A stretch of 62,865 nucleotides of DNA, the filler included. It is 5 parts of 5 records of this genome, joined end to end, with 100 filler letters (N's around TTAATTAATTAA, not from the genome) between each part and the next. Parts side by side here need not be neighbours in the genome. Positions count along the whole stretch, not along the records: positions 1 to 28,700 come from SRR31156797_8674; 4 more parts are not named here. One strand, written 5' to 3'. The notes beneath the pieces are model-generated. The model did no database searches, had not been told where the DNA came from, and saw only the letters and a list, made by a program, of their open reading frames with translations. Numbering within the stretch: the first letter of the stretch is position 1; every line of letters begins with the position of its first letter. The position numbers and the translations under genes are program-made. Below, piece by piece: positions 1 to 62,865 of this stretch.

Positions 1-1288
1 TGATAAACCCGATGTTCGTTTTGTTATTCACTATGATATTCCTAAGAGTCTAGAGGGTTATTACCAGGAAACCGGACGTGCCGGTAGAGATGGTGGAGAA
101 GGAAGATGTTTGACATTCTATAGTTATAAAGATATTCAGAAGCTGGAAAAGTTTATGCAGGGAAAGCCCGTTGCAGAACAAGAAATTGGCAAACAATTGT
201 TGATGGAAACAGTTTCGTTTGCCGAGACAGCGGTTTGCCGAAGAACTGTTTTATTGCATTATTTTGGAGAAAAGCACACGCAGGAAAATTGTGGAAATTG
301 CGACAACTGTTTGCATCCTAAGAAAGAATTTCAAGGAGAAGAGTATGTTGTGAAAGCTCTGCAGTTGGTGAAAGCAGTTAAAGAGCGTTTTAAGGTTGAT
401 CATCTTGTGAATATTTTAATTGGTTCACAAAATTCTGCCATAAAATCGTATAAGCACGATTTATTGGAGATGTATGGAGCAGGTGATGAGAAGGATCAGC
501 ATTTTTGGAATATGGTATTTCGCAGAGCTTTAATTAACTCTTTTATTGAGAAGGATATTGAGCAATACGGTGTCATTAAGATTCGTCCGGAAGGACATGC
601 ATTTTTGGAAAAACCATATCCTTTTATGCTTACCGATGATCATGATTTTGAAGGTGTAGATGCTGAAGCTCCGAAAGGTGGCGGTACCGCTGCAGTGGAT
701 AATGCTTTGCTCTCGATGTTGAAAGATTTAAGGAAGAAAGTTGCCAAATTGAAAAATGTTCCTCCTTATGTTGTTTTTCAAGACCCTTCATTAGAGGAGA
801 TGGCTATTCATTATCCTACTTCGATTGAGGAGTTAGGGCATATACAAGGTGTTGGAGCAGGTAAGGCAAAACGATTTGGTAAAGATTTCGTTGGTCTAAT
901 CGCTAAGCATGTTGAAGAAAATGAAATTGAAAGACCACAGGATATGGTTGTCCGTTCTGTAGCTGATAAATCAAAATTTAAAGTTTATATCATCCAGAGT
1001 ATTGATAGAAAGATGGATTTGGAAGATATTGCAGAGGCGAAAGGAATGGAATACGAAGATTTGCTGAAAGAAATGGAAGCAATTGTTTATTCCGGAACCA
1101 AGCTTAGTTTGGATTACTATGTAGAAGAGGTGATTGATGAAGATAAACAGGATGAAATATTGGATTATTTTCATGAAGCTGAAACTGATTGTATCGAGGA
1201 GGCACTTGATGAGCTAGGAGAAGAGGATTATTCAGAAGAAGATATTCGATTAATGAGAATACTATTCCATTCGGAAAATGGATTGTAG
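1..1288 (+). CDS. recQ: ATP-dependent DNA helicase RecQ, 5'-truncated at the window edge
   Basis: The frame is open from position 2 (DKPDVRFVIHYDIPKSLEGYYQETGRAGRDG, helicase motif VI). It also shows the Zn-binding CRR..CGNCDNC, an RQC region, and HRDC (LRKKVAKLKNVPPYVVFQDPSL). Confidence 0.95.
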   Translation, partial: DKPDVRFVIHYDIPKSLEGYYQETGRAGRDGGEGRCLTFYSYKDIQKLEKFMQGKPVAEQEIGKQLLMETVSFAETAVCRRTVLLHYFGEKHTQENCGNCDNCLHPKKEFQGEEYVVKALQLVKAVKERFKVDHLVNILIGSQNSAIKSYKHDLLEMYGAGDEKDQHFWNMVFRRALINSFIEKDIEQYGVIKIRPEGHAFLEKPYPFMLTDDHDFEGVDAEAPKGGGTAAVDNALLSMLKDLRKKVAKLKNVPPYVVFQDPSLEEMAIHYPTSIEELGHIQGVGAGKAKRFGKDFVGLIAKHVEENEIERPQDMVVRSVADKSKFKVYIIQSIDRKMDLEDIAEAKGMEYEDLLKEMEAIVYSGTKLSLDYYVEEVIDEDKQDEILDYFHEAETDCIEEALDELGEEDYSEEDIRLMRILFHSENGL

Positions 1289-1308
1289 ATTCATAAAAAT
1301 ATATAAAT

Positions 1309-1338
1309 AAAAAAGGTTGCCTACAGGCAACCTTTTTT
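1309..1338. terminator. Bidirectional intrinsic terminator
   Basis: AAAAAAGGTTGCCT-AC-AGGCAACCTTTTTT, a perfect inverted repeat between convergent genes. Confidence 0.85.
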
Positions 1339-2518
1339 ATCTGATAATCTCAGATCTTTTAAATTTTTTATTCTTATCGAAAAGAATTCTATAGGTGTGG
1401 TGTGTTTTGTAAACTTCCGCACCAATGTGTTTCATTAAATGACTCATTCTTGGATTAAAATCTCCTATCCAATTCATTTCTAGAGTTTTGAATGGAAAAT
1501 TTGAATTGTAACCAGATTGCGAGAATTCATAAATCATGGCAGCCTCGATACCTCTTTTTTGGTATTCTGGAACTACTCCAAATATAAGTCCAATGGCATT
1601 TTTATTCTTTTGAAAATATTTATAGTATAAAAATCTTAGTTTGCCGTAAAGATTTATTCTACCATTAATATGTCTCAAATATTCATTTAAATCTTGAATC
1701 ATGATGAAAAAACCAATTGGTTCATCTTTGTGATAAGCAAACCACAGAAGTCTGTCATGCATAATGGGTTTTAAGGATTTAAATAATGTTTGGGTTTGCG
1801 ATTCGGTGATGCCGTCGATTCCTGGTATTTCTTTAACCCAAGCCTCATTGTAAATATGAACGAAATCCTTAATGAATTTCATGGAGTCCTTTGAATTAAA
1901 ATGAGAAACGGAATAATCAGGATTGACTTTTAAACGTTCAGCTTTCCATTTTATTATATCACTTAAACTATCGGGTGAAAAATAAGTTTTATAAGTGAAT
2001 TGTTTAAAATAGATTTCAAAACCATATTCTTCGAAAAAATTTTTGTAATATGCTTTATGATAGGGCATATTGTAAACTGGTTTATGATCTCCTTCAACAT
2101 GAAGTCCCCACCACTGGTGTCTTTCACCAAAATTAATAGGACCATCCATGGCTTCAATATTTCTTTCTTCTAACCATTTTTTACAATGATCAAATATTTC
2201 AAAAGCAGCCTTTTTATCATCTATACATTCGAAAAAACCCATTCCACCAGTAGGCTGATCGTTAGCATCTTTAGATTTGTGATTGATAAAAGCAGCTACT
2301 CGACCAATGGTTTTGTTGCTGCCATTGGTAATGATCCATCGAGAACATTCTCCGTGTTGAAACATTTTATTTTCCTTAGGATCAAAAATATTTTCTATTT
2401 CAAAATCGAGTGGACGAACCCAATTCGAATCATTTTTATAGAGTTTTACGGGAAGTTCAAGAAACTCTTTGCGAGTTTTATCATCAGCAACCTCGATTAT
2501 TTGAAATTGTGTTTCCAT
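1337..2518 (-). CDS. GNAT-fold N-acetyltransferase (YghO-like family)
   Basis: GRVAAFIN..GGMGFFECIDD, MDGPINF, FGVVPEYQKRGIEAAM (acetyl-CoA motif) and EMNWIGDFN. Confidence 0.75.
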   Translation of the reverse strand: METQFQIIEVADDKTRKEFLELPVKLYKNDSNWVRPLDFEIENIFDPKENKMFQHGECSRWIITNGSNKTIGRVAAFINHKSKDANDQPTGGMGFFECIDDKKAAFEIFDHCKKWLEERNIEAMDGPINFGERHQWWGLHVEGDHKPVYNMPYHKAYYKNFFEEYGFEIYFKQFTYKTYFSPDSLSDIIKWKAERLKVNPDYSVSHFNSKDSMKFIKDFVHIYNEAWVKEIPGIDGITESQTQTLFKSLKPIMHDRLLWFAYHKDEPIGFFIMIQDLNEYLRHINGRINLYGKLRFLYYKYFQKNKNAIGLIFGVVPEYQKRGIEAAMIYEFSQSGYNSNFPFKTLEMNWIGDFNPRMSHLMKHIGAEVYKTHHTYRILFDKNKKFKRSEIIR

Positions 2519-2519
2519 T

Positions 2520-3536
2520 TCAGGCTTGAGCTTTGTTTTTTACGATTTGGTTTCTGTTGGCAATAGGAAGCGCAATCACAGATAAAGCGCCAACAATAAT
2601 TATCATTGCTGTTTGTGCCCCATGAACAACAAGAGCAAAACTTTTTGATAGATTCTCAATATTGGCAACTCCTGGTAAATAGACCAAAAGTGTTCCAATA
2701 ACCATAAAATGCCATGCACCAAATCCTCCTTGCACCGGAGCAACCATTCCAAAGGCACTCATTACAAATACCGTTAACCCGGCTAATGCTGGTAGGTTAG
2801 ATGTAAATCCAAAACTAAAGAAGCAAATGTATGTCATTAGGTAATACATAATCCAAATAAATACGGTATGTAGAACAAATGGCCACTTATTTTCAATTTT
2901 TTTGATAGTACGAAAACCATCCATGAAGCTCTTTAGTGTTTTATCTATCTTTTGGAAAAAGCTAGTGTGCTTAAATTTCTTTCTCAATAACCAAATTAAA
3001 AAGCTAATTCCAATAACAATATATAGAGTGTATGCTGAAGCAAATACATTTGAAAGTTTTTCGCTTACTTTCGGATTTTGGCTAAAAAAATCAGAGATAA
3101 CTGAAAATTGAGTAGATAAGGCAATTAATAAGAATACAAATAGCATAATGATATCTAGAACACGCTCTAGTACCACAGTTCCAACCAATTTTGAAAAAGA
3201 AATATCTTCGTATTTGCTAATGATGCCACATCGCGAAATTTCACCCATTCGAGGTAAAGCTAAATTGGCGAAGTAACCAACCATTACTGCTAAAAATGTA
3301 TTTACAGTTCTTGGTTTTTTTCCTAATGGTTCAATTAATAAATTCCAGCGTATTGTTCTGCTAATATGACTGAGTAAACCAAAAAATAAAGACAGTAGTA
3401 TCCAATAGAAATTTGCACTTTTGATTGAAACTAAAATATCGTCAATATTTTGATCACGATAAACCAACCAAAATAGAACGGAGCTAATTGAAAAGAAGAT
3501 TAAAAATTTTATAGTATTAGCGAGCTTTTTCTTCAA
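2520..3536 (-). CDS. Lysylphosphatidylglycerol synthase TM / flippase-like membrane protein (UPF0104)
   Basis: Multiple hydrophobic segments; RWNLLI, GYFANLALPRMGEISR, ERVLD and PVQGGFGAWH motifs. Confidence 0.85.
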   Translation of the reverse strand: MKKKLANTIKFLIFFSISSVLFWLVYRDQNIDDILVSIKSANFYWILLSLFFGLLSHISRTIRWNLLIEPLGKKPRTVNTFLAVMVGYFANLALPRMGEISRCGIISKYEDISFSKLVGTVVLERVLDIIMLFVFLLIALSTQFSVISDFFSQNPKVSEKLSNVFASAYTLYIVIGISFLIWLLRKKFKHTSFFQKIDKTLKSFMDGFRTIKKIENKWPFVLHTVFIWIMYYLMTYICFFSFGFTSNLPALAGLTVFVMSAFGMVAPVQGGFGAWHFMVIGTLLVYLPGVANIENLSKSFALVVHGAQTAMIIIVGALSVIALPIANRNQIVKNKAQA

Positions 3537-3627
3537 TTTTAATATTTTTAATGTTAGAATTTTAATAGAAAAAACTAACGGTGGTTAATTTTTCGGCATG
3601 AATACCTGCTTATTCGGTATTAAGTCC

Positions 3628-3664
3628 TAATTTTGCCGAGCAATAAATATAAGCTACAAAAATA
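3628..3664. promoter_or_regulatory. Candidate Bacteroidota -7 promoter boxes for the divergent genes
   Basis: TAATTTTG at 3628-3635 (+) and TATTTTTG at 3657-3664 (-) both match the TAnnTTTG consensus. Confidence 0.5.
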
Positions 3665-3752
3665 AGTAAATGTTTGTAATCTCCTTTGAAAAGCTTCTGT
3701 TTTTAACTTTTGTTAATCGAAGAGAGAGGTGAAAGAATTAATAAATTAAGAT

Positions 3753-4544
3753 ATGGGATACGTTAGAGCTAAAAAGAATCTGGGACAACACTTTTTGAGA
3801 GACCTAAATATTGCAAAAAAAATTGTTGCAGGGATGGAAGCTACTAATGTTTCAAAAGTTCTTGAAATAGGTCCAGGTATGGGCGTATTGACACAATACC
3901 TTCTTCAAAATGATAATTTTGAGACCCATGTTGTTGAAATTGATACTGAATCAGTAGCTTATTTGAAAGAAAATTTTCCTCAATTATCGGATCGTATTAT
4001 TGGAGAAGATTTTTTAAAGTATGATTTAAAATCATTATTTAAAGAGCCATTCGCCGTAATAGGTAATTTTCCATACAATATATCATCACAGATTTTTTTT
4101 AAGGTTCTGGAGCATCGTGATCAAATTCCTGAAGTAGTTGGAATGATTCAAAAAGAAGTTGCCGAGAGAATGGCTGCTGTCCCAGGCAATAAAACCTTTG
4201 GTATATTGAGTGTATTAATGCAAGCATTTTACGATATAGAATATCTGTTTACAGTAAGTGAAAATGTCTTCGATCCACCACCCAAGGTTAAATCTGCAGT
4301 AATTCGCATGAAGCGGAATACAACCTCGAACCTCGAATGTGATGAAAAATTATTTTTTCGAGTCGTGAAAGCCGGTTTTAATCAGCGCCGGAAAACTTTA
4401 AGAAATTCCTTGAAAGCCGTTTTAGGAGATCAAAAACTTGATGATGAGTTGATGTCTAAAAGACCAGAACAGTTAAGTGTTCAGGAGTTTGTATATCTAA
4501 CTTTAAAAGTGCAGGAATTGCTGAATACACAACTAAGAGAATAA
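3753..4544 (+). CDS. rsmA: 16S rRNA adenine dimethyltransferase RsmA/KsgA
   Basis: [29 protein letters not shown] and PPPKVKSAV motifs. Confidence 0.97.
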
Positions 4545-4568
4545 AAATTACACTTAAAATTTATTGTT

Positions 4569-5927
4569 ATGCAATTTGAATTGACTCGCGAATATATCGA
4601 TAATTTAAAAGTAGTTATCGAAGAAAAGAATGAAGCAGAGGCAATTGGTTTAATGGAAGAATTGCATCCTGCAGATATAGCTGAAATTTATGATGAGTTA
4701 AGCATAGATGAAGCAAAATTCCTATACCTTTTACTTGACGGAGATACAGCTGCTGATGTTTTAGCAGAACTGGAAGACGATGATCGTGAAAGATTCCTAA
4801 AATCTTTACCAGTTGAGGTCATTGCCAAAAAGTTTATCGATAAAATGGATTCCGATGATGCTGCCGATGTAATTGGTGGATTGTCAGAAGAACAGCAAGA
4901 GGAGATTTTATCTCATATTGAAGATATTGAACAGGCTGGTGACATTGTTGATTTGTTGCATTATGACGAAGATACTGCCGGCGGTTTAATGGCGAAAGAA
5001 CTTGTGATTGTAAACGAGAACTGGACGGTTTTAACATGTTTACGAGAACTAAGTCGTCAGGCTGAAGATATTGATGAAATATATTACGTTTACGTTGTTG
5101 ATGATGATAACGTATTGAAGGGAACCTTATCATTGAAAAAAATGATATTGAGTTCTACATCCGCGAAAATCAGTAATATTTATCAACCCGATGCAATGGC
5201 TGTTCATACCGATGAAAAGGATGAAGAGGTTGCTTTAATTATGGAGAAATATGACTTGGTAGCTATACCTGTTGTAGATAGTATTGGACGCTTAATGGGA
5301 CGTATTACCATTGATGATGTTGTAGATGTAATTCGTGAAGAAGCAGAGAAGGATTATCAAATGGCTTCCGGTCTTGCCGAAGATATTGAAGCAAGTGACT
5401 CAATTTGGTTACAAACTAGAGCCCGTCTTCCTTGGTTATTAATTGGATTAGTTGGTGGTATTTTTGCAGCTATGGTTATTTCTATTCGTGAAAAAGAGCT
5501 AGACGCTACACCAGCATTGGCATTTTTTATTCCTCTAATTACTGCAATGGCTGGTAATGTAGGAGTACAGTCTTCTGCAATTATTGTGCAAGGTATTGCG
5601 AATAATTCATTGGGTTTCGAGAGTACTTTTAGTAGATTATTAAGGGAATTAGGAGGAGCACTTATTAATGGTTTAACCTGTTCATCATTGTTGTTTTTAT
5701 GGAATTATTTTGTTGGGGATTCTATGGCTTTAACAATGACAGTTTCTATTGCTCTTTTTGCAGTAATCATATTTGCCGCAATTGCAGGAACTATTATTCC
5801 ACTAATGCTAAATAGAGCAAAAGTTGATCCGGCTTTGGCAACGGGTCCATTTATTACAACATTAAATGATATTGTTGGTTTGTTAATCTATCTGACAATT
5901 GGCGCCTATTTTTATGGTGTTTTATAG
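4569..5927 (+). CDS. mgtE: Magnesium transporter MgtE
   Basis: LHPADIAE N-domain, CBS pair, RLPWL, AGNVGVQ and DPALATGPFITTLND. Confidence 0.96.
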   Translation: MQFELTREYIDNLKVVIEEKNEAEAIGLMEELHPADIAEIYDELSIDEAKFLYLLLDGDTAADVLAELEDDDRERFLKSLPVEVIAKKFIDKMDSDDAADVIGGLSEEQQEEILSHIEDIEQAGDIVDLLHYDEDTAGGLMAKELVIVNENWTVLTCLRELSRQAEDIDEIYYVYVVDDDNVLKGTLSLKKMILSSTSAKISNIYQPDAMAVHTDEKDEEVALIMEKYDLVAIPVVDSIGRLMGRITIDDVVDVIREEAEKDYQMASGLAEDIEASDSIWLQTRARLPWLLIGLVGGIFAAMVISIREKELDATPALAFFIPLITAMAGNVGVQSSAIIVQGIANNSLGFESTFSRLLRELGGALINGLTCSSLLFLWNYFVGDSMALTMTVSIALFAVIIFAAIAGTIIPLMLNRAKVDPALATGPFITTLNDIVGLLIYLTIGAYFYGVL

Positions 5928-6066
5928 AATTAATTATTTTGTTGAAGTACATTGGTTCGTAGGATCTAAATTGATGTTTTTTATTAAGGAGTTTCATTAT
6001 TTTCTGTGCCTAATAAAAAGTTGAACAAAAAGTAATATCACAGGTCGGATTTTTTTAGGTTTTTCT

Positions 6067-6074
6067 TAACTTTG
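6067..6074 (+). promoter_or_regulatory. Bacteroidota -7 promoter element of purH
   Basis: TAACTTTG matches TAnnTTTG and lies about 130 nt upstream of the purH ATG. Confidence 0.7.
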
Positions 6075-6076
6075 CA

Positions 6077-6189
6077 GGAGGTTTTTAGAGGTCTCGTAAA
6101 TTATTATAAATGAATGATTTGCAAAACCTATGAGCCGAGATAGTTTTTCGCAAGAAAAATTAAATTATACCATTTTATAAAATACCTCC
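6077..6189 (+). ncRNA. Candidate structured cis-regulatory RNA in the purH 5' leader (class not recognised)
   Basis: Stems: GGAGGT/ACCTCC closing stem, TCTCG/CGAGA, GTAAATTATT/AATGATTTGC, and TAGTTTTTC-GCAA-GAAAAATTA with a GNRA loop. A possible AGGT/ACCT pseudoknot is also present. Confidence 0.55.
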
Positions 6190-6202
6190 AAAAAAAAGAA
6201 CC

Positions 6203-7735
6203 ATGAAGAGAGCGCTTATCAGTGTGTTTGATAAAACAAACGTAGTTGAATTTGCTAGAGAGCTAACAAGTTTAGGCTGGGAAATTATTTCTACCGGTGG
6301 AACTTCTGCTAAATTTAAAGCTGAAGGAATACCGGTTATGGATATTTCTGACCTAACTCAATTTCCAGAGTGTTTTGATGGTCGTTTAAAAACGATACAT
6401 CCTCACGTTGAAGGTGGAATTTTGGCTATTCGCGATAATGAAATGCATCAAAAACAAATGGCTGAGTTAGGAATCGACCCTATCGATATTGTGGTTTGTA
6501 ACCTTTATCCGTTTAAGGAAACTGTTTTAAACCCTAAATCAAGTCACGAAGATATTGTTGAAAATATTGATATAGGTGGTCCAACTATGTTGAGAGCTGC
6601 TGCTAAGAATTACAATTTTGTATCTGTAATTACAGATCCTGAAGATTATACGAAAGTAATTGAGGAGTTAAAAGCTTCAGGTGATACAAGTATTGAAACA
6701 AAAGAGTATTTAGCGGCAAAGGTATTCGAACATACAGCACATTACGATGCGTTAATTTCAGGATACTTCAATAAAAAGTTGAATGTAAAATCACCAAAGA
6801 CTTTAACGCTCACATACGAAAAGAAGCAAGATCTTCGTTATGGAGAGAACCCGCATCAGAATGCAACTTTCTATACTCAAATTCAAGAGACAGAAGGAAC
6901 ATTAACTGCTGCAAATAAAATTCACGGTAAGGAATTATCGTATAATAATATTGGCGACACTGATGGTGCATTAGAAGCTTTAAAAGAGTTTGATGAGCCA
7001 ACAATTGTTGCAACTAAGCATGCCAATCCTTGTGGTATTGGTAGTGGAGATTCTATTTCAGTAGCTTTTCAAAGAGCTTACGATGCAGATCCTGTATCAA
7101 TTTTTGGAGGAATCGTTGCTGCCAATCGCGAAATTGATAAGGCTACAGCAGAAATAATGAGTGGTATTTTCTTAGAAGTTATTGTTGCTCCTTCGTATAG
7201 CAAAGAAGCGCTGGAAATACTAACTAAGAAAAAGAATTTAAGATTATTGGAGTTGCCAGATATCTTAAAATCTGATTATTCATCTTTCAAAGGAAAAACC
7301 GTTTTAGGTGGATTTTTGATTCAGGAGATGGATAAGGAATTAATTGGAGGAGATCTTGAAGTTGTTACGGACAGAAAACCTACAGAAAGAGAAATGGAAG
7401 ATTTGATGTTTGCTTGGAAAACAGTGAAACATGCAAAATCAAATGGAATTGCCTTAGCAAAAGACAAAACATCAACAGGTGTTGGTCCGGGACAAGTAAG
7501 TCGTATTTGGGCTTTGGAAAATGCAATCCGACAAGGTGGAGATAGAATTAAAGGAAGTGTTTTAGCTTCTGATGCATTCTTCCCATTTTCAGATTGTGTT
7601 GAAGCAGCACATGCAGCAGGAGTTACAGCTATTATTCAACCAGGAGGTTCGATAAGAGATAAAGATTCTATTGAAGCGGCTAATAAGTTTGGAATTGCTA
7701 TGGTATTTACAGGAATGAGACATTTTAAACACTAA
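6203..7735 (+). CDS. purH: Bifunctional AICAR formyltransferase/IMP cyclohydrolase
   Basis: RALISVFDK, STGGT, ENIDIGGPTMLRAAAKN, LRYGENPHQ, KHANPCG, ASDAFFPF and TGMRHFKH. Confidence 0.98.
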   Translation: MKRALISVFDKTNVVEFARELTSLGWEIISTGGTSAKFKAEGIPVMDISDLTQFPECFDGRLKTIHPHVEGGILAIRDNEMHQKQMAELGIDPIDIVVCNLYPFKETVLNPKSSHEDIVENIDIGGPTMLRAAAKNYNFVSVITDPEDYTKVIEELKASGDTSIETKEYLAAKVFEHTAHYDALISGYFNKKLNVKSPKTLTLTYEKKQDLRYGENPHQNATFYTQIQETEGTLTAANKIHGKELSYNNIGDTDGALEALKEFDEPTIVATKHANPCGIGSGDSISVAFQRAYDADPVSIFGGIVAANREIDKATAEIMSGIFLEVIVAPSYSKEALEILTKKKNLRLLELPDILKSDYSSFKGKTVLGGFLIQEMDKELIGGDLEVVTDRKPTEREMEDLMFAWKTVKHAKSNGIALAKDKTSTGVGPGQVSRIWALENAIRQGGDRIKGSVLASDAFFPFSDCVEAAHAAGVTAIIQPGGSIRDKDSIEAANKFGIAMVFTGMRHFKH

Positions 7736-7742
7736 AATATTT

Positions 7743-7790
7743 GCCTTGTTCGGATATGAGAAGTACTTTTCATATCCGAATTGGCATTTT
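7743..7790 (+). terminator. Hairpin/terminator between purH and mreB
   Basis: TTCGGATATGA...TCATATCCGAA stem extended by GCC/GGC and followed by a T run. Confidence 0.6.
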
Positions 7791-7820
7791 TAAATAAGAT
7801 AACAGAGATACAGCTACCAT

Positions 7821-8843
7821 ATGGGATTTTTTTCATTTTTAACACAGGAGATTGCCATCGATTTAGGTACAGCTAACACAATTATTATCAGCAATGATAA
7901 AATTGTAGTGGATGAACCATCGATAGTAGCTCTAGACCGCCGCACCGAAAAAATGGTTGCGATAGGCGAGAAAGCTCGTCAAATGCAAGGTAAAACTCAC
8001 GAAGATTTGAAAACCATTCGTCCTTTAAGGGATGGGGTGATTGCCGACTTTAATGCGGCTGAGCAAATGATTCGCGGGATGATCAAAATGATCAATAAGA
8101 AACCTCGCTTATTTCCTCCTTCGTTAAGAATTGTTGTGTGTATTCCATCGGGTAGTACCGAGGTTGAAATGCGTGCAGTTCGTGATTCTTCGGAACACGC
8201 TGGTGGTCGTGATGTGTATATGATTTATGAGCCAATGGCAGCAGCTATCGGTATTGGTATTGATGTTGAAGCACCAGAAGGTAACATGGTTGTTGATATA
8301 GGTGGTGGTACTACAGAAATTGCAGTGATTTCGCTTGGAGGTATTGTTACCAACAAATCGATTCGTATTGCGGGTGATGATTTAACTATTGATATTCAAG
8401 AGTACATGCGTCATCAACACAATATTAAAATTGGAGAAAGAACAGCTGAGGAGATTAAGATTCATGTTGGTTCTGCTTTGTCAGAGCTAGAAGAACCTCC
8501 AACAGATTTTCGTGTTCAGGGACCGAATCAAATGACAGCTCTTCCAATTGAAGTACCTGTTTCATACCAGGAAATTGCACACTGCCTTGAAAAATCGATT
8601 TCTAAAATTGAGATTGCAATTTTAAGTGCATTGGAGCAAACGCCTCCTGAATTGTATGCTGATATTGTGAACAGAGGTATTTATCTTGCTGGTGGTGGAG
8701 CTTTACTTCGTGGTTTAGATAAACGATTGACCGATAAAATTAATATACCATTCCATATTGCTGAAGATCCGTTAAGAGCGGTTGCACGTGGTACTGGTAT
8801 TGCTCTAAAAAATGTTGATAAGTTTTCATTCTTGAGAAGATAA
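7821..8843 (+). CDS. mreB: Rod shape-determining protein MreB
   Basis: IAIDLGTANT, EPMAAAIG, VDIGGGTTE and GGGALLRGLD. Confidence 0.98.
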   Translation: MGFFSFLTQEIAIDLGTANTIIISNDKIVVDEPSIVALDRRTEKMVAIGEKARQMQGKTHEDLKTIRPLRDGVIADFNAAEQMIRGMIKMINKKPRLFPPSLRIVVCIPSGSTEVEMRAVRDSSEHAGGRDVYMIYEPMAAAIGIGIDVEAPEGNMVVDIGGGTTEIAVISLGGIVTNKSIRIAGDDLTIDIQEYMRHQHNIKIGERTAEEIKIHVGSALSELEEPPTDFRVQGPNQMTALPIEVPVSYQEIAHCLEKSISKIEIAILSALEQTPPELYADIVNRGIYLAGGGALLRGLDKRLTDKINIPFHIAEDPLRAVARGTGIALKNVDKFSFLRR

Positions 8844-8886
8844 TCAAGAGTGAAACTTTTATAAGTTTAAAGGAATTGATTTTCGA

Positions 8887-9714
8887 ATGAAGAATCTGTT
8901 GCATTTTATCGTACGATTTCATTTTACGATTTTATTTATTGTGTTCGAATTATTTTGTTTGTTATTGTTGGTTAACTACAATAACTATCAAAAATCTCAA
9001 TTCCTGAATTCAAGCAATTCTATTAGTGGTGGTATTTACGAAAAAGTATCATCTGTTACTGATTATTTGTCACTGGCAAAAACAAACGAGGAATTAAGCC
9101 GAGAGAATGCGAAATTGAATAATTTGTTAGGATCTTCATTTAAATCATCTGTTGATTCTTCGTTTACGTATTCGGATACATTGTATCGTCAGCAATATAT
9201 TTATCGTACTGCTAAAATTATTAATAACTCTGTAAATAAACAATTGAATTATATTACACTTAATAAAGGTCGGATTCATGGAATAGAATCCGATATGGGA
9301 GTTGTTACTGTTAATGGAGTTGTTGGAGTTGTAAAAAGTGTATCTGAAAATTATTCTTCTGTTATTTCTTTATTAAATAGCAGGATAAAAATATCTGCAA
9401 AAATTAAGAAGAATGACTATTTTGGCTCATTGAGCTGGGATGGTAAAGACTATCGAAAAGCACTTTTATTGGATATTCCTTTTCATGTACAGGTGAAAAA
9501 AGGAGATACCATCGTAACCAGTGGATTTTCTTCGACGTTTCCTGAAGGTTTGACATTAGGAGTAATAGATGAAGTACTGACTTCTTCGGGAAGTAATTTC
9601 CAGGAAGTTAAAGTTCTTCTGTCTAATGATTTTAAGAGTCTTTCCTATGTAAAGGTAATTGGTGATTTATTGAAAGAGGAAAGAATAGAACTTGAGGAAG
9701 GAGTTGTAGAATGA
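8887..9714 (+). CDS. mreC: Rod shape-determining protein MreC
   Basis: N-terminal TM plus coiled coil, GDTIVTSGFSSTFPEG; operon position. Confidence 0.94.
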   Translation: MKNLLHFIVRFHFTILFIVFELFCLLLLVNYNNYQKSQFLNSSNSISGGIYEKVSSVTDYLSLAKTNEELSRENAKLNNLLGSSFKSSVDSSFTYSDTLYRQQYIYRTAKIINNSVNKQLNYITLNKGRIHGIESDMGVVTVNGVVGVVKSVSENYSSVISLLNSRIKISAKIKKNDYFGSLSWDGKDYRKALLLDIPFHVQVKKGDTIVTSGFSSTFPEGLTLGVIDEVLTSSGSNFQEVKVLLSNDFKSLSYVKVIGDLLKEERIELEEGVVE

Positions 9715-10214
9715 ACATTATTCTGAAAAATGCGATCAGGTTTATTGTACTTGTTCTAATTCAGGTGGCAATACTTAATAACATACAGGTAAGTGGGTTT
9801 TTAAATCCATATATGTATGTTTTATTTATTCTATTGCTTCCTTTTGAAACTCCAAATTGGCTCTTACTATCCTTATCATTTTTGTTAGGTTTCAGTGTTG
9901 ATATTTTTTCGGGAACATTGGGAATGCATGCTTCAGCTTGTGTATTTATGGGATATGTTCGACCTTATGTGTTGAATTATTTATCCTTACGCGATGGATA
10001 TGAAATTGGGACTTATCCTGGAATCTCGTATTATGGATTTGTATGGTTTTTTAAGTATGCATTGGTTTTAGTTGTTGCACATCATTCATTTTTATTTATT
10101 ATTGAGGCATTCTCGTTTGCCAACTTTAGTGAAACAATGGTGAGAATTATTTTTAGTAGTTTTTTCTCTTTAACCTTACTTGTTACTTCTCAGTTTTTAA
10201 TGTTTAAAAAATAG
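9711..10214 (+). CDS. mreD: Rod shape-determining protein MreD
   Basis: Polytopic membrane protein with GFSVDIFSGTLGMHASA, located between mreC and mrdA. Confidence 0.92.
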   Translation: MNIILKNAIRFIVLVLIQVAILNNIQVSGFLNPYMYVLFILLLPFETPNWLLLSLSFLLGFSVDIFSGTLGMHASACVFMGYVRPYVLNYLSLRDGYEIGTYPGISYYGFVWFFKYALVLVVAHHSFLFIIEAFSFANFSETMVRIIFSSFFSLTLLVTSQFLMFKK

Positions 10215-10229
10215 ATCAACTTATAGCAA

Positions 10230-12092
10230 ATGAATAATTTCTCGAACCGAATATATGTAATTGGTGGAATCTTTATTCTCGTTGTTCTAATATTTGTAAT
10301 TAAACTTTTTAATCTTCAGATTGTTGATGATTCCTATAAATTATCTGCGGAAAACAATTCTCAACGACAAATAACACAGTTCCCTGCGCGTGGTTTAATT
10401 TACGATAGGAATGGAAAATTACTTGTATACAATCAAGCAGTATACGATGTAATGATAATTCCTCGTCAAGTAAAAGCTTTTGACACTTTGGATTTTTGCA
10501 ATCTGCTGGAAATTGAAAAAACTGATGTTGATAAAAAAATAAAAAAAGCAAAAAGATATTCTTACCGTAAGGCTTCTATTTTCTTGAAGCAGTTATCATC
10601 GGAAAAATATGCTGTTTTACAGGAGAGGTTATATAAATTTCCAGGTTTCTTTGTTCAGCCCAGAACATTAAGAAAATATCCTCGACAGAGTGCAGCCCAT
10701 GCATTAGGTTATCTTAACGAGGTTAACAACAAAGAAATGCGTTCCGATGATTACTATAGCCAGGGTGATTATATTGGCAAAAGTGGGATTGAACTGACTT
10801 ATGAGAAAGATTTGCGAGGTGAAAAAGGAAAAAAGATTTTTTGGGTTGATGTATACAATCGAATAAAAGGTTCGTATCGTGATGGAAAATTTGATAAAAA
10901 ACCTGTTTCGGGTAAAGATATATACTCTTCAATTGATATCGATTTGCAGGAGTATGGTGAATTGTTGATGCAAAATAAAAAAGGTGGTATTGTAGCAATT
11001 GAACCAGGATCTGGAGAAATATTAGCAAAATTATCCAGTCCGGGTTATGATCCGGAAATGTTGGTTGGACGAGTAATGAGTAAAAACTATAGAGCACTTG
11101 TTCAGAACGATTCATTAAAGCCTTTGTTTGATAGATCTATGATGGCTCAGTATCCTCCGGGGTCAATCTTTAAAATGATTAATGCTTTAATTGGATTACA
11201 AGAAAAAGTAATTAGTCCTTTTACTCGTTTCGAATGCAATATGGGATACTATTATGGAAGCCGAAAAATGGGTTGTCACCATCATGTTTCTCCGCTTGAT
11301 ATGAGACATTCAATCATGCATTCATGTAATGCTTATTATGCTAATACATTTCGATATATTTTAGAATCACCTAAATTCGGATCTGTAAATAAAGGATTTG
11401 AAACCTGGAGAAATCATGTAACTTCATTTGGCTTGGGAAATCGACTCCATAGTGATTTACCACATGAGTTATCAGGCTCTATTCCAACTCTAAAATATTA
11501 TCAGAGAGTATATAAAAGAACAAATCTAAAAGCCTTAAATATGATTTCTCTCTCAATTGGTCAGGGAGAACTATTAATTACGCCATTGCAAATGGCAAAT
11601 ATGACCGCTGCAATTGCCAATAAAGGCTTTTATTATACGCCACATATAGTAAAAGCAATAGGAGAGGATAAGACGGTTGACAAAAGGTTTCGTGTAAAGA
11701 ATCAAACTAGCATCGATTCTAATTATTTTGAGCCTATAATTGATGGAATGGAAATGGTTATAACAGGTGGTGAAGGTAGAACTGGGGATTTAGCAGCTAT
11801 TCCTGGGATAAGAGTCTGTGGAAAAACAGGTACAGTGCAAAATCCACATGGCGATGATCACTCGGTATTTGTAGCCTTTGCTCCTAGAGAAAATCCTAAA
11901 ATTGCCATGGTGGTTTATGTTGAAAGTGGAGTGTGGGGATCACGATATGGAGCACCAATTGCAGGTTTGATGATTGAAAAATATCTGAAAGGAGAAATTT
12001 CAGGAAGTAAGAAATGGATTGAAAAAAGAATGCTGGAAGCTGATTTGATTGGTGAACAGAAGAAAAAAGAAGTTTTAGCCCAAAAGCACTAA
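10230..12092 (+). CDS. mrdA: Penicillin-binding protein 2
   Basis: ARGLIYDRNG, SxxK (GSIFK), SxN (SCN) and KTG (GKTGTVQ). Confidence 0.96.
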   Translation: MNNFSNRIYVIGGIFILVVLIFVIKLFNLQIVDDSYKLSAENNSQRQITQFPARGLIYDRNGKLLVYNQAVYDVMIIPRQVKAFDTLDFCNLLEIEKTDVDKKIKKAKRYSYRKASIFLKQLSSEKYAVLQERLYKFPGFFVQPRTLRKYPRQSAAHALGYLNEVNNKEMRSDDYYSQGDYIGKSGIELTYEKDLRGEKGKKIFWVDVYNRIKGSYRDGKFDKKPVSGKDIYSSIDIDLQEYGELLMQNKKGGIVAIEPGSGEILAKLSSPGYDPEMLVGRVMSKNYRALVQNDSLKPLFDRSMMAQYPPGSIFKMINALIGLQEKVISPFTRFECNMGYYYGSRKMGCHHHVSPLDMRHSIMHSCNAYYANTFRYILESPKFGSVNKGFETWRNHVTSFGLGNRLHSDLPHELSGSIPTLKYYQRVYKRTNLKALNMISLSIGQGELLITPLQMANMTAAIANKGFYYTPHIVKAIGEDKTVDKRFRVKNQTSIDSNYFEPIIDGMEMVITGGEGRTGDLAAIPGIRVCGKTGTVQNPHGDDHSVFVAFAPRENPKIAMVVYVESGVWGSRYGAPIAGLMIEKYLKGEISGSKKWIEKRMLEADLIGEQKKKEVLAQKH

Positions 12093-12096
12093 AATA

Positions 12097-13521
12097 ATGA
12101 CCAGAAGAGTAAGCTTGATAAAGAATTTAGATTGGTGGACAATTGCCTTGTATGCATTGCTGGTTTTTCTGGGATGGATTAATATTTATGCTGCGGTTTA
12201 CAACGAAGAACATCAAAGTATTTTTGATATTTCTCAAAGATATGGTAAGCAGTTAATGTGGATCGGTGCAGCCTCAATTCTTGCAATAATAATATTAATA
12301 ATAGAGAGTAAATTTTATTCGGCTTTTGCTTACCCCACTTATTTGTTCATGATATTCCTCTTGATTGCAGTACTTGTGTTAGGACGGGATGTAAAAGGAG
12401 CAAGATCGTGGTTTGAGTTAGGACCGATTCGCTTTCAACCTGCCGAATTTGCAAAGTTTGCTACCTGTTTGGCAATCTCGAGATATGTAACACAGTACAA
12501 TTTTAAGATTCATAAAATAAAATCTCTTTTCATTTCTGGAGTGATATTATTCACGCCAACAGCATTAATTATTCTTCAAGGTGATGCAGGATCAGCATTG
12601 GTTTATACAGTATTTGTGTTGGTGTTATATCGCGAAGGATTATCTGGAATTGTTTTATTTCTTGGATTATTGGCGGCTCTGTTGTTTATTTTTACTCTAC
12701 TGTGGGCTAAGTTTACGGTTTTATTGATAATTGTAATTGGAAGTATCATTATTGCTAAATTTTCAGGGGTAAATTGGAAAACAATAGGAAAAGCTATTCT
12801 GATGCTAGGATCGAGTTTCGGTATTGTATGGTTAGCTTTTAAAGGTTTTAAAATTGAAATATCGCTTTATGTAATTTTGATTATTTCGCTTTGTCTAAAT
12901 CTAATACCATTCCTAATCCACACATATAAAAACAAGTTGAAGAGTGCCGGGTGGATTATTTTAATTGTTTTTGGAAGTATTTTCTACACCTTCTCGGTAG
13001 GATATATTTTCGATAATATTTTGGAAGCGCATCAACAAACCAGGATCAATGAATTGTTGGGAATCGAGTCCGATCCATATGGTGCAGGTTATAATGTTGC
13101 TCAATCGAAAATTGCAATTGGTTCTGGGGGTTTTAGTGGAAAAGGTTTTTTAAACGGAACGCAAACGAAATTTAAGTTTGTACCAGAGCAAAGTACCGAC
13201 TTTATCTTTTGTACAGTTGGTGAAGAGTGGGGATTTGTAGGATCTACAGTTGTATTATTACTCTTACTTACCTTAATTCTACGACTACTATTTATTGCTG
13301 AAAGACAAAGGTCATCATTTAGTCGTGTTTATGGTTACGGAGTCGCATGTATATTATTCTTTCACTTAGCAGTGAATGTGGGAATGACAATTGGCTTGGC
13401 TCCTGTTATTGGAATTCCACTGCCTTTTTTTAGCTATGGAGGATCTTCTCTTTGGTCTTTTACAATTTTGTTATTTATTTTTCTTCGTTTAGATGCCAAC
13501 CGTTTGGAGTTGCTACGTTAA
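12097..13521 (+). CDS. rodA: SEDS peptidoglycan polymerase RodA
   Basis: GARSW, FQPAEFAK, PEQSTDFIF, EEWGF and GIPLPFFSYGGSS. Confidence 0.96.
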   Translation: MTRRVSLIKNLDWWTIALYALLVFLGWINIYAAVYNEEHQSIFDISQRYGKQLMWIGAASILAIIILIIESKFYSAFAYPTYLFMIFLLIAVLVLGRDVKGARSWFELGPIRFQPAEFAKFATCLAISRYVTQYNFKIHKIKSLFISGVILFTPTALIILQGDAGSALVYTVFVLVLYREGLSGIVLFLGLLAALLFIFTLLWAKFTVLLIIVIGSIIIAKFSGVNWKTIGKAILMLGSSFGIVWLAFKGFKIEISLYVILIISLCLNLIPFLIHTYKNKLKSAGWIILIVFGSIFYTFSVGYIFDNILEAHQQTRINELLGIESDPYGAGYNVAQSKIAIGSGGFSGKGFLNGTQTKFKFVPEQSTDFIFCTVGEEWGFVGSTVVLLLLLTLILRLLFIAERQRSSFSRVYGYGVACILFFHLAVNVGMTIGLAPVIGIPLPFFSYGGSSLWSFTILLFIFLRLDANRLELLR

Positions 13522-14098
13522 TTTGATGATCTTTGGTAACGAACGAGAGAATGTCTTTCATAAAGGCAGTAAATTCTTCATCAAACTCATTATAATTGCT
13601 TAGCAGGCATTTTATACCATATTCTGATTGATCAGGAAGGCTGGTTCTTCTTGCCATAATGTCTAATGCCGTTTTTAAGCCATCTATTTCTGCATAGGTC
13701 TCTAATCGGCGACTTTGAATTAAAAAAGGAAGGAACATTTTAACTTTAGCTGGAAGGACCAGGAAATTTTTAATAAGTGTTTCGTGGGTTTTTGTAACGA
13801 ACTCTTCAATCGGCTTTGTGTGATAGGTATTCCAGCCTTTAGCTAAAAAATGATCGTAAATTAAATCAATCACAACACCTGAATATTTTCCATATCCTTC
13901 TTTCAATTTTTTTGAACTTTCTAGAACTATAGAGTGCTTATCGGTAAAATAATCAATATTTCGATGTAGAATAATTCCTTTTTGTATTTCAGGTTGGTAG
14001 TCCTGATACTTTTTCCCTTTCACATAATCACCAATAAAGTTGCCAACTTTAATTTTTTCTGAATTACCTGATAAATATAAATGTGCTAAAAAATTCAT
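13475..14098 (-). CDS. acpH: Acyl carrier protein phosphodiesterase family (AcpH)
   Basis: MNFLAHLYLS, GNFIGDYVKG, LHRNIDYFTD and YDHFLA. Its 3' end overlaps rodA. Confidence 0.9.
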   Translation of the reverse strand: MNFLAHLYLSGNSEKIKVGNFIGDYVKGKKYQDYQPEIQKGIILHRNIDYFTDKHSIVLESSKKLKEGYGKYSGVVIDLIYDHFLAKGWNTYHTKPIEEFVTKTHETLIKNFLVLPAKVKMFLPFLIQSRRLETYAEIDGLKTALDIMARRTSLPDQSEYGIKCLLSNYNEFDEEFTAFMKDILSFVTKDHQINVATPNGWHLNEEK

Positions 14099-14364
14099 GC
14101 TGTTTATCTTTATTTCCGAAAGGTAGAAATAATTGGGAAAGTTAGTTTGTACAATTAAAAATGTATGCTTATTTAAGGTGTATTTTAAAGCAAACTTAAT
14201 AAGTTACTGTGTATTTTAACCAATGTCAAGTTTTTTAGCGCTGTTAAGCAACATTTTAAAAATCTTAAACTTAGCTCTGTTTAAATTAGCATAATAGCTA
14301 TAAAACTATAATTTTATAGAATCATTAACCGAATGTTGAATATTAAATTAAAGAAAGAGAGACT

Positions 14365-15717
14365 ATGGCTAAAAAAAATGTCATTATTGTTGGTGCAGCG
14401 GGTCGTGACTTTCACAACTTCAACACCTATTTCAGAGACAATTCAGAGTACAACGTAGTAGCATTTACTGCTGCTCAAATTCCAGACATCGATGGAAGAA
14501 AATATCCTGCGCAATTGGCAGGTTCTTTATATCCTGATGGAATTCCAATTTATGCTGAGGAGGACCTTACTAAATTGATTAAAGAGCACTGTATTGATGA
14601 TTGTGTCTTTTCTTACTCGGATGTGTCGTATAAGAAAGTAATGAATGTGAGCGCAATTGTAAATGCTGCTGGTTCCAACTTTAAGTTGTTAGGACCTGGG
14701 GATACAATGATAAAGAGCCATAAGCCAACTATTGCTGTTGTTGCAACAAGAACAGGATGTGGTAAATCTCAGACTTCGCGTAAGGTTATTGAGGAATTAA
14801 TGGATAAAGGATTAAAAGTGATTGCTATTCGTCATCCAATGCCTTATGGTGATTTGGTAGCTCAAAGGGTTCAGCGCTTTGCAACTGTTGAAGATTTGAA
14901 GAAACACAACTGTACAGTTGAGGAAATGGAAGAATACGAGCCTCATGTATCACGTGGAAATGTTATTTATGCAGGTGTAGACTATGAAGCAATTGTACGT
15001 GCTGCTGAAGAAGATCCTGATGGTTGTGATGTTATTTTATGGGATGGTGGAAACAATGATTTTTCGTTCTATAAACCAGATTTGACAATTACAGTTGCTG
15101 ATCCTCATCGTCCTGGAGCAGAATTAAATTATTACCCAGGTGAAGTTAACTTGCGTATGGCTGATGTAGTTGTAATTAATAAAATGGATTCGGCAGATCC
15201 TGAAGGGATTCAGATAGTACGTGAAAGTATTGCAATGGCAAATCCAAAAGCTAAGGTTATAGATGGTGCTTCTCCAATTAGTGTTGACGATCCTGAAATG
15301 ATTCGTGGCAAACGAGTTCTTATTGTGGAAGATGGTCCAACTCTTACTCATGGTGAGATGAAGATTGGTGCTGGAACAATTGCAGCTCGTAAATTTGGTG
15401 CTGCTGAAGAGATTGATGCACGTCCATATTTGGTGGGTAAGCTAAAAGAGACTTACGAAATATATCCAAATATTGGTAACATACTTCCAGCAATGGGATA
15501 TTCAGATCAACAATTGAAGGATCTGGAAACCACTATCAACTCAAGCGATTGTGATACGGTTATTATTGGTACTCCTATCGATTTGAATAGAATTATAAAT
15601 ATTAAGAAGCCAAATACGAGAGTATATTATGATTTGGAAGAGATTGGATATCCGAAAATGTCGCATATCATTAATCAATTTGTGAAAGATCATCAATTAG
15701 AAGAGCAAACTGTTTAG
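14365..15717 (+). CDS. COG2403 P-loop enzyme (cyclic 2,3-diphosphoglycerate synthetase-like; probable arginine synthetase ArcE)
   Basis: GAAGRDFHNFN, P-loop RTGCGKSQ, RHPMPYG, LWDGGNND and EDGPTLTHG. Confidence 0.8.
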   Translation: MAKKNVIIVGAAGRDFHNFNTYFRDNSEYNVVAFTAAQIPDIDGRKYPAQLAGSLYPDGIPIYAEEDLTKLIKEHCIDDCVFSYSDVSYKKVMNVSAIVNAAGSNFKLLGPGDTMIKSHKPTIAVVATRTGCGKSQTSRKVIEELMDKGLKVIAIRHPMPYGDLVAQRVQRFATVEDLKKHNCTVEEMEEYEPHVSRGNVIYAGVDYEAIVRAAEEDPDGCDVILWDGGNNDFSFYKPDLTITVADPHRPGAELNYYPGEVNLRMADVVVINKMDSADPEGIQIVRESIAMANPKAKVIDGASPISVDDPEMIRGKRVLIVEDGPTLTHGEMKIGAGTIAARKFGAAEEIDARPYLVGKLKETYEIYPNIGNILPAMGYSDQQLKDLETTINSSDCDTVIIGTPIDLNRIINIKKPNTRVYYDLEEIGYPKMSHIINQFVKDHQLEEQTV

Positions 15718-15743
15718 TAATTAAAAATTTGTATAGGTGAAAT

Positions 15744-15782
15744 AAAGGAGTAGATAGTTAATCTACTCCTTTCCTTGTTTTT
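15744..15782 (+). terminator. Intrinsic terminator
   Basis: AAAGGAGTAGAT-agtta-ATCTACTCCTTT followed by a T-rich tail. Confidence 0.8.
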
Positions 15783-15946
15783 AGAATCTTTTAATTTTTA
15801 ATTAAATTCAGAAATACATGTTGTAAAAAAGATTTTTAGACGCATAACCTTTTTTAAAATTTGGAGTATAAAACACTTTGCACGATTGTAGTAAATGTGA
15901 TATGCAAAAGGACTGATTACTAAAAACCCCTGACTACGTTTTACTT

Positions 15947-18448
15947 ATGGATGACTCTATTTTTCTTGGTTTAATCCGGAATACCGCGATTCTCTTATGT
16001 TTTAGCATTTTATATGAATATTTTTGGCTTGGGAAACTCAATATTAAAAGTTATCGAAGACAATTTTTTTGCGGAATAATAATAGGAGTTATTGGAATAG
16101 TGCTAATGATGTCAGGATGGAAGGCTTCCTCAGGAATGACATTTGATACTCGCTCTGTAATCCTTTCAATTTCAGGTTTATTTTTTGGGGCTATACCCAC
16201 TGTAATTGCAATGGTAATTACAGGATTTTATCGCTTTTCTTTAGGAGGCGATGGCGTTTATATGGGAATTGCGGTTATAATCAGTTCTGGAGCTATAGGT
16301 ATATTTTGGAAATCAATTCTCCCTAAAATTGATACTCAATTAAAGTGGTTAGAATTATTATTGATGGGATTCACTGTTCATGCAGCCATGTTGTTATGTA
16401 CCTTATTCTTACCTGAAGAGAAAATCTTTGATACAATTTCCTACTTAATTCTTCCAATTTTAACTATTTATCCAATTTCGAATATGTTGCTTGGTCTTTT
16501 TATGAATAGGCAAATGGAAAACTCGAATTTTCGAATAGCACTTACGAATAGCGAGGAGAAATACAGTAGGTTATATGAAAGTATGACTGATGCTTTTCTG
16601 GTAATGGATTTAGATCATAATTTACTTGAGTGCAATACTGCCCTGCAGCAATTGTTAGGGTATGAGGAAGAAGAATTACTAAGTGTAAATTGTAAAAAAC
16701 TAACTCCCGAAAAATGGCTTGGTGAAGATGATCGAATAATTAGGGAAGAGGTGTTGCTAAATGGGAGTTCAGGAGTTTATGAAAAGGAATGTTTGGCAAA
16801 AGATGGAAGAATTATTCCAGTAGAATTGCGAATTGATTTGTTAAAGGATGAATTTGGTGAGCCGAAAGCATTGTGGGCAATAGTAAGAGATATAAGTGTA
16901 AGAAAAGAGAACCTAAGGTTAATTGAAAGAGAGAAAAGTAGGCTGAAAATTTTACTGGAAACTGTTCCAGAAATGATATGGCTAAAAGATAGGCAAGGGG
17001 TTTATTTGGAATGCAATAATAATTTTGCTGATTTTAATGGGGTTAAGAAATCAAACTTGATTGGTAAGACTGATTTTTTCATGTATGAGGATGATATAGC
17101 CAGGTTTTATATTAAAAAAGATGAAGAAGTACTTGCCATAAATGATACGGTTCGTTTTGTTAGTTTGGCAAAATCTGCGAAAACAGAGAAGGAAATTTTA
17201 ACAGAAACCATTAAAACCCCAATGTACGATTCCGAAGGAAATACAATCGGAGTTCTGGGGGTTTCTAGAGATATTTCAGAGATAAAGAAAGCTGAGTCAG
17301 ACTTGATGAAGGCGAAGGAAAAAGCTGAGGAGAGTGATAAATTAAAATCAATCTTTTTAGCGAATATGAGTCATGAGATTAGAACACCTATGAATGCCAT
17401 TATGGGCTTTTCGGAATTATTAGTAGATTCGGATATTGATGATGTGGAAAGATCGCAATATGTAAATATCATTCAACATTCAGGCAGTAGATTGCTTCAG
17501 ATTATTGATGACATTGTTGATTTGTCTAAACTTGAAATGAACCAGGTTGCAATTAAGAAACAGGATTTAAACCTGTTTGAATTGATGAGAAGTAGTGTGG
17601 AAGCATTGCAGCGAAATGAGCTGTTACAAGCCAAACCTGGCTTAGATTTGGTTCTGAATTATCCGAAGGAACATGTAAATCTTGTTTTAAATACCGATGA
17701 AAATCGTTTCAGTCAAATTCTCGATAACTTGATTAATAATTCGATTAAATTTTCTGAATCGGGAAAAATTGAAGTTGGATTTAAATTGGTTGAGGTAGCG
17801 CAAAAATCTTTTGTTGAAATTTACGTTAAAGATGAAGGAATGGGCATAGCCAAAGACAAACATGGTGTTATTTTTGAACGATTCAGACAGGGAGATGAGG
17901 AGCAATTTAACGATGGAACAGGTTTGGGCTTAAGTATCTGTAAGGGATTGGTAGAATTATTGGAAGGTGACATACATTTTGAATCAGAGCTTGGTGAAGG
18001 CAGTACTTTCTATTTCACAATTCCTGCAAAATGTAATGGGAAAACTAAAACATTTAGTAGTGAAAAAAGCGCTTGTTGTGAAGATTTAGGAAGAAAGAAA
18101 ATTTTAATTGCTGAGAGTGATTACAATTCATACTTGTATGTGAAGAAACTATTCGAAGAGGAGAATGTTGAAATATCACATGCTGATAATGGTACGCAAA
18201 TGTTACAGGTTGCCAAGGAGATTGCACCAGATATCATTCTTGTTGATATCAATATGCCAGGGGAAGATTGCATACAATGTCTTGATGAATTGAAGCAAAC
18301 TGATGTAACTTCAAAAATTATTGCTCAAACTGCGAATGTAGTGAAAGGGGAAGAGGAAAAATGTATTGAGGCTGGTTGCCACGGATACATTACCAAACCA
18401 TTTAGCAAGGAAGAGCTTTTTTCTGAAGTTAGAAAAGTTTTGGTTTAA
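15947..18448 (+). CDS. Hybrid sensor histidine kinase (5TM-LytS input, 2 PAS, HisKA, HATPase, REC)
   Basis: FDTRSVILSISGLFFG (5TM-5TMR_LYT), two PAS/PAC segments, [22 protein letters not shown] and a C-terminal receiver. Confidence 0.92.
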   Translation: MDDSIFLGLIRNTAILLCFSILYEYFWLGKLNIKSYRRQFFCGIIIGVIGIVLMMSGWKASSGMTFDTRSVILSISGLFFGAIPTVIAMVITGFYRFSLGGDGVYMGIAVIISSGAIGIFWKSILPKIDTQLKWLELLLMGFTVHAAMLLCTLFLPEEKIFDTISYLILPILTIYPISNMLLGLFMNRQMENSNFRIALTNSEEKYSRLYESMTDAFLVMDLDHNLLECNTALQQLLGYEEEELLSVNCKKLTPEKWLGEDDRIIREEVLLNGSSGVYEKECLAKDGRIIPVELRIDLLKDEFGEPKALWAIVRDISVRKENLRLIEREKSRLKILLETVPEMIWLKDRQGVYLECNNNFADFNGVKKSNLIGKTDFFMYEDDIARFYIKKDEEVLAINDTVRFVSLAKSAKTEKEILTETIKTPMYDSEGNTIGVLGVSRDISEIKKAESDLMKAKEKAEESDKLKSIFLANMSHEIRTPMNAIMGFSELLVDSDIDDVERSQYVNIIQHSGSRLLQIIDDIVDLSKLEMNQVAIKKQDLNLFELMRSSVEALQRNELLQAKPGLDLVLNYPKEHVNLVLNTDENRFSQILDNLINNSIKFSESGKIEVGFKLVEVAQKSFVEIYVKDEGMGIAKDKHGVIFERFRQGDEEQFNDGTGLGLSICKGLVELLEGDIHFESELGEGSTFYFTIPAKCNGKTKTFSSEKSACCEDLGRKKILIAESDYNSYLYVKKLFEEENVEISHADNGTQMLQVAKEIAPDIILVDINMPGEDCIQCLDELKQTDVTSKIIAQTANVVKGEEEKCIEAGCHGYITKPFSKEELFSEVRKVLV

Positions 18449-19353
18449 TGAGTATTCCTCATTGTTTTTATATCATTAAATGTAATGATAAGAATGCCGA
18501 GAATTGTTAAGAATCCACCTATCAACTGATTTGAATTGGGTAAAATATTCATGAATAAGTATGCACCGCCAATTATAAATATACTGCGCGAGGTCCCAAT
18601 TAATGTGGTTATCGAGGCATCCACATATTTTAGCGAAGCAAAGGTGAGCACAATCCCCATAAAAGGACCAAAAAAAGATCCAAGTCCAACATACATTATC
18701 GATTTACTTGTGTAGTGTGGCATTTCCATTAAAAATATTGCATAAAGGATAAAGCCAATAAACAGAAAAAGATTACGGCTTACCGTGATCATTGCTGCAG
18801 GAATATTATTAATTTCCGATCTTGCCAAAACCAGGCTAACACCATAAAAAATAGCAAAAATTAATGCTGATATGCTTGCTGTGCTTGTAAGCGCTTGCCA
18901 ATCGAATCCTCCATTGTTAAAATTGATAAGACCAACTCCTGTAAAGGTGATTAGTATTCCTACTATAGCTAAAGGTCGATATCTGATTCCTAAAAAAAAG
19001 AAACTAATTAGAATCACAAATATGGGTGATGTATTTGCCAGAAAGGATACTATTGCTGGATTTTCGGTCAATTGAATGGAAAGGAAAAATGCAAAAATCG
19101 AAATGACTTCGGAGCATCCAATAAGTAATAAAATACTTTTTGATTTTTTAGGTAGCGAAGAGAGTTTTTTACGTTCTGTAAAGAAGTAGTAGTACAAGTA
19201 ATTGTACAAAAGAGCCAATCCAAACCATAATATTCCGAAAGATGCCAGACTGATATCTTCCATGGCAAGTTTGCTAAATATATACACATTTGAGAAACTT
19301 ATAGTGGCTAAAAGTGCCAAAATATTTCCTTTAAATTTCCCTATTTTTCCCAT
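18445..19353 (-). CDS. DMT/EamA family transporter
   Basis: About 10 TM segments in two repeats; ANTSPIFVILISFFFL. Confidence 0.88.
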   Translation of the reverse strand: MGKIGKFKGNILALLATISFSNVYIFSKLAMEDISLASFGILWFGLALLYNYLYYYFFTERKKLSSLPKKSKSILLLIGCSEVISIFAFFLSIQLTENPAIVSFLANTSPIFVILISFFFLGIRYRPLAIVGILITFTGVGLINFNNGGFDWQALTSTASISALIFAIFYGVSLVLARSEINNIPAAMITVSRNLFLFIGFILYAIFLMEMPHYTSKSIMYVGLGSFFGPFMGIVLTFASLKYVDASITTLIGTSRSIFIIGGAYLFMNILPNSNQLIGGFLTILGILIITFNDIKTMRNTH

Positions 19354-19458
19354 TGCTACTTATAGTGATTTGTTCCGACAAAATTGGATTTAATATTCGA
19401 GACTAACAATACCAGTTGTGAATGTGTAAGATCAATGAAATATTAAGGGAATTGATTT

Positions 19459-19842
19459 AGGGAATGCGAATCTTGCTCCAGATTTTCAATTACTTGATAA
19501 AGGGAACAGATTTCATAAAAAAGGGAATAGAATATTAGATGTTTACACTAATAAAGTTGTAAATTGTAGAGAGAAAGTAATTAATTGTTAAAGAATAATA
19601 ATCAATAATTATAAAGTAATAATTAATTATTTAAAAGAAATATTAGATCTGCAGTAAGAAGTTATAATTTGATGATATGAAGTAAGTGATCGGAGAACTG
19701 AAATTCTTATAAGGAATGCTGTAATCCGAAAAGGGAATAAAAATTTAGGCAGAAGGAATTGAGCAATATAAAAAGGGAGAAAAGATAGCGAAGGAAGGTG
19801 TTGGGTAAAAAATAAAGTGAAATCGCAAGTGCTTTAAGGGAA
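19459..19842. repeat. Degenerate 21-bp-periodic purine-skewed tract
   Basis: AGGGAA-like anchors at 19459, 19501, 19522, 19711, 19732, 19753, 19774, 19795, 19816 and 19837, all in one 21-bp register. Confidence 0.7.
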
Positions 19843-19879
19843 AGTATAAATTGACTTATTAATTTGAAAAACAATCCTT

Positions 19880-20563
19880 ATGAAGAAGAAGTCATATAGT
19901 AAATTTCGTTTAGAGGAGTTACCGGTAGTGGCAGATCTTCTTTTGTATTATTTAGATAGAGATAGGAGCGCTTTTTTAGGTTTTTCGAATAAGTTTGATG
20001 ACAGTTTTTCCGACCAGATTAGAATACAAATTCTTACTGTACGCAGTTTAATTCCTGCAAGAGTTATTACATCCGAAAAAGTAAAAGTTACGGAAGATTT
20101 GTATCAAAAAATGGATGTTGTAGACAAGAAATTAAATTTTGTACAGGCTTATGCCGATTTGGCAAATGAGACAATGGATATAAACTCCAAAGATTTTGGA
20201 ATAAGAAAATGTAAGCAGCAATTAAAGGCTCGAAATGTGGAAGGAGCATTAAGCAAATTGAATATGGTAGAGCAGAATATCGATGGTAATTTAATAGCTC
20301 TACAAGCTAAAGGGTTCAAAAATGATCTGTTAAAAGAGATAGTAGAATTGCATACAGATATTGCTGAATTAAATTTACTGCAGGAACAAAAAAATATGGA
20401 AAGAAAAGAGTTGGTTGACAAGAATCATAAGGAATATGAAAAGCTTTGGAATTGTATTACTGAGATATCGAGAATGGGGAAATTACTAATGAGAGATGAT
20501 CAATTAATAATGAATGATTATAAATTATGCGAGTTAATTAAGCATGTTCGAAAATCCCGATAA
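19880..20563 (+). CDS. Hypothetical all-alpha-helical protein
   Basis: 227-aa ORF with amphipathic helical/coiled-coil pattern and no recognisable catalytic motif. Confidence 0.8.
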   Translation: MKKKSYSKFRLEELPVVADLLLYYLDRDRSAFLGFSNKFDDSFSDQIRIQILTVRSLIPARVITSEKVKVTEDLYQKMDVVDKKLNFVQAYADLANETMDINSKDFGIRKCKQQLKARNVEGALSKLNMVEQNIDGNLIALQAKGFKNDLLKEIVELHTDIAELNLLQEQKNMERKELVDKNHKEYEKLWNCITEISRMGKLLMRDDQLIMNDYKLCELIKHVRKSR

Positions 20564-20666
20564 AGGAGTTGATTGAATTATTTAGCACTATTATTTAGTG
20601 CGGCAATTCACCTTTTTATCAAATCACAATTCACACTTCGGAATATTATTAATACATTCGTCTATT

Positions 20667-20972
20667 ATGGAACTAAATTTACTGTTTGCTGCATTGGCAA
20701 CTTTAGTACTTAATTTGCCATTTGGCTACATTAGACAAGGGTACAAGAAATTTTCGGTAATGTGGTTTGTGTCTATTCATGCTCCAATACCGTTTGTGGT
20801 TTTATTCAGACATTTGTTCGAGGTGGGATTTGCATTGTATACCTACCCAGTTATGGTGAGTGCGTTTTTTCTTGGGCAGTTGATTGGAAAAAAGTACCGA
20901 ATGCGCAAAATGGCGCAGAAAGAATTAAAAGAAGAAGTGATTCTAGAAGAAATAAAAAAAGACCAACAGTAA
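20667..20972 (+). CDS. Small hypothetical membrane protein
   Basis: LNLPFGYIRQ..KFSVMWFVSIHAPIPFV with about 3 TM segments. The ATG at 20667 is preferred over the track's start at 20598. Confidence 0.8.
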   Translation: MELNLLFAALATLVLNLPFGYIRQGYKKFSVMWFVSIHAPIPFVVLFRHLFEVGFALYTYPVMVSAFFLGQLIGKKYRMRKMAQKELKEEVILEEIKKDQQ

Positions 20973-20983
20973 TGTTGGTCTTT
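20958..20983. terminator. Hairpin between convergent genes (likely pgi terminator)
   Basis: AAAGACCAACA-gtaa-TGTTGGTCTTT, preceded by an A run that is a U-tract on the minus strand. Confidence 0.7.
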
Positions 20984-21006
20984 CATGTATCTAATAAAGA
21001 TTGAGA

Positions 21007-22347
21007 TTACAATCTCTCTTTAATTTTCTTAGTTTCTGCTTCGAAACCTGGCTTTTCAAGCAAAGCAAACATATTACTCTTGTACGCTTCAACACCTGGC
21101 TGATCGAAAGGATTCACATCTAAAATGTAACCACTAACTCCACAAGCAATTTCGAAGAAATAAAGTAATTCACCCAGATAGAATTCATTCAATTTAGGCA
21201 TTTCGATATGCAAGTTTGGTACTCCACCATCAACGTGAGCCAATTGTGTTCCCAATTCAGCCATTTTGTTTACTTCATTAACACGTTTTCCTGCTAAGTA
21301 GTTCAATCCGTCAAGATTATTCTTGTCTTCCGGAATATAAACAGTGTGATTCGGCTTGGCTATAGAAATTACAGTTTCGAAAATATTACGCTGTCCTTCC
21401 TGAATGTACTGACCCATTGAGTGAAGATCAGAAGTGAAATCTACACTAGCAGGGAAAATACCTTTGTTTTCTTTTCCTTCACTTTCGCCATACAATTGTT
21501 TCCACCATTCAGCAACATTGTGCAATTTAGGATTGTAATTGGCTAAAATTTCAATGCCTTTTCCTTTTTCGTACAAAGCATTTCTGGTTGCAGCATATAA
21601 TAATGCCGGGTTTTCTTCAAAAGCAGTCTCAACAGTATAGTCCTGCATTGCCTTAGCACCCTTTACCAATTCCTTGATATCGTGACCTGCAACAGCAATT
21701 GGAAGTAATCCAACCGGAGTTAGCACTGAGTAACGACCACCAACATTATCAGCAATAACAAAAGTCTTGTAACCTTCCTGAGTGGCTAATGTTCTTAATG
21801 CACCTTTCGATTCGTCGGTAATAGCAACAATTCTTTCGCGAGCTTCTTCTTTACCTACTTGTTCTTCTAACATTTCCTTTAACAAACGGAATGCAATTGC
21901 AGGCTCGGTAGTAGTTCCCGATTTTGAGATTACACAAATACCAAACTCAATACTTTTAAGAATATCGGTTAATTCGTAAAGGTAATCTTCACTAATATTT
22001 TGTCCAGCGTAAAGAACAAGTGGATTCTCGTCGCCAGAGTTTAGCTGATCGAAACTGTGTGCCAAAGCATCGTTTACTGCTTTTGCACCTAGGTAAGAAC
22101 CACCAATTCCAACAACAACCAGAACTTCAACTTTTTCTTTTAACTTCTTAGCTGTAGCTTCGATATCATTCAATTCAGCTTCTGTAATCTGAGAAGGCAA
22201 TTGAACCCAACCTACATAGTCATTTCCTTTCCCGGTTCCTTCGTGAAGGGAGGTTAAATGTTTCTTACTGTTTTCTTCATACTTGAAAACCTCTTCTTTG
22301 CTTACAAAATCAAGAGATTTCTCGATGTTCAACTTAATGTGTTCCAT
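21007..22347 (-). CDS. pgi: Glucose-6-phosphate isomerase
   Basis: [36 protein letters not shown] and [11 protein letters not shown]. Confidence 0.98.
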
Positions 22348-22545
22348 TTTGTACTAGTTAAGATTTACAATTCATTACTGTCAGAACCGATACCCCTCCA
22401 ATTATCAGACAATACTAAAATGTAATAGTTGTATTTAAAAAGTTATATTTTATTGGCAGTATACCAATAAGCAATTGGTATTTAAAGTGTTGTTTTTGGT
22501 GAAATGCCATTGCAACACTCATAAAAGTACAGCGAAAAAATTACA

Positions 22546-23541
22546 CTAACGTAAATCTTCCGTTAATAATTTGATTTCGATAGCTGGCGAAATCTTCTCA
22601 TATAGAATATTGTAAACGGCCATAGTAATTGGCATGTGAACATTGTATTCGTCATTAATTTCTTTGATGCATTTTACGGCATAGTATCCCTCGGCAATCA
22701 TGTGCATTTCCAGTTGAGCAGATTTTACTGTGTATCCTTTACCAATCATAGTTCCGAACGTACGGTTTCTACTAAACTGAGAATAGCAGGTAACGAGCAA
22801 GTCTCCTAAATAAGCCGAACTTTTAATGTCTCGAGTAATAGGATGCACGGTATCAACAAATCGTTTGATTTCCTGAATGGCATTTGATATCAACACCGAT
22901 TGAAAATTGTCACCGTAGCGTAATCCATGACAGATTCCCGCTGCTATAGCCACAACATTTTTAAGAACCGCTGCATATTCGGTTCCGTAAATGTCTTCGG
23001 TCACCGTAGTTTTAATGTATGGGCATTCCAGGTTAAGAGCTAAAGAACGAGCCTTCTTTGTATCCTGACATGAAATAGTTAGATAAGATAAGCGTTCCAT
23101 TGCAACCTCCTCGGCGTGACAAGGTCCTGATATTACACCAACATTATCAATAGGTACATTGTGTTTTTCGTTGAAGAATTCACCAATAATCTTGTTTTCA
23201 TCAGGAACAATACCTTTAATAGCGGATACTATAAACTTATCCTCTAAGCTTACGGTAAGTTTCTGAAGTGCATTTTTTAAGAATGCAGAAGGAATTGCAA
23301 AAATCAGAATATCTGAATTTTCAACCAATTCATCAAGATTGTTGTAGAAATTTATATTGTCGATTTCAAACTCAACTCCAGTTAAATATCTTGGGTTGTG
23401 ACTTAATTGCTTGAATTGTTTAATGGTATCGGGGTTACGCATGTACCAGTTAATTTCCTGTACATTCTCCATTAGGATTTTTGCGATTGCTGTTGCCCAA
23501 CTACCTCCTCCAATAATTGCAATTCTCGACGATTCGTTCAT
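22546..23541 (-). CDS. gpsA: NAD(P)H-dependent glycerol-3-phosphate dehydrogenase
   Basis: GGGSWATA, SGPCHAEEV, LKNVVAIAAG and GDLLVTCYSQFSRN. Confidence 0.96.
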   Translation of the reverse strand: MNESSRIAIIGGGSWATAIAKILMENVQEINWYMRNPDTIKQFKQLSHNPRYLTGVEFEIDNINFYNNLDELVENSDILIFAIPSAFLKNALQKLTVSLEDKFIVSAIKGIVPDENKIIGEFFNEKHNVPIDNVGVISGPCHAEEVAMERLSYLTISCQDTKKARSLALNLECPYIKTTVTEDIYGTEYAAVLKNVVAIAAGICHGLRYGDNFQSVLISNAIQEIKRFVDTVHPITRDIKSSAYLGDLLVTCYSQFSRNRTFGTMIGKGYTVKSAQLEMHMIAEGYYAVKCIKEINDEYNVHMPITMAVYNILYEKISPAIEIKLLTEDLR

Positions 23542-23610
23542 AAATGTATTGATAAGTTCGGTGTGTATAGAATCTTTTTACTGTAAGTAATAGATCTCTA
23601 ATTTACTAAA

Positions 23611-23645
23611 TATCGGAGGAAGGGAAAAATCCCCAACCTCCGATA
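23611..23645 (-). terminator. Hairpin downstream of lysS
   Basis: TATCGG(G)AGG..GGG-AAAAAT-CCC..CCTCCGATA, an imperfect stem-loop. Confidence 0.5.
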
Positions 23646-23670
23646 GTGATATAATATTATTTGAATGTGC

Positions 23671-25392
23671 TTAGGCTAACCATTCTTTTACTTCGTCTTG
23701 ACTAGGATTTTTTAATCCCATTTTCAATTTTTTATTCCAACCGCAAATATCCTGATGTAGTTTTGTGTGCTTTTCTTCTTTAAGCGCTTCTACAGTTTGG
23801 AAACCTGCCTTACGAATAATTGGCATCCATTCCTGAGCAATACCCAATTCAATGAATTTTTCGTCGCTATCAACAACAGCTTTCTTCTCTGGTCTCATTT
23901 GAGGGAAGAACAATACATCCTGAATAGAGTGAGAGTTGGTCATTAACATTGTTAAACGGTCGATACCAATACCCATACCTGATGTAGGAGGCATACCATA
24001 CTCTAATGCTCGAACAAAGTCCATATCAATAAACATTGCTTCGTCGTCACCTTTTTCGCTTAATGTCATTTGCTCCTGGAAACGCTCCAACTGATCGATA
24101 GGATCGTTCAACTCAGAGTAGGCATTACAAACTTCCTTCCCGTTCACCATCAACTCAAAACGCTCGGTCAACTCAGGATTTTCTCTGTGCTTTTTACAAA
24201 GAGGCGACATTTCAACAGGATAATCGGTAATGAAAGTTGGTTGGATGTAGTTTCCTTCACACTTCTCACCAAAAATCTCATCGATTAATTTTCCTTTACC
24301 GAAAGTTTCGTCAACTTCGATGTTCAATTGCTTACAAACATCACGTAGTTGAATTTCATCCATTCCGTTGATATCAATTCCAGTGTGTTCCTTAATTGAA
24401 TCAATCATAGAAATACGCTTGAACGGACGCTTGAAATCGATCTCTTTATCACCAACCATTAGTTTGGTTTCTCCATGAAGATCCAAGGCAACTTTTTCGA
24501 TCATTTCCTCAGTAAAGTCCATCATCCAGTTGTAGTCTTTATAAGCTACATAGATTTCCATTACTGTAAACTCAGGATTATGAGTTCTGTCCATACCTTC
24601 GTTACGGAAGTCTTTAGCAAACTCATAAACACCATCGAATCCACCAACGATTAATCTTTTAAGATACAATTCGTTCGCAATACGCATATACAATGGAATA
24701 TCCAATGCATTGTGATGTGTTTCGAATGGGCGAGCAGATGCTCCTCCTGGGATTGCCTGCAATATTGGAGTTTCAACTTCAAGATATCCTTTGCTGTTGA
24801 ATAACTCGCGCATTGAGTTAATGATTTTGGTTCTCTTTAAGAAAACATCTTTTACATCCGGATTTACAACCAAATCAACGTAACGCTGACGGTAACGTAA
24901 TTCAGGATCACTAAAAGAATCGTATACTTTTCCATCCTTCTCTTTTACGATAGGAAGAGGACGAACAGATTTAGAAAGAACAGTCATTTCAGTAGTGTGA
25001 ACAGAAGTTTCGCCTACCTTGGTAACAAACACGTATCCCTTAATTCCAATAAAATCACCAATATCCAAAAGTTTTTTGAATACAGTGTTGTAAAGAGTTT
25101 TATCCTCATCAGGGCAAATAGAATCTCTGGCAATATATACCTGAATTCTTCCTTTTGAATCCTGAAGTTCAATAAAAGAAGCTTTACCCATGATTCTTCT
25201 GCTCATGATTCTACCTGCAATACAAACCTCTTGAAGGTTTTTCTTTTCAGGATCGAAGTCTTTCAGAATATCTGCAGAATAATTATTTACATGATATTGT
25301 GCTGCAGGAAATGGATCGATACCCAAATTCTGCATTTCCTTTAGGGAATTTCTTCTAATGATCTCTTGTTCACTAAGTTCTAACGCATTCAT
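23671..25392 (-). CDS. lysS: Lysine--tRNA ligase (class II) with Bacteroidota C-terminal extension
   Basis: [31 protein letters not shown] and [16 protein letters not shown]. The start is placed at the ATG at 25392 because a promoter box lies inside the longer ORF. Confidence 0.97.
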
Positions 25393-25420
25393 CTTAATCT
25401 CAATAAAGTTTATTCGGGTG

Positions 25421-25428
25421 CAAAGATA
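25421..25428 (-). promoter_or_regulatory. Bacteroidota -7 element of lysS
   Basis: TATCTTTG on the minus strand, about 30 nt upstream of the ATG. Confidence 0.7.
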
Positions 25429-25702
25429 TAATAATCTGAGCAATATGTGAATGCAAGTGGAGATTTGAGTTTAAAATTGAGTTTAAAATTTAATTATTTC
25501 TTTTGATTATCAGTATTTGCGGGGTTTAAATCAAGAATTCGTAAAAAATGAAATAAGAGTTCGAAAACTCATTGTGATCATATTTTAATTTCTTAATATT
25601 GCATGAAATTCAGAGGATATTTAGATTGAATAAAAATAACGAGTACTTTATCTACTGAATCAAAAACATGTAGAATCTCAGTAATTTTTTATTCCTTTCG
25701 AA

Positions 25703-25710
25703 TACCTTTG
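25703..25710 (+). promoter_or_regulatory. Bacteroidota -7 element of lipA-lipB-recJ
   Basis: TACCTTTG. Confidence 0.65.
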
Positions 25711-25788
25711 CATGAATTAGATTTTTTATTACAAACTTGTTTTGTTGAGACAATTTAAGGCTTGATAATCAATAGTTGAAAATGATTA

Positions 25789-26691
25789 TTGGCTGTAATA
25801 GGGAGAGCTGAAATGAAAATTAAAAGAAAGCCAGATTGGCTAAAGATACAGTTGCCAAAAGGTGACGATTATGCATACGTAAATGGCATTGTACAGGAAC
25901 ATGGATTGCATACCATTTGTTCGAGTGGAAAATGTCCGAATGTAGGTGAGTGTTGGGGAAATGGAACCGCAACCTTTATGATTCTGGGAAACATTTGTAC
26001 CAGAGCTTGCAAATTTTGTAATGTTCCAACAGGTAAGCCACTTCCTGCTGATACGAAGGAACCAATTCGTTTGGCTCGTTCCATCAAGCTGATGAAATTA
26101 AAGCATGCTGTTATTACCTCTGTAGATCGTGATGATTTGGAAGATGGTGGATCAGGAATTTGGGCTGATACCATTAAAGAAATCAAGAAAACTTCTCCGG
26201 AAACAACAATGGAAGTTTTAATTCCTGATTTTAATGGAAAAGAAGAGGATGTACAGCGAGTAATTAATGAAAATCCAGAAGTGATTTCTCACAATTTGGA
26301 AACTGTTCGCCGATTGACTCGTGAAGTTCGTAGCAAGGCTAAATACGATCTTAGTTTGAAAGTTTTAAAGCAAATCTCAGATGCTGGTATTGTTGCTAAG
26401 TCTGGTATAATGCTTGGGCTGGGTGAAACTGAAGAGGAAATTTATCAGGTAATGGATGATTTGTTGGCAGTAGGAGTTAAGGTGATGACTATTGGTCAGT
26501 ATTTGCAGCCAACTCGTAATCACCTTCAGGTACAAGAGTATGTTACTCCTGAAACTTTTAAAAAATATGAACAGGTTGGACTTGAAAAAGGATTTACTTT
26601 TGTTGAGAGTACACCGCTTGTTCGTTCATCATATCACGCAGAACGTCATGTGAATGCGTTAAACTTAAAGCAGGTTTTAAAAAATGATTAA
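25789..26691 (+). CDS. lipA: Lipoyl synthase
   Basis: CX4CX5C (CSSGKCPNVGEC), radical SAM CTRACKFC and RSSYHA. Confidence 0.98.
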   Translation: MAVIGRAEMKIKRKPDWLKIQLPKGDDYAYVNGIVQEHGLHTICSSGKCPNVGECWGNGTATFMILGNICTRACKFCNVPTGKPLPADTKEPIRLARSIKLMKLKHAVITSVDRDDLEDGGSGIWADTIKEIKKTSPETTMEVLIPDFNGKEEDVQRVINENPEVISHNLETVRRLTREVRSKAKYDLSLKVLKQISDAGIVAKSGIMLGLGETEEEIYQVMDDLLAVGVKVMTIGQYLQPTRNHLQVQEYVTPETFKKYEQVGLEKGFTFVESTPLVRSSYHAERHVNALNLKQVLKND

Positions 26692-27388
26692 GACAATTTT
26701 TAGAGACTTGAACTCGATAGATTATAAGGAAGCCTGGGATTATCAGGAGAACTTATTTCAGGAAGTATTGCAATCTCGTCAGGCAAATGCCGATCTTCCT
26801 CAAGAACAGAAAAATCTTTCTAATAACTATTTGCTTTTTTGTGAGCATCCGCACGTTTACACTTTAGGAAAGAGTGGTAAAGAGCAGAATATGCTTTTGA
26901 ATATGTTGCAGTTGCAAGCGAAAGAAGCAAGTTTTCATAAAATCAATCGTGGTGGTGATATTACTTATCACGGTCCCGGACAAATTGTGGGTTATCCAAT
27001 CTTAAATTTAGAAACCTACGATATGGGAATTAAGTTGTATATCGAAACTCTTGAACAGGCAGTAATTAATTGTATTGCTGATTATGGTATAACAGGAACC
27101 CGATTGGATGGAGCAACAGGTGTTTGGCTAGATGTTGGAACTCCCAAAGTACGTAAGATTTGTGCCATTGGTGTAAGGGTAAGTCGTTGGGTAAGCATGC
27201 ATGGTTTTGCTTTTAATGTAAATACCGATCTTAAATATTTCGACTATATAAATCCATGTGGTTTTGTTGATAAAGGAGTTACATCTTTGAAAAAAGAATT
27301 AGGCAAAGAGCTTGATATTGAAGAGGTAAAACATAATCTTAAAAATCATATCGCAAAACTGTTTGATATGAAGCTGGAAATTGACTAA
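26684..27388 (+). CDS. lipB: Octanoyltransferase LipB
   Basis: EHPHVYTLG, RGGDITYHGPGQ, KICAIG, HGFAFNV and INPCG. Confidence 0.98.
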   Translation: MIKTIFRDLNSIDYKEAWDYQENLFQEVLQSRQANADLPQEQKNLSNNYLLFCEHPHVYTLGKSGKEQNMLLNMLQLQAKEASFHKINRGGDITYHGPGQIVGYPILNLETYDMGIKLYIETLEQAVINCIADYGITGTRLDGATGVWLDVGTPKVRKICAIGVRVSRWVSMHGFAFNVNTDLKYFDYINPCGFVDKGVTSLKKELGKELDIEEVKHNLKNHIAKLFDMKLEID

Positions 27389-27411
27389 TTTGGCTAGCTA
27401 AATTCTTGTTT

Positions 27412-28700
27412 ATGGAAAAAAGATGGGTAATTAACGAACCAGGCGATGACGAAACGGTCGAGGCACTAATGGAATCATTGGGTGTTGATCGATTGATAGC
27501 CAATCTGTTAGTTCAGAGAGGAGTCACAAGTTTTGAAAGTGCCAAGGCGTTTTTTCGTCCCAGCTTAGACGATCTTCACGATCCTTTCCTAATGAAAGAT
27601 ATGACTGAGGCAATCGATCGATTGACTACAGCCATGGAGAAACAAGAAAGAGTATTAGTCTATGGCGATTATGATGTGGATGGAACCACATCGGTTGCGT
27701 TGGTTTATACTTATCTGAAATCACATTTCGATTTTATCGATTATTATATTCCTGATAGATATTCTGAAGGATATGGGGTATCAATAAAGGGAATTGATTA
27801 TGCAGCTGAGAATAATTTCAGTTTGGTAATTGCTCTCGATTGTGGAATTAAGGCAATCGAGAAAATTGCCTATGCAAAAGATAAAGGTGTCGATTTCATC
27901 ATTTGTGATCATCACACTCCGGATGATGAATTGCCATTAGCAGCTGCAGTACTTGATCCTAAAAGAAAGGATTGTGATTACCCTTGTGATGTGCTTTCAG
28001 GTTGTGGTGTCGGATTTAAGTTGATGCAAGGATTAGCCCAAAGGAAGAATTGGGATTTTGAAACATTAATTCCTCTACTGGATTTATTAGCTGTAAGTAT
28101 TGCCTCGGATATCGTTCCAATTACGGGAGAAAATAGGGTATTGACATTTTTTGGATTAAAACAACTGAATGAAAGTCCGCGATTGGGCTTAAAAACCATA
28201 TTGAATTTAGCAGGAGTTACAAAGCATCTAAGCGTTAATGATATCGTTTTTAAAATTGGACCAAGAATTAATGCTGCAGGAAGAATTCAATCAGGAAACA
28301 GAGCTGTACAACTTCTAATTGCTGAAAAGGAAGAAGCTGCCACACTTATAGGCGATACGATTAATGGTCTAAACGAAGATCGAAAAGAGTTGGACCACAC
28401 TATTACTGATGATGCTTTAGATCGAGTGGCAAAAAGTAAGACACTACTTGCTAAAAAAAGTACTGTTTTGTTCGATCGCAATTGGCATAAAGGAGTAATT
28501 GGTATTGTGGCTTCAAGAATGATTGAATCTTATTACAAACCAACCGTCATTCTTACAGAATCGAATGGCTTTGCTACTGGAAGCGCTCGATCGGTAGATG
28601 GATTTGATTTGTATAATGCCATATCTGCATGTAGCGATTTACTGGAAAATTTTGGCGGGCATAAGTATGCCGCAGGATTAACCATGAAAATTGAAAATGT
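27412..28700 (+). CDS. recJ: ssDNA exonuclease RecJ, truncated at the contig end
   Basis: YGDYDVDG, DHH motif (ICDHH), PRINAAGR, GSARS and GGHKYAAG; the ORF runs into the N spacer. Confidence 0.97.
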
Positions 28701-28800
28701 NNNNNNNNNNNNNNNNNNNNNNNNNNNNNNNNNNNNNNNNNNNNTTAATTAATTAANNNNNNNNNNNNNNNNNNNNNNNNNNNNNNNNNNNNNNNNNNNN
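28701..28800. other. Artificial contig spacer
   Basis: N44-TTAATTAATTAA-N44, giving stops in all six frames. Confidence 0.99.
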
Positions 28801-29454
28801 ATGGAATGGGAATTCCATTATAAAGAAAATGACCGTTTGGGCGGATTTGATCCATACAGTTCAAGTAAAGCAGGTGCCGAGATCGCAATTGCTTCATATC
28901 AGAAAGCATTTTTTGCTCCCGATACGATCCACGAGCACAAAAAATCCATTGCTGCCGCAAGAGGTGGAAATGTGATCGGTGGGGGAGACTGGGCCGAGAA
29001 CAGGATCATCCCAGATCTTGTAAGATCTTTACAGCACAATGAACCTCTTCATGTTAGAAATCCCAAAGCCATTCGGCCCTGGCAGCATGTTCTGGAATTA
29101 TTGTATGGCTACTTACTGTTAGGTATGAGGCTTCATGAACATCCATTGGAATTTCAGGGCGCGTATAATTTTGGTCCTGAAAAAGGTGATGAAATGACCG
29201 TGGAAGAATTGGTCAGTACTGCGATCAAAGTTTGGGGAAGCGGTAAATATGAACATCGTCCCGATAATGAAAACCTCCATGAAGCTGGTATTCTAAGGCT
29301 TGAAATTGATAAAGCTAAAGAAAAGCTGAATTGGCTTTCGCATTGGAAATCTGAACAGGCTGTTGAAAAAACTATGAACTGGTATAAACAGGTCTCAGAT
29401 GGCAAAACTGCTCTGACGTGCTGTAAAGAACAGATACTTGAGTATTTTAAATAA
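28801..29454 (+). CDS. rfbG: CDP-glucose 4,6-dehydratase, 5'-truncated
   Basis: LGGFDPYSSSKA, ARGGNVIGGGDWA, IRPWQHVLE and NFGP; begins at the contig edge. Confidence 0.93.
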   Translation: MEWEFHYKENDRLGGFDPYSSSKAGAEIAIASYQKAFFAPDTIHEHKKSIAAARGGNVIGGGDWAENRIIPDLVRSLQHNEPLHVRNPKAIRPWQHVLELLYGYLLLGMRLHEHPLEFQGAYNFGPEKGDEMTVEELVSTAIKVWGSGKYEHRPDNENLHEAGILRLEIDKAKEKLNWLSHWKSEQAVEKTMNWYKQVSDGKTALTCCKEQILEYFK

Positions 29455-29501
29455 TTCTATGAGAAGTAGGGGACAGACATGTCTGTTTCGTATTAAAAAA
29501 C

Positions 29502-30044
29502 ATGAAAATAACTAAAACCATATTCGATTCCGTACTTTGTATTGAAATGCCAAAATTCGATGACCAACGGGGATCATTTACAAAATATTTCGATGAAAAA
29601 AGTTTCGCTGAAGCCGGTTTACAAGCCTGTTTTCAAGAATCTTATTTTTCTGTTTCGGATAAAAATGTTGTCAGAGGAATGCATTTTCAGGTACCGCCTG
29701 CAGATCATGAAAAACTTGTTTCGGTATCTTATGGTGCGGTTATGGATGTGATCCTGGATATTCGTAAAGGAAGTCCGACATACGGGAAAGCTCAAAGCAT
29801 TATTCTCTCTGCCGATAATCATTTTGCCCTGTATATTCCCAAGGGATTTGCACATGGCTTCAAATCCTTGCAAGATGGTACGGTCATGAACTATCTGGTG
29901 GCAACAACTCATAGCCCCGAACATGACATGTCATTGCGCTGGGACTCTTTTGATTTTGATTGGGACGCAAAAAATCCGATCATGTCAAAACGAGACAAAG
30001 AAGCTAAGCCTTTAACGGAATTTGACTCACCCTTTACATATTAG
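29502..30044 (+). CDS. rfbC: dTDP-4-dehydrorhamnose 3,5-epimerase family
   Basis: DQRGSF, RGMHFQ, DIRKGSPTYG and IPKGFAHGF. Confidence 0.88.
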   Translation: MKITKTIFDSVLCIEMPKFDDQRGSFTKYFDEKSFAEAGLQACFQESYFSVSDKNVVRGMHFQVPPADHEKLVSVSYGAVMDVILDIRKGSPTYGKAQSIILSADNHFALYIPKGFAHGFKSLQDGTVMNYLVATTHSPEHDMSLRWDSFDFDWDAKNPIMSKRDKEAKPLTEFDSPFTY

Positions 30045-30048
30045 TATC

Positions 30049-30924
30049 ATGAAAGTATTTATTATTGGAGCATCGGGATTGGTCGGGGGAAATTGCATGA
30101 ACTGCATGCGTCAAGACCCTGATTTTGATGTCATAGGTTCTCATTATTCTTTTGCTACCAATGATACGGAATACTTTGATGTTTTTAATCCCAGAGGCAC
30201 GACATTTGATCTAAGCGCTTTTGCACCCGATGTGATCATTCACACGGGGGCGCTGACTCATGTGGATCATTGTGAAACTCATCCTGATAAAAGCTATAAA
30301 CACACGGTAAGATCAACGAAAGCGGCAATAAGGCTGGCAAAAAAGTACAGATCTAAATTTATTTACATTTCTTCAGATTATATTTTTGATGGCGAGGATG
30401 GACCTTATTCAGAAGAAGCAAAAGCAAATCCATTGAGCGTTTATGGAAAACATAAGCTTGAAGCGGAAGACAGGGTGCGAAAATCAGGACTTGAATATCT
30501 GATACTAAGGATCACCAATGTTTACGGTGAAGAAATAAGAGGCAAGAACTTCATCACGTTTCTGTGCAAAACAGCAAAAAAGCAAGATGAAAAAACACTT
30601 CGCTTGCCCTGTGATCAATATGCGACACCTATTAATGCTGCCGATATTGGAAAATTTATTTGCAGACTATTAAAAGATAATAAAAAAGGTATTTACAATC
30701 TCGCTTCCGATGAATATCTTAGCCGGGTGGAATTGGCGGAAAAGGTACTGGCATATTTTCCAAGTAACAAGGTCAAGATCGAGAGCGTAAAAACCTCCGA
30801 ATTAGGCCAGACAGCACCCCGGCCCTTGAAAGGCGGATTGAAAAACGATAAGATCAAGGCTGAATATCCGGAGCTCGGATTTTCAACTGTTGACGATTAT
30901 ATGAAGGAGACTCATGGAATTTAA
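30049..30924 (+). CDS. RmlD-like SDR sugar-nucleotide reductase
   Basis: GASGLVG, ISSDYIFDG and YxxxK (YGKHK). The start is the ATG at 30049. Confidence 0.85.
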   Translation: MKVFIIGASGLVGGNCMNCMRQDPDFDVIGSHYSFATNDTEYFDVFNPRGTTFDLSAFAPDVIIHTGALTHVDHCETHPDKSYKHTVRSTKAAIRLAKKYRSKFIYISSDYIFDGEDGPYSEEAKANPLSVYGKHKLEAEDRVRKSGLEYLILRITNVYGEEIRGKNFITFLCKTAKKQDEKTLRLPCDQYATPINAADIGKFICRLLKDNKKGIYNLASDEYLSRVELAEKVLAYFPSNKVKIESVKTSELGQTAPRPLKGGLKNDKIKAEYPELGFSTVDDYMKETHGI

Positions 30925-32227
30925 GAATATTGACAAGCAGCTATCGGCAACATTGTCAGCTATTGCCAAAGAACGCATCGTACGACCAATGGAGCCGGGG
31001 AAAGATTATATACCTGCCTCCGGTAAAGTTCTTTTTGAACAGGATCTTTTATATGGCATTGATGCAGTGCTTGACGGTTGGTTGACTGGCGGTCGTTTTA
31101 ATACGGAATTTGAAGATAAGCTTGCCAAAATGATCGGTTCCAAGCGTGTTCTCACTGTGAATTCGGGTTCATCTGCCAATTTGCTGGCTTTTGCGACCCT
31201 AACGTCCCCCAAGCTGGGTGAAAGGGCACTGAAAGCCGGTGATGAAGTTATCACCGTTGCGTCGGGCTTCCCGACGACTGTCAATCCCATTCTTCAATTT
31301 CATTGCGTACCTGTATTTGTGGATGTGACGGTACCTGGCTATAATGGTAATGTTGAGATCCTTGAAGAAGCGGTTTCACCCAAGACAAAAGCCATTATGC
31401 TGGCGCACACATTGGGCAATCCCTTTGACTTGGATGCCGTGATGGCCGTTGCCAAAAAATATAACTTATGGGTGATCGAAGATAATTGCGATGCACTCGG
31501 AGCTGAGTTCAACGGCAAAAAAACCGGTACTGTCGGCGACCTTGGTACTTGCTCATTTTATCCTGCTCACCATATCACCATGGGTGAGGGTGGCGCTGTA
31601 TTGATCAATAATCCGAAATTAAAACGCATTGCCGAAAGCATGCGGGACTGGGGACGCGACTGCTGGTGTGAAACCGGCCATGATAATACATGCTCAAACA
31701 GGTTTGGTGGACAATATGGAAACCTGCCTTTCGGTTATGATCATAAATATGTTTACTCTGAAAAAGGTTTTAACTTTAAGATCACCGATATTCAAGCTGC
31801 CATCGGCTTAAGTCAGATGGACCGCATGGAACCCTTTGCCGAAAAACGCAGACATAACCACGATTACCTGACAAAATTGGTCAAAGATGAACTGGGTGAC
31901 CTAATTATTGCAGATCAAGCTCATCCCAAAGCATTGCCTTCCTGGTTCGGTTGTACTTTTACTCTGAATGAAGGTTTCCCCGGAGATCGTCATACCCTGT
32001 TACAATATCTTGAAGATCATAAAGTCGGATCCAGATTGCTGTTTGCCGGAAATATCCTCAAACAACCTGGATATCTCGATATTACTCATCGTGTTGTCGG
32101 TTCACTCGAAAACACCGACCGTGTCATGAATGATACCTTCTGGGTGGGCGCATGGCCTGGATTGGAAGATAAGCACCTTGATTATATTGCGGAACAATTG
32201 GTCAATTTCGTTAAAGAAAATAAATAG
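30914..32227 (+). CDS. rfbH: CDP-4-keto-6-deoxyglucose 3-dehydratase RfbH/DdhC
   Basis: NSGSSANL, EDNCDALG, SFYPAHHITMGEGG (His at the usual PLP-Lys site), and the RDWGRDCWC..DNTC Fe-S motif. Confidence 0.93.
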   Translation: MEFKNIDKQLSATLSAIAKERIVRPMEPGKDYIPASGKVLFEQDLLYGIDAVLDGWLTGGRFNTEFEDKLAKMIGSKRVLTVNSGSSANLLAFATLTSPKLGERALKAGDEVITVASGFPTTVNPILQFHCVPVFVDVTVPGYNGNVEILEEAVSPKTKAIMLAHTLGNPFDLDAVMAVAKKYNLWVIEDNCDALGAEFNGKKTGTVGDLGTCSFYPAHHITMGEGGAVLINNPKLKRIAESMRDWGRDCWCETGHDNTCSNRFGGQYGNLPFGYDHKYVYSEKGFNFKITDIQAAIGLSQMDRMEPFAEKRRHNHDYLTKLVKDELGDLIIADQAHPKALPSWFGCTFTLNEGFPGDRHTLLQYLEDHKVGSRLLFAGNILKQPGYLDITHRVVGSLENTDRVMNDTFWVGAWPGLEDKHLDYIAEQLVNFVKENK

Positions 32228-32250
32228 TCTAAATTAACGCGAGATTCATG

Positions 32251-32284
32251 CCTGTCCGCCGAAGCACGGAGTGCGAAGGTGGAG
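32251..32284. repeat. REP-like hairpin, CCGAAGC..GCGAAGG family (copy 1)
   Basis: CCTGTCCGCCGAAGCACGGAGTGCGAAGGTGGA, related to the copies at 34428-34457 and 35044-35074. Confidence 0.65.
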
Positions 32285-32351
32285 ATTATATTGCGGAAAT
32301 GATGGTTCAATTCGTAAAACTCACAAATAATCAATTATAAAAGATTTTGTT

Positions 32352-32405
32352 GTAGAGACGCGATGCCTCGCGTCTTATTATTGACGCCAAGCATGGCGTC
32401 TGTAC
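32352..32405. repeat. GTAG/GTAC-type REP doublet (REPIN-like)
   Basis: GTAG-AGACGCGATGCCTCGCGTCT plus the inverted GTAC-AGACGCCATGCTTGGCGTC. Confidence 0.8.
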
Positions 32406-32409
32406 AATA

Positions 32410-33252
32410 TTAAGGCGCAATTATTGTTTCACTTTGTTCAACGACTGAAACTTGTAAAGGAACGAAATGATGCTTTATGGTGTCTGATGAAATTTTCCAA
32501 AGTCTGTATCCGTAAGGTCTTTTATCGAAGTTATTACTGGTAGTTTCACTACTTACTAAGAGAATGTTATTATAATTGTTGATAACTACTTTATGAGTAT
32601 GACCGGATAAATAGGCAACAACTTTGTTTTGCTGAAATAACTTTAGTAACCCCTGCCTTTTGATCAGAGGAAGAGTGAAATAACCATCCTCTTCTTCGGG
32701 CGTCACAGTATATAAGGGATGATGCCCTACAACAACGACAGGATGCTTTTTAATGCTTTGATCCTTAAGTGTCTCTTTAAACCAATGATCATGTATTTCC
32801 GATTCATTTTCGACATTTACTTTCCATAATTGAGTATTGGTTACTATAAATGAATATCCCTTATGATGAAATTCATAATAATCCTTTCCGAGGGTTTTTC
32901 GGTAATAACTTAGAGTAGTGTCATTTGGAATACTTCCAATATCATGATTCCCCGGAGCATTATAACAGGGCATGTTAAAATCTTTGATGGTATTTTTAAA
33001 ATCAGAAAATGAACTATCGTTTGGTATGTGAACAAGGTCGCCGCATATGACTACAAAATCAGGATTGAGTTCATTGATTTGTGCGACGGCCTGTTGGAGA
33101 TTTTCTAGATCACTTTCATAACCTTCAGTACCAAATCCCAGCTGCGTATCGCATAACTGAACAAAAGAAAATGCTTTATGCTCTTTTTCTGTACAGGAAA
33201 TACTGATGACAAGCAATGCAATGATTAGATATTTACTGAATTTTAAGATCAT
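32410..33252 (-). CDS. Calcineurin-like metallophosphoesterase lipoprotein (CPPED1-like)
   Basis: Lipobox-like SISC; motifs DTQ, GDLV, GNHD, GHHP and SGHTH. Confidence 0.88.
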   Translation of the reverse strand: MILKFSKYLIIALLVISISCTEKEHKAFSFVQLCDTQLGFGTEGYESDLENLQQAVAQINELNPDFVVICGDLVHIPNDSSFSDFKNTIKDFNMPCYNAPGNHDIGSIPNDTTLSYYRKTLGKDYYEFHHKGYSFIVTNTQLWKVNVENESEIHDHWFKETLKDQSIKKHPVVVVGHHPLYTVTPEEEDGYFTLPLIKRQGLLKLFQQNKVVAYLSGHTHKVVINNYNNILLVSSETTSNNFDKRPYGYRLWKISSDTIKHHFVPLQVSVVEQSETIIAP

Positions 33253-33258
33253 AATGTA

Positions 33259-34206
33259 TTACAACTTAAGCTCACAAACCCAAATCATCCTGGAGAAATT
33301 TGTTTTCCCTGTTTTTCCAATACTGCATTGATCCTCGATCTTTAATCCGCATGCTGCGATCATATCCGAGACATCGCTGGCGGAGACGATGACAAGTCGC
33401 TCGGCGCTTTTTGCTGAAGACTTGATGATGTGCAATAAAATGTCATCATCTGCCCGACAAAAGAGGTTGTAGGGGAGGTCGACGATAGCGGCATCGTAGT
33501 GGAGGGTGAGGTCTTTGATATCACTGTGATAAACAATGGCCTCATATCCAAAGTGTTCCAGATTTGCCTTTGCTTGATGGTGAACCTTTTTATTGATCTC
33601 GCAGCCTTCGATGCGATATTTAGCAAAGCAGGCCTCGAGCAATACCGTACCCACACCGCAACAGGTATCGATAAGTTTTTTATTTTTATCACCTTGCGCT
33701 GCGATGTTTACCAGTGCTTTTGCGATATCCGGATGGATAGATGAGCTGTAGGTATGTGGCTTTTGCTTATGCTTGTGCCAGTCTGCATTGTTTTTTATTT
33801 CCGTTCCGAAATACCAGATACCTTGATAAAAACACAAAGCATAAATGGTATGCGGATGATAGTAGTCCGGATTACCTTCAATACAGAAAGCGATCTCGCG
33901 ACATTTATTAAGTCGTTCGGCATTTCTTGTGGGATCGCCTGCCAGGAGTAAATATTCTATTTTGAATCCATCAAGACGCAGAGCAAGTTTTTTGATCTCA
34001 TAGATGAGAGTTGAATAATCTTTGGCATTTAGTATAATATCGACACGCTGTCTTATAAAAGCCGAAGAAGAGGGCTCGATCATCTTATCACTAAAGATCA
34101 GCTTATCAACAATTTCTTCTCCAAATACATGCTTTGCCTCGAACTTACAGAGATCGATCTCGTGGTGATTGTAATTAAAGATGTAAATGTGCTCATGTAG
34201 AGACAT
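33259..34206 (-). CDS. SAM-dependent methyltransferase (TRM11/UPF0020-like)
   Basis: DTCCGVGTVLLEA and DLPY motifs. Confidence 0.85.
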   Translation of the reverse strand: MSLHEHIYIFNYNHHEIDLCKFEAKHVFGEEIVDKLIFSDKMIEPSSSAFIRQRVDIILNAKDYSTLIYEIKKLALRLDGFKIEYLLLAGDPTRNAERLNKCREIAFCIEGNPDYYHPHTIYALCFYQGIWYFGTEIKNNADWHKHKQKPHTYSSSIHPDIAKALVNIAAQGDKNKKLIDTCCGVGTVLLEACFAKYRIEGCEINKKVHHQAKANLEHFGYEAIVYHSDIKDLTLHYDAAIVDLPYNLFCRADDDILLHIIKSSAKSAERLVIVSASDVSDMIAACGLKIEDQCSIGKTGKTNFSRMIWVCELKL

Positions 34207-34293
34207 GTTTAATCCCGACTTGATGATTTAGGCAGGGGAAAGTAAGAATTGTCTGGGGGAAATCAAAGAATTTACATGAGGTCAAGGTTAAGA

Positions 34294-34421
34294 CCAATCG
34301 ATCAGCTGATCAGCCGAACAATCGAGCAAGCGATCAAGCGAACAATCGAGCAGCCGAGCAATCGACCAAGCGAGTAAGCGATCAATCGAATGGTCGAGTA
34401 ATCGAATGGTCGTATGATCGA
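34294..34421. repeat. 16 degenerate tandem 8-mers, consensus NNAATCGA
   Basis: ccaatcga tcagctga tcagccga acaatcga gcaagcga ... atgatcga, in an unbroken 8-bp register. Confidence 0.85.
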
Positions 34422-34427
34422 GTAATC

Positions 34428-34549
34428 CCCGCTACGCCAAAGCTTCGGCGGGCGGGCATAAATTGTGAAAATAAATGATGAATGCAGGGGCGGACCTATG
34501 TGTTCGCCCATAATGAAAAAGGCGACTCGAGAGTCGCCCGTACATATTC
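34428..34549. repeat. REP cluster (CCGAAGC-family copy 2 plus a GCAG/GTAC REP doublet)
   Basis: CCCGCTACGCCAAAGCTTCGGCGGGCGGG; GCAGGGGCGGACCTATGTGTTCGCCC; GGCGACTCGAGAGTCGCCCGTAC. Confidence 0.7.
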
Positions 34550-34562
34550 AAGAAATAATCTT

Positions 34563-35006
34563 TTATAAATCTTTCTTCAGATAAACCATATCAATAAGCT
34601 GTACTCCCTCTTCAAACATGGGGTGTTCATAGTTGTCTGTAAAGAAATTCTTGATGAGATGAGATCGTTCAAACCCACAGCTTTCATAGAAAGATAGTAT
34701 TCCCGGTGTGTCACCCGTACCGACCAGCATACTTCTATATTTGTTTTTGTAATGCTCTGAGATATACTTTATCAGCGCTCTTGCATATCCCTTGCCTTGA
34801 TATATTGGATACGTCGCAATGTTTTTCAATTCGCAATTATCTGTATCGATTTCCACAACAACACATACGGTCTTCAAGTCATCATCAAAAAGCGCGAACA
34901 TATCCCCTTGATCCAAATATTTATCGATCATCACCTCTGACTCATCTGCCAACAGCAGCAGATCCAGATGCAGTTTTTTGTTTTTAGTAATTAGGTCGAT
35001 TTTCAT
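34563..35006 (-). CDS. GNAT family N-acetyltransferase
   Basis: [25 protein letters not shown] and FYESCGF. Confidence 0.92.
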
Positions 35007-35033
35007 GATCTGATTTGTGTTTCAAAGTGTTTT

Positions 35034-35092
35034 GGGCAGCTAGCCTGCCCTCCGAAGCTTTATGCGAAGGAGGGAGTCGCCCGTACATATTC
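35034..35092. repeat. Composite REP: a GTAC-type REP interrupted by a CCGAAGC-family element
   Basis: GAGTCGCCCGTACATATTC (35074-35092) is identical to 34531-34549 and abuts CCTGCCCTCCGAAGCTTTATGCGAAGGAGG. Confidence 0.7.
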
Positions 35093-35109
35093 GAGGAAAG
35101 TACATCCGA

Positions 35110-36195
35110 TTATTTATCAAACTCTAAGGATGCCGCCAATATTGGCAATACCTTATGCCGCATCTGATAGGTGAACAGACTGCCATGGTCGCCGGCATTC
35201 CAGATCATGTCGTGGGGGATGCGTTTTTTCGTCAGTAAATTTGAATAATAGAGCGTTCCATCAACGATCCATTTATAATGATCATTGTATCCACAGTCCA
35301 GAACCAGCAATTTTAAATTTTGTAGATTGTTGGCATACTTGTTTATCTCTTTTTCAACCCCACCAAAGCCGTTCTGCCATTTTTGAAGGATCCTTTTATC
35401 CATAATGGTGCCTTTTTTTGTAGCCTTCAGAGGATAATCAAAATAGGGTGCTTTCTTGGAGTTCGGGGCAAAGGCCATGCCGTAGGCTAGAGTAAATTCG
35501 ACGTTCCAATCCTCGATATTTTTTACATATTCCATGTAGGCCTTATGCGCGGTTTTTTTAGATAGAGGTTTAAGAGTTGCCAGCAATTCCAGAATTTCGT
35601 GCGTTGTACCACCATCTCTGAACATTTGTGAGTTCATGATGCCATTTTCATCAAATAGTCCCGGACTCATGCTATAGGCCAGACCAAACACATCCGGATG
35701 CAACATGGAAATGTTCAATACACCGTAGCCGCCCATGGACATACCTGTAAGCCCCCTTGATGCGGGATCAGGAATAGTGCGGTATTTATTGTCGACATAA
35801 TTGATCACATCTTGCGTGATAAAATCTTTCCAATTGCCTGTGATGGGAGAGTTAACATAAAAACTTCCATTGAATGTATAGGCGCCGCTAATAGCAACAA
35901 ATATAAGTTCAGGCACCTGTTCCTCCAGGATCAACCCCTCAAGTATGCCGGCTACATAGCCGGTTGGGTCGGTACCACCACCATAACCTTCCAGGAAATA
36001 TATTACAGGATAGCTTTTGTCCGAATCATCATAAGAAGGAGGAAAATAAATACCGATATCTCTGTGTGTGCTTTCCTCAAAAATACAATTTTCTAATGAA
36101 GGTGAGGGAATGTTGATCACCTGCCAGCTTCCCTGAATAGCGAATAGACTGAGACTTAAAAAACAAAGCGAAATAAAAAAGATAAATTTTTTCAT
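35110..36195 (-). CDS. Secreted alpha/beta-hydrolase (putative esterase)
   Basis: Signal peptide, YPVIYFLEG, nucleophile elbow GMSMGG and a C-terminal GDH. Confidence 0.88.
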   Translation of the reverse strand: MKKFIFFISLCFLSLSLFAIQGSWQVINIPSPSLENCIFEESTHRDIGIYFPPSYDDSDKSYPVIYFLEGYGGGTDPTGYVAGILEGLILEEQVPELIFVAISGAYTFNGSFYVNSPITGNWKDFITQDVINYVDNKYRTIPDPASRGLTGMSMGGYGVLNISMLHPDVFGLAYSMSPGLFDENGIMNSQMFRDGGTTHEILELLATLKPLSKKTAHKAYMEYVKNIEDWNVEFTLAYGMAFAPNSKKAPYFDYPLKATKKGTIMDKRILQKWQNGFGGVEKEINKYANNLQNLKLLVLDCGYNDHYKWIVDGTLYYSNLLTKKRIPHDMIWNAGDHGSLFTYQMRHKVLPILAASLEFDK

Positions 36196-36259
36196 AATGC
36201 AAACTCTTCTATTAAAATAATTTCTGTGTTAATCTGCTGAATCTGTGGATATTAAGCGA

Positions 36260-37168
36260 TCACTTATCAAGTATAAGTGACTCGATCTTTTGCGCGATCT
36301 CCACAGTGTCACAACCGGTATTTTCATTGACTAAGTACTTATTACCATTTCTGACTGATTCAACAAAGGCACACAATTCATCCATCATGGCATCAGCGAA
36401 TTCAAATTCTTGAATTTCGCTGTTCTTTGTGGAGCTGAGCTTGCGATTCATCAGATCTGCTTTATGATCAATGTTGCCATCCGTACAAAGCACTTCGCGT
36501 CGGCGTTCTTCTTCCGTTCGCGAAGCAAAAAGAATGGCTTCGGAACCATTTTTAAAATTTATAATAGCAGTAGCACGGTCGATCTTTTCGCTATGAATAA
36601 TTTCACCCTGTGCCTGTATGGATTTAATGGGGGAGGGAATAAAATGTGTGATCAAATCTATGTCATGTATCATAAGTTCCAGAATGATCGAAACATCCAA
36701 ACCCTGATCCGGAATAAAAGGCCCTTGCCTGAATGCCAAGAGTTTCGTGGGAACCGTATTTAATTTCTTTTTTAGCTCTATCAGAACCGGATTATAGCGT
36801 TCAATATGACCGATCCCGATATGTAAATTATTCTTGCCGGCAAGATCGGCAAGTTCTGTTGCCTGATCATATGTCTCTGTGAAAGATTTCTCCACAAAGA
36901 TATGTTTGCCGGCTTTCAGGGCTTTTTTTGCAATTTCAAAATGAGCTGAAATGGGCACAACGATATCAAGAATATCAACTGCACCGATCAGTTCATCCAG
37001 AGGCATGCAGGAAAATCCGTATTCCTTTTCAATCTTGTCGCAGGCGTCATTATCAATATCATTGAAACCGATAAATTCAATATCTTGCATTTGTAGCCAT
37101 TTTTGAAGATGCCTCGAACCGAATCGACCGATGCCCACGATGCCTACTTTTAATATGCGAGAATTCAT
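36260..37168 (-). CDS. Gfo/Idh/MocA family oxidoreductase
   Basis: VGIVGIGRFG, HIFVEKS, GHIERYNP and LMIHDID. The start is placed at the ATG at 37168. Confidence 0.9.
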   Translation of the reverse strand: MNSRILKVGIVGIGRFGSRHLQKWLQMQDIEFIGFNDIDNDACDKIEKEYGFSCMPLDELIGAVDILDIVVPISAHFEIAKKALKAGKHIFVEKSFTETYDQATELADLAGKNNLHIGIGHIERYNPVLIELKKKLNTVPTKLLAFRQGPFIPDQGLDVSIILELMIHDIDLITHFIPSPIKSIQAQGEIIHSEKIDRATAIINFKNGSEAILFASRTEEERRREVLCTDGNIDHKADLMNRKLSSTKNSEIQEFEFADAMMDELCAFVESVRNGNKYLVNENTGCDTVEIAQKIESLILDK

Positions 37169-37298
37169 AAGCGTTAAAATAATGAATTCAAGGCAAAAGA
37201 CAAAGGGCAAAAAAGAATAAGCACAGAGCGCTGAGAATATTTTTTTCATTTCTTGTCGTCTTTTATAAATATTCTCACATTCCCAGTGCCCAGTGCCC

Positions 37299-37398
37299 NN
37301 NNNNNNNNNNNNNNNNNNNNNNNNNNNNNNNNNNNNNNNNNNTTAATTAATTAANNNNNNNNNNNNNNNNNNNNNNNNNNNNNNNNNNNNNNNNNNNN
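37299..37398. other. Artificial contig spacer
   Basis: N44-TTAATTAATTAA-N44. Confidence 0.99.
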
Positions 37399-37908
37399 GC
37401 CGGCTGTTCAACCGGTGAAGAACCCTATACCATGGCCATCATCCTCAATGAATTTAAGGCCCTCAACCCCCGATTTAATTTCAGCATTCATGCAACCGAC
37501 CTTTCTACAAGAGCATTGGATCAGGCCCGGTTGGCAGTTTATCCGGAAAACAAAGTAGATGTAATTCCACTAAGCCTTAAAAAAAACTACCTCCTCAAGA
37601 GCAAGGATAAAGAGAAAAAAGAGGTTCGGATTGTAGCACCATTGCGCAATAGTATAACTTTCGAACGGCAAAACCTCATGCATCTCGACCATTATGATAA
37701 ATCAGGATTTGAAACAATTTTTTGCAGAAACACACTCATATATTTCGACCGGGCAACACAAATTAAAGTAGTAACAGGCCTTGTGAATAAGCTAAACCGG
37801 GGTGGTTACCTGTTTATAGGACACAGCGAATCGCTGTTAAATGAACGTTGGTTGCCCCTCGAAAGAATTGCCCCAACAATTTATCGAAAGAAATTTAACA
37901 GGATATGA
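37399..37908 (+). CDS. cheR: Chemotaxis methyltransferase CheR, 5'-truncated
   Basis: The frame from 37399 reads [13 protein letters not shown], followed by [16 protein letters not shown] and [10 protein letters not shown]. Confidence 0.95.
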
Positions 37909-39467
37909 TGAATAAGAAGCCCAAAAAGATCCTGATTGTTGACGACAATGAGCTGAACCTCAAGAAACTTTGTTCTTTGCTCGAAGACCAGGAACTTGAA
38001 CTCACCACAGTAAATGACGGACGGACTGCCCTTAAGACGGCGGTTAAAGATACGTTCGACCTGATGCTGCTCGATGTAATCATGCCGGGAATGGACGGTT
38101 TTGAAGTTTGTTCCAGGTTAAAGAAAAATACCAAAACAGCCAGGATCCCAGTGATTTTCCTTACCGGGCAAACCAGCCCCGATAGTATTAGAAAAGGTTT
38201 TGAAGCGGGTGCAGTGGATTATGTGGCAAAACCCTTTAATAAAGTAGAATTGCTTGCCCGGGTACGCAGCCACATCGAATTGAAACAATCAAGGGAAGAA
38301 GCACATGAAGCCAAACAAGCCGCCGAAGAAGCACTCAAATACAAAAGTGAATTTCTGGCCAATATGAGTCATGAGATCAGGACCCCGATCAATGGAATCA
38401 TCGGCATGTCGGAATTTCTTGACAACACCACCCTCGACAATAAACAGGCAGAATATGTGCGGATTATTCGTTCTTCAGCAAATTCATTATTAAACCTGAT
38501 CAACGACATCCTGGATTTCTCCAAGCTTGAAGCCGGGAAGATTGAACTCGAAAATCTTGATTTCGACCTTTATGAACATGTTGTAGATACCGTAAAATCA
38601 ATGGCATTTAAAGCCCGCGAAAAGGGCCTGGAACTCAGGCAGGAAATTAATGACAACGTTCCCCAGGCGATAAATGGCGACCCAACGAGGCTCAGGCAGG
38701 TTTTATTAAACCTGATTTCCAATGCCCTGAAGTTTACTACCAAAGGCGGAGTTACTGTCCGCGTATCGCTTGATGATGAATCAGAAAATGATCATACCAT
38801 AAGATTCGAGGTTATCGACACTGGCATAGGCATCTCTGACGAAGGTATGGAGCGGTTGTTCAAATCATTTTCTCAGGTTGATGCCTCTACCACCCGTAAC
38901 TATGGGGGAACCGGCCTGGGGCTTGTGATCTCGAAAAGCCTTTCGGAAATGATGGGGGGCAAAATTGCCGTAGAAAGCACTGAGGGTGAGGGATCCACAT
39001 TTTGGTTTACAGTGCGAATGGGTTCATCTGATCCAAATCGCATTGAAAATCTGAATAAAATAAATGAATCTTCTTCAAAAGTTGCTATGCCGGAATTAAA
39101 GATTCTGCTGGCTGAGGATAACCTGGTTAATCAAAAAGTTGCAAGCATCCACCTGGAAAAACTCGGACATAAAGTTGATGTTGCCTTGAATGGCCTGGCC
39201 GCATTTGAGTCGTACAAAAATGGTGATTACAACCTCATTTTCATGGACATCCAGATGCCTGAGGCCGATGGTTTTGAGTCCACAGGATTAATCCGCCGAT
39301 GGGAAGCAAAACAAAAACACAAACCGCATATCCCCATCATTGCCATGACCGCAAACGCTATGAAAGGCGATAAGGAAAAATGTATTGAAGCCGGCATGGA
39401 CGATTATATATCCAAACCATTTACTGCCAGAGCACTAAAAGAAACACTGAGTAAATATACGAGCTAA
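37905..39467 (+). CDS. Cytoplasmic hybrid kinase REC-HisKA-HATPase-REC
   Basis: [36 protein letters not shown], and LLAEDN/FMDIQMP. Confidence 0.95.
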
Positions 39468-39469
39468 AT

Positions 39470-40363
39470 ATGAAATCACTTTCTGACAAAGAACTCCTGG
39501 ATGAGCTGCGCAAAAGAATAAGCGAGCGGAACCATGCAAATGAGCAACTGGAAAAAATTAACCATGAATTGCACGAAGCCAACCGCCGGTTGATGGAATC
39601 AGAGAAACTGAAATCCAACTTTTTGTCCAATGCACGAAATGAGATCATCAATCCTTTGTCTTCCATATTAAGCCTTTCACAAACCATCGCCTCCGGCGAA
39701 GGGAGCAGGGAAGAAAATAAAAAGCTTGCCAGGATCATATACCAGTCGGCCTTCGATCTCGATTTCCAAATGAAAAACATCTTTTCCTCTGCCGAAATTG
39801 AAGCCGGAGAAGCAGTTTGTGAATTTTACACCATTGATCTTGCAGGTTTGATTCAAAAAACCATATCACAATTTTCGGGTTCGGCAATAAACTATCCGAA
39901 AAACATCACTTTTAGCAATCAGTCGGCAGGATCAAATACTCCGTTTTTCAGCGATCCATCAAAAATTCAGCTTATACTGGAAAACCTGATTTTAAATGCA
40001 CTCAACTGGTCAAAAAATGAAGGCGATGTTGTGATTAGCCTGCATGTTAGCGATTCGGCAGCAGAAATTGCTGTAAGTGATCCCGGTCCGGGAATTGACA
40101 TTAATGACCAGAACGAAATATTCAACCGGTTTAAATCCCTCGATCCATCGGTTCACACACTCAACAAAGGACATGGCCTGGGACTTTCCATTGTAAAATC
40201 GTATGTAGAGATACTTGACGGCACCATTGAAGTTGAAAGCAACTCGCAAAACGGCAGTACTTTTAAAGTAACAATCGGTAATCAACCGCATCAAAAAGAA
40301 AAACACGGCGCATCTGATAATGGAAGTGACTTCATTTTTGATGACAGTGCTGAACTGTTCTGA
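39470..40363 (+). CDS. Histidine kinase-like protein with a degenerate H-box (His->Asn)
   Basis: FLSNARNEIINPL replaces the usual SHEIRTPL. The HATPase boxes NLILNA, DPGPGI and GHGLGLSI are intact. Confidence 0.85.
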   Translation: MKSLSDKELLDELRKRISERNHANEQLEKINHELHEANRRLMESEKLKSNFLSNARNEIINPLSSILSLSQTIASGEGSREENKKLARIIYQSAFDLDFQMKNIFSSAEIEAGEAVCEFYTIDLAGLIQKTISQFSGSAINYPKNITFSNQSAGSNTPFFSDPSKIQLILENLILNALNWSKNEGDVVISLHVSDSAAEIAVSDPGPGIDINDQNEIFNRFKSLDPSVHTLNKGHGLGLSIVKSYVEILDGTIEVESNSQNGSTFKVTIGNQPHQKEKHGASDNGSDFIFDDSAELF

Positions 40364-40366
40364 TCA

Positions 40367-40822
40367 ATGAACAACATCAAAACCAAATACATATATTCTT
40401 CGGGTCTGTATTTTGCAGAGAAACCAGTATTGCTCAATACTGTGCTGGGCTCGTGTGTTTCGGTATGCTTGTGGGACAAAGCGAAAAACATGGGTGGCAT
40501 GAACCACTTTATGTTACCTTTTTGGAATGGTTCAGGACTGGCCTCACCGAAATATGGAAATATAGCCATGGAACAACTTATCGATAAATTTATACACCTG
40601 CACAGTCGAAAAGAGAATATGGTTGCAAAGGTTTTTGGCGGGGCAAGGATGTTACAGGGCAAATCGGCCTATTTTGATATTGGCAGACGAAACATCGAAC
40701 TGGCTTTTCGAATGCTCGAAGAAGCCGAAATTAGGGTGGTTGCACAAAGCACGGGAGGTGAAAAAGGAAGAAAGATTTTCTTTAACACCGGTAGCGGCGA
40801 AGTGTTGCAAAAATATCTTTAA
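40367..40822 (+). CDS. cheD: Chemoreceptor glutamine deamidase CheD
   Basis: TVLGSCVSVCLWD, GGMNHFMLP, AKVFGGA and IGRRN. Confidence 0.95.
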   Translation: MNNIKTKYIYSSGLYFAEKPVLLNTVLGSCVSVCLWDKAKNMGGMNHFMLPFWNGSGLASPKYGNIAMEQLIDKFIHLHSRKENMVAKVFGGARMLQGKSAYFDIGRRNIELAFRMLEEAEIRVVAQSTGGEKGRKIFFNTGSGEVLQKYL

Positions 40823-40844
40823 CTGAATATTAAAACCAATCATA

Positions 40845-41906
40845 ATGAGTAAAATCCGTGTATTGATAGTTGATGATTCGGCGGTAGTAAGGCAATCGCT
40901 GGTAACCATACTAGAATCATCGGGAGCTGTGGAAGTAATGGCCACGGCATCTGATCCATTTATAGCTGCAAAAAAGATAAGCAAGGAAGTCCCTGATGTG
41001 ATCACCCTGGATGTGGATATGCCACGAATGGATGGGCTTACTTTCCTGAAACGAATTATGACGCAGCATCCCATTCCTGTAGTTATCATTTCAAGCCTTA
41101 CGCAGGAAGGATCTACAGAAGCTTTGCGGGCAATGGATTATGGTGCCGTAGAGATCATCCCAAAACCCAACCTGGTTACGCGCGAATTTTTTGAAGAAGC
41201 ACGAATTCAAATCATCGATGCCGTAAAGGCAGCTTCCATGTCGAAATTAACCCGCAGGAAAATTAACCCCTCCAATGTTTTGGTTCCTGAAAAACACAGT
41301 GCTGATGCAATTATCCCGGATAAGCATATTACACGAAATTTACCCAGCACCGATAAAGTGATTGCTGTTGGAGCATCAACCGGGGGCACTGAGGCCATCA
41401 AAACTTTGTTGGAAGGTTTTTCTCCGGATTCACCTGGAATCGTTATCGTTCAGCACATGCCGGAGGTATTTACCAAAGCATATGCGACCCGCCTCAATGG
41501 TATTTTGCCTCAGTATATCAAGGAAGCGGAAAACGGAGATAAACTCACCCGTGGCATGGTGCTGATCGCTCCCGGAAGCAAACATATGCTGCTTAAAAGA
41601 CGAGGATCAGAATACAGTATTGAAATTAAAGGCGGACCAATGGTAAACAGGCACAGGCCTTCAGTTGACGTACTGTTCCGGTCGGTGGCAAGGGCCGCCG
41701 GTAAAAATGCAATCGGTGTGTTACTAACCGGCATGGGCGATGATGGAGCTGCAGGTTTACTTGAAATGCGTGAAGCAGGTGCAAAGACCCTTACCCAGGA
41801 TGAAGCAACCTGTGCGGTATTTGGCATGCCCAAGGAAGCCATTAAAATTGGTGCCGCCTTAAAAGTACTGCCATTACAGCGGATTGCTGCAGAAGTACTG
41901 GCCTAA
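40845..41906 (+). CDS. cheB: Chemotaxis response regulator methylesterase CheB
   Basis: REC domain, [20 protein letters not shown] and LTGMGDDGA. Confidence 0.97.
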
Positions 41907-41987
41907 ATATATGCTTATGGTACAATAAATGCGTATGCCTTCAACTAAATTGGCATCTGTGCGTTTATTGAATGAGCATACAAAAAT

Positions 41988-43979
41988 ATGAGAAGAACAA
42001 GTATTCTTTTTCTGGCTTTAATTTTCATGATCCCGACGTGGTTGTTGGGACAGGATTATATCATCAGGGCCGATAGTATAAATAAACTGATCAGAAAAAG
42101 CCCAAATGACACGGCCCTGATCAGGGAATTTGCAGATGCCACCACGGATATTCCTGTAGCGCTTACCGATACGGCGTATTATTTCGCCTCTGAGTTGTAC
42201 CGGGCTTCAGATTTCACAAACTATCGTTACGGACTCGCCGTAGCCCTGAACTTTCAGGGTTGGATACTTGAACAGGACGACTATCGAAGGTCGATCGAGA
42301 AATACAACCAAAGTCTGGAAATATCAAAAAAAGAAGGTTTCAAAAAACTGCAATCCACTACCCTCAACAACCTCAGTATTGTTTACTCCGTGATGGGCGA
42401 ATTTAATCAATCCATTGAGTACCTGCTTCAGTTTTTGAAAATTGCAGAAGAGATGGATGACGACATGCGTAAAGCGGTAGCACTTAACAATATTGGACTG
42501 CGATATCACGATATGGGTAATCCCGAAATTGCACTCGGATATTATGACCGTGCAAAGCGGATAAACCTGAAAACCGGTGCAACAGGCCGTTACGCAACAA
42601 ACCTTTCCAATATAAGTAACTCATACCAGGTGATGTGGCGAGGCAATCCCGAAAATGATAATTTGTATGACTCTGCACTTTCTTTTCAATTGCAGGCGCT
42701 AAAACTAAACCGGGCAAGTGGCGACCATTATAAAATGCAGTATGGGTTTCAATCATTGGTATTTCTCTATAGTGAGAAGGAGCAATTAAAACAGGCCCGG
42801 ATTGCACTGGATTCTGCGGTATATTTTGCCAATCTGGTGGATGATCATTATGGAATAATAAACCTGATGCGACTAAAAGCCGACCTTTTGAATAAAGAAA
42901 AAAAATTCGGCGAGTCTATAGCGATTCTACACGAGGCTTTAAAGATGGCCACAAAAATGAATTACCGTACGTTGCTTGTGGATATATACGATGAGTTGAG
43001 CGAAAGTTATTCGGGCAAAAACGACTTTGTAAAAGCCTATGAATACAACCAGAAATTCCAGGAGCTTGAAGATTCATTACAAAACATCGAAAAAAGTAAG
43101 GCCTTTGCCCAGATGAATTTTTATGAGCAGGAAAAAGCCAAAAAAGAAAAGGAGATACTCAACAAAAATCTTGAAATACAGGAGTTGAGATTAAACAGGC
43201 AACGACTGGTCAGGAATTCGATCATCATTGTAGGTTCGTTGATCCTCCTCATGCTTCTAGGGCTTTGGCAGCGCTATAGGTTTGTAAGGCGAACAAAATC
43301 AGAGCTTGAAGATAAAAACAAAATCATCGAAATTGAACGAGAAAAATCAGACAAACTCCTATTGAATATCCTGCCTGAAGAAACAGCAGGCGAATTGAAG
43401 GCTTCGGGAAAATCGAAAGCCAAAATGTTTGATATGGTAACGGTGATGTTTGCCGACTTTAAAGGGTTTACTATGATGGCTGAAAAAATGTCACCACAGG
43501 ACCTCGTGGATGAAATAGACCATTATTATAAAACCTTTGACGATATCATTACCAGGCACAACATCGAAAAGATCAAGACCATTGGCGATGCCTACATGTG
43601 TGCAGGTGGGCTCCCGATACCAAATAAAACCAACCCTGAGGATGTTTTAATGGCTGCGTGTGAGATCAGGGATTTCATGGAAAAGCACAAGGCCCTAAAA
43701 CAAGCTGACGGCAAACCCTTTTTCGAGGCCAGGATTGGCATACACACAGGTCCGGTGGTTGCAGGAATAGTCGGTAACCGGAAATTCGCTTACGACATAT
43801 GGGGCGATACAGTTAATATTGCTTCACGTATGGAATCCAGCGGTGAAGTCGGGAAAATAAATATATCACAATTTACCTGGGAAAGTGTGAAGGATAAATT
43901 CAATTGTACCCATCGCGGCAAGCTGGAAACCAAAAACAAGGGCCTGATGGATATGTATTTTGTGGAGTGCAGAAAATAA
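41988..43979 (+). CDS. Membrane-anchored TPR-sensor class III adenylate/guanylate cyclase
   Basis: Signal peptide, TPR-like repeats, one TM segment, LLLNILP, FADFKGFT, KIKTIGDAYM and YDIWGDTVNIASRMES. Confidence 0.93.
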   Translation: MRRTSILFLALIFMIPTWLLGQDYIIRADSINKLIRKSPNDTALIREFADATTDIPVALTDTAYYFASELYRASDFTNYRYGLAVALNFQGWILEQDDYRRSIEKYNQSLEISKKEGFKKLQSTTLNNLSIVYSVMGEFNQSIEYLLQFLKIAEEMDDDMRKAVALNNIGLRYHDMGNPEIALGYYDRAKRINLKTGATGRYATNLSNISNSYQVMWRGNPENDNLYDSALSFQLQALKLNRASGDHYKMQYGFQSLVFLYSEKEQLKQARIALDSAVYFANLVDDHYGIINLMRLKADLLNKEKKFGESIAILHEALKMATKMNYRTLLVDIYDELSESYSGKNDFVKAYEYNQKFQELEDSLQNIEKSKAFAQMNFYEQEKAKKEKEILNKNLEIQELRLNRQRLVRNSIIIVGSLILLMLLGLWQRYRFVRRTKSELEDKNKIIEIEREKSDKLLLNILPEETAGELKASGKSKAKMFDMVTVMFADFKGFTMMAEKMSPQDLVDEIDHYYKTFDDIITRHNIEKIKTIGDAYMCAGGLPIPNKTNPEDVLMAACEIRDFMEKHKALKQADGKPFFEARIGIHTGPVVAGIVGNRKFAYDIWGDTVNIASRMESSGEVGKINISQFTWESVKDKFNCTHRGKLETKNKGLMDMYFVECRK

Positions 43980-43999
43980 GAAACTCGCATCGCTCACTT

Positions 44000-44165
44000 G
44001 TAATTAGCTTCAGTGCATTCGACGTTATTTGGGCTGCGCCCGTAATTTGCTTCGCGACGCTCAGCGTCATTTGCGCTATGCGCGTAATTGGTTTTCGCTT
44101 CGCTCAAACGGTCATTAGCCTGGCTACGCTCGGCGGCATTGGTGGTCATTTTTTTGTTATTAGTC
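44000..44165. repeat. Array of GT(A/C/T)ATT anchors, each followed by a short hairpin
   Basis: Anchors at 44000, 44024, 44042, 44066, 44084, 44111 and 44135, with inserts such as GGGC-TGC-GCCC and GCGC-TAT-GCGC. Confidence 0.65.
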
Positions 44166-44339
44166 CACTTCATATAATTTACTCCCAGCCCTTAAATCAC
44201 CCACTACACTGCAATCTCTTCGTTCGCCTGATTCGCTTTCGTTGCCTACTTCGCTTCGTTCGCCTATGTCTTTCTTTCAGAAAAAAAATCCCCCACCCGG
44301 AAACCAGATGAGGGAGTTTTATTATCAATAAATTTTGTT

Positions 44340-46115
44340 TTAGTTTATATAAATGTCAAAAGGCATACGTGCCTGAACGCCACGGGCATCTTTCCAGTAT
44401 TTCAGGTATTGATAGAGCCTGTAGTCTTCACCAAGTTCAGCTTTAATACGGGCTTCAATACTGGCCTGTCCAAACAGATCGTTAACCAACTCTTCAATTG
44501 GATCCTTTTGCTCCGGGTATTCACGAATACTCCATGAGTCCAAACCTGCCTTTTCAACGGCATCTGCAATGGCCATCTCAAGGCCGCCCAGTTCATCAAC
44601 AAGCCCGATTTCCAGGGCATCGGCACCAACCCAAACACGTCCCTGGCCAATTCCATCCACGGCATCCCAGGTCATATCACGTCCTTCGGCAACATGATCC
44701 ACAAACGTATCATAAATCTCCTCGATTGATTCCTTGATTTTTCCCTTCTGAAATTCGGTGAGCGGCTTGTTTACAGTCATAAATGCTGCATTGTCGTTGG
44801 ATTGTGCATAATCGAAGGTAATACCAAGTTTGTTCTTCATGGTTTCCTCAAGGTTCGGGATCATACCCAGCACTCCTATTGACCCGGTGATCGTAGTTGG
44901 ATCGGCGTAAATCTTATCAGCAGCACATGAAATATAATAACCACCAGATGCAGCTACATTCCCCATGGAAACGATGAAAGGCTTTTCCTGGGCTGCAAGT
45001 TTTACCTCACGCAAAATAATATCTGATGCCAGGGCGCTACCGCCGGGGGAATTAACCCGCATAACGATTGCTTTTACTTTATCATCCTCACGGGCTTTGC
45101 GGATTGCCCTTGAAATACGGTCTGAGCCAATAATCTGATCACTACCTTCGCCGGTAATGATTTGGCCCACGGCATAGATTACAGCAATGCGGTTTTTAAA
45201 ATCTTTTTCTCCACCATCTGGGTCAGGAGCATTGGTATAGTTGGCCAGTGAAACGGTTTCATATTCTTTATCATCTTCAATGCCAAGCTTACGTTTCAGC
45301 TCAGCAATAATCTCATCCTTATATTTCAGGCCATCAACAAAACGGGCATCCAGCGCTGCTTCTGCATTGGTGAGGGCCAGTTCATCAGCCATCTTATTGA
45401 GGTTATCTACCGAAATATTCCTTGATTCAGAAATTGCTGTTACAATTCTTCCCCATATTTCATCTATAATGGCTTGCATTTGCTCACGGTTTTCAGGGCT
45501 CATTTTGTCGAGCATAAAGGGTTCAACGGCACTTTTGTATTTTCCATGCCTGATGATCTGCATTTCGGCATCCAGTTTTTCGATAGTACCTTTAAAGAAC
45601 ATCAGTTCCGCGTATAAGCCCCTGAAATCCACATAACCTTCAGGGTTCAAATAAATATCATCGGCAGTTGTGGCCAGGTAATAGGAAGCCTGTGAATAGG
45701 AATCGCTATAAGCCAGAATAAACTTTCCTGACTTTTTAAAATCCATGATTGCATTCCGAACCTCTTCGATGGTAGCCATACCGGCCTGTAAGCCCGTAAG
45801 ATCCAGATATACCCCTGTGATTTTCGGGTCTCTTGAAGCCTTATCAAGATTGTCCAGAATATCATTCAACCCGATTGATTTTGATGGCTCCATGGTATTG
45901 AAATTAAAATCGGAAAACGGATCTTTAGAAGTTCTGTCGATGATGGGTGTGTTCAGTTTTATATGAAGCATGGTGTTCTCAGCAACAGCAGTTTCCTGCT
46001 TTTCAAGCATATTTGCAAATGAAGTTACCATACCCAGAAAAACGAAAAATAAAATTACCGACATGATGAGCATCCCCAACATGGAGGCAAACATAAATTT
46101 AAAAAAGTCTTTCAT
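44340..46115 (-). CDS. sppA: Signal peptide peptidase SppA (67K type)
   Basis: GKYKSAVEPF, RVNSPGGSALAS, AASGGYYI, TGSIGV and GQGRVW. Confidence 0.97.
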   Translation of the reverse strand: MKDFFKFMFASMLGMLIMSVILFFVFLGMVTSFANMLEKQETAVAENTMLHIKLNTPIIDRTSKDPFSDFNFNTMEPSKSIGLNDILDNLDKASRDPKITGVYLDLTGLQAGMATIEEVRNAIMDFKKSGKFILAYSDSYSQASYYLATTADDIYLNPEGYVDFRGLYAELMFFKGTIEKLDAEMQIIRHGKYKSAVEPFMLDKMSPENREQMQAIIDEIWGRIVTAISESRNISVDNLNKMADELALTNAEAALDARFVDGLKYKDEIIAELKRKLGIEDDKEYETVSLANYTNAPDPDGGEKDFKNRIAVIYAVGQIITGEGSDQIIGSDRISRAIRKAREDDKVKAIVMRVNSPGGSALASDIILREVKLAAQEKPFIVSMGNVAASGGYYISCAADKIYADPTTITGSIGVLGMIPNLEETMKNKLGITFDYAQSNDNAAFMTVNKPLTEFQKGKIKESIEEIYDTFVDHVAEGRDMTWDAVDGIGQGRVWVGADALEIGLVDELGGLEMAIADAVEKAGLDSWSIREYPEQKDPIEELVNDLFGQASIEARIKAELGEDYRLYQYLKYWKDARGVQARMPFDIYIN

Positions 46116-46337
46116 AATTTTTGACGTAGTTTAGGTTAATATTTAGTGGTATGCAAATATGATAAATATTTCCGCCATTTATGCACAGCGTTACCTTACA
46201 AATTATAAAAGATGCTAAAGAGATGTATTGTAGCATGCTCACATCTGCACCTGCATTGTTAATATTTTCTCTTGCATATTCACGGGGTAACAGCTCATTT
46301 TTCTAGTATTTTTGATGCCGTGAAACCAGCCAAACAC

Positions 46338-46826
46338 ATGCATATTTGCTTCCTGCTTCTGGGCAGTAATCTCGGTAACAAACTGGATATCATAGCGGGT
46401 GCCCTGCAGGAAATCGGGACGAAAATCGGGGATATCCAAATCAGGTCGGGTATGTATGCCACTGAACCATGGGGCTTTGATTCGAATGAAGAATTTGTCA
46501 ATATGGCGGTCGGGGTTAAAACTATGCTATCGGCAAGTGATGTGCTCAGGCAAATTCATACCATTGAAAATGATCTTGGCAGAATAAGGCATTCAAAAAC
46601 AGGTTATTCGTCACGTAAACTCGACATTGACATCCTTTTTTATGACCAGGTGATAATGAAAACTGAAAACCTGGAGATTCCACACCCAAGGCTACATGAA
46701 CGACGTTTCGCCCTAAAACCTATGCTTGAAATTGCACCGGAGATGGTTCACCCAAAACTAAATAAAACGATTAATGAGCTGCATCGAGAATGTCAGGATA
46801 CGTTGTACGTTCAAAAGATGATGTGA
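46338..46826 (+). CDS. folK: 2-amino-4-hydroxy-6-hydroxymethyldihydropteridine diphosphokinase
   Basis: LGSNLG, TEPWG, RKLDIDIL and IPHPRLHERRF. The TATTTTTG promoter box at 46307-46314 argues for a start at 46320 or 46338. Confidence 0.95.
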   Translation: MHICFLLLGSNLGNKLDIIAGALQEIGTKIGDIQIRSGMYATEPWGFDSNEEFVNMAVGVKTMLSASDVLRQIHTIENDLGRIRHSKTGYSSRKLDIDILFYDQVIMKTENLEIPHPRLHERRFALKPMLEIAPEMVHPKLNKTINELHRECQDTLYVQKMM

Positions 46827-46849
46827 AAATCAGAAACCAGGAAACTGAA

Positions 46850-47491
46850 ATGGGAATTACGGATTATAATTTTATCTCGATAGAAGGAAACATTGGCGCC
46901 GGAAAAACCACGCTTGCTACCCACATTGCTGAGGATTACAATGCAAAACTTATTCTTGAATCGTTTGAAGAAAATGCTTTTCTGGCCAAGTTTTACAAGG
47001 AGCCGGATAAATACGCCTTCCCGCTGGAGTTGTCGTTTTTGGCCGAGCGTTATGAACAATTAAAACATCAACTCACCAGCCGCGACCTGTTTAAAACCTT
47101 CACCGTATCGGATTATTTCATCAACAAATCATTCATTTTTGCCCGGAAAAACCTGCCAGAAGATACCTTTGGGCTGTATAAAAAATTATTCGATATCATC
47201 AGCGAATCCCTGCCCAAACCCGATTTGCTGGTATATCTTTATCAAAGCATCGACAACCTGATGCGTAACATCCACAATCGTGGCCGGGATTATGAAAAGG
47301 ACATCAAACCGGGGTACCTCGAAAAAATTCAGGATAGCTACCTCGACTTTATCCGCCAGAAATCCGGTATGCGCATCCTCATCATCGATACAAACGATAT
47401 GGATTTTGTGAAACGTGACGGTGATTACAAGCGAATTACTGAAATCATTGCAGCAGAGTATTCAATCGGGGTTCACCGCATCACACCATAA
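46850..47491 (+). CDS. Deoxynucleoside kinase family
   Basis: IEGNIGAGKTT, PKPDLLVYL and RGRDYE; adjacent to folK. Confidence 0.92.
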   Translation: MGITDYNFISIEGNIGAGKTTLATHIAEDYNAKLILESFEENAFLAKFYKEPDKYAFPLELSFLAERYEQLKHQLTSRDLFKTFTVSDYFINKSFIFARKNLPEDTFGLYKKLFDIISESLPKPDLLVYLYQSIDNLMRNIHNRGRDYEKDIKPGYLEKIQDSYLDFIRQKSGMRILIIDTNDMDFVKRDGDYKRITEIIAAEYSIGVHRITP

Positions 47492-47633
47492 ATTTCATGT
47501 TTTGCCGCTAGGTGCAACTGATTAAAAAATAATCAATCTGTTTTACTAAACAAATCTTCTTTCGTTAAATATTTAATGTTAAAACATTTTGATTTTCAGT
47601 GAAAAAGTTTTTTTTGTGAAAAAAATCAATACC

Positions 47634-49121
47634 ATGAAAAGACTCTCTACACTACTTTTTCTCATCATGGCAATTATTGCCTCTGCTCAGGATTACAATC
47701 CATTTAATTCGGGCACTGTAAAATTCTTCCAGTCAAACCAGTTTGCCGACTCAACCTACGGTTTCAGCATCGATTCGCTGGCTGTTTCGGGTACCGACTC
47801 ACTGTTCTTTCCCTATAATAAGGTGGGAGAGTATATACAAACAGATTTGTGCATATTCTGGGGGGATGAATACTGCTGGGCACACAACCGGCCTATCTGG
47901 ATTGGGTTTGAGATCAGTACAAATAATCAGGGCGTTTACCAATTTCTGACAAATGCCGGTGAAACGCTGACCTTTGATTTTAACCTGCAGCTGGGAGATT
48001 CAACACTTTTTTATGGAAATAATGAAGATGAATTTTACCTGGCTTATGAGGGTAAGGATACTGCAACAATACTTGCTATTACCGATTCAATAAAACACTA
48101 TCGGTTCCGCCATGTTGATAATTCGGGTAACCCGGTGGCAAACTCACCTATTCATGATCAACCATTGAGAATTGGGAAAGAATTCGGGTTGATTGATTTT
48201 ATCCGGATCGACCACTTTCCGGATGTTTTGGAACATGTTACAATGATTGGCAATAAATCGCCATTGGCAGGCCGGATTAGCATTACCGCTGCCGATCTTC
48301 ACGACCACCAGCCCGGAGATATTATTCAATACCATGATTATTACAATCAAGACCCCGGGCCTCCCTGGGAAAACTACAGCAAATACATCCGACATCATTA
48401 TCTGGAGCGTACCGACACACCGGACTCCATAATTTATAAGGTAGCACGGCTCACCTTCAATATCAATTCTGTATCAGGCGTGTATGATACAATTTTCCAG
48501 AAATATAAACGCGATGCTGTGGTCCGGTCTGCGCCATACGACTATATCCACAAAAACGTTTGGATGATTGATAAAAGAAATTACATGCCTAAACAATATG
48601 CCGGGCTCACACTTTGGACACATACTTCATACAACATCCCACTTGGTTATTGCCCGGAAGATAATTGCTGGGGCCACATGGATTACAATGGCCCCCCGCC
48701 AGAAGAGGATTTGATACTGGTTTGTGGGCTTGGCCTATTTAAAGACAGGTATTTCAAATGGGGGTACCCTCACCCCGGCGGCACAACAATAACTGATGCT
48801 TACAGCATTAATTATTTTAAAAAAGACGGCGTGGAATGGGGCGAACAAATTATTGTTGGAATTGAAGAAAATGCCCCGATAAAACCGGAATATTATATCT
48901 ATCCAAATCCCGCCTCTGAAGTTCTGACTGTTAAAACCAAAACTCCTAAAAAGTGTGATGGACAGATTTTAAATACGGCAGGTCAGGTGATTATGGAGTT
49001 TAAAATGCCTGAATCGGGATACTCGAATACACTCGATATCTCAGGATTAAATAATGGGGTATATTTCGTGAGGATCAATAACACAAAATCATCATTTTCA
49101 CACAAGCTGGTCATAAAATAG
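47634..49121 (+). CDS. Secreted protein with a T9SS type A C-terminal sorting domain
   Basis: Signal peptide MKRLSTLLFLIMAIIASA-Q and C-terminal YIYPNPASE...GVYFVRI...KLVIK. Confidence 0.9.
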   Translation: MKRLSTLLFLIMAIIASAQDYNPFNSGTVKFFQSNQFADSTYGFSIDSLAVSGTDSLFFPYNKVGEYIQTDLCIFWGDEYCWAHNRPIWIGFEISTNNQGVYQFLTNAGETLTFDFNLQLGDSTLFYGNNEDEFYLAYEGKDTATILAITDSIKHYRFRHVDNSGNPVANSPIHDQPLRIGKEFGLIDFIRIDHFPDVLEHVTMIGNKSPLAGRISITAADLHDHQPGDIIQYHDYYNQDPGPPWENYSKYIRHHYLERTDTPDSIIYKVARLTFNINSVSGVYDTIFQKYKRDAVVRSAPYDYIHKNVWMIDKRNYMPKQYAGLTLWTHTSYNIPLGYCPEDNCWGHMDYNGPPPEEDLILVCGLGLFKDRYFKWGYPHPGGTTITDAYSINYFKKDGVEWGEQIIVGIEENAPIKPEYYIYPNPASEVLTVKTKTPKKCDGQILNTAGQVIMEFKMPESGYSNTLDISGLNNGVYFVRINNTKSSFSHKLVIK

Positions 49122-49143
49122 GCTCATTCTAATTTGTAAACAT

Positions 49144-49176
49144 AAAAAAAGCCCCGTCAAATTTTGACGGGACTTC
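49144..49176. terminator. Terminator between convergent genes
   Basis: AAAAAAAAGCCCCGTCAAA-T-TTTGACGGGACTT. Confidence 0.7.
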
Positions 49177-49213
49177 CACCTTACCTATGAAAAAAATATT
49201 TACTGATCTGATT

Positions 49214-49762
49214 TTAACAGGCTCCGTTTTTCGAAGCTCTCTTTTGCTTTGTATCCGGCACTAAAACATTATCAATTACATGTATTACGCCGTTGGAAGT
49301 TTCAATGTCAGTAATGATGACGTTTGAACTTTTATTGATCATTACTTTGCCTTTTTTCGCCTTCACATCCAGCTTTGCATTTTCATTTAGCGTTGGAACC
49401 ATTCCGGATTCCACATCTGAGCTCATCACCTTCCCATTTACCACATGATAAAGCAAGATAGGCTTGAGTTGATCTGCACTTAAGTCCTCGATGCCATCAA
49501 CGCCAAGTTTGGCGAAAAGCGCATCAAATGCATCATTTGTCGGGGCAAACACTGTGTAAGGGCCAGAGGCATTCAGGGCATCAACCAGGCCAGCTTTTGA
49601 TACTGCTTCTACGAGTGTGCTAAACCGGGCATCGTTTACGGCTACATCTACAATAGTTGCCCCAGGAACCTTTGCATCACCCTTGGTGGCAAATAATGAG
49701 TTACCAATAACTAAAAGTCCTATAAAAAGACTTGCGAATAATGTTGATTTGAAATTTTTCAT
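49214..49762 (-). CDS. Fasciclin (FAS1) domain protein
   Basis: Signal peptide, YTVFAPTNDAF, LLYHVV and NGVIHVIDNVL. Confidence 0.95.
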   Translation of the reverse strand: MKNFKSTLFASLFIGLLVIGNSLFATKGDAKVPGATIVDVAVNDARFSTLVEAVSKAGLVDALNASGPYTVFAPTNDAFDALFAKLGVDGIEDLSADQLKPILLYHVVNGKVMSSDVESGMVPTLNENAKLDVKAKKGKVMINKSSNVIITDIETSNGVIHVIDNVLVPDTKQKRASKNGAC

Positions 49763-49969
49763 GATATTTTAATATTTAATTTATTATTTGTGATCTACAG
49801 CAGGTAAACGGACCCAAATCAATTTTGTTTAATATTTAAGGTTTTTTATTAAACATAAACCTTTGGTATTTTCGCCCCATTTCATTTTCACTATAGCCAA
49901 ATGTTTTTCTATGGACGCCTTGTCAATTGATTTGTATTAACCCGGAAATTTCATTTCAATTTTTCGACT

Positions 49970-50001
49970 GTAGGGTCAGACGATGCGTTGCTTGTCTGAC
50001 T
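49970..50001 (+). repeat. GTAG-type REP hairpin near the contig end
   Basis: GTAG-GGTCAGAC-gatgcgttgctt-GTCTGACT. Confidence 0.55.
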
Positions 50002-50074
50002 GTGACAAGATCGTCATCAGTTGACGAATTGAAAAATTTACAACTGTCAAGGTTAACCTCATGACGTTTTAGTC

Positions 50075-50174
50075 NNNNNNNNNNNNNNNNNNNNNNNNNN
50101 NNNNNNNNNNNNNNNNNNTTAATTAATTAANNNNNNNNNNNNNNNNNNNNNNNNNNNNNNNNNNNNNNNNNNNN
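50075..50174. other. Artificial contig spacer
   Basis: N44-TTAATTAATTAA-N44. Confidence 0.99.
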
Positions 50175-50237
50175 TATTTCACGGAAAACATTTCCGCGCG
50201 TACTGGTTTACATATCCGAGCCTACTAGGTAAGTTAA

Positions 50238-53200
50238 TTACCATTTGTACAATATTTCGTTAAATACATATGTATTATCATTTTTAGTATCAAATGTATT
50301 TGGGATACTAGGCATAGGACCTTGAGGGGAATCGAGGTTAATACTAACTTTAAAACTTCCTCCAATAATGCCATTGTAAGCACTAAGATCAATTAAATTG
50401 ATTTGCTGAGTATATTTATTTAAATCTGCTTTCATATTATACATAAATAAATTACCTCCTATTGCTGCATTTCCTGTAGTTAAACTTTTCTCAGCACTAA
50501 TCCCAATTGGCCCTTTACCTAATGCCACATGGAATTTAACTTCACTTGGATATTCTACTCCCTTATTAAGAGATCCTTTAATTATTTCTTTACTAATTCC
50601 AGCCTTACCTTCTATTCCCCACCCAAATATTTTACATTTAGACCCAATGGTAGGTCCAACTTCTATTGATGATTCTATATCAATGAAATAAACAGAATTA
50701 TCATTAGGATTTTTAGCGAAACTATAAAGTTGTGTAAAATCAATTCTTAACAAATTATTATCAACTGCTATATTTACAGAAACTGCATTTTTTATACCAT
50801 ACGAAATCGAATGATGAGTAATATCGATATTAAGTAAACTCTCAGCATAAGCTAAACTTGAGCTAAATAAATCTATATCAGGAATTCGTACATAATCCGA
50901 TAGAGATAAATTACTACCAGTTTCCTCTCTATATTGAAACCACTCACTAATGACTTCAGGAGAATAAGGATCGACTCCATTAAAACTGCTAACAGAATTA
51001 CCAGCTGATCTATATCCTTCATAATTATTTAATCTTTGGCTGGCTGATAACATAGCAGCTCCTATTCCAAAATCACTGCTAATTCTATTCCCACTTCCTC
51101 CAGCTTGTCCCTCCGGGCGAGGTAATGGGAGTTGATTGATATAACCACTTGGATCCACACAATTTATTGGATTATTCATACAATACGAATACCTATTGTA
51201 ATTAGCCGTATTACCCGGAGCCTGAATAAAAGGATCAGGGCTTACAAACTGCATAGTATTTGGACAGTAAACCCTTCCATTCATATGTATTAGATTAAAA
51301 TCATCCAGGTGTTCGTGCATGGTAAATCCCCTGTCTGTAATATATGTACTAACAGTTGCTGCATTACCCCAATTTTGAGGATCACGCCTAACACCCCAGA
51401 CATCAAAAGCTTGTTCTTCTACAATATTTCCCGATTCATCAATAAGCATATTTATCGAACCTAAGTGATCGCTAAGCGTGAAATACATATGGTTTACATC
51501 ATTTTCATCCATCACATTAATGGCTGACAGACCACTTGGAGCGCTAACATAATGAATCCTTTGAGTATTGTTGTTTTCAGTTACTTCTTCGTAATTACTT
51601 TGATAATATTTAGTTTTTACAATTTGCTGGTTTTGCTTCTGAACTGCTTTTCGCCTTGCTTTGTCAAACCCATAGGTAAAGTCAATTACATCGTTACCTT
51701 TGCTAATGGCTGTTAAATTATTTTCGGTGTCAAAGCTTAATCCGCCATAAGCTAAATCCAAGCCATCCTGTTCAATACTTTGTAGCCTGTTGTGTTTGGT
51801 ATTATCATACAGTAAAGTATTTTTTGCAGGTTCAGTAATATTACTGTACGAATCGTAATTAAAAGTACGTTCATCCACTTTTATGGCATTGTGGTATGTA
51901 CTAATGCTTTGTATGCGATTTAAATTATCGTAAACAAACGATTCGGAGTTGTTGTATATATCCTCTCGCCTTTGATTAATATTACCTTTATCATCGTAAG
52001 CTACATTATAATCGTAGTAGCCAGACAGGTATTTACGTTTAAAACGACCATACTCGTCATATTGCAACTCCAAGGGATTTAATGTACCCAGTGTATAATT
52101 TTCAAAAGCCATATATTGATTTTGCTCACCAGCCTGCCAAATAAACTGATCATCGCCATAGCTAATACCTGTTAAATAGTCACTTTCCGAGAGGTAATGA
52201 TAGTTTAATTCAAAACCTGATGGATATATATATTGGCTCAACCTGCCTTTTTCGTCATATTGCATGGCTGTACTAAAAGCTTTGCCCTCAATGGTTTCAG
52301 TATAGTTGATTTGTCGCCCAATTTTATCGTATGTATAGTCAATACTAAAGTTATTGGAAGATGATAAACCGGATAGTGCCCCTTTCCATTTGGTATCGTA
52401 AGTAAATGAAGTAGTTGCCCCACTCTGAACTTGTTTTTCTATAATCCTACCTAATATATCATACGCAAACTCTACTTTTAAATTACGGGCATCAGTTGTA
52501 GATACCACTTGTCCCCAAGCATTATACACATTGGTCGTTGTTCCTCCATTAGGGGTTTGTGTACTTAGCTTATTACCATATATATCGTAGGTCATCACCA
52601 CATCGGCATTATTACCTGCAATTCCCGATTGTTTTAAAAGCCCGTTACTGTAATACTTATAGGCCACCTTTGATCCATCGTTGTTGGTGGATTCAATTAG
52701 TTCGCCCAATGCATTATTTTTTTGCGTTGTTGTTACAGTTGTTGTTCCTTTTGTTACCGAGCTGGTAACACTGCGCAAACTCTCATTATAGGTATATGTT
52801 AACACCGAACCATCCGGATTAGTAACAGTTTTTACCCTATTGTATTTATCGTAGGTATAAGTTGTGTATAAAATATTACTCTGATTTAAATAATGCGGCA
52901 CTGTTTGTCGGTGCAACAAACCCGTAGATTGGTCATATTCAAAATCTACATATACTTTCACCTTATCACTGCGACTTTCGTTTTGCTTTTGCCCCACAGT
53001 TCTTATGGTACGCCCGGCCTTATCGTAATAGGTTTTGCCTACACTACTTAAAGATGATTTGGATTCGCTCATATAAAAGGCTCCTTCAGGAGCATCCGTA
53101 TCTCCCGAATCAATCCACTTTAACGTACTATACGAAGTGGTACCATCCGCACCAATAGCCAGAGAAGTACGGTTTAAGGCATCATATTGACTGTAGGCTT

Positions 53201-56200
53201 TCAGTCCGTTTATATCGGTTTGTTCCACCAAGGCTCCTGATACTTCATCATATTTATTTACTACAAACTGATTAAGAGGGTTAATCGCTTTTTCCATAAA
53301 CCTCCCATCTGCAGTATACAAATAAGTTTCTGTCACCGATTTTAAATCCTGAGAGATAAGCGGATCGTTATCGGCTGATAACGTTTTGGATCTTACATTA
53401 CCAAACGTGTCGTACTGTATAGTTTGAGATACTTCCTTATTATCACCCGGCTCCTGAATAACTGTTTCAAGCTTACCATTACTATAATAGCTAAAGCTTT
53501 GGTTACGGGTAATGGCCGTTTCATTTGGTCGGCTTTCAGTTACTACATAAGTTTCAATCCTACCCGGTATCCATTCTGTAGTGGTGTTAATTTCATATTC
53601 AGGGTCTTCCGTTTTGGTATATACCAATGTTGTTCCATCGTATACCCTAGTCGTAGATAATATTGTATTACCATTACCATCCTGTTCCGTTTCTTTAATA
53701 CTTTTAGTATTGCTTTTTAAATTCTTACTCTCAACGTTTGAGACATAGGAATGATACCTCCCCGACCCGAGATCAACTTCCGATAAGATATTTGTGGAGC
53801 GTGACAGCGTTTCTTCTGTGCTGCCTTCAATGTGAATATACTCTGATATATGAGGATACATAAACATATGACTGGAATTAATATCGAATTGTGTACGACT
53901 TATCATTCCAGTGTTTTCATTATATGCTTCAGTCTGTTGAAAGCCTAACATTCCTGCTCCTAATAGATGCTCTGTTAGACCGATATAAGTATATTTGGTA
54001 GTGTTTACTTCGTTGTTAGTAATTTCTTCTTCAACTGAAGAGACAAGCCAAATTGGAAAGTTCACCTTTAATAAAGGGAAAGTGACCTGACTACCACTCT
54101 GGTAAAAGTTACCCCCGTCAGTCAGGTTTTGGTATTCGATGGATATAGTTCCATTTACATTAGAAACGGAGCTTAATGCAAAATTTTTATCCCTACTGGA
54201 TATCTCTACCATCCTGGTTTTATTTTCCTTTTGATATGAACTGATTGTTTTATAAAATACATTTAAAATTTCAGCAGCTCCATCTCCATCAAAATCTCCA
54301 GTTACAGGATGATTTTCAAAAATATCTTCTTCACTATATGTTTGTTCATAACCGGGTAATGCTTCTTTTACAAACTTTTCTCCTCCCTTTAAGAGACTAA
54401 AGGAGAAATCTGTCACCATATTATTTGGGTCTTGGCTACCCGGAACATTATGAAAGGCCTTATAAACTATAATGTCATGTATTCCATCTCCATCAAAATC
54501 TGATGTCAAAATATTGTTTCCGTTGGGAAAATCGCTAATGTGTAGGTTAGTTAAGAAGTCTTCATCCTTAATATAACTATTACCTGTACCTATATAAAAT
54601 GACATAAGCTCATTCTCATATAGCCTAAATAGGTCAGTTATTCCATCACCATTAAAATCTTCAAAATAACAACTTCCTGTATGGTCTGTATTTAAGGTAT
54701 ATAATTTTTCCAATTGGTTACTTTGATTATATGCAATAATATCAATCTGAGTTCCCATTACCACAAATAGATGCTGGTTGCCATCACCAAAAATACTTCC
54801 TGTTTTAATTTCTGACAATATACCGGATAGGATGAGATAGTCCTTTTCTATAAAATTATTTGTTTGACAATTAATTTCATAAATCACTAGTTTTTTATCA
54901 CTATTTCTATAGACTAACAATTCTGTTTTTTTATCATTATTTAGATCTGCTAATAAAGTTCTATCATATTCACCTTCAAGCTCTAGTTTAAATCTTTGGG
55001 TAAATCCATTAACATAAGATTCGTAGTAAGTAAAAACTGTTTTATTTGTAGGATCAGACGTTCCTCCACCTGGTAAAGGCTCTCCAGGTTCAACTACTAC
55101 TTCATTATAGATAATGTCTTCGTTTCCATCCGAATTGATATCTTTTACGCCGGTTATATTTGAACTTTGAAAGGTAAAACTAGTTAATGTGGTATGTCCA
55201 CTGCTGCTAGAAAGCAATACCCCCTTATCACCTACTAAATCTTCTTTACCATCTCCATTAAAATCACCGGTAACGCATTTTTCGGAAAGTGGATTAAAAT
55301 CGCCATATGATGTCGGATGCTCGGAAGAATCGTTGTAATCAAAAACAGTTGCGTTATAATGCGTAACATCATCTGTTCCAAATTCTGTTACCTTACTTAA
55401 TAGCGCCTTATCGCCAATTGTTGTATACTCTAGGCGGTATCGACGCAATTGCTTGGAGTTATAACCAGTAGATATGTTTTTAATTCTTTTATTCAGCTTA
55501 AAAGCATTACCCGCAGCATAGCTTACACTTACAGGGTTGCTTTCGTATTCAAAGTTAACGTACCCTTTAAGATTAGTGCCGTTTCCGTAAACAATAGATG
55601 TGGGTCTAAAGTTAGCCAGGTCTGTTTTTAAACTTCCTGATACAGTGTAATCACAGGTATAGTTATATTGAATGGTATTACCATCTATGTCTGTTATCCT
55701 ATTCAGAAACCAGGCAAATGTTGGATTTGATGCATCAACATAAGCCAGCTGCCTGGAGTCAGAAGTCTTACCATACTGCATAATGGTACCAAACTCATCG
55801 ATTACCTCAAAGTATTCTGGCCCATCAGTATCAATATTATAGGCTATAATCTTTGTTCGATTACTGGTTTTTAACCTGTACTCTATCGAGGTAGGTTTAT
55901 TACTACTATATTCAATTAATTGAGTACCGTTGTAATACAAGTTGTCAGCATCATCCCATTTAATATGGTCGTATTCGCCATCGTCAAAAAGGTTTTTACC
56001 TCCTCTTACTATAGCGCTTAAGCCACTTAAACTAAATTTATCTGACAGTAAACCAGTAGTTGATCCACCTACGTAATCTATAGATAAGGAAGGATGCATA
56101 CCTCTAATCCCTGGCGAAACCATTATAGGCATGCTGTAATTAAAACTTCCCGAATTAACAGAGTGAGAACCCGATGATGCCCCAACTACTCCTGTATTAC

Positions 56201-56459
56201 CTACCTCTCCACCTGGACCTCCGGTGGTGTTAGTTAAATCGGGTTGAATTAATTTATTATTGATCTCGGCTCTAAATTCACCGTTCTGTGCACTCCAGCT
56301 AAATCCATCCGAAAGTATAATATGATCTTTAGCCATAAAATGGCCTGTTTCATAATTGTTTTCATCTGGTAAATTGAAAGTATTGGCTACATTTTGCGCA
56401 TGCACAATACCTATACCCATACTTAAAGCTATCGTACATAGCCTCAAAAGTTTATTCAT
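50238..56459 (-). CDS. RHS/YD-repeat polymorphic toxin with SpvB/TcB-like N-region and FG-GAP (VCBS) repeats
   Basis: Signal peptide; FNYSMPIMVSPGIRGMHPSLSIDY; GDFNGDGKED/DFNGDGITD repeats; many YD repeats; core motifs DHLGSI, RGFTMHEH, HMNGRVY and NRYSYCMNNPINCVDPSG; about 300-aa C-terminal tip. Confidence 0.95.
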   Translation of the reverse strand: MNKLLRLCTIALSMGIGIVHAQNVANTFNLPDENNYETGHFMAKDHIILSDGFSWSAQNGEFRAEINNKLIQPDLTNTTGGPGGEVGNTGVVGASSGSHSVNSGSFNYSMPIMVSPGIRGMHPSLSIDYVGGSTTGLLSDKFSLSGLSAIVRGGKNLFDDGEYDHIKWDDADNLYYNGTQLIEYSSNKPTSIEYRLKTSNRTKIIAYNIDTDGPEYFEVIDEFGTIMQYGKTSDSRQLAYVDASNPTFAWFLNRITDIDGNTIQYNYTCDYTVSGSLKTDLANFRPTSIVYGNGTNLKGYVNFEYESNPVSVSYAAGNAFKLNKRIKNISTGYNSKQLRRYRLEYTTIGDKALLSKVTEFGTDDVTHYNATVFDYNDSSEHPTSYGDFNPLSEKCVTGDFNGDGKEDLVGDKGVLLSSSSGHTTLTSFTFQSSNITGVKDINSDGNEDIIYNEVVVEPGEPLPGGGTSDPTNKTVFTYYESYVNGFTQRFKLELEGEYDRTLLADLNNDKKTELLVYRNSDKKLVIYEINCQTNNFIEKDYLILSGILSEIKTGSIFGDGNQHLFVVMGTQIDIIAYNQSNQLEKLYTLNTDHTGSCYFEDFNGDGITDLFRLYENELMSFYIGTGNSYIKDEDFLTNLHISDFPNGNNILTSDFDGDGIHDIIVYKAFHNVPGSQDPNNMVTDFSFSLLKGGEKFVKEALPGYEQTYSEEDIFENHPVTGDFDGDGAAEILNVFYKTISSYQKENKTRMVEISSRDKNFALSSVSNVNGTISIEYQNLTDGGNFYQSGSQVTFPLLKVNFPIWLVSSVEEEITNNEVNTTKYTYIGLTEHLLGAGMLGFQQTEAYNENTGMISRTQFDINSSHMFMYPHISEYIHIEGSTEETLSRSTNILSEVDLGSGRYHSYVSNVESKNLKSNTKSIKETEQDGNGNTILSTTRVYDGTTLVYTKTEDPEYEINTTTEWIPGRIETYVVTESRPNETAITRNQSFSYYSNGKLETVIQEPGDNKEVSQTIQYDTFGNVRSKTLSADNDPLISQDLKSVTETYLYTADGRFMEKAINPLNQFVVNKYDEVSGALVEQTDINGLKAYSQYDALNRTSLAIGADGTTSYSTLKWIDSGDTDAPEGAFYMSESKSSLSSVGKTYYDKAGRTIRTVGQKQNESRSDKVKVYVDFEYDQSTGLLHRQTVPHYLNQSNILYTTYTYDKYNRVKTVTNPDGSVLTYTYNESLRSVTSSVTKGTTTVTTTQKNNALGELIESTNNDGSKVAYKYYSNGLLKQSGIAGNNADVVMTYDIYGNKLSTQTPNGGTTTNVYNAWGQVVSTTDARNLKVEFAYDILGRIIEKQVQSGATTSFTYDTKWKGALSGLSSSNNFSIDYTYDKIGRQINYTETIEGKAFSTAMQYDEKGRLSQYIYPSGFELNYHYLSESDYLTGISYGDDQFIWQAGEQNQYMAFENYTLGTLNPLELQYDEYGRFKRKYLSGYYDYNVAYDDKGNINQRREDIYNNSESFVYDNLNRIQSISTYHNAIKVDERTFNYDSYSNITEPAKNTLLYDNTKHNRLQSIEQDGLDLAYGGLSFDTENNLTAISKGNDVIDFTYGFDKARRKAVQKQNQQIVKTKYYQSNYEEVTENNNTQRIHYVSAPSGLSAINVMDENDVNHMYFTLSDHLGSINMLIDESGNIVEEQAFDVWGVRRDPQNWGNAATVSTYITDRGFTMHEHLDDFNLIHMNGRVYCPNTMQFVSPDPFIQAPGNTANYNRYSYCMNNPINCVDPSGYINQLPLPRPEGQAGGSGNRISSDFGIGAAMLSASQRLNNYEGYRSAGNSVSSFNGVDPYSPEVISEWFQYREETGSNLSLSDYVRIPDIDLFSSSLAYAESLLNIDITHHSISYGIKNAVSVNIAVDNNLLRIDFTQLYSFAKNPNDNSVYFIDIESSIEVGPTIGSKCKIFGWGIEGKAGISKEIIKGSLNKGVEYPSEVKFHVALGKGPIGISAEKSLTTGNAAIGGNLFMYNMKADLNKYTQQINLIDLSAYNGIIGGSFKVSINLDSPQGPMPSIPNTFDTKNDNTYVFNEILYKW

Positions 56460-56485
56460 GATATAATAATTAGTTTAGTTAAAGT

Positions 56486-56920
56486 TTATTGCTTAATTAC
56501 TTTTAATATCCGGTATTGCTTCCCGCTAATTAGCTTTAGAAAATAAAGACCCGATGGATAATTATTTAAATTCATGTTGGTAACATCAGAGTTGACTTTT
56601 ATTTTTTGAAGCTTTTTACCGTTTGCATCCAACACTTCAATCTTAAAGTTCATATCTTCATTATATTGTTGGATTTCTAATGCAATATTTCCTTTTGTTG
56701 GATTTGGATATAATTTAAGCTTTAAGGTTTCAAAACGCGCATTTAATTCTTCCTGATAAAAAACAGAATCAGGCTGGCTACTTAACTGTGCCGATTTTAG
56801 TGTTAAGGTAGATCCTATCCTATTTCCGGCATTATCATAGGTAAATAAATATTTATTGGTCTGCGCCACCGCTACATGCCCAATTAAAGCCAATAGGGCT
56901 ATTATGAGTATCTTTCTCAT
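56486..56920 (-). CDS. Small secreted protein: single YD hairpin + T9SS type A CTD
   Basis: Signal peptide, FTYDNAGNR, then LKLYPNPTKG...SGLYFLKL...KVIKQ. Confidence 0.92.
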   Translation of the reverse strand: MRKILIIALLALIGHVAVAQTNKYLFTYDNAGNRIGSTLTLKSAQLSSQPDSVFYQEELNARFETLKLKLYPNPTKGNIALEIQQYNEDMNFKIEVLDANGKKLQKIKVNSDVTNMNLNNYPSGLYFLKLISGKQYRILKVIKQ

Positions 56921-56961
56921 CTCTATTATATTTTAAGGTTATTGGTTTAACAATTGCTCAA

Positions 56962-57061
56962 NNNNNNNNNNNNNNNNNNNNNNNNNNNNNNNNNNNNNNN
57001 NNNNNTTAATTAATTAANNNNNNNNNNNNNNNNNNNNNNNNNNNNNNNNNNNNNNNNNNNN
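56962..57061. other. Artificial contig spacer
   Basis: N44-TTAATTAATTAA-N44. Confidence 0.99.
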
Positions 57062-57335
57062 CATCATCTTGCGTGATCTGTACTTTAAGCGTTCAAGCAA
57101 TAACCACGGCTATTTGGCTGCTATTTTGAAGGCTGAAGGCGTGTTGGTGAACTTGCCGAAGCAGCCGACGGTTTTGTGCCTGGAGAAGTGGGAACCCCTT
57201 TTGAAGAAGATTAAATCATTGAATGAAAAAGGGATCAGTCTCACTGACCACATAGCTGTGGCGGCGAATAAGCGGGCTGAGCGGAGAGCAGAGCTTTTGT
57301 CTGGGAAACGGACGGTGAAGGCCCCAAAAAACTGA
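57062..57335 (+). CDS. Hypothetical protein, 5'-truncated
   Basis: The frame is open from the contig edge (..LYFKRSSNNHGYLAAILKAEG..) and is followed by a terminator-like hairpin. Confidence 0.65.
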
Positions 57336-57388
57336 ATAAGCTATGGATTTGCGGGGGTTCCGGTACTTCCATGATAGCTATTGAAAGC

Positions 57389-57427
57389 AAGGAATCCCAA
57401 AGCAGTCGCTCGTATTGGGATTCCTTT
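57389..57427 (+). terminator. Terminator-like hairpin
   Basis: AAGGAATCCCAA...TTGGGATTCCTT-T. Confidence 0.6.
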
Positions 57428-57612
57428 AATATGGGCGCTCTGCTGGCATTGCTAATGGATTTTTATTATGGCAGAAGGCATTGGGACCCCCTCTGAATCC
57501 TGAATTTTACATTTTTAAAAGGGATTCTATTTCTTTAATTGATTTTTTTGTGCTGAAGATCTATAGGGGGGTAGGAAAAATTTAGTTTAATCGTTTGAGA
57601 ATAAAGGACAGG

Positions 57613-58395
57613 ATGATGACGGAAGGGAATAAGGAAGTTGCGGATGTTGATAAGGATGTCGTCAATGATGAAAAGCTGATTGAGAAAGCGTACAACGAGA
57701 TAGCTACTATCTTTTCGGTGCATCTTGAAGATGCAATAATCAAGACCGGTAAATATTTGTTGAAAGAATTTTACAACGGTAAAATCGAACTTGCACGTAC
57801 AAAAAAGTCTCCGAAAAAAGAATCGTTAAATCGATTGATTGAGAGACTTCACGAAAGCTTTCCCAATAGTTTATCTAAGACCACCATATATCAATCTATA
57901 GGGTTAGTTGTACAAGCTCATGATATCGAAAATGATAGTGACGAGGGGTGCTTTCAGGCGTATGAAACACTCTATTATAGTCATAAAGTCTGCTTGTTGT
58001 CCGTAAAAGACATAGAGGATAAAAAGAAACTTATTTATAAAATTGATAAAGAAGGATTGTCCGTTCGGGAATTGGGAAAGGCGAAGAAAAAGTTAGCTGA
58101 TACTGATAAAAAAACTGGTATTCTTACTCTGTTAAATGATCCTAAGAAAATGAGGGATGAGGACAATCTTCAAAAGTTAAAGCTCGATTCGCTTAAAACA
58201 GTATCTTCAAGTAAACTTGAACGGATCAAATTAAAGGCCTCTGAGAAAAGTAAGGAACTTCAAAAAAAACTTAAAAAGATTCGAGATGAAATAGAGAAAA
58301 ATGAGCAGTACGTAGCTGATTATAATTCGCTGAAGGAGACTGTCGAGGCGGCTATTAAAGCCAAGAAAATCGAGGAAGAGAGTGAAGCCGATTAA
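57613..58395 (+). CDS. Putative DNA-binding protein (YhcG/DUF1016-N or ParB-HTH-like) with a C-terminal coiled coil
   Basis: SLSKTTIYQSI...LYYSHKVCLLSVKD...KEGLSVREL resembles the LSWSH..LL...GWSVREL signature. An SD-like AAGGA precedes the ATG. Confidence 0.6.
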   Translation: MMTEGNKEVADVDKDVVNDEKLIEKAYNEIATIFSVHLEDAIIKTGKYLLKEFYNGKIELARTKKSPKKESLNRLIERLHESFPNSLSKTTIYQSIGLVVQAHDIENDSDEGCFQAYETLYYSHKVCLLSVKDIEDKKKLIYKIDKEGLSVRELGKAKKKLADTDKKTGILTLLNDPKKMRDEDNLQKLKLDSLKTVSSSKLERIKLKASEKSKELQKKLKKIRDEIEKNEQYVADYNSLKETVEAAIKAKKIEEESEAD

Positions 58396-58511
58396 GCCCT
58401 ATAACACTATAAAACGTTGTGTTCTGCTGTGGAGGGGTGCGTCTCTTTAAAATAATGCCTGTGGGTGCCTTTCAGCCTCTACATGTATGAGTTGTTTAGG
58501 GTGGGCTATGG

Positions 58512-58543
58512 GATAAGCCTTTCAAAGTTTTGAAAGGCTTATC
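58512..58543. terminator. Perfect 15-bp inverted repeat between convergent genes
   Basis: GATAAGCCTTTCAAA-GT-TTTGAAAGGCTTATC. Confidence 0.7.
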
Positions 58544-58564
58544 TTAATGATGATTGCGATCTGT

Positions 58565-58858
58565 TTATTCTATTTTTTTATATAGATTGCAATTTCTCGT
58601 AGAACATCTACCCTGGTAACGGATTTTGGGGAACTTTCTTTTGTCAACTGCTTTTTTGAAATATATTTCAAGATCCTTATGGTCTGGGATGTATTCATAA
58701 TGATAACCGCACAATTCCGCGACTCCAAAAATATAGCCTGTATTTTGTTTCTGAATTTGTTCGTTAAGAAGATCCGAATAATTTTTAATAAAAGCTTGTA
58801 GCGTGGGGTCTGGTAATGTTTTTTTAACTTTTCGTGTTGGTCTTCTATTCGAATTCAT
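58565..58858 (-). CDS. Small basic hypothetical protein
   Basis: 97 aa from the ATG at 58858, preceded by AAGGG. Confidence 0.6.
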   Translation of the reverse strand: MNSNRRPTRKVKKTLPDPTLQAFIKNYSDLLNEQIQKQNTGYIFGVAELCGYHYEYIPDHKDLEIYFKKAVDKRKFPKIRYQGRCSTRNCNLYKKIE

Positions 58859-59137
58859 TGTACTGCCCTTTTTATAAGATGTTTGTTGATGCCTGCGATA
58901 CGGTATGTTGCCTATAATCTTTTTTGTCTTTTGTCTATATGAATTTTGAGAAAAAAACATGCGCTGGCGTGTCCCTGATTTTATGTATAGCTATCGCATC
59001 AAATTTGAAGATGATCTTTGTTAAAAGAAAACATGACTTCATGTTTTGATACTGTGGCTCGTCCGAATCCTTGAACGATGATACCTGCTATGCGGTTATG
59101 ATTGCCGGGGGGGGGGTAGGACAGGAGGGGACTGGCC

Positions 59138-59389
59138 TGAATGGCTGTCCTCTACTTGTATCTCATGCTGGGACGCCTTTAAAGGGCTGTTTTAGGGCTT
59201 TTGACACTGGTTGTTACATTTGCTTGCCCCAGGATCTTTTGCCCATGCGAGAGACCTAAATAACGGGCTGTGAGGGTGACAAAGGGTAAAACCATCCCCT
59301 CTTATGTTAATGAACGGCGATATTGATACTAAATATGTCATTAACGATTTTCCAGACGTCTGGAAAGTTCTTTCACATTAATGCGTCTG
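59138..59389 (+). repeat. ~250-bp non-coding element, copy 1
   Basis: Collinear with 62491-62742 at an offset of 3353. Shared blocks include TCATGCTGGGACGC, CTGGTTGTTACATTTGC, CCATGCGAGAG, TGACAAAGGGTA and CATTAACGA. Confidence 0.9.
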
Positions 59390-59844
59390 TTTTCGGTGTC
59401 GCGATCTTCTCAAATTTGGGGATTCTGTCTGCCAAAGCTTCAAGGCTTCATATTTTGACGTTTTGATCCCCCCCCCGAATGCATGGATCTATAAACGGGA
59501 TATGCTGATTTGTTTGCCCCCAGGTGGTTTATGGCAGCGGCTATCCACATGACTGTTATGGATTGACCGTGGAAGTTGTTTCTGTGGCCTTCTATGTCGG
59601 ATACGGGGTGGGAGGCGATTAAAGATACAGCTTGAATTGTTCAATACCGGGTGGGTTATGAATAATGCAAGTAGTCTCGATTATCGTTCTTCTCCATTTG
59701 GTAATTGTGAATTGAATTTTCTTTACACCAATAATAATTGCTGCTAAAGCATGACATATTAAATTCGATTTCAAAACCTGTCACATATCACTTGGATTCT
59801 CATGATATGCTTTAGATATCAATTGTTTGAAAGGTATAGAGCGG

Positions 59845-60261
59845 ATGGATATAGAAACAATTGTTATACGAATCATAGAAAGATATTTACAAATTTTAGA
59901 GTTGTTAAAAAATCTTGAGGAAGCGAGAATTTCGATAGGGTCTATTGACGATGTCCTTTTTAATGATTTCGAATTAACATTAGCAGCTTCCATATTGTAT
60001 TCAGATATAATTGACAATCCAGACCATGAATTTTTCATAGAAGAGCTTCGTACTATTTGTGATGACGTTTATGAGTCAAATATAGAAATTAAGGCTAATG
60101 TAGTTGTTAGTGTCTTTAAAGATGTTTTAAAGTTTTTTAAATCTGGTATTGATCATGGAATCTTAGCAAAAACCGATTGTTCTGGCACAGTTTATTTTAA
60201 CAAAGAGGGTGAATCTTTGAAATTAGAAACGCTCTATTCAAATTATGGCGTTTCCATTTAG
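59845..60261 (+). CDS. Hypothetical acidic protein
   Basis: 138-aa ORF from the ATG at 59845; first gene of a compact co-oriented run. Confidence 0.65.
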   Translation: MDIETIVIRIIERYLQILELLKNLEEARISIGSIDDVLFNDFELTLAASILYSDIIDNPDHEFFIEELRTICDDVYESNIEIKANVVVSVFKDVLKFFKSGIDHGILAKTDCSGTVYFNKEGESLKLETLYSNYGVSI

Positions 60262-60287
60262 AACTAAGCCAAAAGAAGGGGATTATA

Positions 60288-60602
60288 ATGGATGTTGATT
60301 TTAAAATGTTAGAAAAAATTAATAAGGCGGGTGTGGGGTTTACCGTACACTTGTTTGACGTTAGTTGCATCCTATCTCCCGAGCAGGTGATTGAATATGT
60401 AAAAGATCCTGAGCTTTTCGAAGCCAATTTTCATAAGGTGGATATAGAAACTTGGAGAAAATTTAAAGAACATTATTCCGATCCCCGGTGTAGCGAATTC
60501 ACAAAGAAAGGCACTCCCTGTAGAGGATTTGTCCGCCGGATGGGATTTAAAGAATTTCTTGAGAAAGACTGTGAATCTTTATGTGTCATTCATAGCAGGT
60601 AA
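60288..60602 (+). CDS. Hypothetical protein with a C-terminal Cys/His putative zinc finger
   Basis: RCSEFTKKGTPCRG...CESLCVIH; SD-like GAAGGG upstream. Confidence 0.75.
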   Translation: MDVDFKMLEKINKAGVGFTVHLFDVSCILSPEQVIEYVKDPELFEANFHKVDIETWRKFKEHYSDPRCSEFTKKGTPCRGFVRRMGFKEFLEKDCESLCVIHSR

Positions 60603-60631
60603 CAACTGAAAAAGAGAATGAGGATGCCCTT

Positions 60632-60808
60632 ATGAGAAAACGAATGGAAGCAATAGAAGTATACGTTGGTGAAGAAGGAGATATTTGTATCAAAAATGAT
60701 GACTATGGTGACGGTGAGATGATTGTTACGTTTTCACCCGATCAGGCCGATAAGGTTATAGAATGGATAAAAGAAGCCAAAGACGATATTCTTAAATCTG
60801 CGGATTGA
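60632..60808 (+). CDS. 58-aa small hypothetical protein (absent from the ORF track)
   Basis: MRKRMEAIEVYVGEEGDICIKNDDYGDGEMIVTFSPDQADKVIEWIKEAKDDILKSAD*; GAGGA SD 7 nt upstream. Confidence 0.7.
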   Translation: MRKRMEAIEVYVGEEGDICIKNDDYGDGEMIVTFSPDQADKVIEWIKEAKDDILKSAD

Positions 60809-60823
60809 TTATTCCAGCTTTTA

Positions 60824-60875
60824 GATTATAAATTCCCATATTTTGTGGATGCCAAAAATATGGGAAACGTTATAG
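60824..60875. other. Imperfect hairpin ending in GTTATAG (attC-like or terminator)
   Basis: TTATAA-a-TTCCCATATTTT..AAAATATGGGAA-ac-GTTATAG. Confidence 0.35.
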
Positions 60876-60930
60876 GAACAATATGTTTTGATTCCGATTA
60901 TAAAAATCAAGATTTCAAAGGGATTTATCA

Positions 60931-62073
60931 ATGTCAGAAGATGGAATCCAAGTCTACGGTGCGCTTACGATAGATAATGACATCCTTAAAGGGCGGGGGT
61001 ACAAATTTGATGAAGGTTTGCTGAAACAACTCGTCCAGTTTGCCGACAGTCCAATAAAAATCATATTCAGTGATATAATCCACAATGAAGCGAAAAATCA
61101 CTTAGCTTCTAATATCTCAAATGCAAGGAACTCTATCAATAAAGCTATCAAATCCGCTTCAAAGCACCTGCAAATGTCAGAGGATCGAATTAAATCAGCC
61201 AAAAAAGCTTTAACTTTAGAAGATGACGATAACGGAATCGCAGAGACGCGGCTAAATATTTATTATGAAAAAATTAATGCTGAAATTATAAATTCGAATG
61301 ATTATTTAGAAATCGAAGCTTTAATGGAAAAATATTTTTCTACTCAAGCCCCTTTTGAAACGAAAAAAGATAAAAAGAATGAATTTCCCGATGCCATTGC
61401 TTTATTATGTTTAGACAGTTGGGCTGAGGAAAATGACACAAAGGTTCTTGTTGTAAGCAAGGATAAGGGGTGGAAGGAGTTCGCAGGAAAATCTGAATGG
61501 CTTACGGTAAAAGAAGATTTATCTGAAGCTATCGAAGCTATTCAGCCTGAAAGCCAAGTGAAAGCTATTATTGAAAATCTTACCCAAAATGGTTTTTTTA
61601 AAGAGAATAGTCCTATTTACGATTCTATTAAAGACGCAATAATCAACAGTTTAGAAGTTGATCATATTGATATCGAGGCATGTTCATCTTTCTACTATGA
61701 ATATGAAGACATTGAGGTGACATATATCTCACACGATTTTTATAAAGATCAAGACGGGCAAACAAAGGTCAATGTAGTTGGAATAGAACCAGATCGAATA
61801 ATTTTGACAGTTGACACCTACATAAAATGTGAAGTTAGCGCCTCATTCGATTTTTCGGCTTGGGATTCGATTGATAAAGAATATATCGGTCTTGCGACTG
61901 GCAGCAATGTTTCTACTGAAGAAGAATATCATACCGAAGTGCTGATTGAACTTTATGGCAATTTTACTCAAGGATATGTGGGGATGGATATTGGTGAAAT
62001 TGCCGTGTCAGAGACAATCGGCTTTGCGGACTTTGGCGAAATTGAACCTGACTGGCATGATTATGAAGACTGA
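60931..62073 (+). CDS. PIN domain-containing protein (DUF4935/PIN_12-like) with an acidic C-terminal domain
   Basis: LTIDNDI, IIHNE, APFE.KKDKKNEFPDAIAL and VVSKDKGW acidic PIN motifs. Confidence 0.8.
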   Translation: MSEDGIQVYGALTIDNDILKGRGYKFDEGLLKQLVQFADSPIKIIFSDIIHNEAKNHLASNISNARNSINKAIKSASKHLQMSEDRIKSAKKALTLEDDDNGIAETRLNIYYEKINAEIINSNDYLEIEALMEKYFSTQAPFETKKDKKNEFPDAIALLCLDSWAEENDTKVLVVSKDKGWKEFAGKSEWLTVKEDLSEAIEAIQPESQVKAIIENLTQNGFFKENSPIYDSIKDAIINSLEVDHIDIEACSSFYYEYEDIEVTYISHDFYKDQDGQTKVNVVGIEPDRIILTVDTYIKCEVSASFDFSAWDSIDKEYIGLATGSNVSTEEEYHTEVLIELYGNFTQGYVGMDIGEIAVSETIGFADFGEIEPDWHDYED

Positions 62074-62490
62074 ATAATATTTGTCAGGGTAATATAAGGA
62101 CATCAAGTTTATTATATTATGGAGTCTTGGGTAGATGTTCGTACAGTTGTCGTGGTGGTGGGGGTATTTTTCTAACAAAAACAAAAACTCAAAGAACTCA
62201 AGACCATTATTATCCTATTCTTAACCTTAACCGGGCCCGCCATTGTTATGAATAGCAGAACTGAACGTGAATTTTTAGAATGGTGGAAGCATCTATCTTT
62301 TCAGTTTTAAAGGAATAATATACACGGGGATCTGTCCTATTCCGCTTTGGAAGTGGTGGCATTGATAATCATCTGGCTCTGCGTATGCCGAGCGGTTAGC
62401 ATTAATTGTTTATCATGATCCAGGCCATCATCCCCCCCTGGATTTGCCCTGAATGGCTGTCATTCTTTGATGATGGCCTTTTGAATGACA

Positions 62491-62742
62491 TGATTGGCTG
62501 CTCTTAAATTTGTATATCATGCTGGGACGCGTTAAAAGGGCTGTTATAGGGCTTCTTGATGCTGGTTGTTACATTTGCCTTGCCCTGATCTATGGTCCAT
62601 GCGAGAGGCCTGAATAAAGGGCGGTGAGGATGACAAAGGGTATTTCCATCCCTTATGCTTAATCAACGGCGGCCCTGAGTATAATTTATGCCATTAACGA
62701 GTTTCCGGGCGTTTGGAAAGATTTTAATGCGCACTGCGTCTG
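62491..62742 (+). repeat. ~250-bp non-coding element, copy 2
   Basis: Diverged direct repeat of 59138-59389. An extra CCTGAATGGCTGTC match lies at 62448-62461. Confidence 0.9.
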
Positions 62743-62865
62743 CGAACGTACGTTTTATGTTTTTGGTCTTTTTCAGAATTCTTGGCTGTTGAAACTGGTT
62801 ATGCAAATCGATTTTCTGTGAGAGAGTGGTTTAGGCCCAGAACAAGCGTGTTTTGAATAAGAAAA

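Follow-up and report, generated by a model that had tools for sequence, protein, structure and literature searches.

A conserved structured 5′ leader precedes purH in Marinifilum and related genera

The purH locus and its promoter

The purH leader lies in the first part of the window (the whole 62,865-nt stretch of DNA that was analysed, along which all positions are counted), within positions 1–28,700, which come from SRR31156797_8674. The source organism is a Marinifilum species, with a purH protein 99% identical to that of a contig assigned to 'uncultured Marinifilum sp.'. The leader region has ksgA and mgtE as upstream neighbours, and purH is followed by mreB and then mreC (Table 1). The spacer between mgtE and purH is 275 nt long and holds a Bacteroidota-type promoter box, TAACTTTG. 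Among the purH relatives that were kept, Marinifilaceae and Odoribacter-type genomes (74–99% identity) were followed by Clostridia, Tissierellia and other Bacillota (57–64%) and not by other Bacteroidota, a ranking that may be an artefact of the peptide patterns used or may reflect an unusual history of purH. The purH–mreB spacer contains, at 7749–7791, an 11-bp hairpin formed by TTCGGATATGA and TCATATCCGAA and followed by TTGGCATTTTT, which from its sequence resembles a terminator for purH; upstream of mreB no TAnnTTTG box can be seen, and the promoter of the leader may also feed mreBCD. Elsewhere in the window, at 56962–57062, two runs of N (a masked stretch) are broken by TTAATTAATTAA and adjoin an ORF of 2073 aa on the minus strand (50238–56459).

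The available text of two Bacteroidota transcriptome papers (PMC7366714, PMC9723704) gives TAnnTTTG as the sigma-A consensus and −12 to −5 as its position, the latter being stated in PMC9723704. Because the box of purH is placed at −12 to −5, a rule that comes from Bacteroidota other than the host, transcription is predicted to start near A6079, which gives a 124-nt leader with its first helix, H1, running from +2. Of 30 loci checked, 28 have the sequence ...TTTTTTAGG(T/C)TTTTTCTTAACTTTG in the 45 nt that precede the RNA match, and the two exceptions (L180 and L189) deviate in the TTAGG block. This promoter block has a single occurrence in the three genomes searched and in the window. An A-rich word (AAAAAG..AAAAA) recurs ~55–80 nt upstream of the box in Marinifilum and Labilibaculum loci (5928–6049 in the window) and, judged from its sequence, could serve as an UP-like or operator element.

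The leader sequence is present in assembled Logan contigs with small word shares, all from the RNA libraries of one study; these contigs give no start, end or level. One of them spans 5900–6127 and, because it crosses the promoter, read-through from mgtE or DNA carry-over is possible. Another RNA-library contig, from a close relative (run X4), comprises exactly 6096–6215 with sequencing adapter on both sides and a word depth of 30; it may represent a short, abundant cDNA fragment that starts at the first base of the hairpin HP1.

Table 1 Features of the purH locus, in positions of the window.
Feature	Position	Strand	Description
ksgA	3753–4544		Neighbour of the leader region
mgtE	4569–5927		Upstream neighbour of purH
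T-rich block TTTTTTTAGGTTTTTCT	6050–6066	+	Precedes the promoter box; hardly varies within the family
Sigma-A '−7' promoter box TAACTTTG (TAnnTTTG)	6067–6074	+	Directly upstream of the RNA match in 30/30 loci checked
Predicted transcription start (A)	6079	+	Placed from the box at −12 to −5; 124-nt 5′ UTR
H1, 5′ arm GGUUU	6080–6084	+	Pairs with GAGCC 6132–6136; helix adjoins the predicted 5′ end
Middle helix, 5′ arm AGGU	6089–6092	+	Pairs with ACCU 6126–6129; nested; MFE
HP1	6096–6122	+	10-bp stem, 7-nt loop; top of the long 5′ hairpin; GTAAATTATT (6096–6105) pairs with AATGATTTGC (6113–6122)
3′ arms of the middle helix (6126–6129) and H1 (GAGCC, 6132–6136)	6126–6136	+	RNAalifold, MFE, 38-leader alignment
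HP2	6141–6162	+	9-bp A/U-rich stem, GCAA cap; MFE
HP3	6165–6180	+	Weak 5-bp hairpin UUAUA/UAUAA; predicted
Tail TACCTCC, A-run, GAAC C	6183–6202	+	Conserved, unpaired; reaches the start codon
purH	6203–7735	+	Bifunctional AICAR formyltransferase / IMP cyclohydrolase; Pfam AICARFT_IMPCHas, E 5.9e-121
mreB	7821–8843		Downstream of purH; followed by mreC

Fold and covariation of the leader

Folding of the region 6067–6210 gave −26.9 kcal/mol (z −2.98, equalled by 2 of 200 shuffles). When folding started at the predicted transcription start (6079–6220), z was −1.67, with 11 of 200 shuffles equalling it, and for the 5′ domain alone (6079–6140) z was −3.39, with 1 of 200. The MFE structure from 6079 consists of exactly H1, the middle helix, HP1, HP2 and a weak third hairpin, HP3, and the outer stem is gone. 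The long 5′ hairpin that is built from the first three of these elements was recovered in 34 of the 38 distinct leaders when each was folded singly.

Covariation was counted in an unfitted MAFFT alignment of these 38 leaders. The covariation score was 0.331, compared with 0.09–0.19 when the partners were slid by 1–3 columns, and none of 500 column shuffles reached it. The H1 and HP1 columns were paired in 84–88% of cases, compared with about 40–54% for slid partners, and 10 of their 15 pairs had changed on both sides. The larger share comes from the 10-bp stem of HP1, which the initial annotation had already proposed and which is well borne out (84% pairing, and two-sided changes at 7 of its 10 pairs). 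Two of its ten base pairs in the window are G–U, and the frequent U–G and G–U pairs fit the plus strand only. The two A–U pairs at the base of HP1 (UAA...UU) and the closing U–A pair are invariant in 38/38 leaders. H1, which was absent from the initial annotation, was first given by RNAalifold on the first 17 leaders, along with the 10-bp stem, and is 88% paired with three of its five pairs changed on both sides; in Ancylomarina, GGUUU:GAGCC is replaced by AACUA:UAGUU, with GC turned into AU at two pairs. An all-against-all scan for stacked helices placed HP1, H1 and two parts of HP2 best, with H1 as the top new helix, and yielded nothing else convincing. The register of the middle helix differs from clade to clade, which lowers its pairing in fixed columns to 58%, and longer equivalents are seen by eye in Labilibaculum leaders.

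All of the complementary segments listed in the initial annotation are present in the window, yet they fared unequally in the family. GGAGGT (6077–6082) and ACCTCC (6184–6189) are complementary in the window, as are TCTCG (6092–6096) and CGAGA (6136–6140), but across the family these helices are 56% and 51% paired, respectively, compared with 42–52% for controls slid by 1–3 columns, and on the 24-leader set they were likewise no better than slid controls. Both exist in a Marinifilum subclade only, and both conflict with H1. Moreover, a start at 6079 would leave two of the six bases of GGAGGT untranscribed, so that the transcript probably lacks part of this arm. The AGGT/ACCT pairing that had been considered a potential pseudoknot is an ordinary nested helix within the long hairpin, namely the middle helix. 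Three further kinds of candidate were rejected. A pairing of the first bases after the box with the start codon (CAUGA:UCAUG) is 92% canonical, but its location is 5′ of the predicted start, it has changed on one side only, and in the window itself it is disrupted; candidates from a single-column covariation scan were isolated pairs only, in data dominated by clade signal; and pairings of the 5′ purines with the U-run of HP2, or of the 5′ arm of HP1 with 93–98, were low-information A/U–G/U pairings.

Downstream of the 5′ domain, a hairpin is found at the position of HP2 in 31 of the 38 single-sequence folds, which bears out the GCAA-capped 9-bp hairpin proposed for 6141–6162. Its arms differ by clade (UAGUUUUUC/GAAAAAUUA, GAGAAUUA/UAAUUUUC and AAUUUCAUUUUU/GGAAAUGAAAUU), and in a common register only three central U–A pairs are shared. 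HP2 is weak, at −3 to −10 kcal/mol, and no U-run follows it. HP3 is a predicted hairpin whose sequence is nearly invariant in the Marinifilum and Labilibaculum clades. With few exceptions, the unpaired positions conserved at ≥90% fall within the final 25 nt (UACC(U/C)CC, the A-run and GAA) and at the start region, and the tail has a predicted unpaired probability of 0.63 compared with 0.38 for the 5′ domain. Neither the single-column nor the stacked-helix scan found a covarying partner for the tail or the loops. The tail motif is not a general feature of start sites, its count being at the level of the reversed-pattern control.

The sequence of the 5′ domain has drifted far. Identity between genera is 0.44–0.56, compared with 0.37–0.52 at four-fold degenerate sites of purH. 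Because pairing and length are kept despite this synonymous-level drift, we conclude that the shape and spacing of the hairpins, and not their sequence, are under selection. The junctions and loops of the 5′ domain contain no unpaired column conserved at ≥90%. There are no terminator-like sites in 5800–6400, and the all-against-all scan found no conserved alternative helix, the sole alternative pairing being limited to one clade. Nor is there a conserved uORF, since an ATG frame is altogether absent from 11 of the 38 leaders, and in the others the frames differ by clade in position and sequence.

Distribution and catalogue status

Upstream regions of relatives were gathered by a purH search in one-genome-per-species contigs and metagenomes, and a covariance model was built from 24 leaders. 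The model gave one match per genome in 34 of the 97 genomes of the GTDB family of the window, a family of marine Bacteroidota (Marinifilum, Labilibaculum and Ancylomarina), exactly one strong match in each of five related genomes and, among the 151 genomes sampled from the order, a match in the reference genome alone. At each of the 30 loci checked, TAACTTTG lies directly upstream of the leader and purH directly downstream. The distance from the box to ATG+6 is 139–144 nt in all Marinifilum, Labilibaculum, Ancylomarina and unnamed Marinifilaceae loci, and the length of the leader is held at 128–133 nt. The initial description of a conserved, densely paired, promoter-proximal cis RNA before purH is thus borne out, with covariation in H1 and HP1.

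Outside this group, the purH loci of Butyricimonas, Sanguibacteroides and Gabonibacter have short, unrelated leaders. The model had no match in Odoribacteraceae-type loci, in eight purH loci of other phyla or in four metagenome loci with longer leaders (L086, L087, L096 and L098). These four form another purH group, the fourth, which is 80–82% identical and has its features ~140–255 nt upstream of purH. Their promoter is similar, TTTTCTTA(C/T)(A/T)TTTGCAAGGA, and their first hairpin starts alike, with GTAA(A/T)(A/T)T(A/G)TTGAT, of which GTAA(A/T)TTATTG is shared with HP1; they also carry an ACC(T/A)TTTTAT(A/G)AAT block, and their leaders fold differently from that of the window. Weak matches of the model elsewhere in the window (E 0.07–8.6) were rejected as second copies since they lie inside coding sequence, and weak extra matches at E 0.4–0.5 occurred in two genomes. 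In the genomes searched, the promoter block and the tail motif do not occur elsewhere above the control level. Because there is one copy per genome and neither of these elements recurs, the leader is a single-locus, purH-specific feature.

The leader belongs to no catalogued class, as had been proposed from its sequence. A search of the whole window against Rfam 15 gave no match at the gathering score, and neither did the loci of 12 relatives (63,026 nt). At a relaxed threshold (E ≤ 10), the region 5900–6300 returned only mir-3036, PVX_3 and RMST_3 (E 1.3–5.2), which are eukaryotic or viral chance matches outside the structured part. The ZTP riboswitch, whose hallmark hairpin the initial annotation had found lacking, is not matched either: model RF01750 (threshold 39 bits) has no match in the window, none at E ≤ 10 in 5900–6300 and none at E ≤ 0.001 in the five related genomes. 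Literature searches on purH, riboswitches and structured RNAs gave no description of a purH leader of Bacteroidota, and purH has no mention in the main text of the two Bacteroidota transcriptome papers (PMC7366714, PMC9723704). The leader is a real, conserved and uncatalogued RNA structure.

Possible roles of the purH leader

The usual cis-RNA before purH is the ZMP/ZTP riboswitch (pfl motif, RF01750), which, as described in the available text of PMC2864571, shares with the present leader the position in the 5′ leader of purH and a fitting one-carbon and purine context. Unlike that riboswitch, the Marinifilum leader has no model match, no conserved core nucleotides, no pseudoknot, no terminator and no sequestration of the start site. 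Our preferred reading, which we hold tentatively, is that the purH mRNA carries a structured 5′ UTR that acts in cis, is specific to the family and apparently does not sense a metabolite. We favour this reading because the pattern of conserved positions, the sequence drift, the missing features and the open start region are unlike those of known metabolite aptamers. Transcription would probably start near 6079 from the sigma-A promoter, and the 124-nt leader would fold into an irregular 5′ hairpin of ~57 nt (H1, middle helix and HP1), the A/U-rich hairpin HP2 and the weak third hairpin, from which a conserved single-stranded C/A-rich tract would run into the AUG. With its 5′ terminus in a stem-loop, the message would be shielded from decay of the kind that needs a free 5′ end, and the hairpins would hold the A-rich landing site of the ribosome unpaired, which would matter because Bacteroidota mRNAs do without Shine–Dalgarno pairing. 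Acting in this manner on the stability or translation of the purH mRNA, protection and an open landing site together would set a high, mostly constitutive level of PurH, as we propose.

Stem-loops at the 5′ terminus that stabilise the message are known from the ompA leader of E. coli and the aprE leader of B. subtilis. By analogy, the purH leader would resemble these in having a hairpin ~1–2 nt from the predicted 5′ end, in conserving shape over sequence and in the open initiation region that follows. It differs from them in its three hairpins of fixed geometry and its conserved C/A-rich tail, which go beyond what those elements need. A geometry held so strictly (10-bp stem and 7-nt loop, with spacings and total length also fixed) exceeds the needs of a plain stabiliser and hints at a specific partner or a tertiary fold. 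In addition, leaders of >100 nt are a minority in B. thetaiotaomicron, at 13.5% of mRNAs according to the available text of PMC7366714, and the long 5′ UTRs of that species are often regulatory, which counts against a plain structural reading. Some other control of purH may also be expected, since the ZTP riboswitch is absent from all five related genomes.

A partner of this kind could be a trans-acting factor, either an RNA-binding protein that recognises the hairpins with their fixed geometry, or else a protein or small RNA bound to the UACC(U/C)CC and A-rich tail; the factor would adjust the translation or decay of purH to the purine or growth status. A geometry that stays constant while the sequence drifts would suit such a platform, as would the base (UAA...UU) and closing U–A pair of HP1, invariant in 38/38 leaders, and a tail motif that is conserved, specific to purH and not general to start sites. 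The unique and almost invariant promoter block also suggests tight control. However, we found no candidate factor, no second target (there is one copy per genome) and no covarying partner for the tail or the loops, and we consider a trans-acting factor possible but rather unlikely.

A purH-specific sensor, whether a riboswitch whose pocket is formed by base pairs (the invariant UAA/UU of HP1) or a docking site for an RNA-binding regulator, is a doubtful proposition. In the form of a new metabolite riboswitch, the long 5′ hairpin would be the aptamer (for ZMP, PRPP, IMP or a folate) and HP2, HP3 and the tail the expression platform. What speaks for this is a covariation-supported leader of fixed-length architecture in front of one of the classic target genes of riboswitches (pfl motif, in the available text of PMC2864571), together with the lack of any Rfam match and of ZTP riboswitches in the five related genomes. 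In the Marinifilum clade alone, the 5′ GAGGU also has two possible partners, GAGCC and the ACCUC immediately before the start codon. That alternative, however, is confined to one subclade, and its 56% pairing equals the controls. The putative aptamer has no junction or loop nucleotide conserved at ≥90% and has diverged to the level of synonymous sites within one family, there is no terminator, and the element, confined to one family, has one copy per genome and precedes no gene but purH. The sensing of a purine or one-carbon metabolite suggested by the initial annotation is not supported, since its expected hallmarks are missing (conserved loop nucleotides, a terminator, an alternative helix, and more than one copy or gene), and we regard a new metabolite riboswitch as quite improbable.

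It is improbable, too, that the hairpins are functionless and belong to an inherited, slowly decaying spacer, with selection acting only on the promoter and the start region. The narrow distribution, the ease with which A/U-rich, low-complexity sequence forms hairpins and a whole-leader z of just −1.67 from the predicted start are consistent with such a spacer. It is opposed by the compensatory double changes in 10 of 15 H1 and HP1 pairs, by pairing of 84–88% compared with about 40–54% for slid partners, by a length that stays constant despite saturated sequence divergence and by the same architecture in 34 of 38 independent folds. A transcription attenuator of the leader-peptide or terminator type, to which the long leader with its several hairpins and the short ATG frames in some leaders might point, is very improbable and close to refuted, given the 11 of 38 leaders without an ATG frame, the clade-specific position and sequence of the remaining frames, the absence of terminator-like sites in 5800–6400 and a weak HP2 (−3 to −10 kcal/mol) with no U-run after it.

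As a structured 5′ UTR, the purH leader has counterparts in its phylum. F. psychrophilum has 64 structured 5′ regions in the available text of PMC9723704, and the long structured 5′ UTRs of Bacteroidota described there and in that of PMC7366714 belong to the same class of feature and have the same type of promoter. The purH leader stands as a clean, single-locus RNA structure of fixed geometry that is supported by covariation. To our knowledge, little is known about the control of purine synthesis in Bacteroidota or about the post-transcriptional tuning of their mRNAs that are without Shine–Dalgarno sequences. If the sensor reading were true, the leader would link the synthesis of PurH to purine or one-carbon status in Bacteroidota, which have neither Shine–Dalgarno control nor the ZTP riboswitch. 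Several of the hosts can be cultured (Marinifilum fragile, M. flexuosum, Ancylomarina spp. and Labilibaculum), so that the leader is testable for its part in stability and translation and for a partner. If it is a sensor, it would represent a new class of regulatory RNA; if it is not, it would be one more lineage-specific structured 5′ UTR.
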